36,381 nucleotides of DNA from Candidatus Heimdallarchaeota archaeon (GTDB taxonomy: Archaea > Asgardarchaeota > Wukongarchaeia > Wukongarchaeales > JBHIFL01), in the NCBI GenBank assembly GCA_046761065.1, contig JBHIFL010000043.1:1-36381 (forward strand). Direction: 5' to 3'. Below the pieces are notes generated by a model that was given only the letters and a program-made list of their open reading frames with translations, made no database searches and was not told where the DNA came from. This document shows positions 1 through 36,381 of this stretch, in pieces. Within the stretch, counting starts at the first letter, position 1; each line of letters begins with the position of its first letter. Made by a program: the position numbers and the translations under genes.

Positions 1-30
1 ATGTCATACCGCGGCTATGAGACCCTCACT
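1..30 (-). rRNA. Possible 5' end of a 5S rRNA, truncated by the window edge
   Basis: Minus strand reads AGTGAGGGTCT-CATAGC-CGCGG-TATG-ACA-T, matching the archaeal 5S pattern CAUAGC-N5-N4-ACA. A TATA-like TTTATAAT lies upstream (plus 63-70). Only 30 nt are visible and a tRNA D-arm reading (TCAT/ATGA) cannot be excluded. Confidence 0.4.
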
Positions 31-154
31 CCCACAAGAAACTTTATACTCCCTAAAAATTAATTATAAATTAGAATCAATAAGCTCCGTATTGTTTTAT
101 TAAGCCCTTTTTGCTTGGGAACCTATAATGATGTGCATTTTTCCCAAAAAAATA

Positions 155-445
155 TCAGTCGTAGAAAAAGGCTTTCAGTTCAGGGTCGTCCTTGAGGGAA
201 TTCGTAACTTCTTTCCCTTTCACGGTAAGCACCCACCCACGCTCGGCCTTCTCGACCAGTCCTAAATCAACTAAGGACGTACTATACTTCCCGGTCCTAA
301 CGTGGGATCTAATTGTGTCCAGACCAACCCCAATTGTTTTTGCTAGTTTCTTGTAACCACAAGAGCTCTTTAAAAGTTCGATCAGAATACGCTTCTTTGT
401 CCTCCCGAGCCGTTCTAAAAGCTTTGATAGTTCCTCACTATCCAT
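155..445 (-). CDS. Small winged helix-turn-helix protein
   Basis: 96 aa; HTH-like segment (YKKLAKTIGVGLDTIRSHV) followed by a wing motif (LGLVEK..GWVLTVKG). Confidence 0.65.
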   Translation of the reverse strand: MDSEELSKLLERLGRTKKRILIELLKSSCGYKKLAKTIGVGLDTIRSHVRTGKYSTSLVDLGLVEKAERGWVLTVKGKEVTNSLKDDPELKAFFYD

Positions 446-593
446 TTCCGGTTGAAACCCCTTTTTCCTACAATAAAATATTAGATTTTCATTAATGATT
501 TTTTACCCGTATTGGCAATTATATTTTAACAACCTAATGCCTTAGAGAGAAATTGTATATTAGTAAAGTATAGACATTTTTTTGCTGGATGCG

Positions 594-893
594 TTATCTA
601 ACAAGTTCAACGCGTCTCGTCCTTGGATAGACTCTTGTCTGCTGCTTTTTACATTCCTGACACATAAGGCGAAGATCTGTCTTCTTTGACGTTTTAACGA
701 TCATCTTCCATTGAGAGAGGGGACGTTTGCTATATCTCCCACGGTTTCCATGACCACTTCGAAGACGTTCCGCCCGCCGCGTTCCTGCACTTAATCCTCT
801 TCCTCTCCGACCTCCTCGTTCGATCTTTACATCATGCACTGTATGTTTCCGGCAGGTTCGACAATAAGTACGTAACTGCCTCGGCAATTTCAC
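594..893 (-). CDS. rpl44e: 50S ribosomal protein L44e (eL42)
   Basis: MKLPRQLRTYCRTCRKHTVH N-terminus, KTSKKTDLRLMCQECKK zinc-finger half, very basic; GTG start. Confidence 0.95.
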   Translation of the reverse strand: MKLPRQLRTYCRTCRKHTVHDVKIERGGRRGRGLSAGTRRAERLRSGHGNRGRYSKRPLSQWKMIVKTSKKTDLRLMCQECKKQQTRVYPRTRRVELVR

Positions 894-1081
894 AACAAGT
901 CACACCACAAGAGTGCATAATTGAAAAACCTAAAAAGATTTCCCAAACGGAAGGATCCCCCCTTGAACCCTTATAGCGATTCCTATAAACAAGCTTCCCT
1001 ACACTTGAAGAGCCTTGGACACGGAACAAAGCAAAAATATAAACCCTTTAAGAGTGAATATCTTTTATAGGAGAACTAACC

Positions 1082-1837
1082 ATGGAATGGAAAGACAATG
1101 GTACATTGATTAAGGAAATTAATGAAATCCCGCTAAAAGATGGTGTTTTGGTCCAGGGTTTACCAGGTATGGGGTTTGTTGGCCATCTGGCAGTGAACTT
1201 TCTGATTGACGAGTTAAAAGCAAAAGAGGTTGCTCGAATTTACTCCAGTTATTTTCCTCCAATTGTACGATTAGCTGAGGACGGAATTGGACGTTTAACG
1301 CGAGCTGAATTGTATGCAGCGCTTACAGAGCCGAATCTCCTTCTTTTCACTGGAGATACACAACCTATCGACCTTGGCATCATCCAAACAATGAATTCCA
1401 TCTTAGATTATGCAGAAAAACTGGGATGTACCACAGTAATCGCGTTAGGCGGGTTACGTAGTCCAGAAGGGCCAGATGTGGCTGCATTCGCCTATACAGA
1501 AGAAACTAAGATGTATTTACAACAGAAAAAACTTGAAATCTTAACAGGGGGAGAAGTTACGGGTGCTGTTGGGGTTCTCACGGCAGTAGCTGCGGAACGG
1601 GGACTCACAGCTTATGGCCTTCTTGGTAAAATTAGCTTAACTGGACCTGATCCAGTAGCAGCCAAGAACGTGCTCAAAGTGATTCAGAACACTCTCGGTT
1701 TCCAACTACATTTGGATATCGCCAAACTTGATGAAAAAATTGAGAAGGCTCTAGAACGCGAAGAGATGACTAAAAAAATATTTAGCTTAATGAAGAAAAA
1801 GCAACAAGAGGAATCTTCCGAACGTTGGTACATATAA
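1082..1837 (+). CDS. PAC2-family proteasome assembly chaperone-like protein
   Basis: GLPGMGFVGHLA, YSSYFPP, TGDTQP, ALGG and PDPVAA motifs typical of archaeal PAC2; AGGAG RBS upstream. Confidence 0.9.
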   Translation: MEWKDNGTLIKEINEIPLKDGVLVQGLPGMGFVGHLAVNFLIDELKAKEVARIYSSYFPPIVRLAEDGIGRLTRAELYAALTEPNLLLFTGDTQPIDLGIIQTMNSILDYAEKLGCTTVIALGGLRSPEGPDVAAFAYTEETKMYLQQKKLEILTGGEVTGAVGVLTAVAAERGLTAYGLLGKISLTGPDPVAAKNVLKVIQNTLGFQLHLDIAKLDEKIEKALEREEMTKKIFSLMKKKQQEESSERWYI

Positions 1838-2060
1838 TAAAAGACGCCGCTCGTCCTACAACTGATTTCTTCGGAAGCCACTCAAATTTGTGAAATACAT
1901 ATCATTTATTCCTTGTGTAATCCTCTCAAAACCCCTTTTGAGTTGAATTATAAAATTGAAGGGTTATTTCGGAGATATTCCTCTTTTATTATGTGTTTCC
2001 AGTCTTCCATGTAATTATATGCGAACAACATTTAAGACGAACTCAGGAAGATATGCATTT

Positions 2061-3200
2061 TCAATTCCTGACATGCCAGAGGCTCGATTTATCAATATTT
2101 CTCAAACGTGTAGGAAGAAAGTGCTTGTTTCCTATATTTACATACTTCAAATATTTTCTAGCAACTTGATAACAGCGTTCGACCTGGTCTGGTGGTGTAA
2201 TGGGTAAATCTGTCATATAATGGGCCGGATGAAAAATTAAAAGACTGTATGGTATTTCTGAATTAAGTTCAGCAATGAATTGCGCAATTCTCTCAACTTC
2301 TTTTTCATCTGTGTAGCCAGGAGTTAGTAAAGTTACAGCAGTTAATACTGGATTTTTTGGCCTTTGCTCATAAAATTCATTGGTAATCATTGCAAAGTTC
2401 TCATAGGCCCTCTGGTTGGAGACTCCACTCAAGGCTCGAGCAAGAGTCGGGTTCAGCGCTTTAAGATCAAATTTTACGTTTCCATTACTTCTTAACGATA
2501 ATTCAGCTGCTTCTCTCATCAATTTTGGGTTACCAATACCATTGGTCTCCCAGCAGATCCGCATAATCCGGTTAGAGGCACACTGTTCTAAAATGTATTT
2601 CGAAGCTTTGAGCGCAAAAGGCAATTGGGGGGAAATGTCCCCCCCAAAATAACAGATGCAAGAAACCCGAGGATTCAACGCTTTCTCTACGAAGCGCTCC
2701 AGTGTCATGGAAGGGGCGTCCTCCACTTTTTTATGGGACTCATTTTGGCAGAAGAGGCAATTGAACCCACAACCATAAAAGAAAACTGCGTAATTCACAG
2801 ATCCATGTGCTTTGGAACCAGGGCAAAACCAAGCTGCGCAGCAATTCGTTGGTAAGGGATCGTAATAGGTATGAACGAGTGCCATTCGAGACGAAATATA
2901 GGACTTGAGGTGTCCCTTTTCTTCCCATCTCAACCCGCAATAACTCCGTTCTCCATGGGTCATTTGACATTCATTAGCACATATTTTGCAGATCACACCA
3001 GACGTTGAGCTGGGAGGTTGCGTTGGGAGGCCATATGCTTCTCGCGTACGTCGATGGGCTGCCTCTATCAGCGGACTCGCTTGATCAGGTTTGTCTCGAA
3101 TACAATTACTGCAGACTTTCAAGGTACGTGAGATTGTGATCGCTTCCTTTCCGCATACCTTACACTTTTCCTTTGTGGGACGTGATATCCGTATAAACAT
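2061..3200 (-). CDS. Radical SAM protein, PFL-activating-enzyme-like
   Basis: CGFNCLFCQN radical SAM motif, extra N-terminal Cys clusters (CKVCG, CSNC, CKICANEC, TNCCAAWFC), FGGD, WETNG, KFDLKA. Start placed at ATG 3200; the ORF is open to 3248. Confidence 0.85.
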   Translation of the reverse strand: MFIRISRPTKEKCKVCGKEAITISRTLKVCSNCIRDKPDQASPLIEAAHRRTREAYGLPTQPPSSTSGVICKICANECQMTHGERSYCGLRWEEKGHLKSYISSRMALVHTYYDPLPTNCCAAWFCPGSKAHGSVNYAVFFYGCGFNCLFCQNESHKKVEDAPSMTLERFVEKALNPRVSCICYFGGDISPQLPFALKASKYILEQCASNRIMRICWETNGIGNPKLMREAAELSLRSNGNVKFDLKALNPTLARALSGVSNQRAYENFAMITNEFYEQRPKNPVLTAVTLLTPGYTDEKEVERIAQFIAELNSEIPYSLLIFHPAHYMTDLPITPPDQVERCYQVARKYLKYVNIGNKHFLPTRLRNIDKSSLWHVRN

Positions 3201-3395
3201 GGTCTCTTTCTCATTTGTATTCGGAATGTTCCTATTTAAGGTCATCATTATGAGAAGCTTTATGGGATTATCTTGCCTGTAGAATAATCAGGACAAAAAA
3301 AATCTTAAATTTCATGTAATCATAAATTGATGAGTATCAGAGGAGATACCAATTAAATAGTGTACGGCTCATGCAGTTAAAAGATTTGTATTCTA

Positions 3396-4247
3396 TTAAT
3401 CATTTGAGTTCTGTGAGGGGTAAAGGTATCTTCGATCAACCCAAGAACCCATCAGATAACCAAATAATCCGTATGCGGGGACAAGCACTAGGAGCGCTGT
3501 TAGAACAGCAATAACCGCACCCGTTGTGCCAGTAATTTCTATCTTTTCAATCCAATTTATTAAGGTTTCGACATTTATAACTGCAAGAATAATCGTTCCA
3601 ACGAATACGCCCCCACCCGCAGCTATTAACCCGTTTCGCCCATTCCCCGCGACCCATCCAGCTATTCCACCTGGGAGGATGAGGAGGGTGATAGCCATAC
3701 TCAAACCTGCTATCTCGCGATGAGTTGCCCCAACTTTCCCCCAAAGCCAAAGATTAAACTCAAGTCCTAGGAAAAAGAGGATTAATCCCACAATCCACCC
3801 TAAAGTGAGTGTTGGCTTATTTCGTTCCTGAAGAATCGCAGGTTTCCGAAGACGGGATTCCATCACTTGCTCGATATCATTCTTGAACCCCTCAAATTCT
3901 TTTTGGACTCGTTTCTCAAGAACCTGTTTGACATCCGCTTCATACTTCGTCATGAATTGCTCAAGGAGTTGGTCCAGCAGCTCTGCAACGAGGCCAGCAT
4001 TATCATTATTATCAGAAATGATTGCTCCAAAGAGCTTACCTATGTCTTCAATCTCTTTGAACCCAAAAACGAGCTGATTGTCTTGCATTTGGAGCGTTTG
4101 GAGGCTGTCAAGAAAGGCTTCGCGTGTCAGATCGCGGACAGCTACCAAGAATCCTGAAATCAATTGCTCATCGACAATTGGTCCTCCGGCTTCATAGGAG
4201 AAGATAGCAATCCCTCCTTCTTCCATAATGAGCACCGACTTTATCAT
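3396..4247 (-). CDS. Longin-like domain fused to a roughly 4-TM membrane domain
   Basis: N-terminus MIKSVLIMEEGGIAIFSY...DEQLISGFLVAV resembles Asgard longin-like domains; the C-terminal half has four Gly-rich hydrophobic helices; GGAGG RBS upstream. Confidence 0.65.
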   Translation of the reverse strand: MIKSVLIMEEGGIAIFSYEAGGPIVDEQLISGFLVAVRDLTREAFLDSLQTLQMQDNQLVFGFKEIEDIGKLFGAIISDNNDNAGLVAELLDQLLEQFMTKYEADVKQVLEKRVQKEFEGFKNDIEQVMESRLRKPAILQERNKPTLTLGWIVGLILFFLGLEFNLWLWGKVGATHREIAGLSMAITLLILPGGIAGWVAGNGRNGLIAAGGGVFVGTIILAVINVETLINWIEKIEITGTTGAVIAVLTALLVLVPAYGLFGYLMGSWVDRRYLYPSQNSND

Positions 4248-4705
4248 ACTTCTTACTCCTCCTAACGATTACTGGATGGTGGTTTCTCATTCAAAATTGC
4301 TTTTAAGATTACTTTAATAGATATTTCTTTTTATCCTTGTTTTTACACTTAGGCTATTTATTCGTTTCATATACTTATATGTATTAAATAGAAATCCATT
4401 TCGTTAAACTTAGAATTTCAAATTGGTTTTGTTTTCTAAACGAACAGTAAATGGCTATCCATTCCCCTTCATAAATCCTACAAGTTTCTAATAAGGAAAT
4501 AACTCCCAAAGACTTGACTATAAAGCATAACTAAATATATCGACTCTATCTCATATTCTATAAAGGCAGGACAAAATACAGTCATGGTTCAGGTTTGTTT
4601 CGCTTTGAAACGCAATACATTTCATAGTTGCATTCCCAGAAAAATTTTTTTCATAGGAATTTCAAAGAACAATCGCTTCTTTACAATATTATGGAAGGTC
4701 CAAAG

Positions 4706-5395
4706 ATGGCAGATCTGATTCTCCAATTGATCAGTTTTTTCTTCCCTTTAATGATTTTTGGCCTATTAATCCTTGGAGTCTATCTCCATGGAAGAAGAAT
4801 AAATCGAACCATTAAAAATGCCGTTCTTCCAAGATTGAAGCAATCCCTCAAACGTTATGTTGACGCATCAATTAAAGAAAACAAATTAAGTGCATCCCAA
4901 TGGGTGCTTGAAACGCAACCAAAACCACCCACAACTCTGAAACAGCTCGATGTTACAATCCAATTAACTCAGAGGCAGATGTTTTTCGCCCTTTTATCAA
5001 ACAAACTTATGGGAAACCAAGACTTTATAATATTTGAAGGGACTCTAAAAAAGCAAACTGCAGGGCTTATAGTTGAAATCATTCCAAACCGTGAAAAGAA
5101 AATCATTGAACGGAATTATGATTATTTAATTGGACTCAAAGATGTAAATCTGGGAATTAGTAAGCGACTAGACACTGCCTTTCTCCAGAAAAGTGATAAT
5201 ATTAAACTTGCGCGTAAGATTCTTAGTGTGCGTGAAATATTAGCACGCCTTTTAAAATCCGAAGAATACCTCCTTTGGCTAACCATTAGTAAGGATCCAC
5301 CACATTTGAGAGCAATTTACAGAATAAATGATGCCTTCGATGTAGACAATGCCAGTAAATTGACAATGGAACTCGCAGCAAGAATAGACTTTTAA
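4706..5395 (+). CDS. CCDC47/DUF1682-like single-pass membrane protein (PAT complex subunit-like)
   Basis: N-terminal TM helix, then GRRIN..., IQLTQRQMFFALL...NQDFIIFEGTL, FLQKSDN and LLWLTISKDP, collinear by eye with the CCDC47 cytosolic domain. Start placed at ATG 4706 (GGAAGG upstream; ATG 4691 is an alternative). Confidence 0.6.
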   Translation: MADLILQLISFFFPLMIFGLLILGVYLHGRRINRTIKNAVLPRLKQSLKRYVDASIKENKLSASQWVLETQPKPPTTLKQLDVTIQLTQRQMFFALLSNKLMGNQDFIIFEGTLKKQTAGLIVEIIPNREKKIIERNYDYLIGLKDVNLGISKRLDTAFLQKSDNIKLARKILSVREILARLLKSEEYLLWLTISKDPPHLRAIYRINDAFDVDNASKLTMELAARIDF

Positions 5396-5644
5396 CATAT
5401 ATGATCCAAACAGTTTAAGCTAGTTTAAACCAGCCTTTTACTTTCTTGAGGACCCAGATCGTAGTTAAACTAAATGAAAATGAATGTATATTTTCACCAA
5501 ATAGATCATAAAGTTCCTAAAGAAAATTGAAAAAGTTGAAAATAAAAGATTATAATATATTCTTCAGATTAACTTTTCTGATAGGGTTTTTAATTAATGA
5601 ATGGGATAGTTTGTTGTGAACATCACAAATGAGGAGGTCAAAAG

Positions 5645-6235
5645 TTGGAAGAGTATATTTTGGCACCACGAACAAATATTCTCTGGAATGCTGTCCTAAC
5701 TGTTGTTGCAATCATAGGTCTAACAGAATTGTTACGAATCCTTCCGTGGGATATCCCTGAGCTCATAGGATTTGCATTCATGGATGTAATTGATCTTGCT
5801 AGAGCTAACTTTATGATACTTGATATTACTAACCGTGTAATCAATTTAGCCACCATTGTTTTATTGGCTTTTTGGACACTTGCTGGATTAGCCGCTGGTG
5901 CACGTAGTAGGCACGCCGCTCGGGGTGTTATATCAGGGCTCCTTGGGGGGATCTTATTAGTCCTAATTGTCGTAATTGGAGGAATAATACTCGAAGATCA
6001 GAGCATAAATACTGCACTGCCTCCTATTGTAGGTATAATCATAGGCTTAGGAACTACGACAATCGTTGGAGGGATTGGAGGAGCACTCACATCTTCCACT
6101 GTTAAGATGGAAATGAAGCGAAAAACCACTAAAATATGGACTAAAGACGAGAAATGGGTTTGTCCTAACTGTGGGGCTGAAATTCCTCCAGGGGCTTTTA
6201 TCTGTCCATCATGTGGCATTGACGTAATCGAATGA
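5645..6235 (+). CDS. Gly-rich 4-TM membrane protein with a C-terminal zinc ribbon
   Basis: Four hydrophobic GxxxG-rich helices; CPNCG...CPSCG at the C-terminus; GAGGAGG RBS before a TTG start. Confidence 0.75.
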   Translation: MEEYILAPRTNILWNAVLTVVAIIGLTELLRILPWDIPELIGFAFMDVIDLARANFMILDITNRVINLATIVLLAFWTLAGLAAGARSRHAARGVISGLLGGILLVLIVVIGGIILEDQSINTALPPIVGIIIGLGTTTIVGGIGGALTSSTVKMEMKRKTTKIWTKDEKWVCPNCGAEIPPGAFICPSCGIDVIE

Positions 6236-6378
6236 ACTTAAGATTTAGGTTAATAAAAATGAAGCTGTGTTGTGTTTTTGTTAAAGATGTTCCACAACCT
6301 TTGAAAATTGTTCTACCATATAAGTAAAGCACTACATTGTACATTAAATTTCGCAGTAAGATTGGAACAGCCGTTCTT

Positions 6379-6978
6379 TCATAAGAGCTGTTTCTTCTCT
6401 AGCAGATCCGCAATTTCACGTTGCTCTGTCAATTCCTCATAGACTATATTTATTGTCTCCTCTGTTTGTAAGACTAGATCTTGAATAGTCCTAAACGCTT
6501 TGACAAGAGCTTCTCTTGCAGATTTCACAAGTTCAGATTCTTTTGCTTCCTTTAAACTTTCCTTTGCTTTATTAATAACCTTTATGTAATTCTTGACTGC
6601 CATAAACAGAAGATCGAGTTGTTTTGCTTCCTTTCGGACCTGTTCGATTGCCGTTCCAGGAGCCAAGGGTTTTACTAGGTCATTACCCATTATATCTATT
6701 AGGATTCGTTCTACTTCGAAAAAGGCGTCTTTCATCGTATCGCTTTTTTTTTGTATGGCTTCTACAAGTGAGATCCTTTGTTTAGATAGTTTAAGTCTAG
6801 TTTCTCTAGTATATGCTCCCTCTTTGAGGGAATATGATTCATTTATTAGAGTTTTCACAAGTTTAACTAGTGATGGGAACTCATCTAGGTATTTCCCTCT
6901 TTCTACTTTAAGTTGGTTCCACCAACGAGCAACATCTGTCGCTAGAGATTTAGATCTTCTGTAGTTCGAGGGGGTCAT
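6379..6978 (-). CDS. Hypothetical all-helical/coiled-coil protein
   Basis: 199 aa, rich in K/E/L/A with heptad-like patterns; GGAGG RBS upstream; no family recognised. Confidence 0.65.
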   Translation of the reverse strand: MTPSNYRRSKSLATDVARWWNQLKVERGKYLDEFPSLVKLVKTLINESYSLKEGAYTRETRLKLSKQRISLVEAIQKKSDTMKDAFFEVERILIDIMGNDLVKPLAPGTAIEQVRKEAKQLDLLFMAVKNYIKVINKAKESLKEAKESELVKSAREALVKAFRTIQDLVLQTEETINIVYEELTEQREIADLLEKKQLL

Positions 6979-7173
6979 TAGATACGCCTCCTATTAAAAG
7001 AAATCCCTTTTGAGTAAACTCAGCAACCATCTAGTAAGATGGGAAATAGTTAGGATCTCGTCTTTTAGAAAGATTACTTTAGACTATCTTAAACGGCTTA
7101 ATTGCTTGATTCTTTTGGCAATAAATATAGGTTAGCTGCAAATAAATATTGTGCAGAGCCCAAGAGCCTAAAC

Positions 7174-8106
7174 CTATTCTGAAATGGCTACCCTTTCCAT
7201 AAGACGTTGCCATCGCCGATCTACAAATTTCTGAATGGCTATAATTGCTTCTTCGTTGCGTTCGGGTCGGAATAAATGCCGGAATCTACCCTGCAGTTTT
7301 AAGAATTCCTCCACTGGTTTGGGTTTGGGAACTTTTTTGTTCAGAATATATTTACCCTCAATTACCTCATATAATGGCGTAATACGAGTTTGCACAGCTA
7401 AGCGTGCAATCGAAATTGCTAAGTCACTTTCGTGTCTCCAACCACGGGGACAGGGGGCTAACACATACATAAATGCAGGTCCATTCACAGCTAAGCCCTT
7501 TCGTACTTTATCTATGAGGTCGCCAGGATAGGCAATACTCCCTGTGGCCACATAAGGGATGTTATGAGCTGCAACTATCTCAACAAGATCTTTGGGGAAT
7601 TCACTTTTACCAATGCTTACGTTTCCATTAGGGCTTGTAGTCGTCCAAGACCCATACATCGTAGCTCCTGAACGCTGAATTCCGGTGTTCATATATGCGT
7701 TATTATCATAGCAGATGTATAGAAAGTCGTGTCCCCTTTCAATTGCACCGGAAAGAGCTTGGATGCCAATGTCGAAGGTCCCTCCATCTCCACCAAACGC
7801 AAGCACATCAATTTGTTCTTTTGGGATTTTCCCTTTTCTCATCATAGCTTTTAGTCCGGCTGTAATACCACTAGCGTTTGCAGCTGCGTTCTCAAATGCC
7901 GTATGGAGCCAAGGAACGTTCCAAGCGGTATAGGGATATATTGTGGAAGCGACTTCTAAGCAGCCGGTTGCATTTGTGATGATACACTTATTTTCAACAG
8001 CTCGAAGGACAAGACGTGCTAGGGTTCCAGCTCCACATCCCGCACACAATCGATGTCCAGACATGAATCGATCTTCTAAACGTGCAATTTCTTTGATGCC
8101 TACCAT
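7174..8106 (-). CDS. porB: Pyruvate/2-oxoisovalerate:ferredoxin oxidoreductase beta subunit
   Basis: GHRLCAGC, ATGCLEV, TPP-binding GGDGGTFDIG, YDNNAYMNTGIQRS, PCPRGW. Confidence 0.93.
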   Translation of the reverse strand: MVGIKEIARLEDRFMSGHRLCAGCGAGTLARLVLRAVENKCIITNATGCLEVASTIYPYTAWNVPWLHTAFENAAANASGITAGLKAMMRKGKIPKEQIDVLAFGGDGGTFDIGIQALSGAIERGHDFLYICYDNNAYMNTGIQRSGATMYGSWTTTSPNGNVSIGKSEFPKDLVEIVAAHNIPYVATGSIAYPGDLIDKVRKGLAVNGPAFMYVLAPCPRGWRHESDLAISIARLAVQTRITPLYEVIEGKYILNKKVPKPKPVEEFLKLQGRFRHLFRPERNEEAIIAIQKFVDRRWQRLMERVAISE

Positions 8107-8110
8107 TCTA

Positions 8111-9286
8111 TCACTCTCTAAGTCCTATCCATTCAACTCTACTCGGTTCCTCAGATCCAATTACTTCAAATCCTTTCTCAAACAGATTGATAAACTCTTG
8201 AGGTGCTAAATCTCTCCCTCCAAGCCCTCCAACAAATCCTAACAGTGCGGGATGCGTTTTCATGTCATAAAGGAGCGCTTTGACATCTGTGTAGAGCGCG
8301 GAACCCAACCCCCCGTATGCAAGCGACCGTTCAAAGATAATGACAGATTTTGTTCCATCTAAAGCACGGAGGAGTTCCTCTCCAGGAAATGGGCGATAGG
8401 TTCGGACTTCGATGAGCCCAACTTTCTTGCCTTTTGCCCTAAGATTTTTGACCACATCCCGAGCCGTGCCAGCGAAAGCGCCCATAGTAATCATTGTTAC
8501 ATCAGCATCCTCCACTTCAAAAGTGTTAATTAATCCATAATATCGTCCAGTTTGCTCTCCAAATTCCTTTCCTACTTCGACAATTTTTCTTTTAGCCTTT
8601 TCCAAAGCTTTAACTTGTTGATATTTGCTCTCCATGTAGTAATCAGGTAAGACTAGCAAACCCACGGTAATAGGACGATCTGGGTTCAAGAAATATTCCC
8701 GTTCATAACAAGGCAAAAAATCTTGAATGAATTTTTCATCGAGTGTTTCTACACGTTCGAGCGCATGTGAGATGATAAATCCATCTTGACCAACCATAGC
8801 TGGGGTAAGGACTTCAGGATCTTCTGCGATCCGATAAGCTTGGATGATGTTGTCATAGGCGGCTTGAGCACTTGAAGAGAAGAATTCCATCCAGCCCGCA
8901 TCTCGACAAACCATCATATCAGTCAATTCAGCATGGATATTGATTGGGCCGCTGAGGGCACGATTCGCCACTCCCATGATAACGGGCGCCCGCGCATTTG
9001 CGGTGACATAGAGGATCTCATACATGAGTAGAATGCCTTGGCTTGCACTAGCCGTAAAAGTTCGGGCTCCAGTTAGAGAAGCTGCGAGAGTGCATGTTAA
9101 GGCGCTATGTTCAGACTCGACAGGCACAAATTCGCAATCTAACTTCCCATCCGCGACCAACTGACTCAAATGCTCTACAATTATAGTTTGAGGAGTAATC
9201 GGATATGCTGAGATCACATCCGGTTTGCACATAGCGGCAGCTTCTGCTATGGCTTCATCTCCTGTATAGCCTACGATTTTTCCCAT
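8111..9286 (-). CDS. porA: Pyruvate/2-oxoisovalerate:ferredoxin oxidoreductase alpha subunit
   Basis: AYPITPQT, VESEHSA, TASASQG, NRALSGPINIH, YRPFP, GLGGRD. Confidence 0.93.
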   Translation of the reverse strand: MGKIVGYTGDEAIAEAAAMCKPDVISAYPITPQTIIVEHLSQLVADGKLDCEFVPVESEHSALTCTLAASLTGARTFTASASQGILLMYEILYVTANARAPVIMGVANRALSGPINIHAELTDMMVCRDAGWMEFFSSSAQAAYDNIIQAYRIAEDPEVLTPAMVGQDGFIISHALERVETLDEKFIQDFLPCYEREYFLNPDRPITVGLLVLPDYYMESKYQQVKALEKAKRKIVEVGKEFGEQTGRYYGLINTFEVEDADVTMITMGAFAGTARDVVKNLRAKGKKVGLIEVRTYRPFPGEELLRALDGTKSVIIFERSLAYGGLGSALYTDVKALLYDMKTHPALLGFVGGLGGRDLAPQEFINLFEKGFEVIGSEEPSRVEWIGLRE

Positions 9287-9310
9287 TTGATTGTTCCTCC
9301 GTTTTTCACT

Positions 9311-9586
9311 TTATCTTAACATTTCTATGGCATCAACTGGGCATTCTTTTGCACAAATGCCACATCCTTTACAGAAATCTCCGTCTACATCCGGATTATC
9401 GCCTATAAGATGGATTGCTCCATCTGGACAAAATATAACACAACGATAACAGCGAGTACATTTTTCAAGATCAATCTCCGGATGGAAGGTCTTCCAGTCT
9501 CCTGTCTTGAATTCAAGGGAGCTACCCGGTTGAATAATCATTCCACCGATAGGCATTTCTTTCCAGTTCATTAATTTCTTACTCAC
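9311..9586 (-). CDS. porD: 2-oxoacid:ferredoxin oxidoreductase delta subunit (2x[4Fe-4S])
   Basis: KTGDWKTFHP, CTRCYRCVIFCPD, CKGCGICAKECP; overlaps the gamma subunit stop codon. Confidence 0.93.
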   Translation of the reverse strand: MSKKLMNWKEMPIGGMIIQPGSSLEFKTGDWKTFHPEIDLEKCTRCYRCVIFCPDGAIHLIGDNPDVDGDFCKGCGICAKECPVDAIEMLR

Positions 9587-10151
9587 TAATTTTCACCTCA
9601 GTATAGGCGCGTTCAATTGCGATAATGTTATTCTCTGCAATCGGCCCCGGGAACCAATTTTTGACAACCTCTTTCAATGAATCGAGTTCCACAATGTTTT
9701 CAATGACTTTAACAAGCGCGCCAAGAAGTACGGTATTAGTTATTGGACGCCGAATTGTGTTAAGAGCGATATTAGTAGCATCTACTGTCGCAATCGGCTG
9801 AGGGATCGCGAGTTTCTCTCGTAATACTTCAGGAGTGTGGGGGTAATTGGCGATAATTTTTCCATCTGCGACTAAACCCTGTGTTACATTAATTGAGTCA
9901 AACAGGGTGGGATCAAGAACTAGTAATACATCTGGTTCATAGACTTGTGTTTTCATGTAAAATTTCTCGGAACTTATTCGAGTAAACGCCTCTATTGGCG
10001 CACCCATACGTTCAGGTCCGAATGAAGGAAATGCATGGATATATTTTCCTTCTAGGAGTGCTGCTTCTGCTAATAGGCGGGAAGCGGTCATCGCACCTTG
10101 ACCTCCTCTGCCATGAACCCTAACATCTATTATTTTCTGTCTATTGCTCAT
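9579..10151 (-). CDS. porG: 2-oxoacid:ferredoxin oxidoreductase gamma subunit
   Basis: HGRGGQGAMTA, FGPERMGAP, NTVLLGA. Start placed at ATG 10151 with an AGGAG RBS. Confidence 0.93.
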   Translation of the reverse strand: MSNRQKIIDVRVHGRGGQGAMTASRLLAEAALLEGKYIHAFPSFGPERMGAPIEAFTRISSEKFYMKTQVYEPDVLLVLDPTLFDSINVTQGLVADGKIIANYPHTPEVLREKLAIPQPIATVDATNIALNTIRRPITNTVLLGALVKVIENIVELDSLKEVVKNWFPGPIAENNIIAIERAYTEVKISE

Positions 10152-10541
10152 ATCAGTTTCTCCTTTATATTTCTGGTTAAGTAGAAGAGATTTCAAATGG
10201 ATTATTGGATTTTTCTTTAAGAATTTTCTCTTTGTACCTTCCCTCATCTCTTACTTCAAGATCCAAAAACTCGTAGGCGATGTACAGTTCAGAATTTTCT
10301 ATATAATCATGAGATATGGTTCCTTATATATTTAGCGATCAAAGGAATTTAATTCGAGGCAAAAAAACATTTCTTCATCCTATATTTAGAAACTCTTGTA
10401 AGAACATATTTATCGTATCATCAACTAGTATGCCGAGTATGGCTTTAAAACTTGATAGACAATAGAAATAAGGGCTATCTAACCTACTGTTGCGAGTGAA
10501 TAAGGGTTGCAAGATCCCTCCTCATTTATTCTCTTCCTCTG

Positions 10542-11573
10542 TCAGTATAAATTGATTGGCTCATTCAATCCAATCCCCTCGATTTCTGTATGACAATACG
10601 GGCATCTAGAATCTTTCAAAACATTTTTCCGGATCCTAAATCCGGCTCGCTCTATCAACAGAGCCTGACAGTGGTAGCAATAGGTATTTTCCTCTTTTGT
10701 CCGAGGGATGTTGCCCTCATAGACATAACGCAGCCCCACATCCAACCCAATTTTTCGGGCTCTGCGTAGGGTTGCTACGGGAGTACGTGGTTTATCTGTC
10801 AATTTATAAGTAGGATAGAATTGCGTAATATGCCATGGGATCTCCTCGCCTAGATCCCAGAGGAATTCTGCGACACCTCGTAGTTGGTTTTCAGAGTCAT
10901 TGAGTGATGGGATGATAAGTGTCGTCACCTCAATCCAAATGCCCAGCTCTTTATGGAGGCGGATTGAGTCGAGAACTGGTTGCAATCGTGCCCCACATAT
11001 TTTTTGATAAAACTCTTCAGTAAATCCTTTGAGATCGATGTTCGCCGCATCCAAATAGGGGCTTATGGTACGTAGCGCTTCTTCAGTTATGTATCCATTC
11101 GTAATAAAGACATTCTTGAGCCCCGCCTTGTGAGCCAGTTTCGCCACATCATACGCGAATTCATAAAAAATGGTTGGTTCTGTATAGGTATAAGCAATAC
11201 TCTTACAATGGTAATGCTTCGCTTCTTTGATGATTTCTTCCGGTGACATCTCTTGACCGAAAATAGCCGATTTCTCCCGAGGTGCTTGACTTATATGAAA
11301 GTTCTGACAGAATGAACATCTAAAATTACAGCCTATTGTAGCAATTGAATGAGACAAGGAACCTGGGTAGAAGTGAAATAACGGCTTCTTTTCAATAGGA
11401 TCAACGTGATGGGCAATAATCTTACCATAGACTAATGAATACAGTGTCCCTGCCTGATTTTCTCGTACTGCACAGCGACCGCAGTTTTCATTCCGGATTG
11501 AACAGTGATGGTTACATAAATAACAGTGTACACGTTTTTCACCTAAGGGTTCGTAGAACATCGCTTTGAACAT
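10542..11573 (-). CDS. amrS: AmmeMemoRadiSam system radical SAM enzyme
   Basis: CYLCNHHC, DPIEKKPLFHFYPGS, GCNFRCSFCQN, AYTYTEP, NIDLKGF, GIWIEVTTLIIP, C-terminal CYHC/CPYC. Confidence 0.9.
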   Translation of the reverse strand: MFKAMFYEPLGEKRVHCYLCNHHCSIRNENCGRCAVRENQAGTLYSLVYGKIIAHHVDPIEKKPLFHFYPGSLSHSIATIGCNFRCSFCQNFHISQAPREKSAIFGQEMSPEEIIKEAKHYHCKSIAYTYTEPTIFYEFAYDVAKLAHKAGLKNVFITNGYITEEALRTISPYLDAANIDLKGFTEEFYQKICGARLQPVLDSIRLHKELGIWIEVTTLIIPSLNDSENQLRGVAEFLWDLGEEIPWHITQFYPTYKLTDKPRTPVATLRRARKIGLDVGLRYVYEGNIPRTKEENTYCYHCQALLIERAGFRIRKNVLKDSRCPYCHTEIEGIGLNEPINLY

Positions 11574-11827
11574 GGTTTTCAGATCCTTTCTTAGAAACGA
11601 GGCAATGAATAACCTTTCAAACTAATTGAGTTTAATTAATGGCGTTTCAAGTTGAGGAAAATTGAATATACTTTATATAGTTCACAAGAAAGTTTATAAT
11701 ACTTTACATGGCATTCCTGAGTCCCTTTCGTTTGAGATATGCATATTGCATTAACGATTACAGCTTACAAATCAGGAACATTGACACATTTGTGTCTGAT
11801 CATGTTTCACCTTTTATCTATCACAAG

Positions 11828-12901
11828 GAGGGCTGTCAAAATAATACGGGGAGCTATAGTAGGGTATTGTTGATCCCCAAATAACTCACGACGCTTCAGC
11901 GTCGCATGCACACCCGTATTTATCCCTTATTACGCTCCATATAAAAGCTGTGGTCACATTCATATCAGCAACCCCCGGAAGCCGGGATGATCTCCGTTTA
12001 ACCGCAGATCGATGGATTGTGCCTTTGTTTTTAAAGTCTTCTTAGGGATATGACAATCTGGATTGATTTTTTTGGAATTCTTTTATCATAGAATCCTTTG
12101 GAATTCGGTCGAAGAAAACTCTTCATCGGGCTTTCCATAAAGATGCCCTGCTTTGAGGGTTATGTGCCTTTTAACGCGCGTCCAGTTTACACACCTTTAA
12201 TCGATTTCGAGCCCGCTGGGATCGGTTGATCAAATATGTTTTCCAGAAACTTTCCGCTTGATTTGCGGGGTTTTATGATTTAGGAGACCATTTAGAAGTG
12301 AATTAACCCTTTTCTGGTCAATCCCATAGATCCTGATGCACGCAAAGGCTATGGGACCCGGGGGTGCTTTTATAGCTATAAACTGCATCTGTTCACCAGC
12401 TGCGAGAAAAAACCCACCTTGAGAGAGGTGTTTACGCGAGGTTATCGGCATGACACCAAGCTCCTCCCCCCGCCTCCTACAGTGCCCACGGTATACTGCG
12501 GGACGGATATCTGCTAGCGGGTACAGGTATGATTCTGAAGAAAACGTGGTGACGATCTGGGAGAGTGGACCCACGCCCCTGGTGCAATTGAACAAACATC
12601 AAGGGTGGACAAAAGTGAAAACGTGTCTCCGGTGGCGGCAAGGGTTCAAGGTTGGGGAGAGGAAATGGAAACGATATGTTCAATGGTGGAAACAAGTGGA
12701 AGACATCTTTGGGCGGTTAAAGGTGGAGTTTCTGGCCGGGGGATTCCTAGTGCGTGGGTTTTGGAATGTGAAATTCCATGTATTTACGTATTTATGTGCG
12801 AGGGTAACCCACGCAATAATTTGTATGAAATTGGGACAAGAACATCTGATGCTGAGAATTTGGGAGGTCTTCCAATGAAAAGGTATTTTTAACCACCCCT
12901 C
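11828..12901 (+). mobile_element. Decayed insertion sequence with a frameshifted DDE transposase (IS5/IS982-like)
   Basis: DPDARKGYGTRGCFYSYKLHL...YRHD from 12329 in one frame, YDSEEN and YVQWWKQVEDIFGRLK in another (ORF 12450-12878). Imperfect terminal inverted repeats GAGGGCTGTCAAAATA (11828-11843) and TATTTTTAACCACCCCTC (12884-12901). Confidence 0.7.
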
Positions 12902-13033
12902 TACTACATTCTTATCCGTTACATATCTACTCTCTTGTTAGAAATTCAAAAAGAGTATAGATAATACAGAAAAGATCAAGAAAAATTTGTTTCGGGTGCT
13001 TTTAAAAATAAAAAGGATGACTGAAGCACGAAG

Positions 13034-13822
13034 ATGATGAAAGTGATAAAGATATTAACTGCCTTTTTACTCTTTAGTTTTCTTGGTATCTCCGCCTACC
13101 AAGATTGGAAGACGCGGGAAGTCATGGATTGGGTTTGGATTACCTTTTTTGCTATTGGTCTAGTGATCAATGTAGTGAATGTCTTCACTGCGAGGAACCG
13201 GCTCCTGACTATAACCACAATTGCCCTTACTCTAATCATTGCCATCTCTATAGGCTTTATCCTCTTTTATCTTTACCTTTGGGGAGATGGAGATCTCTTC
13301 GTTTACATTTCTGCATCATTTATAACGGCAACGATGCCTATCTCTTATTTTTCACCGCATTCCTATGAAATCCTTCCATTCTCCGTTTCTGCACTAGTAA
13401 ATGCTTATTTCGTGACAATAATTCTTCCATTTTATCTAGTTCTACAGAATATATACCGGAGATTCCTGAAAGGTGAAAAAATTTTCAAAGATCTTAGGGC
13501 GTCCATGGGTCAAAAGATCTTCGCTGCCTTTGTGGGAAGACCCGTTCACCTGGAAGATTTACGTACAGGACGTATCACATTTTATACTCCCCTAGAAGAG
13601 AAACGAAGAGATGCGTGGTATTTGAAATTCCATTCAGGTATTGAATTGAGGGAGGAAGAACTTGCAGAGCGCAAAATTACGATCCTCAAGGAATTAGAAA
13701 TAGATCCTAAGTTCTATATATGGATTAGCTACAATATCCCCTTTTTAATTGCCTTGATGGTCGGCTTCGCCATAACAGCAATCTACGGAACCATCTTATT
13801 TCTGCTCTGGGTGCAACTCTAG
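13034..13822 (+). CDS. Peptidase A24 prepilin/prearchaellin peptidase (PibD/FlaK-like)
   Basis: Multi-pass membrane protein; AYQDWKTREV (first catalytic Asp), WGDGD (GxGD), C-terminal IWISYNIPFLIAL. Confidence 0.88.
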   Translation: MMKVIKILTAFLLFSFLGISAYQDWKTREVMDWVWITFFAIGLVINVVNVFTARNRLLTITTIALTLIIAISIGFILFYLYLWGDGDLFVYISASFITATMPISYFSPHSYEILPFSVSALVNAYFVTIILPFYLVLQNIYRRFLKGEKIFKDLRASMGQKIFAAFVGRPVHLEDLRTGRITFYTPLEEKRRDAWYLKFHSGIELREEELAERKITILKELEIDPKFYIWISYNIPFLIALMVGFAITAIYGTILFLLWVQL

Positions 13823-13881
13823 TCTTGGTGATTGATGGAAATAGATAAAAAATGAACTGCCGATTGGGATGTAGTAAGGAT

Positions 13882-14046
13882 AGCCCGGTGGTGTAGCGTA
13901 CCGTGGTACTACTACGGTCTATAAGCCAATCATCTCGGACTCTGGACTTCAACTAGTAACAAAATTTCCGAAGAGAGAAATCCGAGGACGCCGGTTCGAA
14001 AAATGATTCTATAGTGAATCTTTCGAAAATCCGGCCCGGGCTACCA
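13882..14046 (+). tRNA. tRNA-Gln(CTG) with three introns (13899-13924, 13946-13979, 14001-14029)
   Basis: Spliced 76-nt product AGCCCGGTGGTGTAGCG|GCCAATCATCTCGGACTCTGG|ATCCGAGGACGCCGGTTCGAA|TCCGGCCCGGGCTACCA forms a cloverleaf: acceptor AGCCCGG/CCGGGCT with the A1-U72 pair of archaeal tRNA-Gln, anticodon stem TCGGA/TCCGA, T-stem GCCGG/CCGGC, encoded CCA. Each intron junction has a 4-bp helix flanked by 3-nt bulges. Confidence 0.93.
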
Positions 14047-14170
14047 ATATAGGGTGTATCCACCTTTGAGGGTGGATTTGGTAGCAGAAATGCGTGGTTG
14101 TTAAAGGCCCTGATTTTTAATTCAGCCTTTAGATGGAGACATACACAAGGAAAAAGTAGGAGAGAATGTC

Positions 14171-14905
14171 TTGTCAACTGTAGAGTATACTGTGATCAAA
14201 AAGAAAATGGTAAATCAACTTACCACTTTGGGAGACCGTGTTAAAGGGCTAATCCTCTACGGATCTATCGCTAAAGGTGATGGTTTTTACATCCCTGGAG
14301 AAAGTGATATCGATTTTTATCTTGTAGTTGATGGAGAAGATGTCCTAAAAACATATGAAAATATCACTCGAATTATTGAAGGATTCCGAACTGAGCCACT
14401 TTTTGCACCGCTCCTAGATTTGCGAGTCGTGGAAGAGGAAGATATTCAACCAACGCCATATAATGCCTTTGGCACAATCCTAGCTCTGGGAGCCTCCCAA
14501 GGTGAAGTGTTGTTAGGTGAAAATGTCTTAAAAGATGTTGAATTCCCTGAAAAGGTCATTAAAGAAGCAACTAAGGCACTTATTGTCAATAGTTATGTGG
14601 GCTATACCGACATCCTCACGGGAGGGCATGGATTAGATCCCTATGGTATTGCGTTGGAGGGGGGGGAGCATGTCTTAGCTTGTGCGCATGCGTACTTGGC
14701 CTATGAGGGCGAAACAGAGCGTGTCCGCTACGAACTCCCTGAGATTTTTCAACAACACTACGGGAACACCACAAATTTCGATGCAGATATAGTTCTCGAA
14801 GCGCACCGCTATCGCTTAGGGATTCAAAAGATCGCTCCTGAGGAATTTATCCGCCTGGCATTTAAGTTCTGTAAAGCTATTAAAGAGCAAATAAGTCACG
14901 AATAA
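14171..14905 (+). CDS. Nucleotidyltransferase-domain protein (Pol beta superfamily) with a helical C-terminal domain
   Basis: LILYGSIAKGD...SDIDFYLVV and a later LDLRV motif; TTG start with AGGAG upstream. Confidence 0.8.
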   Translation: MSTVEYTVIKKKMVNQLTTLGDRVKGLILYGSIAKGDGFYIPGESDIDFYLVVDGEDVLKTYENITRIIEGFRTEPLFAPLLDLRVVEEEDIQPTPYNAFGTILALGASQGEVLLGENVLKDVEFPEKVIKEATKALIVNSYVGYTDILTGGHGLDPYGIALEGGEHVLACAHAYLAYEGETERVRYELPEIFQQHYGNTTNFDADIVLEAHRYRLGIQKIAPEEFIRLAFKFCKAIKEQISHE

Positions 14906-15169
14906 GTATAAATTTCTCAAGTATATGAGAATTTAGTGTATAGGAAAGCCACTTTAACAAGAGAGGGTAATTTACTAAGTAAAACCCTTTAAATCCTCAA
15001 AAACCGTATAAAGTAGAATACCTAAATATCTTATAAGGATAGTATGGAGACCAAATTCCAATTACTGAATTTCGCGATGTAATGAGCAAAGGAAGTAACA
15101 TCAATTGTTTGGGAAATAGTTAGCTGAGAAAAACAACATGAGAACTATTGATGATGTGGAGTTACTATA

Positions 15170-16105
15170 ATGCATTCGAACATCTCTGATTTTGTCGAGC
15201 AATTAGCGATTTTGGCGTCTGTGCTAGAAGTCTCCGCCTCACCCAAACCAGGTAATGTTCATCGTTTCAGAGATTTTGGGGATACAAAATTCGAGCATTT
15301 TTTAGGAGCTGCAGTCGGAGCAGGAGCAATTTGGCGAACAGCCGCGCATCGTGGGATATTGGCGGAGTTAGGCGAATTGGAGTTCAGCCAGATTGGTGTA
15401 GGTGATTGGGTTCTTGCAGCTATTAAAGAAGGGAAACGATGGCATACGGGTCGTAATCCAAACTTAGGGATTATTTTGCTACTTATTCCTCTCTGTGCTG
15501 CTGCAGGAGCCTCACTAGCCACCGGGAAACACTCGCTTCAGGAACTGAGAAATTCTTTAGGAACTATCCTCCGAAAAGCCACAGTCGAGGATGCAGTGGG
15601 AGTTGTAAAAGGCATTAATCTTGTAAACCCAGGTGGTCTTGGTCAAGTACAAAATTATTCCGTCACAGATCCTAACGTCATTGATCAATTGAAGAAAGAT
15701 GAAATTGACCTGCTTTCCTTATTCAAATTTTGTGCAGATCAAGATCTGATCTGTAACGAATATCTCTATTGTTACCAAATTACTTTTGAAGAAGGAGTTC
15801 CGATGTTTAAAAGAGAGATCTCTAAAGCGGACTTTAACCTAGCGACCATCCAAACCTTTTTGGGGCTTCTTGCAGCTCACCCTGACACCCTTGTTTCCCG
15901 AAAATTTGGTAAAGAAGTTGCCACTCAACTCAGTACAAGAACCAAGCATATTCTTAAAAAAGGTGGTGTTTATACAAGCGAAGGATGGCAAGAGGTTCTT
16001 TTATTTGATGAAGAACTCCATGAGGAGGGTATAAATCCTGGAACTATCGCCGATCTCACAGCAGCAACTCTTTTTGTTTGTCTCTATGATGGAACACGCC
16101 TTTAA
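15170..16105 (+). CDS. citG: Triphosphoribosyl-dephospho-CoA synthase-like (CitG family)
   Basis: LEVSASPKPGNVHR, NPNLGIILLLIPL, PDTLVSRKFG, INPGTIADL. Confidence 0.88.
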   Translation: MHSNISDFVEQLAILASVLEVSASPKPGNVHRFRDFGDTKFEHFLGAAVGAGAIWRTAAHRGILAELGELEFSQIGVGDWVLAAIKEGKRWHTGRNPNLGIILLLIPLCAAAGASLATGKHSLQELRNSLGTILRKATVEDAVGVVKGINLVNPGGLGQVQNYSVTDPNVIDQLKKDEIDLLSLFKFCADQDLICNEYLYCYQITFEEGVPMFKREISKADFNLATIQTFLGLLAAHPDTLVSRKFGKEVATQLSTRTKHILKKGGVYTSEGWQEVLLFDEELHEEGINPGTIADLTAATLFVCLYDGTRL

Positions 16106-16198
16106 GAGAAATTAAATGCTTTATCAATGCTAAGAAGCTAAAAAAATAAATTGATATTCCACAAATAGTTTTAGAAAAATGAGTTTTTGGGGTATGGA

Positions 16199-17896
16199 AT
16201 GCGGTTTCAAACATTTTGTGAGACAATGGACGCAATTGGAAATACGAACTCAAATCTTGAGAAAATGAAACTTGCTACCAAACTCTTGCAAAAGGCAACC
16301 TCCGATAAAGAGCTCCAAGCTGTTTCGCATTTGATTTTGGGTCGCGCATTTCCTAAGTTGGCCGAAAAAAAGATCAATATTGGCTACCGGCTCCTATGGC
16401 AAGTAGTCATGGAGCTTTCACGACGGTCGGATATCGAGAATCGTGAGTACTATCGGAAAGATTCAGATATTGGGCGGCTTGTGGAGTTTGCTCTAACAAA
16501 GAAAAAAGCTACTCTCCTCTCTTTCATGAATAAAGATCACAAGAAAATGATATATGACGTACTTGATATCCAGAGATTCTTTAGTAAGCTAGCAACCATT
16601 ACCGGGACAGGTGCTCAGATGAAACGTGCCCGTATGTTAAAAGAACTTCTCGCAAACGTTTCTCCTAGTGAAGCCAAGTATCTAACACGAATCATTCTCG
16701 AAGAAACCCGAATTGGATTTCGCGAGGGACTTTTAGAAGAAGCTATTGCAAAAGCCTTTGTTATCCCATTAGATCTTGTACGCTGGGCAAACATGCTTTT
16801 AAGCAATCTCGGGGAGGTCGCAGTAATTGCAAGGAAGGGGGAAGATGCATTTGAACAAGTCCGACTCCTCCCTTTTCGACCGATACGAATGATGCTAGCT
16901 GAAAAAGCAGAAAATATAGAAACTGCCCTTACATATCATCACAGGAAGCTGAGTGCTGAGGTCAAGATCGATGGCGTGCGAGCACAAGCCCATAAAGTAG
17001 GGAGAAAAGCAAAAATTTTCTCCCGCCGCCTTGAAGACATATCTGGGGCGTTTCCAAACATTCTTCAAACTCTTCAATCAATAAAGAGCGACGTAATTCT
17101 TGATGGCGAGCTCGTAGGGATATTAGAAGGTGAAAAAGTCTTTTTTCAAGATTTTACTAGGCGCCTTCGAAGAAAACATGACGTGTTGCAATATAGTAAG
17201 GCTGTTCCTGCCAAGTACTTCGTTTTCGATATCTTATGGGCAAATGGGGAAAGTTTACTTGAACGCTCTTATTTAGAACGTAGAACCGTTCTTCAAAAGA
17301 CCATTCCTAACTCTGAATTTATTGAAGTAGTCCCTTCACATCAGATTTTATCCATTGAAGAAGGAACCCAACTCTTCGATCAAGCCGTAGCCCAGGGATT
17401 TGAAGGCCTTATGCTCAAGGCTAACCACTCACCGTATCTCGCTGGGCGACGCGGCAAACACTGGTTTAAGTTAAAAAAAATCTTGGCTGAACTGGATTTA
17501 GTCATTGTCGCTGCCGAATATGGGCATGGCAAACGCACTGGATTCCTATCTGACTACTATCTCGCTGCCCGCGATGATGATGGCTTTGCAATCATCGGGA
17601 AGACGTTCAAGGGCCTGACTGATCTCGAAATACAACAAATGACCAAACGCCTTCACACCATTACGGTTCGAGATGAGGGCTGGCGGGTTCAAGTTCAGCC
17701 CAAAATCGTCGTACAAGTGGCTTTTGATAACATTCAAGCCTCCACCCGATATAAGAGCAGGTTTGCCCTCCGGTTTGCTCGAATTACCGCAATTCGCGAG
17801 GATAAAACGCCTGAGGACGTGGATACGCTGGATATGGTGAGACAACTTTATGAAACGCAGTTGAAGCGTCAGCGTAGAGCAAATTTCATCGAATAG
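16199..17896 (+). CDS. lig: ATP-dependent DNA ligase
   Basis: Motif I EVKIDGVR, ILDGEL, FVFDIL, FEGLMLK, WFKLK, FALRFARI..IREDK. Start placed at ATG 16199. Confidence 0.95.
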   Translation: MRFQTFCETMDAIGNTNSNLEKMKLATKLLQKATSDKELQAVSHLILGRAFPKLAEKKINIGYRLLWQVVMELSRRSDIENREYYRKDSDIGRLVEFALTKKKATLLSFMNKDHKKMIYDVLDIQRFFSKLATITGTGAQMKRARMLKELLANVSPSEAKYLTRIILEETRIGFREGLLEEAIAKAFVIPLDLVRWANMLLSNLGEVAVIARKGEDAFEQVRLLPFRPIRMMLAEKAENIETALTYHHRKLSAEVKIDGVRAQAHKVGRKAKIFSRRLEDISGAFPNILQTLQSIKSDVILDGELVGILEGEKVFFQDFTRRLRRKHDVLQYSKAVPAKYFVFDILWANGESLLERSYLERRTVLQKTIPNSEFIEVVPSHQILSIEEGTQLFDQAVAQGFEGLMLKANHSPYLAGRRGKHWFKLKKILAELDLVIVAAEYGHGKRTGFLSDYYLAARDDDGFAIIGKTFKGLTDLEIQQMTKRLHTITVRDEGWRVQVQPKIVVQVAFDNIQASTRYKSRFALRFARITAIREDKTPEDVDTLDMVRQLYETQLKRQRRANFIE

Positions 17897-18182
17897 CGCT
17901 TGCTATTAGTTGAAGAGTATGATTTATTTAATTCTACCCTGAATTCTTCTCACCTATTTTTGAGAGGGAAATCTGACTATTACATATCCCCAGATGATCT
18001 TATTTTGAACTATTAAATACTTAAGATAATAGTTTACCAAGATATCCTCGTATAAGGCATGGATGCTGTAATCCTTCAAATTACTCCCCTCATTCTTCAT
18101 TTAAACGTTTATAAAAATGATTTGTTTATAATCACAAGATTTTTGAAAAATTTGAAGAAAAGGGACATAGAGACTTTAGTAA

Positions 18183-19154
18183 ATGAAGAGAGTCCATAAA
18201 AAAGTAAACCAAAATTATTGATGGGGTTATTTCTTCCATTTCGATTGTTGTTTTCTGTTTACTCATCATACTGACATTAGCCAAAGCCAAAGGAATTTAT
18301 CTTGTCGCAAACATCGATGAAAACTTGATCAGACGAATCAACGCGCCGGCTAAGAAAGATAATCCTAAGTATAAAGAACGAACCTCTCTCAGGGGCTCTA
18401 GTTCATCAAGAAATGGAGTTTAATCCATTCATCAACAAGTTTATAGAGCTTAATTATCAGATAATCTTATATGATTCGAGTAAAAAAGGCTCTATGCAGG
18501 AACATCAATGGCCTGTATGTTTTTAAAACGACAGACGAGAGTTACGAACTAATAACCACCCTCGTAGCTCTCTCCTCAAACAGTATTGCGGTCTTGACGC
18601 TGGACAAGGCTGCTGATAAGCTGTATATTGACACCGGGGAGGGCTTGAGCATCTATAACCTCACTACCGATACGCTTGCGATCCGAACTTCAAATAATGG
18701 CCTTGCTTCAGGCGTTGTTGGGGCCTTGGCGCTGGATACGGCCGCTGGTGAGCTGTACATCGGCACTTATGAGGGCTTGAGCATCTATAATCCTACCTCC
18801 AACACATTTGCCTCTTGAACTACAAAAGATGGACTTGTAACAAACTATATTGAAGCCTTGGCTCTGGATGTGGTCACTGGTAAGTTGTATATCGGCACTG
18901 ATGGAGGCCTGAGCATCTACAACATCGACTACGACGAAGACGAGTTAGCAAATGTCGATGAAATAGACGTTTATGACACTAATCCGGCTGTTGCTGATAC
19001 AGATGGGGATGGCGTGAATGATGGAGATGAGATACACAAAGGGACCGACCCCTTGAAGGTAGAGACAGTGTTACTGGAGGTACTTCCGATTCTGGCTGTT
19101 GTTATTGTCCTTTCTGGTGTCGTAATGGTTATGATCCTTCGAAGAAGAAGGTAA
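18183..19154 (+). pseudogene. Disrupted cell-surface protein: beta-propeller repeats, Ca-binding DxDGDG repeats, C-terminal TM anchor
   Basis: ORFs 18471-18818 and 18858-19154 share a frame and are separated by a TGA at 18816-18818. Three repeats resembling ALxLD...LYIGT..GLSIYN, then DTDGDGVNDGDE and a TM helix ending RRRR. A further repeat (RLYAGT) and a signal-like hydrophobic stretch lie upstream in other frames. The 5' boundary is approximate. Confidence 0.7.
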
Positions 19155-19655
19155 CTCTAAGCATGAAAGCCAAACCTGTTAAAGGGATACGATAGTGATT
19201 ATTCATAGACTGATATGGTTCTTCACAAATTCCAAGCTTCTCACTCACACCACGACAGTACAAGTTCCCCTTGGACTGGTTGTTAGTTTAGTTTGCACTC
19301 GCCCGGAGCTTAGTTAATGTGTTCCACTCCTGCCCAATGATGTGGACATCTTGGATACGGTGAGGTAACTCTTTTAAACTCAGTTAAAGTGGCGATGTAG
19401 AGTAGATTACACCGATTAGTGCTATTTATTGGTTGTAGAACATGAATCTATATTATCTCACTCCTGAATCATTCAGATCTTTGTTTTAAGGGAGAAATAA
19501 CTTATAATGGGTTTTGAGACTTGCAATGAAGTCTTTTGGATACGTAATCCTCTGCTATTATTTGGTTATACAAGTGTTTATATAAAAAATTCTTTGGGAC
19601 GCTATAAGAGAAAGCTTTTTATTCTTGATCCGAAGCGGATTTTGTAAAGACATAT

Positions 19656-19772
19656 ACTGTAGTAATGGAGGAGAAGTGATGCGGAGGCGATGTCAGGTCC
19701 CAGATCTTCTGGCCACTTCAGATAGACTGCTTTTTACGACATAAACCGCCTAACCTCATCTTAAACTACAGT
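19656..19772. other. Putative structured RNA/DNA element upstream of valS
   Basis: Nested inverted repeats: ACTGTAGT(19656-63)/ACTACAGT(19765-72), GATG/CATC, AGGCG(19685-89)/CGCCT(19747-51), ATGTC/GACAT, inner CCAGA/TCTGG. GC-richer than the flanks. Confidence 0.4.
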
Positions 19773-19910
19773 CTCCTATTTATTCGATTAAATAAACACA
19801 ATTACTTTTTGCATTATTCTCTAAAGGCGCATCCATGTTTTCCTCTTTTTCCGAAAAATCAGGTAATTTTTACGCTCTGGAACTTGATTACACTACTAAG
19901 AGGCTAGACC

Positions 19911-22373
19911 ATGAGTAAATTTGTGCCCAAAATCAAAGCAAAACGATGGGACGCAAGTGCCCAACCCCAGATCTTTAAACGCTGGGAGCAAGAAGGAATA
20001 TATCGCTTCGATAAAAACTCCCAAAAACCGATCTTTTCAATTGATACACCCCCTCCTTATGCAAACGCCCCATGGCATGTCGGTGGAGCCATCCATTATG
20101 CATATCAGGATTTTTTCGTCCGATATCTCCGCATGAAAGGTTATGAACTCTTATATCCAATGGGCCTTGATCGAAACGGTTTGCCCGTTGAGATACAAAC
20201 CGAGAAAGAATTTGGTATCAAGATGCATGAGACCCCACGAGGCGAGTTCATCCAGAAATGTGAGGAACTTCTCTCTCGATATGGTAATCAGATACTCTCC
20301 ATTTGTCGTCGACTTGGAATCTCTTATAACTCATTAGAATGGGATGAAGTGTACAAGACGGATCAGCCGGAATATCGAGCCCAGACCCAAGCGACGATTA
20401 TTGAGCTATGGCACAAAGGATTAATTTACGAGGATGATCGCCCCAATAACTGGTGTTCAGAGTGTGGAACCACGTTAGCAGATGCCGAGATCGAATACAT
20501 TGAGACAGAAACCATCCTCATTACAATGCGTTTCAAAGTTAAAGAAACAGGAGAGGATCTCCACATCGTGACCACCCGACCAGAGCTGTTACCAGCCATT
20601 GGGTTGGTCATCTACCATCCGGACGATTCCCGTTATCAACATCTCGAAGGGAAGACCGCGATTACCCCATTATTTGAGATTGAAGTGCCAATAATGATGG
20701 ATCGAGAGGCCCAAATGGATTTTGGGACTGGGATCGCGATGATGTGTAGTTTTGGGGACTTGACAGACATCCGCCTTTTTAAGGAACGGCAAATCCCTCC
20801 CCGCTATGTTATTAATTCCAAAGGCCGAATGACTGAACTCGCAGGCAAATACAAAGGAATGACAGTGGAAGACGCTCGTACTGCCGTTATTGAGGACATG
20901 AAGGAACAAGGATTACTTATCAAACAAGAAAAGACACAGCACCGACAGCCTGTTTGTTGGCGAAGTAAAACTCCAATAGAATTCATTGGCATGAAAGAAT
21001 ACTACTTGAAACAGCAAGAATTCATCCCAATTCTTTTGGAATATGCGGACAAGATCGAGTGGCATCCCCTTTCCATGAAACAAGTATGGATCAACTGGTT
21101 AAATGCCGTGAGACAAGACTGGCCTATCTCCCGCCGGCGTTTTTATGGAACCGAATTGCCTATTTGGTACTGTAAAAAATGTGGCGCTCCGCATTTACCG
21201 CCCCCAGGGAAATATTACCGGCCTTGGCGCGATCCAGCTCCTTTCAATGCATGTAGCAAATGTGGTGGGACTGAGTTCGTGGGAGAGACACGGACCGTAG
21301 ATACTTGGCTGGATTCATCTATCAGTCATATCTATATCACGAGCCATCCCCATAATAAACATGATCCTGAGGTATTTGAGCGAATCCTCAATCAAAACAA
21401 AAGGCGATTTATTTGCAGCCTTCGTCCCAATGGCATTGACATCGTTCGGACTTGGTTCCATTATGCAATGTTACGGACTGAACAACTCTACCAGATGTCA
21501 GCCTTTCAACATGCATGGATCTCCGGCATGGTAGTGGCTCATGATGGAAGACCAATGAGTAAGAGCCTAGGTAATATTGTAAACCCCGAGGACGAGATCG
21601 AAAAATATGGGAGTGACGCGTTTCGTTTGTTTGGCGCGCTAGAAGCAAGTCATGGCAGCAATATTCGCTATTCTACAAAACGCGTCGCCGGAGAAGCACG
21701 ATTCATGCAGAAGTTGTGGAGCATTGCAAGGTATATTTCGGCGTTCCCTGAACTCACAGCTGGTTTCAAATTAACGGCAACGGATGAATGGATCTTAGCA
21801 GAACTTAACCAACTGATCCAAGATGTGGATAGGACATATAGCACCTTTAATTTCCATCCGGGTGCCAAAACCATCCGCCACTTCGTCCGGGAAGTGTTTG
21901 CTGACCATTATATTGAGTTGGCGAAGTCAAGAGCCTACAATCGTGAAAATTCCTTTACAGACGTGGAGCAACAAAGTGTCTGGTATACCCTCCATATATG
22001 TGCAAGGACCTTGCTCAAACTGTTAGCTCCAATCTGTCCTTTTATAACAGAGGCTATTTGGACCCAGCACTATTCCACCAAAAGTATTCACCTTGAACAG
22101 TTCCCTGAACCTCTCAAAGACATCGACCCTTCGATGACAAAAAACACCAATGCAATGATGACCTTGAACAGTATTATTTGGGCTCTCAAGAAGCAAAACA
22201 ACCGTTCGTTAAGATCAGAGATGGACACAATCTACCTCCCTCCTAACCTTATGGTATTTTCGAAAGATCTTCAAGCGATGCATAATGTAAAACTTGTATG
22301 TACCACAGAGATGTCTCTATCAGAATGGTTAGAGATCATCCAACGCCAACCAACGACGTTCCTCAAACTCTGA
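19911..22373 (+). CDS. valS: Valine--tRNA ligase (archaeal type)
   Basis: FSIDTPPPY, HIGH variant HVGG, TTRPEL, DFGTG, DWPISRRR, DTWLDSS, KMSKS variant PMSKSLGN, DHYIELAK. Confidence 0.93.
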   Translation: MSKFVPKIKAKRWDASAQPQIFKRWEQEGIYRFDKNSQKPIFSIDTPPPYANAPWHVGGAIHYAYQDFFVRYLRMKGYELLYPMGLDRNGLPVEIQTEKEFGIKMHETPRGEFIQKCEELLSRYGNQILSICRRLGISYNSLEWDEVYKTDQPEYRAQTQATIIELWHKGLIYEDDRPNNWCSECGTTLADAEIEYIETETILITMRFKVKETGEDLHIVTTRPELLPAIGLVIYHPDDSRYQHLEGKTAITPLFEIEVPIMMDREAQMDFGTGIAMMCSFGDLTDIRLFKERQIPPRYVINSKGRMTELAGKYKGMTVEDARTAVIEDMKEQGLLIKQEKTQHRQPVCWRSKTPIEFIGMKEYYLKQQEFIPILLEYADKIEWHPLSMKQVWINWLNAVRQDWPISRRRFYGTELPIWYCKKCGAPHLPPPGKYYRPWRDPAPFNACSKCGGTEFVGETRTVDTWLDSSISHIYITSHPHNKHDPEVFERILNQNKRRFICSLRPNGIDIVRTWFHYAMLRTEQLYQMSAFQHAWISGMVVAHDGRPMSKSLGNIVNPEDEIEKYGSDAFRLFGALEASHGSNIRYSTKRVAGEARFMQKLWSIARYISAFPELTAGFKLTATDEWILAELNQLIQDVDRTYSTFNFHPGAKTIRHFVREVFADHYIELAKSRAYNRENSFTDVEQQSVWYTLHICARTLLKLLAPICPFITEAIWTQHYSTKSIHLEQFPEPLKDIDPSMTKNTNAMMTLNSIIWALKKQNNRSLRSEMDTIYLPPNLMVFSKDLQAMHNVKLVCTTEMSLSEWLEIIQRQPTTFLKL

Positions 22374-22503
22374 CCAGCATTGATGCTTAAAATGTCCAAT
22401 GAAAATCAAGTTTTAAAAATGACCGTTCCTTAGAGAAAGATCTTTCAAATAATACTAGTTGTTATTTATTCCCTTAAGAAAAAAGCGTCGTGAGGAAATT
22501 TAG

Positions 22504-23292
22504 ATGAATTGGAAGGAAATGTGTGAAGTTCCCATTGTTCGTATTGAGGGAATAGAAGTCCCGCGGGTTCTTATTGGCTCCTCGCCCTTCATTGGAGCAG
22601 GGCAGTTCGGAACGCGGAGTGCATCCTATTATAAGACATTTAGCAACCCAGAAAATATAGCAAAAATCCTAGTTACAGCTGCTGACTTGGGCATCCCGGC
22701 TGCCCACATTATCCCTGCAGCCAATGTGTTAGAAGGGGTTAGAATAGCCGAGAAAGAAACTGGTATCACATTTTACAAGTCTGGAAGCACATTGCCTGAT
22801 GCCAAAGCAAGTATTGCTGAGCTACAACAGCTGGGGGTAGAAATTGTCTTCATCCACGGCGTGATTACCGATCACATGAATATTAAAACCATTCAAAAAA
22901 TTGAAAACCAAATTTTAGATAAGGAGATGATTCCTGGGGCCGCCATTCATGACGTCCTCCCCGTGTTGGCTTGGCTAAAAAATCACCGTGAGAACTTAAC
23001 GCTAAAAACGATCATGATGCCTTTTAATTATTCAGGAACGTTTGTAGGGAATTTGAGAAAGGCACAAAAACTCATGAAAGAGCTTAAGATGAATGTATTT
23101 GCCATGAAACCACTCGCAGCAGGAATACTTCCACCTGAAAAAGCATTTCGGTTTGTATTTAAGACAAAATTGATAAATGTTGCTATATTCGGTGTTGCAA
23201 GTGAAGTAGAGGTGCAGCAATCGATAACTGTAGTTAAAAATATCCTGAAGGGGCAAAAAAATTCTAAGTTTAAACCTTTCCAGACATTTTGA
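22504..23292 (+). CDS. Aldo/keto reductase-like protein
   Basis: VPRVLIGSSPFIGAGQFG N-terminus and AMKPLAAG motif. Confidence 0.65.
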   Translation: MNWKEMCEVPIVRIEGIEVPRVLIGSSPFIGAGQFGTRSASYYKTFSNPENIAKILVTAADLGIPAAHIIPAANVLEGVRIAEKETGITFYKSGSTLPDAKASIAELQQLGVEIVFIHGVITDHMNIKTIQKIENQILDKEMIPGAAIHDVLPVLAWLKNHRENLTLKTIMMPFNYSGTFVGNLRKAQKLMKELKMNVFAMKPLAAGILPPEKAFRFVFKTKLINVAIFGVASEVEVQQSITVVKNILKGQKNSKFKPFQTF

Positions 23293-23314
23293 GAAAGACA
23301 ATGTGGTGAGACAA

Positions 23315-23608
23315 ATGAAGGGGAAACTTGAAGAAATTATTTCTTACGCGCGATTTGCCAACGATATTTCCAAGTATAAGGTGCTGTATAGAGATTTTGA
23401 TACCTTAGTAGAGTGTTCTCTTCAAGAATTTCTGGAGCAAGACGATCCACCAATCCCCCGCCATCGTATCCATTTGATAAGAGTTAAGGAAGGCAAAAAG
23501 ATAAGACCGGTTTTTGTGAAGCATGGCTACTGTCCAAATTGTGGGCAGAAGTTACAAGACCAAGGAAAGACTTGTTATGGGTGCGGATTTATAGTGTCCC
23601 ATATATAA
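23315..23608 (+). CDS. DUF504/MJ1316 domain protein with a C-terminal zinc ribbon
   Basis: VLYRD and IPRHRIHLIR signature; CPNCG...CYGCG tail; GGTGA RBS before ATG 23315. Confidence 0.7.
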   Translation: MKGKLEEIISYARFANDISKYKVLYRDFDTLVECSLQEFLEQDDPPIPRHRIHLIRVKEGKKIRPVFVKHGYCPNCGQKLQDQGKTCYGCGFIVSHI

Positions 23609-23816
23609 GAGATTAGGTATTACCTGATCCTGAATTTTACTGTTTTAGTTTGGTTGTGATTGGATCGTACAGATATTGTGAAAGGCAGTGAATGGAATTA
23701 CACCCATCTCTATACTTAGGCTTTAGTTCATTAAGTCTTTACAATACATTCTCGAAAATACATTGAACATGAGTACATAAATAGTTCGTCTAGATAAGAT
23801 TCAGTAGGGAAACCAA

Positions 23817-24524
23817 TTGAGTGAACGGAAAAGAAACTCTGTACGTCACGACACACATAAAGGGCTTATTCATGTGGATCAAATCACGAAAAAATACTTG
23901 CTTTATGAAGTCGAAATACTAGCATTAAGAGAGATAACCTTAACTATTGAGCAAGGGGAATTTACTACTCTTGTGGGGCCTTCAGGCAGTGGGAAAACGA
24001 CTTTATTGAATTTGATTGGGCTTTTGGATACCCCAACTTCCGGGACCATCTTTTTTGATGGTAAAGACGTATCTACCCTGAGTCATAAACAGAAACAACA
24101 GATTCGGCTCAACGAAGTTGGGTTTGTGTTTCAGGACTTCAACCTTATCCCTAGCTTAACTGCCTTGGAAAACGTTCAATTACCCTTACTCTTTGCCAGA
24201 AAATCTAGTAAAAAACAACAGCAATGTGCCACAGAATTACTTGAGAGAGTGGGTTTGACAAAACGAGCTCGCCATCTCCCATCCCAATTAAGTGGTGGAG
24301 AAAAACAGCGAGTGGCCATTGCTCGAGCGCTAGCAAATCAACCAAAGGTAGTTTTAGCAGATGAGCCGACAGGTAACTTAGATTCAACGACCGCGGTAGA
24401 AGTTTTCAAGCTGTTCAGATCCTTGGTTGATGAAAATAGAACAATAATTGTAGGAACTCACAACCAAGAGTTGGCAAAACAAGCAGATCGAATATTTTTA
24501 TTACGAGATGGAAGAATCACTTAA
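23817..24524 (+). CDS. ABC transporter ATP-binding protein, LolD/MacB-like
   Basis: Walker A GPSGSGKTT, VFQDFNL, LSGGEKQRVAIARAL, LADEPTGNLD, H-loop. Confidence 0.93.
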   Translation: MSERKRNSVRHDTHKGLIHVDQITKKYLLYEVEILALREITLTIEQGEFTTLVGPSGSGKTTLLNLIGLLDTPTSGTIFFDGKDVSTLSHKQKQQIRLNEVGFVFQDFNLIPSLTALENVQLPLLFARKSSKKQQQCATELLERVGLTKRARHLPSQLSGGEKQRVAIARALANQPKVVLADEPTGNLDSTTAVEVFKLFRSLVDENRTIIVGTHNQELAKQADRIFLLRDGRIT

Positions 24525-24627
24525 GAAAACCTATGATATTCAGATAATTGGTTCGCCCAATTTACTAATCAAAGCTGCAATATAACAACTCACCTTATAA
24601 ACTAACTCTTGAATTAGTTGTAAATAG

Positions 24628-25170
24628 TTAAATATTATCAAGTGCTTGAAGCGCTTTTTTAAGCAGCTCTTTTTCATCTACGGGTTCTTTTATTTGATGC
24701 CTTACTTCAATAATTGAACTATTTCGTTTTTTTGTGCCGTTATCTTCCCGAATTTCGGTCAATGGAGGTAACTGAGGTGTTTCAAGAGTGGATTCCAGCT
24801 TACGTACTTTTTCTTTTATGCGAACCAGCTTATGGCGAATAAATCCTAAGTTCGCCCCAAGATCCGCTAGTACCATGAGCACCCCAGAGCACGTCGGCGC
24901 TAACAGGAGGGTTCCATGTTGATACTCAACCATTACTGTTCTTAATTTTTTCAGGGCATAATTCATTCCCATTTCCACATAACTTTGGACTATGGCACAT
25001 CCGAGGAACGCATGGAGCTGATCCACGTGGGATGTCGGCTCAGAGGTGGTATTCCGCTTCAGGACGCCTTTCACAACTCCTGCGAGGTCTGTATAGAGTA
25101 CAACCTGAATTTGTGGCTCTGATTTCGCTAACTCTTCTAAAAATAGAGTAAATTCTCTCTTCGGATACAT
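24628..25170 (-). CDS. Roadblock/LC7 domain protein with a C-terminal extension
   Basis: Roadblock pattern (LEEL...IQVVLYTDLAG...VMVEYQHGTLLL...VLMVLA...ANLGFIR) plus a roughly 50-aa tail ending in an amphipathic helix (ELLKKALQALDNI). Confidence 0.8.
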   Translation of the reverse strand: MYPKREFTLFLEELAKSEPQIQVVLYTDLAGVVKGVLKRNTTSEPTSHVDQLHAFLGCAIVQSYVEMGMNYALKKLRTVMVEYQHGTLLLAPTCSGVLMVLADLGANLGFIRHKLVRIKEKVRKLESTLETPQLPPLTEIREDNGTKKRNSSIIEVRHQIKEPVDEKELLKKALQALDNI

Positions 25171-25918
25171 CTAGGATTACCTCGCTTACTAACACATCCC
25201 CTTTCTATGTGTCCCCTTTCTGTGCGTCAAGCGCCCTTCACGAACTTGTATCAGGGACGCTTTCACAACCCGTATATTATAATTGTTCAGTCACCTAAAA
25301 TATCTCTTAACTAATTTAATAAGCTTTCTGACTAAACCTCTCCGGATTTCTGATATATTTCTCCGGATTTTTTTAATTTGATATTTATTTCATTCAAATG
25401 CGAATAAGAAGTGTAAAAAAGTCTTAAGCGATGTTATATAGTAGAACTGTGTTACAAAAACTGTAACTCCACTAAGTAAGGAAATTTATGCCCAATATCT
25501 TGTTGAGAAGGTATAATTTTCATCTTTGATTGTACATTTCAAGAGTTCACATGATGGAATGATATCCAAGAAATTGATTATATCCATTCGCTCAACCTGA
25601 TAGAGGTTCATCCCGCCCAACCTGATAGAATGCTATTTCCCAAAGATTCCTCATATCTAATAACATCTTTTCATACTTCCTGCATGAGAGGAGTCACTGT
25701 ACTCTACTCTCTTCTTATAATATGTAGACTATAAAATATTGAGCGAATAAAGTGAATATTAGGCAACATGAGCGATACATTACGAATACGGGTCAGTGAG
25801 AGAGAAGATTGGCTGTCTAAGCTGTTTATACGCAATAATATTATGAGTGATATTTTGGGACCTAGTATAGGAATGTGCCAATCTTTAAGAAATAATAGTC
25901 CAGAAACAAATTATCTAA

Positions 25919-26605
25919 TTATAAGATCACATATGCCATAAAACCTATATTTAGCATCACATGTCCAAAAGCTAAGCCTACGATATTGTGGGTTTTCAAC
26001 GCAGCCACATCTCCAGTGGTTCCTAAGACAAGTGTCAGCGTTATGGCTCCCGGCAGCGAAAGCACCGGCGCCAATATGGCAATTTCATACAAATGGACAA
26101 GTACCCATGTGCAATTTTGCATAAGCACCCCAAATGTGGCATTACTATATTTTGTTACTTGCAGGAGGATGAACCCACGAGTCCAGATGTCTGTCACGGC
26201 GGCCATCCAACTGAACAAAGTTCCTGTTAGTATAAGCTCAGCTAGTGTCATCTGCTCATACCCTCCTGCAAAAGCCGAGTAAAAGGTCGAGTTATTCAAG
26301 TTATAAATAAAAATCCCTAGCGCAATGGCATAGACAAGACTCCCGTAAAGTAGGGATTCTTTCAGATTCTTTGTAGTGAGACCAAATTCTCCCATACGGG
26401 TTCCTAGTTTTGTCATGGCCCACCAAAAGGGAAACAGGATATAGACAACAGTCATGCGAATGACACGAAATGTTGAACTCTGAAGTCCCGTGAAAAAGAG
26501 ATAATTTTCTCGTATATAGTAGGAGATGCCTGAGATAAGAGCAGAAATGGCGATAAACGCCAAAATTTTGATCAGAGGCACCCGTGTATCCTGATGCAAG
26601 GTCAT
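25919..26605 (-). CDS. CPBP/Abi (Rce1-like) intramembrane protease family protein with a degenerate motif 1
   Basis: Multi-TM; TDIWTRG in place of EExxxRG, WVLVH, HVMLN. Start placed at ATG 26605 with a GGAGG RBS. Confidence 0.7.
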   Translation of the reverse strand: MTLHQDTRVPLIKILAFIAISALISGISYYIRENYLFFTGLQSSTFRVIRMTVVYILFPFWWAMTKLGTRMGEFGLTTKNLKESLLYGSLVYAIALGIFIYNLNNSTFYSAFAGGYEQMTLAELILTGTLFSWMAAVTDIWTRGFILLQVTKYSNATFGVLMQNCTWVLVHLYEIAILAPVLSLPGAITLTLVLGTTGDVAALKTHNIVGLAFGHVMLNIGFMAYVIL

Positions 26606-26627
26606 GCCTCCTATGGTTATTAGAAGA

Positions 26628-27644
26628 CTAGCGTCGAATTGCCGAGAACGTCCACAAGGGAGCAGGTTGGAGATTGATAGATGTGAAGCCCGAGTTCGCA
26701 AGGGTGGCGCGAAAAGTCTCACGCATGGGATATTTTGGGAAGAAGGGGATCACATTCCAGATCCATTCGAGGAGGAGAGGTTGCCCGGCTTTATCACGAA
26801 GGGGGTTAAACCCGGCAAGGGAGCCAGACGGGCGTAACAGTTTCGCCAAGTCAGGTATGCGTTGGAGGGAAATATAGGTTTCGTGATGGAATGTGAATAT
26901 CGCATCATACGTTTTGTTAATAGTTGCCGTTAATGGTGCGATTGGAGGAGCTTTGAGTACTTCTGCGTTTGTTATACCAAATACATCAAAGGTGGCTTCA
27001 ACAGCACGAACATATTTCGTACTGTGGACAACTGTTGTGATTTCAATATTTTCAGGGAGGAGCCGATTAAGAGTGAGGGTAGAGTTGCCCGTAAACCCCC
27101 CGAGATCGAGAATGCGGAATTTCTCACCATGTGTTGTTTTTTTAGCGATATGCTCAGTAATTCGGCTTTGCGTTATGATCAGCTCGCGGAGGGTTTCAGC
27201 GGATTCCAAGCTTGTTAGAGAGTCCCAAATATAGGGATTTTTATCAAAAGAAACCCCTATCATTTCATTCCGAAGCTTCGCTGGGAATACTTCTGCAAGC
27301 TGCTTAATCATGCGTTCCCAAATCACTAAATCTGAGGCGAAGGAATTCTCTGGGTGTGGGCTGGGAAGTTCCGGAAAATTCAAAGGGGTTTGAAATAGAT
27401 CCGACCCAGGTTCAGAGTTGAGGAACCCAAATGAAGCTAACTTATTTAGCCAAACACCAAGCATTTCAGGATTCTGATATTTTTTCTCATAAGCGATTTC
27501 CATAAGTGATTTTGGAGAGCTAAGCAGCGTATAGATTCCTTCTTGGGTAGCCACATCGTGAGCAATTTTAGCTGAGAGGTAGTCTATATTGGATAGTATT
27601 GATATAACTGCTTTTTTTCGATCTTCTGGAAAGGGCACCTCCAC
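26628..27644 (-). CDS. Class I SAM-dependent methyltransferase with an N-terminal HTH-like domain
   Basis: RILDLGGFTG motif I, YDAIF, LLRPSG, LANSGF; N-terminal LMEIA...WLNKLASFGFL. Confidence 0.75.
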   Translation of the reverse strand: MEVPFPEDRKKAVISILSNIDYLSAKIAHDVATQEGIYTLLSSPKSLMEIAYEKKYQNPEMLGVWLNKLASFGFLNSEPGSDLFQTPLNFPELPSPHPENSFASDLVIWERMIKQLAEVFPAKLRNEMIGVSFDKNPYIWDSLTSLESAETLRELIITQSRITEHIAKKTTHGEKFRILDLGGFTGNSTLTLNRLLPENIEITTVVHSTKYVRAVEATFDVFGITNAEVLKAPPIAPLTATINKTYDAIFTFHHETYISLQRIPDLAKLLRPSGSLAGFNPLRDKAGQPLLLEWIWNVIPFFPKYPMRETFRATLANSGFTSINLQPAPLWTFSAIRR

Positions 27645-27810
27645 AATACCAACCCCATTTGTTTATTAAGGAGTTCTAAAAAAAAGGTTCTTGCTTCATC
27701 AACCCCGATCAATTCTGCTATGTATCAGCCTTCACGAAATACTTATGCATTACAACATTACTATAGTTAAATTGTCATATCGATACTTAACCAAAAAGCT
27801 TCCGGAATTT

Positions 27811-28449
27811 ATGAATCAAATCTTATCATCTTGGCTATGGAGGTCGAATGCACTGTTTCAGGACTTTCTTGGATTTTTATTAGAAATTGGCAGACTTAAA
27901 TTGTTAAAGAGGAGTGGCTGGATTTTTTCGGGGGTTAATGCTGCCCAAACCGAGTCTATAGCAGATCACTCCTTCCGAACAGCCATACTCACCCTTTTAC
28001 TTTGTAAAAACTTGGAACGAAAAGGAGTGCAAATCAATACTGAACAGGCGGTAACATTAGCTCTTCTTCACGACGTAGTAGAGTGTTTTACCCATGATAT
28101 TGATCGTCGGGTAATAAATTTGGGAGGTAAGGCTATGAAACAAGGAAAGCGCAATGCAGAACGAATAGCGATTACCAGATTAAGCCAAAAATTAGGAGCG
28201 CTTGGATATATTCTAGAAGATGCTTGGAAACACCTTGAAACTGACAATAGTTTGGAAGTTCAGCTCATGCGGATGTGTGATCGTATTGAAACAACTATCC
28301 AAGCTTTTGAGTATGTTTTACAAGGCCACCGAGTAGAACAGTTTCAGGAGTTCTGGCAAGAGGCGAAAACCCAAAAAGAAAAAGCTCCCAGCGAGCTCGT
28401 AGAACTTCTTGATCAGATTCTAGTTCGAATAAAGATACTTAAATTATAG
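27811..28449 (+). CDS. HD-domain hydrolase (YfbR/HDDC2-like 5'-deoxynucleotidase)
   Basis: LKLLKRSGW, ESIADHSFR, ALLHDVVE, CDRIE. Start codon uncertain. Confidence 0.85.
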   Translation: MNQILSSWLWRSNALFQDFLGFLLEIGRLKLLKRSGWIFSGVNAAQTESIADHSFRTAILTLLLCKNLERKGVQINTEQAVTLALLHDVVECFTHDIDRRVINLGGKAMKQGKRNAERIAITRLSQKLGALGYILEDAWKHLETDNSLEVQLMRMCDRIETTIQAFEYVLQGHRVEQFQEFWQEAKTQKEKAPSELVELLDQILVRIKILKL

Positions 28450-28465
28450 CAATTTATTATAGAAG

Positions 28466-28684
28466 TTACACGAATATACCTAAGCTAAGTAAAATGAAAT
28501 ATATGGCAAAACCAAGAAAGAGGGCAGCAAGTACGAGCCGTACAAGGGAGCCTTTTAAGGTCTTCAGGCGATTAGTTTCTTCATAGGCAATGAATTGAAA
28601 AAGGAAGAACAGGCCAAAGATAAAAAATAAAGCTCCTAGTAAATTCACGAAGCCAGGCCGGAGGGGAGGACTCCATTGGGACAT
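28466..28684 (-). CDS. OST5/TMEM258-like oligosaccharyltransferase small subunit
   Basis: 72 aa with two TMs: SQWSPPL.P..., GLFFLFQFIAYE, AALFLGFAIYFILLSLGIFV, closely paralleling TMEM258 as recalled (SRYTSPVNP..., [32 protein letters not shown]). GAGGT RBS. Confidence 0.85.
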   Translation of the reverse strand: MSQWSPPLRPGFVNLLGALFFIFGLFFLFQFIAYEETNRLKTLKGSLVRLVLAALFLGFAIYFILLSLGIFV

Positions 28685-28956
28685 CTGAAAATACCTCTTG
28701 CCGTAGGCGGGGACATAGCCTATTTATCTTTTTGCAAGCTGCAAGAAGGTTCTTGTAATATCTGGGAGTAGAGTGTATAAAGGGGACATTGTGTAGCGGT
28801 TCGAGTAAGAACCAGGATAGAGAAGGGTAAAGAGATGAATAGGGTAAACAACCTCCCCAGAAAAGGTTACCACTCATTAGTATAGAGGATTACAGGAATC
28901 ACTTCTACCTTCCTTTCACTTATTGCAAGCTGATATTAAAAGAGCAATAATTGTAA

Positions 28957-29490
28957 CTAAGGCGAGGTTTTTCGATTTGAAGAGTGAATCATAGTACTTG
29001 CAAGTTGTTTAAAAGCATCCACAACATTTTGACCGGACAATGCAGAGGTTTCTATGAAGTTAGTGGCGCCTAATTGTTCACTTTGTTTTTTTCCTGCTTC
29101 ATAAGGCACTGCTCGAAGCTCCTCCAAATCCATTTTATTTCCAACTAACACGAGATCTTTACATTGTTTGCACTCTTGCTGTAATTCAGCGACCCATTTG
29201 GAGACGTGCTTGAAAGAAGCTTCCCGGGTGATGTCATAAACTAAGAGAGCACCACTACTCCCTTTATAGAAGATCTGCCGAAAAGATTCAAACCGCTTCT
29301 GCCCACCAATATCATGAATGGATAAACTCACTCGGTATCCATTTACATCTATTGTATACGAATATACATTCATCCCAATGGTCAACAGATAATCGCTTTT
29401 GAACTTATTGTGGACAAAACGCATGATCAGGCTAGTTTTACCCACACCGGCATCGCCTAGAAGCAGAACTTTGAACACGTATCCTTTCAT
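28957..29490 (-). CDS. Rab-like small GTPase (Ras superfamily)
   Basis: G1 GDAGVGKTS, effector YLLTIG, G3 DIGGQ, YKGSSGALLVYDIT, G4 NKMD, G5 ETSA; no C-terminal Cys. Confidence 0.93.
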   Translation of the reverse strand: MKGYVFKVLLLGDAGVGKTSLIMRFVHNKFKSDYLLTIGMNVYSYTIDVNGYRVSLSIHDIGGQKRFESFRQIFYKGSSGALLVYDITREASFKHVSKWVAELQQECKQCKDLVLVGNKMDLEELRAVPYEAGKKQSEQLGATNFIETSALSGQNVVDAFKQLASTMIHSSNRKTSP

Positions 29491-29796
29491 TGGACAGCCT
29501 CGTTGTATTCGGTCATTGCCTGGGGGTATTTCCCATCAACTAGAGAGCTAGTGAAAGGAGTTCATTAAAACTCTTTCTTTTTTTATGCTAATTCGACTAA
29601 TAAATATTTAGGCTAATTGATTGGAAAGTAGCCTTTTTCCCTGCATGGGAAGTCAGTTTCCTCCACCCAAGATCCTCGCACAACTCAATCAAAAAGGCTT
29701 CGAAATGAGAGAGATTATTCTCTTTTTGCACTGGCTAACAACATTGAGCAGATTACTTGTATATTTAGTGAAACCTGAAAGTTTTAGAGTGAAGAT

Positions 29797-31161
29797 ATGA
29801 AGCAATATTTTGAGAGGGGTAGGTTGAAAGCATTAGAATTAGCGGCACGAGTATTGACTCAAGCAAGTGTTTCCCGCAATTCAAGCAGAAAGTGCCTTTA
29901 TCAGCTGTGGACGGAGAATGCCATCAGTGACCGAGGCCTTTTTAATGCAATCTACCATTATTCGATGGAGACAGTGCGACGCCAGAATTTTCTGGACGAA
30001 TTCGTCAATCGTATGTTCGAAGACACAGAGCCAGATCTCTTTGTTACAAATCTCTTTAGAATCGCCACCTATATGATTCAGATACTTGAAGACCCTCTTG
30101 AGTCTGTCGCAACACAGATTGAAAAGATCTTAAATGGGAAGAGAGAGGAAGAAGAAGTTCGCCACCTTGTCACACGGTTGTTTCGCCTTGGAGCAATTGA
30201 CCTTAATGAAATCTATGCCGAAAAAACGAAAGTACAGCAATTGGCCTTAAAATATGTCCATCCGGTTTGGTTTGTCAAGCATTTTGTAAGCCTGCTGGGA
30301 GAAAAGGAATGTTTACAGCTAATGAAAGCTAATAATGAATTAAAGAACATCTGGATCCGAGTCAATACCTTGAAAACCACAACAGAAAAAGCGATTCGAG
30401 AGCTTGAAGCGGCAGACATCATTCTAGAAGAAGATACGGAGTTTCCAGATCTTTTACGAATATTGTCCTGGAAGGATACGCCAGTCATCTTGACAGCCCC
30501 CTACCAAGAAGGTCACGTCTTCACCCAAGATAAAGCTAGTTGTGGGGCGGTTCATGCGTTAGATCCCGCTCCAGGTGAGATAGTACTTGACATGTGTAGT
30601 GCTCCGGGCATGAAAACCTCTCTGATTGCTCAATTGATGGAAAATGAGGGGCGAATAATTGCAATTGATTTTTCAAAAAGGAGAATGCTAGAGTTGGAAA
30701 ACATCGTGCAGCGGGCGGGTGTTTCAATTGTTGAACCTCTGATTGGGGATGTCCGCGACTTAAAACCCATACAAGTTGATAAACTCCTCCTAGATCCGCC
30801 CTGTTCCTCAACTGGTATTTTTCATATGTATCCAGACAATAAATGGCGGGTTGATCCTGAAGTAGTGCAGCAACGCACTCGGTTCCAACAGTTACTTTTC
30901 GAAAAGGCTCTTGAATTCTTAGAAATGGGAGGAATTGGAATCTACAGTGTCTGTTCCATAATGCCTGAAGAAGGAGAAGAGTTGATAGATTCGTTTCTTG
31001 ATCGGATTCAGCTATACCCGGTTCCTTTGAATAGAAAAGGCTTGTCAAAAAACAGTCGCGAAAAACCACTCCGTTCTGGCCTAAATACAGCGCGGTTTTG
31101 GCCACATCGTGACAAGTGTGCTGGGTTTTTTGTTGCCAAATTTGGGCTGCTTATTCCATGA
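29797..31161 (+). CDS. RsmB/NOP2/NSUN family RNA m5C methyltransferase
   Basis: IRVNTLK, QDKAS, LDMCSAPGMKTS, LLDPPCS, YSVCS..PEEGE, GFFVAK. Confidence 0.93.
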   Translation: MKQYFERGRLKALELAARVLTQASVSRNSSRKCLYQLWTENAISDRGLFNAIYHYSMETVRRQNFLDEFVNRMFEDTEPDLFVTNLFRIATYMIQILEDPLESVATQIEKILNGKREEEEVRHLVTRLFRLGAIDLNEIYAEKTKVQQLALKYVHPVWFVKHFVSLLGEKECLQLMKANNELKNIWIRVNTLKTTTEKAIRELEAADIILEEDTEFPDLLRILSWKDTPVILTAPYQEGHVFTQDKASCGAVHALDPAPGEIVLDMCSAPGMKTSLIAQLMENEGRIIAIDFSKRRMLELENIVQRAGVSIVEPLIGDVRDLKPIQVDKLLLDPPCSSTGIFHMYPDNKWRVDPEVVQQRTRFQQLLFEKALEFLEMGGIGIYSVCSIMPEEGEELIDSFLDRIQLYPVPLNRKGLSKNSREKPLRSGLNTARFWPHRDKCAGFFVAKFGLLIP

Positions 31162-31344
31162 TGATTCGATGATCAACACCACATGGAATCATCCAAATCC
31201 TCTAGCAGAACCGTATTAATAGCTTCATCAGCTCCAATCATATGCTTCTAACTAGGAGCTTTCTGCAATGGTTTCGTAAAGCGCAAAGGAAAAATACCCC
31301 TATAAATACAAACTTTTTGAAGATTTGTAAGAGAGGAACTCTAG

Positions 31345-31620
31345 GTGTCATCCGCTGATAAAGTTCGAAAAAAACGGAAGTGGGGAAAGAGCTTTGAATA
31401 TACGTCCCACAGCAGACAATTGAATCTTGATTCGGGAAATCAGGATACTGTTGAAAATGATATTGTAAAAATGAGGGCCATCACACCCTCCACAATAGCC
31501 AACAGATACGATATCCGAGTAAGCACTGCAAAACAGCTGTTACAAGACATGTCTCGTCGTGGCAAATTACGCTTAATTATTAATACTCGACGACTTAAAG
31601 TCTACGAACCAGTTGAATAA
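31345..31620 (+). CDS. rps25e: 30S ribosomal protein S25e (eS25)
   Basis: ITPSTIANRYDIRVSTAKQLLQDMSRRGKLRLI...LKVY winged helix typical of eS25; basic N-terminus. Confidence 0.88.
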   Translation: MSSADKVRKKRKWGKSFEYTSHSRQLNLDSGNQDTVENDIVKMRAITPSTIANRYDIRVSTAKQLLQDMSRRGKLRLIINTRRLKVYEPVE

Positions 31621-31621
31621 A

Positions 31622-31827
31622 CCCCCAACCACGAGCACAAAACACATGGGTACAGAATAGATCACCCTGCCAAACGAATTAGTCACCAAGGGGAGAAGTT
31701 TTAGTCCCTACACGGGGTAGAACAAGAATCCTCTTACTACAAATGAAGTAATGTAGACCCCAACAATCATTGTTCTTCTCCTAATAAAGTGAGAAAGATG
31801 TACTCCCACCAGAATCCTTCCGAACAT
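31622..31827 (-). pseudogene. Possible remnant of a universal stress protein gene
   Basis: One frame from ATG 31827 reads MFGRILVGVHLS...FVVRG...*GLKLLPLVTNSFGRVIYSVPMCFVLVV, resembling the USP N- and C-terminal motifs with an internal stop and a missing middle. Confidence 0.3.
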
Positions 31828-31923
31828 ATATAGAGAGATCATAGTTTAGTGTAGATCTTTCTTCGAAATTTTACTAGATATCTAAAGTAAAAAAGGTGGT
31901 ATCTCCCCCTTCTTTATTAAGAC

Positions 31924-32718
31924 TCACTTGGATTTTTGTCCCTTTTTGGCATCTTCTGTCATCTTTTGCATCCCAAAGACCTCTAAGGGATGACTGATAC
32001 CAACTGTTGGAACATTCGCGGGGACCATGATGATCGTTGTACTGCCTTGGGTGGTCGCTTCGTAGAGTAAGTTCATCCAACGTAATTCCATGGCCCCAGG
32101 ATTGTCTAGATAATTCTTTGAAGCTTCAACCATCTTGCCAGCGGCTTCTGCTTCAGCGGTAGCTAAGGTCACTCGCGCTTGACGTTCCCGTTGGGCTTCC
32201 GCTTGACGGGCCATGGCATCCACCAGACTTTGGGGTAGGACCACATCCCGGACTTCAACAGAAGTGACCTTGATTCCCCAATGTTCGGTCTTTTCGTCAA
32301 TAATCTCCGAGAGATGGTGACTGATCTCGTCCCGCTCGGAGAGGAGTTGGTTGAGTTCAACTTTACCCATCACTTCACGCAGGGTGGTTTGTGCCGCCCA
32401 TTGTGTAGCCGAATAGTAGTCTTCTACTTCGAGGATGACTTTTTCAACATCGACTGGGCGAAAGTACATAACCGCATCGACACTGACAGAAACGTTGTCC
32501 ATGGTCAAAGTCTGTTCGGATCGAAAGGCATACGTCTGGATCCGTGTCGAAACCTTCTGAGGGATGCGATCAATTCCCGGAATGATCCAGATAATGCCCG
32601 GACCCTTCATCCCTGAATAACGCCCTAACCGCAGAACCGGGGCGCGTTCCCACTCCTTCAACACTCGAATCCCGCTGAGCAAATATAACAAAACAATGAT
32701 TAGGGCGATGGCGCCCAT
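31924..32718 (-). CDS. SPFH/band 7 stomatin-like (slipin) protein
   Basis: EWERAPVLRLG, GPGIIWIIPGID, VDAVMYFR, AQTTLREVMG, WGIKVTSVEVRDV, AMARQAEAQRE. Confidence 0.93.
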   Translation of the reverse strand: MGAIALIIVLLYLLSGIRVLKEWERAPVLRLGRYSGMKGPGIIWIIPGIDRIPQKVSTRIQTYAFRSEQTLTMDNVSVSVDAVMYFRPVDVEKVILEVEDYYSATQWAAQTTLREVMGKVELNQLLSERDEISHHLSEIIDEKTEHWGIKVTSVEVRDVVLPQSLVDAMARQAEAQRERQARVTLATAEAEAAGKMVEASKNYLDNPGAMELRWMNLLYEATTQGSTTIIMVPANVPTVGISHPLEVFGMQKMTEDAKKGQKSK

Positions 32719-33074
32719 TATCAGAAATATCCCATTTACTATCTCGGGTTCCTCCTTTTTCGTTTTGTTTTAGGGTTTGAGTTTCTCCTAATTATCAATT
32801 ATGTTCGAGTATCAGTTTTTAACTTCTTGATACCCGAAAGCTCCTTGAAAAGGGGACGATCCACACACTGTTTCAGCTTTTACTTTCCACACAGGTCTCT
32901 CCGTAAAGTGGAAGGAGTCATCTAAGACCGATTAATCTTTCTTCTCGATTCTTAGTGCCTTCACCGCATAATCCATTTGTTTATCTTATCCTTCCCCCTC
33001 TCCGCCGAATTCATGGAGTTTTTATTTACATTGGAGGAAGAAGAGACATAAAAAATGTATGTAAGGTGAACGCA

Positions 33075-33911
33075 TTGGTACGAGTTGGGGCCATTCAAAT
33101 GAAAATGGCAGGAGAATCCGTCAAAGCACGAGGTACAAACCTTTCAACAGCTGTGAGACTTATGGAACAAGCAGCGGGGCAGGATGCAGAGATTATTTGT
33201 CTGCCAGAGTTATTTGTGGGAGCTGCGACTGTTGAACCTATCCCCGGGCCAACGACTGCTATATTGCAAGATTTTGCGCGAGACCATGTTGTCTATGTGA
33301 TAGGAAATCTCTATGAAGTAAAAGAGGGGAAAAAGTATAGCAGTGTACCCCTCATCGATCCATCCGGAGCAATCCAAACAATTTACAGAAAAATTCAACT
33401 CTTCCCTTGGGAACCCAGATTTTCGAAATGTTTGGAGGGTAACGCCCTTGGAGTGGCCAACACCAAATATGGCACACTTGGTCTAACGATCTGTCACGAT
33501 CTCATGCTCCCAGAAATCCCACGTCTTCTAGCCATCCATGGTGCAGAGATCATATTTGCTCCTGGAAGAATGCCTGGCCCTTTTCTTACACCGTGGCGGG
33601 ATTTTGTCCGCGTGCGGGCAATTGAGAACAATTGCTTTGTGGTTAGTGTAGGGAGTGCCGAACAGCATGCTGTGGGGACATTAATCGTCTCGCCAAAACT
33701 GAAAAATGATGTCCTTGCCGAAGCAGGACCAGAAGAACAAGTGTTGGTTGCAGACCTTGATCTGGAATGGTTAAGGGCCTCACGAACCGATTCACCCCTC
33801 TATCATGTCAAAACCCTTCGAGAGATTAAGGATGTCTTAAGCGATCTGGATAGCCATAGTTTCTTGCAAGATCGACGAGTGGATCTCTACCGTCTTGAGT
33901 TATTGAAATAG
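33075..33911 (+). CDS. Carbon-nitrogen hydrolase (nitrilase family)
   Basis: E-K-C triad in CLPELF, YRKIQLF, ICHD; RAIEN. Start placed at TTG 33075 after an AAGGTGA RBS. Confidence 0.9.
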   Translation: MVRVGAIQMKMAGESVKARGTNLSTAVRLMEQAAGQDAEIICLPELFVGAATVEPIPGPTTAILQDFARDHVVYVIGNLYEVKEGKKYSSVPLIDPSGAIQTIYRKIQLFPWEPRFSKCLEGNALGVANTKYGTLGLTICHDLMLPEIPRLLAIHGAEIIFAPGRMPGPFLTPWRDFVRVRAIENNCFVVSVGSAEQHAVGTLIVSPKLKNDVLAEAGPEEQVLVADLDLEWLRASRTDSPLYHVKTLREIKDVLSDLDSHSFLQDRRVDLYRLELLK

Positions 33912-34036
33912 ATTTTTTAACTCGTCATTCTGATGGATGACTAATTAATTCTCATCGTTTAGCGTGACTCGATAGAAAAAATTGATATTATCTAGGATAG
34001 GGGACAAGTGAGTAAAGAGTGGGATAAGAGAGTAGG

Positions 34037-34348
34037 TTAACTTGATGGATTCACAAAGAATTTGGTGACTAATTGGTAATAGTAAGTAAGCGCTGCCTCC
34101 CCTTTCGCCGTCGTCCAGAATTCCCATCGACTGCCGTTGCCTTTTGAAGTGGATTGTTGTTTGATGAGCCCAGCAGCCATGAGAAAGCCGAGAACCTCTT
34201 TTATCACCTTGGTTTTAAGCCCAATTTTCCTTAATAACCAACTTTGAGTGCGGACCCCACGCACACAGGCTTCTAAGACCTCAATCCAGATCTCAAACTT
34301 ACTCCGCCGAGCTCTTCCCAGAGTCACCTGTGTCATTATATTCACCAT
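34037..34348 (-). CDS. Archaeal winged-helix DNA-binding protein (HTH_45-like)
   Basis: RRSKFEIWIEVLEAC N-terminus and LMAAGLI...TTAKGE wing. Confidence 0.8.
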   Translation of the reverse strand: MVNIMTQVTLGRARRSKFEIWIEVLEACVRGVRTQSWLLRKIGLKTKVIKEVLGFLMAAGLIKQQSTSKGNGSRWEFWTTAKGEAALTYYYQLVTKFFVNPSS

Positions 34349-34379
34349 TAGTTTTGAATCATCTTTTCGTCAGAGATTA

Positions 34380-34706
34380 TCAATCAGGCAGGTCACTAAA
34401 CAGTTGTTTCATCTGCTGCTGGTAGGTTCGGAAAGCCGCCCGACCCTTGTCGGTGAGATGCAACATGGTATGGGGTTTCTTGCCCTTAAATTCTTTCTCG
34501 ATATCGATATACCCCGCTGCTTCTAACTTACTCACGTGGGATGAGAGATTACCCCATGTCAGCCCGGTTTGCTGAATCAAGAAGACGAAGTCGGCGCTTT
34601 CAACGACGTAGAGGTGAGCCATGATCAGAAGTCGGGCTGGTTCATGGATTAACTTATCAATGGTGTCGAGTGGTTTTTGCTCGATAGCGTTTTTATTAGG
34701 GATCAT
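34380..34706 (-). CDS. Winged-helix transcriptional regulator (HTH_34-like)
   Basis: DKLIHEPARLLIM, LTWGNLSSHVSKLEAAGYI, KKPHT...LTDKGR; start overlaps the upstream gene. Confidence 0.9.
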   Translation of the reverse strand: MIPNKNAIEQKPLDTIDKLIHEPARLLIMAHLYVVESADFVFLIQQTGLTWGNLSSHVSKLEAAGYIDIEKEFKGKKPHTMLHLTDKGRAAFRTYQQQMKQLFSDLPD

Positions 34707-35364
34707 TAACACTTCCCTCCGTTATCGGACTGTGATAATCATTCAGATCGATCTTTGGATACGTTCGCAAAAATTGGATCAAATAAAGTAGCCCAACGGC
34801 TATACTGATCTCTCCAGAGATCCCATAAGCAATGATACTGTCAAAGGGGGTACCCATATATGGGTGTAAGAATTCGGTAAAGGGATAAGTTAGTCCATAC
34901 ATCACGGCATATGCGTATAGGCGATCAAAATTCGTGAAATAGGCCATTACACTTAGAGGAACCGTTAGAAACAAAAATTCCATGGCTAGGGTTCCCAAAA
35001 GTCCTTCAGACAGTTGAAACCGCACGGTCTGAGTAACCGTTAAAATATAAACGGTCCATGTAATAAGTACGGAGACAATTATTATGATTATCAACTTTTT
35101 CCTAGCAGATTGCCGATTCGGGCCGAATTTGACATGACCGATCCGGGGGATGGTAATAAATTTCTTTCCAAAAAAAAAGATAAAGAATGCTAGGATCGGG
35201 ATCAGAAAAGAAACCAATTGTCTTGGAATACCGATGTCTACAAACACTGGGATAAAGCCAAATCCCGTGAACATAACTCCAAAAAAGAGGTCCAAAAAGC
35301 CATCTTGAAACGTGGCCTTGTACGCCTTTTTTTCGAGCTCTTTCAAATTGATTGGTTGTACCAT
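34696..35364 (-). CDS. Multi-pass membrane protein
   Basis: LEKKAYKATFQDGFLDL, ITIPRIGHVKF, about six TM helices; GAGGTGA RBS. Confidence 0.8.
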   Translation of the reverse strand: MVQPINLKELEKKAYKATFQDGFLDLFFGVMFTGFGFIPVFVDIGIPRQLVSFLIPILAFFIFFFGKKFITIPRIGHVKFGPNRQSARKKLIIIIIVSVLITWTVYILTVTQTVRFQLSEGLLGTLAMEFLFLTVPLSVMAYFTNFDRLYAYAVMYGLTYPFTEFLHPYMGTPFDSIIAYGISGEISIAVGLLYLIQFLRTYPKIDLNDYHSPITEGSVNDP

Positions 35365-35427
35365 CTTAAATCACCTCTAGCCAGATAATCAGTAAAAATC
35401 CTGGAGAAAAGCCGAGATCGGGTACCC

Positions 35428-35700
35428 TCACTCAGTTTCGATTGTTTTGGAGTTGCTCTGAAGCGCCTTATTTTGTTTATCCCATTTATCTCTATTAACG
35501 AATCCCGTGTACAAAAATACGGGGCCTAGTGTCAAGAATAATTCACTTTTGAACAATAGTCCCATACTGAACCAAAGGATTCCCCCAATAAAATAACCCC
35601 GATAGTCCGGCTCTTTTCCTCTTTGTCGTACTGCTGCAACTATTACTAACAGAAAACCAATGGCTGCTATACCTATGTACAACATTTGATATTGTGCCAT
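35428..35700 (-). CDS. Small membrane protein (about 3 TM)
   Basis: Hydrophobic helices, PDYRGYF, NRDKW; AGGTGA RBS; first gene of the operon. Confidence 0.75.
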   Translation of the reverse strand: MAQYQMLYIGIAAIGFLLVIVAAVRQRGKEPDYRGYFIGGILWFSMGLLFKSELFLTLGPVFLYTGFVNRDKWDKQNKALQSNSKTIETE

Positions 35701-35733
35701 GCTAAATCACCTGAATTTATTTGTTGGTGCTTC

Positions 35734-35789
35734 CTTTGCACTGGCTTATACTTTGCACTTCAAAGCATAAATATCTTTGCATTGCAAAT
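35734..35789. promoter_or_regulatory. Palindromic operator pair flanking a TATA-like box
   Basis: CTTTG-CACTT-CAAAG (35751-65), CTTTG-CATTG-CAAAT (35775-89) and a half site CTTTGCAC (35734-41). Minus-strand TATTTATG lies between the two full sites. Confidence 0.65.
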
Positions 35790-36097
35790 GTGTCTTATTA
35801 AGAGCCATTTTATTAGAATAATGAAACTATTGTTGAATTGATGAACGCCACAATAATCCAAGATAAAGCTCTTTTTGTTATAGGGCTTCTTGTTAACTAT
35901 GATAACTTTGAGATATAAGATTTTGATTCTACTGGAGTCACTCATCAACAAGGCGTGGTGATAGGTGAGAATTTGTCAAGGATATAGCCAGCCTGACTTT
36001 TGGAGAGGAGAAGCACCTTACCGTACACATAAATATTTTCTTCTGTTTTACATGAAGGTGGTATGCCTATAGGAGTAGGTGGGGCCACGTCACATGA

Positions 36098-36343
36098 CGG
36101 GTGTTACGTCCGGGTTCCGAGGAGTTTCCGCTGAGGATTAACTTTTTAGATTGAGCCCAAATGCTTGGGATGGATGTGGATGATGCAGAGTCGTGGATCC
36201 TGAAAGTACTGGAGACACTGATTCGTGGGCGCTAGAATGTCGAATTCACCGCGAAAATGGAGTCGATGTTGCGGGAGATGATCCGGCGGGAACTGAAACA
36301 AGGTGGGACGTTGATCGACCTATTTCATAGCTTGTTGCCCTAA
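36098..36343 (+). pseudogene. Gene remnant, possibly from a HerA/VirB4-like ATPase
   Basis: One frame reads RVLRPGSEEFPLRINFLD*AQMLGMDVDDAESWILKVLETLIRGR*NVEFTAKMESMLREMIRREL with two in-frame stops; GC-richer than the flanks. No Walker motif was seen. Confidence 0.3.
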
Positions 36344-36381
36344 AAGTTGAACTACGGGAATGCATCTATAGCGATATTTTC

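What the first reader, a model, noticed from the sequence alone, without database searches (positions are those of the whole stretch)
4706..5395. Candidate archaeal homologue of the ER chaperone CCDC47 (PAT complex/DUF1682)
Seen: single N-terminal TM followed by GRRIN, IQLTQRQMFFALLSNKLMGNQDFIIFEGTL, RLDTAFLQKSDN and EEYLLWLTISKD. These line up by eye, in order, with recalled CCDC47 segments (GKNKN, [51 protein letters not shown]). The long basic C-terminal coiled coil is absent. Known: CCDC47 with Asterix assists multipass membrane protein insertion at the Sec61 translocon. Inference: an ancestral form of a multipass-translocon component.
Basis: inference. Interest (0 to 1): 0.75.

Follow-up and report, generated by a model that had tools for sequence, protein, structure and literature searches.

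The report
Tail-less Heimdall archaeal CCDC47 homologue
This gene of a Heimdall-group Asgard archaeon encodes a small membrane-anchored protein that is a genuine but stripped-down relative of CCDC47, a helper of the eukaryotic machinery for building multi-pass membrane proteins; look-alikes also occur in other archaea and in bacteria, and its function here is only inferred.

Summary
Window 4706-5395 (+) is a real, conserved 229-aa gene with one N-terminal transmembrane helix, a basic juxtamembrane G-x3-N motif and a cytosolic alpha/beta domain. It has no C-terminal tail.

Evidence that it is related to CCDC47:
- The only Pfam hit is CCDC47 (PF07946). At 18.6 bits it is under the 27.7-bit cut-off, but collinear.
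- 18 of 35 diverse relatives also hit PF07946, and two pass the cut-off.
- An AlphaFold2 model (pLDDT 93) matches the chains I assign to CCDC47 in the multipass and SND3 translocon structures. Z is 18.2, 18.0 and 17.2, with about 218 of 229 residues aligned. The next best fold is mycobacterial TtfA at Z 11.4.

Limits on "ancestral multipass-translocon component":
- The lumenal domain and the ribosome/Sec61 "latch" helices are absent.
- No Asterix, TRAP-alpha or TMEM147 was detected in the genome.
- The gene appears monocistronic.
- A second paralogue lies in a CstA/Get3-type ATPase module.
- Language-model and structure look-ups find the same architecture in bacteria and Methanobacteriota.

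This scan has already reported the same family on other DNA (34 notes in at least 28 genomes). No paper in the searched library links CCDC47 to Asgard archaea.

The parts
4706..5395 (+). Coding sequence of the 229-aa CCDC47-like protein (P0001), stop codon included
   Evidence: Open frame and translation. Conserved in 10 close and 37 distant representatives. Pfam PF07946 at E 1.1e-3, 18.6 bits, residues 16-199 against HMM 9-206. AF2 pLDDT 93.3. VIA Z 18.2 to 7tm3_4.
4718..4786 (+). Single N-terminal transmembrane helix (about residues 5-27), N-terminus outside
   Evidence: Hydropathy scan finds one TM segment. It is part of helix 2-48 in the model. It aligns with residues from 135 onward of chain 4 in 7TM3. 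Orientation follows the positive-inside rule (inference).
4790..4804 (+). Basic juxtamembrane motif G29-x3-N33 (GRRIN), conserved across the close relatives and the clade-B set
   Evidence: G29 and N33 are invariant in A1 and A3; G29 is nearly invariant in A2 and invariant in A4. In relative P0020 this TM-plus-motif region alone gives 29.1 bits to the CCDC47 HMM.
4850..5392 (+). Cytosolic alpha/beta globular domain (residues about 49-229) with conserved R90, D106, E124-x2-P127 and P199-H200; no tail after helix 213-226
   Evidence: Secondary structure. Conserved columns. Structural match to the chains assigned to CCDC47 at Z 18.2/18.0/17.2, and to TtfA at Z 11.4. Tail length 3 residues.
4680..4699 (+). 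Possible expression signals: A/T-rich TATA-like TTTACAATATTAT (4680-4692) and SD-like GGAAGGT (4693-4699)
   Evidence: Read directly from the sequence. Inference only; no archaeal promoter tool was available.
5645..6235 (+). Downstream neighbour: 196-aa protein with 4 TM helices and a C-terminal zinc ribbon. It is syntenic in the two same-order genomes but probably a separate transcript.
   Evidence: Pfam zinc-ribbon hits. TM scan and synteny with G001/G002 at 35-38% identity. The 249-bp spacer holds a T-rich stretch, a TATA-like box and its own SD GAGGAGGT (inference). A functional link is not shown.

Best explanation
Shown: the gene encodes a real, single-pass, N-out/C-in membrane protein. 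Its transmembrane helix, basic juxtamembrane motif and cytosolic alpha/beta domain are homologous to the core of eukaryotic CCDC47. It belongs to one of at least five Asgard clades of this family. Its own subclade has no C-terminal basic tail and no extracytoplasmic domain.

Inferred: it works as the CCDC47 core and its structural relative TtfA appear to. That is, as a membrane-anchored scaffold that sits on the cytoplasmic face of the membrane and binds or stabilises a multi-pass membrane protein or insertase. Its basic surface (pI about 10) would face the membrane or a partner. The client is unknown.

Because it lacks the latch helices, it cannot plug Sec61/SecY or reach the ribosome exit tunnel in the way CCDC47 does. 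It is therefore better described as a mini-CCDC47 adaptor than as an archaeal PAT complex.
For: Sequence evidence:
- Pfam's only hit is PF07946, collinear over residues 16-199.
- 8 of 10 close and 18 of 35 diverse relatives hit the same family. P0024 (29.7 bits) and P0020 (29.1 bits) are above the 27.7-bit cut-off.

Structural evidence:
- The AF2 model has pLDDT 93.3 and pTM 0.88.
- Foldseek's top three hits are 7tm3_4, 9i78_4 and 6w6l_7, at E 2.4e-9 to 6.6e-6.
- VIA-align gives Z 18.2 with 218 aligned residues, model 8-229 against chain 135-395.
- A Foldseek-independent search of 48,161 chains again ranks 7tut_4 (Z 18.0) and 9i78_4 (Z 17.2) first. TtfA follows at 11.4 and everything else is at or below 7.5.
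- The Atlas structure look-up gives TM 0.81 to a eukaryotic cluster that is 100% PF07946. CCDC47 and then TtfA are the nearest clusters carrying a Pfam family by language-model features.

Other points:
- Tail: 3 residues in all ten subclade members, against K/R-rich tails of mostly 10-74 residues in the other clades.
- The cytosolic part has pI 9.96.
- For the adaptor idea: this genome's paralogue sits beside CstA and two ArsA/Get3-type ATPases. That matches the 'CstY' single-TMS protein of about 210 aa in Castillo & Saier 2010 (PMC2963123).
- From my own knowledge, not checked here: TtfA is an accessory factor of the multi-pass transporter MmpL3.
Against: - The window protein itself is below Pfam's cut-off (18.6 against 27.7 bits).
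- Profiles built from the archaeal proteins do not reach any CCDC47 chain in the PDB by sequence, even at E 10.
- Sequence identity in the structural alignments is only 7-12%.
- Nothing in the neighbourhood names a client.
- The function is extrapolated from distant relatives. No experiment exists for any prokaryotic member.
- The identity of chains 7tm3_4, 7tut_4, 6w6l_7 and 9i78_4 as CCDC47 rests on residue numbering, chain length, architecture and the independent Atlas and Pfam results. I did not see a printed chain table.
Confidence: 0.6

Rival explanations
1. It is a working archaeal counterpart of the PAT complex or multipass translocon. The protein would dock next to SecYE-beta and the translating ribosome and help multi-pass membrane proteins assemble, possibly with an undetected Asterix-like small partner.
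For: Same topology and fold as CCDC47, including the TM helix. The cytosolic domain is basic and could contact rRNA. Most sister clades carry K/R-rich tails, and some carry long KE-rich helices like the CCDC47 C-terminus, for example P0035 and the 299-308-aa forms in G004/G025. The genome has an Oxa1-type EMC3/TMCO1 homologue.
Against: This subclade has no tail at all. In eukaryotes the latch helices are what sit between the ribosome exit and Sec61 (PMC12572126; PMC7505659). No Asterix (PF03669), TRAP-alpha or TMEM147 match was found in a 91.5%-complete genome. There is no linkage to sec, SRP or ribosomal genes. Look-alikes in bacteria and in CstA modules show the fold is used outside any Sec61-type translocon.
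Confidence: 0.2
2. It is a dedicated partner of the downstream 4-TM zinc-ribbon protein (5645-6235), forming a two-gene membrane module.
For: The pair is adjacent and co-oriented here and in both same-order genomes, although the CCDC47-like protein has diverged to 30% identity and the neighbour to 35-38%.
Against: A nearby TPP enzyme gene is also retained in those genomes, so this may be plain residual synteny. The pairing was not seen in the 8 other Asgard loci inspected. The 249-bp spacer has its own promoter-like and SD-like signals. Only three genomes support it.
Confidence: 0.12
3. The resemblance to CCDC47 is fold convergence. The protein would be an unrelated membrane-anchored member of the broad type-III-secretion-chaperone/YbjN-like alpha/beta fold class.
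For: Identity is 7-12%. Type III chaperones, YbjN-like and other small alpha/beta folds appear at Z 4-7.5. Archaeal profiles do not find CCDC47 in the PDB by sequence.
Against: There is a gap of more than 6 Z units between CCDC47 and the next fold, and more than 10 to the generic folds, with 95% of the protein aligned including the TM helix. PF07946 is the only recurrent Pfam hit, seen in 18 of 35 members with collinear coverage and two above the cut-off. Topology and the juxtamembrane motif are the same.
Confidence: 0.08

Closest known systems
Eukaryotic CCDC47 (calumin; PAT-complex subunit of the metazoan multipass translocon and fungal SND3 translocon; Pfam PF07946, formerly DUF1682; chains 7TM3/7TUT 4, 6W6L 7, 9I78 4)
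   Same: Single TM helix with the N-terminus outside. The TM helix, juxtamembrane segment and cytosolic alpha/beta domain superpose over about 218 residues at Z 17-18. There is a collinear sub-threshold Pfam match, and two archaeal relatives score over threshold.
   Different: No signal peptide or acidic lumenal domain: only 4 residues precede the TM helix. No C-terminal latch or coiled-coil helices. About 40 fewer residues in loops (229 aa against the 135-395 range). No Asterix partner was detected. The window protein is below Pfam's cut-off.
CstY, the single-TMS protein of about 210 aa in archaeal cstA-cstX-cstY-arsA clusters (Castillo & Saier 2010, PMC2963123)
   Same: Same size and architecture. 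This genome's second family member (C16:28524-29177) lies beside CstA, two ArsA/Get3-type ATPases and two roughly 90-aa proteins. It is homologous to the window protein (E 6e-29 to profile A2).
   Different: The window gene is not in such a module: no CstA or ArsA lies on its contig. It sits in a different clade. That CstY equals this family is inferred from gene order and size, not from a sequence comparison with the published proteins.
TtfA, mycobacterial trehalose-monomycolate transport factor A (PDB 6T84; Pfam PF28092)
   Same: Second-best solved fold (Z 11.4, 153 aligned residues). It is also the second-nearest cluster carrying a Pfam family by language-model features (0.77). From my own knowledge, TtfA is a membrane-anchored accessory of the multi-pass transporter MmpL3.
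   Different: No sequence-level match. Z is clearly lower than to CCDC47. It is restricted to mycolate-producing Actinomycetota.
DUF3137 (PF11335), a Pfam family of unknown function that rang in two bacterial control genomes here
   Same: Family relative P0032 passes the DUF3137 cut-off (31.7 against 26.1 bits) and also scores 26.8 bits to CCDC47. Bacillus subtilis rings for both models. This suggests one superfamily.
   Different: The window protein and its genome give no DUF3137 match. The relation is indirect.

Membership tests
CCDC47 / PF07946 | Score at or above Pfam's gathering cut-off (27.7 bits) | tested here: not met
   The window protein scores 18.6 bits, E 1.1e-3. Relatives P0024 (29.7) and P0020 (29.1) pass, and P0034 scores 27.5.
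CCDC47 / PF07946 | Single-pass topology with the N-terminus outside/lumenal and the bulk in the cytosol | tested here: met
   One hydrophobic segment, helix 2-48 and a basic segment after it. Orientation follows the positive-inside rule and was not measured.
CCDC47 / PF07946 | Cytosolic globular alpha/beta domain of the CCDC47 fold | tested here: met
   Z 18.2 (7tm3_4), 18.0 (7tut_4) and 17.2 (9i78_4), with 213-218 aligned residues at rmsd 3.0-3.3. Atlas TM 0.81 to a cluster that is 100% PF07946.
CCDC47 / PF07946 | C-terminal latch or coiled-coil helices reaching Sec61 and the ribosome exit tunnel | tested here: not met
   The protein ends 3 residues after the last core helix. The structural match stops at chain residue 395 of a 342-residue chain whose match begins at residue 135, i.e. 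before the chain's C-terminal part.
CCDC47 / PF07946 | Signal peptide plus acidic lumenal (Ca2+-binding) N-terminal domain | tested here: not met
   Only MADL precedes the TM helix. 7 of the 10 aligned relatives start at the matching Met.
PAT complex | Obligate partner Asterix (WDR83OS, PF03669) | tested here: inconclusive
   No match at E<=1 in the 91.5%-complete genome. A small 3-TM protein could escape an HMM.
PAT complex / multipass translocon | Physical association with the ribosome-Sec61 (SecY) complex | not testable with these tools
   No complex prediction or experimental data were available. There is no gene linkage to sec, SRP or ribosomal genes.
CstY (cstA-cstX-cstY-arsA cluster protein) | Encoded in a cluster with CstA, CstX and an ArsA-type ATPase | tested here: not met
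   No CstA or ArsA on contig C43. Neighbours are unrelated. The feature is met by the paralogue on C16.
DUF3137 / PF11335 | Pfam match | tested here: not met
   No hit for the window protein at E<=10 or in the genome at E<=1. Only relatives P0032, P0031 and P0021 hit.
TtfA / PF28092 | Sequence membership | tested here: inconclusive
   No Pfam hit in the library copy used. There is only a fold match at Z 11.4 and Atlas feature score 0.77.

The most novel reading that the evidence does not exclude
CCDC47 would be the eukaryotic branch of an ancient, prokaryote-wide class of single-pass adaptors. These would clamp onto the cytoplasmic face of multi-pass membrane proteins or insertases. Members would include CstY with CstA/Get3-type ATPases, TtfA with MmpL3, and the solo Asgard forms. 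On this reading the Asgard solo clades, this one included, are the direct source of the PAT-complex scaffold, and the tailed forms already bind the ribosome. Part of the multipass-protein assembly machinery would then predate eukaryotes.
Probability: 0.25. Interest if true: 0.75.

Novelty: new variant of a known kind. Interest (0 to 1): 0.55.

Why it matters
Current papers treat the PAT complex as a eukaryotic invention. One says it is 'strictly conserved throughout eukaryotes' and traces only TMCO1 to an archaeal Oxa1-type ancestor (PMC12572126). No paper in the searched library mentions CCDC47 together with Asgard archaea.

A clear structural homologue in Heimdall-group archaea gives a prokaryotic starting point for the scaffold of the multipass translocon. 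Tailed and tail-less paralogues and bacterial look-alikes add to that picture. It also offers a minimal, 229-residue version in which to ask what the conserved core does without the ribosome-binding latch.

This particular gene adds little beyond the family-level point. It is a tail-less, divergent paralogue with no informative neighbours.

Tried and rejected
1. Sequence searches of the PDB found no CCDC47 chain. Queries were the protein, the close alignment A1, the diverse alignment A2, the best Pfam-scoring relative P0024, and the clade-A alignment A4. The sequence link therefore runs only from the eukaryotic Pfam model to the archaeal proteins.

2. The word-index search for longer (fused) forms found none. 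It covered only 530-2000 aa. The 'near' search up to 529 aa returned only Asgard proteins. I could obtain no eukaryotic sequence, so there is no hhalign against CCDC47 and no tree with eukaryotes.

It found nothing with A1 or with the CstA neighbour in GTDB contigs. I therefore collected no bacterial or euryarchaeal members myself.

Contexts of the metagenomic relatives could not be read.

5. BLASTP shows no similarity (best E 5.6).

6. Asterix, TRAP-alpha, TMEM147 and DUF3137 were not found in the genome. The TMEM147 model rang in no control genome, so that blank means little.

7. I tested whether the syntenic same-order copies form one clade with the window subclade. The full-set AU test did not finish. 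The reduced test gave p 0.09, so the grouping is neither rejected nor shown.

8. The PSR2 RxLR-effector and DHFR hits in the PDB (E 0.03-1) were judged to be chance.

Full report
**The sequence**

Window 4706-5395 (+) is an uninterrupted frame of 229 codons.
- A longer frame from TTG 4628 is possible. However, 7 of the 10 aligned relatives begin at the Met matching ATG 4706; P0002, P0008 and P0010 are called from further upstream. ATG 4706 is preceded by an SD-like GGAAGGT and an A/T-rich TATA-like box (inference).
- Four residues precede a single hydrophobic helix, and a strongly basic stretch (HGRRINRTIKN...) follows. The predicted topology is N-terminus out and C-terminus in.
- The gene appears monocistronic. 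The 458-bp upstream spacer separates it from a divergent gene. The 249-bp downstream spacer contains a T-rich stretch, a TATA-like box and a separate SD for the next gene (inference).

**Reality of the gene and its organism**

A word-index search found ten proteins at 60-89% identity. One is named by NCBI as a Heimdallarchaeota MAG protein. Their alignment has 69% mean column identity.

A profile search of 1.84 billion representatives found 37 clusters, 118-302 aa except one 582-aa protein. Every member that carries an organism name comes from Heimdall-, Hod-, Hermod- or Thorarchaeota, and all are annotated 'hypothetical protein'.

**Relation to CCDC47 by sequence**
- Pfam gives one hit, PF07946 (CCDC47). 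E is 1.1e-3 at 18.6 bits, below the 27.7-bit cut-off, but it covers residues 16-199 against HMM positions 9-206.
- 8 of 10 close relatives and 18 of 35 diverse ones hit the same model.
- P0024 (29.7 bits, HMM 8-270) and P0020 (29.1 bits) pass the cut-off, and P0034 reaches 27.5.
- The reverse direction fails. Profiles of the archaeal proteins do not find any CCDC47 chain in the PDB.

**Relation to CCDC47 by structure**

An AlphaFold2 model built on the 35-sequence alignment is confident (pLDDT 93.3, pTM 0.88). It shows one long helix (residues 2-48) followed by an alpha/beta domain ending in helix 213-226.

| Search | Top results |
|---|---|
| Foldseek vs PDB | 7tm3_4 (E 2.4e-9), 9i78_4, 6w6l_7 |
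| VIA-align second look | Z 18.2 (218 aligned, model 8-229 vs chain 135-395), 17.2, 12.5 |
| VIA-align, 48,161 representative chains, no Foldseek | 7tut_4 Z 18.0, 9i78_4 Z 17.2, TtfA (6T84) Z 11.4, everything else <= 7.5 |

I assign these chains to CCDC47 on four grounds:
- the residue numbering (TM near residue 135 of a protein of about 480 residues);
- the chain lengths;
- the fact that no other multipass or SND3 translocon subunit has a TM helix followed by a cytosolic alpha/beta domain (PMC7505659, PMC12572126);
- the independent Atlas match (TM 0.81) to a eukaryotic cluster that is 100% PF07946.

I put homology to the CCDC47 core at about 0.9.

**What is missing**
- CCDC47's acidic lumenal domain is absent.
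- The C-terminal latch/coiled-coil is also absent. In eukaryotes it lies between the ribosome exit and Sec61 and extends to the nascent chain (PMC7505659; PMC12572126). The structural match ends at chain residue 395, where the protein ends.
- All ten members of the window's subclade have tails of 1-4 residues. Most members of the other clades carry K/R-rich tails of 10-41 residues, and one clade carries KE-rich helices of about 70 residues (P0035; 299-308-aa forms in G004 and G025).
- On the tree the window subclade nests among tailed relatives. Tail loss is the parsimonious reading (inference; the tree is unrooted).

**Family structure and distribution**
- A maximum-likelihood tree of 60 members resolves at least five Asgard clades.
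- Pfam CCDC47 scores do not single out one clade. Clade A reaches 29.7 bits, clade B 26.8 and clade C about 19.
- P0032 also passes the cut-off of DUF3137, a Pfam family of unknown function that rang in two bacterial control genomes here.
- In a sample of 301 Asgard-phylum genomes, 97 have a match at E <= 1e-5. Presence depends strongly on family: 24/27, 19/19 and 9/9 in some families, against 0/92 and 8/71 in the two largest.
- The window's own close subfamily was not found in other GTDB species representatives.

**A second copy in the same genome**

The A2 profile finds a paralogue at C16:28524-29177 (E 6e-29). It lies directly beside:
- a CstA transporter (358 bits);
- two ArsA/Get3-type ATPases (228 and 181 bits);
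- two proteins of about 90 aa.

This matches the cstA-cstX-cstY-arsA clusters of Castillo & Saier 2010, in which CstY is 'a single TMS (~210 aas)' protein (PMC2963123). Earlier notes of this scan gave me that lead. The window gene is not in such a module: CstA and ArsA genes lie on other contigs.

**Beyond Asgard**

The ESM Atlas look-up places the window protein nearest to unnamed clusters of 192-250 aa.
- By features (score 0.94-0.96), the known members are mostly bacterial (Thermodesulfobacteriota, Chloroflexota, Acidobacteriota), or from Methanobacteriota or Heimdallarchaeota.
- By structure, a Chloroflexota-dominated cluster (TM 0.80) ties with eukaryotic CCDC47 (TM 0.81).

These are leads without alignments. 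Together with TtfA and DUF3137 they indicate a prokaryote-wide superfamily. The family is therefore not an Asgard-only eukaryotic signature protein. Whether eukaryotic CCDC47 descends from an Asgard clade remains untested.

**Surroundings**
- The neighbours are a PAC2-family protein, radical-SAM enzymes, a divergent protein with a longin-like N-terminus and 4 TM helices and no Pfam match, a 4-TM zinc-ribbon protein, a coiled-coil protein, and 2-oxoacid:ferredoxin oxidoreductase subunits.
- Only the 4-TM zinc-ribbon gene keeps its place in the two same-order genomes. There the CCDC47-like copy is 30% identical and also tail-less, and a nearby TPP enzyme gene is retained too.
- An AU test does not reject grouping those copies with the window subclade (p 0.09).
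- Eight loci from other Asgard families show no shared neighbour. Two long-tailed forms follow a small GTPase gene.
- The two flanking 4-TM modules are not detectably related.

**Other translocon parts in the genome**

The genome is 91.5% complete with 8.2% contamination.
- It has an EMC3/TMCO1-type Oxa1 protein (64.5 bits); the same model also rang over cut-off in all three archaeal control genomes.
- No Asterix, TRAP-alpha or TMEM147 match was found.

**Mechanism**

Shown: a membrane-anchored, basic (pI about 10), cytosol-facing CCDC47-core domain.

Inferred: like the CCDC47 core, CstY and TtfA, it binds the cytoplasmic face of a multi-pass membrane protein or insertase as a scaffold or assembly factor. 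Without latch helices it cannot act on the SecY channel mouth or the exit tunnel as CCDC47 does.

My estimates are 0.6 for this adaptor reading (client unknown), 0.2 for a true translocon-docked PAT-like role, about 0.1 for a dedicated pairing with the zinc-ribbon neighbour, and under 0.1 for fold convergence.

**Novelty**

No paper in the library pairs CCDC47 with Asgard archaea. 'PAT complex', PF07946 and IPR012879 are never paired with Asgard. DUF1682 appears only in plant papers. Pfam's model already captures a few archaeal relatives above threshold.

This scan has reported the family repeatedly on other genomes, including tail-less Heimdall forms and the CstA-module form. I class the finding as a new variant of a known kind: a minimal, tail-less prokaryotic CCDC47 core.

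Noticed in passing
G000 contig C16:23641-29610 (locus L006:3642-9610): A CstA-type transporter module: two tandem ArsA/Get3-type ATPases, a 90-aa and a 96-aa small protein that resemble each other (shared LPI(F/L)P.YY.LR.(L/M)P motif), CstA (593 aa), and the genome's second CCDC47-like protein (234 aa). It matches the cstA-cstX-cstY-arsA clusters of Castillo & Saier 2010.
   Followed up: partly
window 3396-4247 (-): A 283-aa protein with a longin/roadblock-like N-terminal part and four Gly-rich TM helices. It has no Pfam match, is divergently oriented to the CCDC47-like gene, and was not found next to the homologues in 10 other Asgard loci.
   Followed up: partly
window 5645-6235 (+): A 196-aa protein with four TM helices and a C-terminal zinc ribbon. 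It keeps its place downstream of the CCDC47-like gene in the two same-order genomes (35-38% identity). It shows no similarity to the 4-TM part of the upstream gene (BLASTP E 5.6).
   Followed up: partly
protein P0016 (582 aa, JGI metagenome): The A1 profile matches it in six separate stretches (best is profile 117-166 against residues 302-351). It could be a repeat protein built from the EIIP...KIIE segment of the family.
   Followed up: no
L020:5398-6967 and L021:5441-7030 (genomes G004, G025): The long-tailed (299-308 aa, KE-rich C-terminus) CCDC47-like genes directly follow a small Ras/Rab-like GTPase gene in both genomes.
   Followed up: no
protein P0032 (221 aa, clade B): It passes the Pfam cut-off of DUF3137 (31.7 bits) and also scores 26.8 bits to CCDC47. 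Bacillus subtilis rings for both models in the control genomes. This hints that DUF3137 and CCDC47 belong to one superfamily.
   Followed up: partly
window 1082-1837 (+): A PAC2-family (proteasome assembly chaperone 2-like) protein, 125 bits.
   Followed up: no

Follow-up and report, generated by a model that had tools for sequence, protein, structure and literature searches.

Does a 165-nt stretch of archaeal DNA, in which standard programs see nothing, encode a tRNA, and by what route would a functional molecule be produced from it? The locus lies in a contig of which positions 1 to 36,381 (the window) were analysed, and the original prediction, made from the letters of the sequence, was that of a tRNA-Gln(CTG) gene interrupted by three introns. 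In the whole window, ARAGORN finds no tRNA and Rfam finds no family at the gathering threshold. ARAGORN is also blank on the unspliced locus when run with the intron option, and an Rfam search of positions 13850-14080 is blank even at E <= 10. The anatomy proposed for the locus is as follows (window positions).

13882..14046, plus strand: complete pre-tRNA-Gln(CUG) gene, 165 nt, four exons and three introns, with CCA encoded at 14044-14046
13882..13898, plus strand: exon 1, comprising the 5' strand of the acceptor stem, U8, the 5' strand of the D-stem and the D-loop up to G18
13899..13924, plus strand: intron 1, 26 nt, in the D-loop between G18 and G19, with a relaxed HBh' motif
13925..13945, plus strand: exon 2, comprising the remaining D-arm, the 5' strand of the anticodon stem and the anticodon loop to G37, with the CTG anticodon at 13942-13944
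13946..13979, plus strand: intron 2, 34 nt, at the canonical position 37/38, with a strict hBHBh' motif
13980..14000, plus strand: exon 3, comprising A38, the 3' strand of the anticodon stem, a 4-nt variable loop, the 5' strand of the T-stem and the T-loop to A59
14001..14029, plus strand: intron 3, 29 nt, in the T-loop at 59/60, with a strict hBHBh' motif whose outer helix is the T-stem
14030..14046, plus strand: exon 4, comprising U60, the 3' strand of the T-stem, the 3' strand of the acceptor stem, A73 and CCA
13841..13852, plus strand: A/T-rich, TATA-like box, a putative promoter read from the sequence, located some 30-40 nt upstream of where the mature tRNA begins

The four exons (17+21+21+17 nt) add up to 76 nt and the introns (26+34+29 nt) to 89 of the 165 nt. 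ARAGORN, which is blind to the genomic form, recognizes the joined exons as a 76-nt tRNA-Gln(ctg) with a regular 7/4/5/5 cloverleaf and encoded CCA, in agreement with the earlier claim that cutting behind the second nucleotide of each bulge leaves a clean cloverleaf of this length. The anticodon loop and the T-loop of the product are 7 nt each, as in class I tRNAs, and its D-stem contains one U-U and one G-U pair. The conserved nucleotides of the ARAGORN product include U8, A14, G18G19, U33, G37, G53, TTCGAAT (with T54, T55, C56 and A58 all kept), C61 and A73. Comparison with the genes of 40 relatives shows that the A1:U72 pair and A73 match those of other Asgard tRNA-Gln. The G+C content is 66% in the exons versus 42% in the genome.

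The splicing motifs were examined with a scan in which the geometry of the BHB, a 4-bp central helix (H) with a 3-nt bulge on each strand, flanked by one helix from the exon (h) and one from the intron (h'), was coded explicitly and checked against the canonical 37/38 case; the scan covered both strands of the whole genome. In all three introns, the central helix has 4 of 4 pairs and the 3-nt bulges lie on opposite strands. Intron 2 combines CTCT/AGAG with the bulges GG^A and AA^A, an inner helix CTTC/GAAG and the anticodon stem as the outer helix; intron 3 combines TTCG/CGAA with the bulges AA^A and AA^T and an inner helix 7 pairs long that includes one mismatch. These two introns belong to the strict class, with h of 5 pairs and h' of 4 pairs and 6/7 pairs, respectively. 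Intron 1 has the central helix GTAG/CTAT (one G-U), the bulges CG^T and AA^G and the inner helix ACCGTGG/CTACGGT with 7 consecutive pairs, and its outer helix has no consecutive pairs (3 of 5 positions pair), so that, for want of a regular outer helix, it falls into the relaxed HBh' class. In the minimum free energy (MFE) fold, the imperfect outer helix appears as paired UGGU/GCCA, which leaves a 2-nt 3' bulge; thus, this intron has a 5' bulge of 3 nt and a 3' bulge whose length, 2 or 3 nt, varies with the register.

Across the genome, the rate per pair of site and length is 1.8e-4 for strict motifs and 7.3e-4 for any accepted class. When the introns are shuffled in place (20,000 trials), the observed class is obtained in 0.07%, 0.03% and 0.3% of the trials for introns 1, 2 and 3, respectively. 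The acceptor stem and the three motifs are all formed at once in the MFE fold of the 165-nt precursor (-60.8 kcal/mol, z = -5.2), and none of 200 shuffled sequences folds as well. The predicted coordinates, lengths and motifs, including the relaxed character of intron 1, are thus reproduced by the sequence, the BHB scan and the precursor fold. The central helix of intron 1 draws on nucleotides 12-13 of the D-stem; given this and the missing regular outer helix, the precursor would have to adopt a fold in competition with the D-arm for this site to be cut.

Comparison with other genomes provides evidence that does not depend on the motifs. A pattern search with the first 15 nt of exon 1 finds them once or twice in 92 of the 151 genomes sampled from the phylum, compared to a single match for the reversed control, and these occurrences mark the tRNA-Gln genes. 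A BLAST search with the whole locus against 40 relatives matches exon 1 alone. A tRNA-Gln gene without introns is found in L030 and in L024, two other Asgard genomes, and global alignment of the 165 nt with these genes opens gaps at 13899-13924, ~13947/8-13981 and ~13999/14001-14027/9, which coincide with the proposed introns exactly or to within 2 nt, the bases of intron 1 being exact against L030. A scan of metagenomic contigs for the gene pattern detects the same three introns in two contigs from a related organism, L060 and L061, whose synteny with the window extends beyond 10 kb at 84-86% identity. A comparison of the window with L060 shows substitutions at 0 of 76 exon, 13 of 89 intron and 12 of 75 flanking positions, with Fisher p = 2e-4 when the exons are set against the introns and 5e-5 when they are set against all the remainder. 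In intron 1, the two changes at paired positions convert G-U to G-C and to A-U; in intron 2, all 6 substitutions fall inside its 19-nt loop, and the MFE fold of the L060 version differs; in intron 3, one distal pair of the hairpin is broken. Given the invariant exons, the 13 intron changes and the kept motifs, the exons are evidently under strong selection, and the inserts drift at the background rate, a drift that leaves the cut-site geometry intact.

Relaxed BHB rules are permissive in general, so a chance resemblance might be suspected, as might an artefact of assembly. Nevertheless, the joint chance of three motif matches at boundaries fixed by the alignments is ~1e-8 or less, and the locus sequence is identical in two independent Logan assemblies, of the runs SRR29324586 and SRR29324587; taken together with the orthologue in the syntenic contigs L060 and L061, this identity excludes assembly error. 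An origin by chance or artefact is accordingly refuted for all practical purposes, and we give it next to no credence.

A subtler alternative is that the gene is real and that intron 1 is not cut between G18 and G19, either because other bonds are used (e.g., those that release 28 nt, 13898-13925) or because an enlarged D-loop is kept. The outer helix of this intron is indeed irregular; D-arm inserts have been described as the class with the weakest motifs (bioRxiv 10.64898/2026.10.13.758758); and the BHB-like solution with 13897 as the last exon base and a length of 28 nt still yields a tRNA-Gln call by ARAGORN. The 28-nt solution, however, removes the conserved G18G19 pair, and only the 26-nt excision yields AGCGGCCAA, the D-loop of intron-free relatives and of members of the same order, which several relatives have uninterrupted. 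Furthermore, the intron has 4 pairs in H and 7 pairs in h', its 5' bulge measures 3 nt, and in L060 the two helix substitutions each make the pairing stronger. Accordingly, a different fate of intron 1 seems improbable, and excision of the 26-nt intron at G18/G19 is preferred.

The assembly (91% complete, with an estimated contamination of 8%) was further searched for other glutamine tRNA genes. An intact tRNA-Gln(CTG) elsewhere in the genome had been named in advance as part of what would refute the prediction; a short-word BLAST search with the joined tRNA finds no second tRNA-Gln(CUG) in this assembly. The sole other glutamine gene is tRNA-Gln(UUG), at C41:9350-9478 on the minus strand, which contains two introns. 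One of these is a 32-nt intron at 37/38, and the other is a D-loop insert of ~21 nt after GGCCAA, with a weak motif, at the site of the single tRNA-Gln intron of the two order-mates discussed below. This gene, too, is undetected by ARAGORN, by Rfam and by the SPLITS-like census described below.

The presence of tRNA-Gln(UUG) makes it conceivable that the locus in the window is a decaying, non-functional pseudogene and that CAG is read by the UUG isoacceptor alone. This interpretation has to contend with stems that are perfect or contain G-U pairs throughout, bar the one U-U in the D-stem, with exons that are invariant against ~15% divergence in the introns and flanks, with splicing motifs that are kept, and with the encoded CCA, the conserved upstream A/T box and the lack of a detectable second CUG gene in the assembly; it is, in our estimate, very unlikely. 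The upstream sequence TAAAAAATGAACTGCC (13846-13861), which overlaps the TATA-like box, is unchanged in L060 and L061, against a divergence of ~16% in the flanks.

The surroundings of the gene show additional features. At 14060-14075, 14 nt downstream of the tRNA, there is a hairpin, CCACC-TTTGA-GGGTGG, followed by ATTT, the stem of which is kept in L060 and L061 with one change in the loop; it may be a terminator or a processing signal, or it may belong to the leader of the gene that follows (14171-14905). The adjoining genes on the plus strand encode an A24-type prepilin/preflagellin peptidase (13034-13822; PF01478, PF06847), a CitG-family protein (15170-16105) and an ATP-dependent DNA ligase (from ~16200 onward), and the order of these neighbours is kept in the metagenomic relative L060.

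Altogether, a real gene for tRNA-Gln(CUG), interrupted by three introns of the endonuclease type, is the interpretation best compatible with these observations, and we assign it a probability of roughly 0.9; the original prediction is upheld in this respect by the ARAGORN call on the joined exons, by the alignments with the intron-free genes and by the conservation in L060, with splicing itself deduced from the sequence. In this scheme, a single-copy, functional tRNA-Gln(CUG) gene of an Asgard archaeon would be transcribed as a 165-nt precursor, the folding of which would place each insert in a BHB, i.e., a 4-bp helix between two 3-nt bulges. A heterotetrameric (alpha-beta)2 splicing endonuclease (EndA), with an L1/CSL loop in the catalytic subunit that permits relaxed motifs, would then cut behind the second bulge nucleotide on each side, and RtcB would ligate the four exons to produce the 76-nt tRNA. 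The order of these steps, like the cutting and the joining themselves, we infer from the observed anatomy, motifs, conservation pattern and presence of the enzymes.

The genome encodes RtcB and two EndA paralogues, each of which contains the PF01974 and PF02778 domains. The first of these (EndA alpha, 195 aa, encoded on C15) has its best PDB match in the catalytic subunit from A. pernix (3P1Z_B, E = 7e-41). No gap interrupts this alignment across the Crenarchaea-specific (L1/CSL) loop in the N-terminal domain, where IRKPK lies opposite VEKPR with a lysine at the position of K44, and the Tyr/His/Lys triad is kept (the sequence reads DHSPF and VRKR). In the second paralogue (EndA beta, 214 aa, encoded on C2), the catalytic histidine is replaced (DPAKL), and the L1 loop is 9 residues shorter than in EndA alpha. 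The pairing of a catalytic alpha with such a beta subunit is a textbook case. Judging by these sequence features, the two paralogues appear to form an (alpha-beta)2 enzyme of the L1/CSL type, which answers the question of EndA subunit architecture that had been proposed as a check and agrees with the expectation of a broad-specificity type of endonuclease, given that the alpha subunit carries the L1/CSL loop including the lysine and that the beta paralogue is without the catalytic histidine. The (alpha-beta)2 arrangement together with the loop lysine confers broad specificity, and an Asgard case that has the L1 loop was described in 2018 (PMC5829648).

The homologues of EndA alpha all come from Asgard archaea. 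The nearest named relatives of both EndA and RtcB are Asgard proteins as well, in line with the Asgard origin surmised from the sequence, and the RtcB is 94% identical to one that is labelled Hodarchaeota in NCBI. The GTDB class of the genome, a deep and very small one within Asgard archaea, comprises 3 species (GTDB r232).

The tRNA-Gln(CUG) gene is not exceptional within its genome. In the 4.4-Mb genome, ARAGORN identifies 3 tRNAs, all intron-free, and Rfam produces 12 matches to the tRNA model, many of them 90-132 nt long; together with the blindness of both programs to the unspliced DNA at the locus itself, these counts substantiate the concern that standard annotation would miss many tRNAs of this lineage. 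The corresponding number of Rfam tRNA matches is 11 in G037 and 15 in G013, both complete Asgard genomes, and 25-27 in two order-mates; the genome is thus as opaque to the Rfam tRNA model as the complete genomes G037 and G013. In a SPLITS-like census, combinations of BHB candidates were removed between acceptor-stem pairs, and the products were tested with ARAGORN. The census yields ~24 credible loci, or ~30 when loci with Rfam-only matches and tRNA-Gln(UUG) are added, with only 3 uninterrupted genes, these numbers being an uncurated lower bound in which some boundaries are wrong. At least 17 tRNA genes (including C5:44613-44744 on the minus strand and, with its intron 3, the gene in the window) contain an intron of 27-34 nt at exactly 59/60 (TTCRAA^...^TCC), so that, of the tRNA genes recognised, over half have this site filled, and these introns have no obvious common sequence beyond the motif.

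Multiple introns recur in other genes of the census. The tRNA-Leu(GAG) gene has a clean three-intron solution, and those of tRNA-Lys(UUU), tRNA-Lys(CUU) and tRNA-Pro(UGG) need 3-5 removals, with uncurated boundaries; the D-arm of the tRNA-Lys(UUU) product and the anticodon stem of the tRNA-Pro(UGG) product look imperfect. The tRNA-Pro(UGG) locus spans 226 nt on the minus strand of C28 (reverse-strand offsets 43178-43403) and is recognized by ARAGORN after five BHB-type removals, of 31, 27, 39, 23 and 31 nt; the boundaries need curation because the anticodon stem of this solution contains a C-C mismatch. An Rfam tRNA match at C208:1446-1536 on the minus strand resembles a second tRNA-Lys(UUU) with one D-arm insert, and it may derive from another organism, given the contamination estimate. 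Two census matches on C36 with 'introns' of 140-148 nt are probably false. The possibility that the introns encode box C/D guide RNAs was considered and dropped, the introns being too short and devoid of C/D boxes discernible by eye.

The main features of this gene have precedents. The earliest catalogue of three-intron tRNAs concerned Crenarchaeota (Sugahara et al. 2007, PMC1852824, as cited in PMC4090602), and the original prediction considered such tRNAs best described in Thermoproteales. That view is out of date, since Asgard genes with multiple introns have been published: Asgard genomes with 92-95% of the tRNA genes interrupted, more than half of these by multiple introns, were described by Valentin-Alvarado et al. 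(2024, PMC11291895), and a preprint by Goswami et al. (2026, bioRxiv 10.64898/2026.10.13.758758), covering 90 genomes, reports up to five inserts per gene. According to the same preprint, D-arm introns are preferentially missed by tRNAscan-SE and have the weakest motifs, T-arm introns are the cleanest, introns have been gained repeatedly in a lineage-specific manner, and most genomes encode two EndA paralogues. The three-intron tRNA-Gln(CUG) gene fits this published Asgard picture point by point. Specifically, it resembles the tRNA genes of Atabeyarchaeia and Freyarchaeia/Jordiarchaeia, which belong to the same phylum, in having more than one BHB intron in a gene, with both canonical and non-canonical sites in use, a D-arm intron of the kind that is missed, clean T-arm motifs and lineage-specific gains; unlike those, it comes from a genome in another, very small GTDB class.

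The tRNA genes of Thermoproteales (Sugahara et al. 2007, PMC1852824; Sugahara et al. 2008, cited in PMC4090602) are similar in containing up to three BHB introns per tRNA at non-canonical positions, relaxed hBH and HBh' motifs and an (alpha-beta)2 EndA with the CSL. They differ in that they belong to another phylum and their introns are unrelated in sequence, whereas in the present genome position 59/60 is the one that recurs in most recognised tRNA genes. With the Aeropyrum pernix EndA (PDB 3P1Z; Kaneta et al. 2018, PMC5829648), the endonuclease described here shares the CSL, the lysine at K44, the Y/H/K triad and a paralogue without the catalytic histidine; the beta paralogue, by contrast, resembles the EndA of M. 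jannaschii and M. kandleri more than it does the crenarchaeal beta subunits.

The closest comparison is with the tRNA-Gln genes of two genomes of the same order, G001 and G002. These have the same acceptor stem, D-arm and anticodon and also an interrupted D-loop, and ARAGORN finds none of them; in contrast to the gene in the window, each contains a single insert, ~26-28 nt long and placed behind GGCCAA, and is uninterrupted at 18/19, 37/38 and 59/60. Therefore, the three introns are specific to the family of the present genome and were either gained after the two families split or lost in G001 and G002. Among the 151 genomes sampled, the combination of 18/19, 37/38 and 59/60 in tRNA-Gln occurs only here, with one further occurrence in a metagenomic relative. 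The intron sites of tRNA-Gln also differ between other Asgard families (L033-L053), where they are located after GTGTAG (~15/16), after GGCCAA (~20/21), at 37/38, in the variable region and at 53/54, which illustrates repeated gains at one locus.

Given that both the phenomenon and its enzymatic background are already published, the value of this case is confirmatory and incremental. It offers a clean case, validated by comparison, in which an essential tRNA is present solely as four short exons. Because such a gene is invisible to ARAGORN and to the Rfam tRNA model, gene lists for Asgard genomes of this kind will fall short of the true number of tRNAs where no intron-aware method is applied. 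In addition, the case brings a lineage and the intron set 18/19, 37/38 and 59/60 to the record of repeated lineage-specific gain in the closest archaeal relatives of eukaryotes. A more tentative suggestion, which we regard as doubtful but worth stating, is that the genome represents a further, independently intron-saturated lineage, with ~90% of the recognised tRNA genes interrupted, the 59/60 site filled in more than half of them and the introns unrelated to one another. If this is true, saturation of a single site would point to site-directed arrival of introns, e.g., by the EndA/RtcB reaction running backwards at the T-loop, and not simply to insertions that occur at random and are tolerated.
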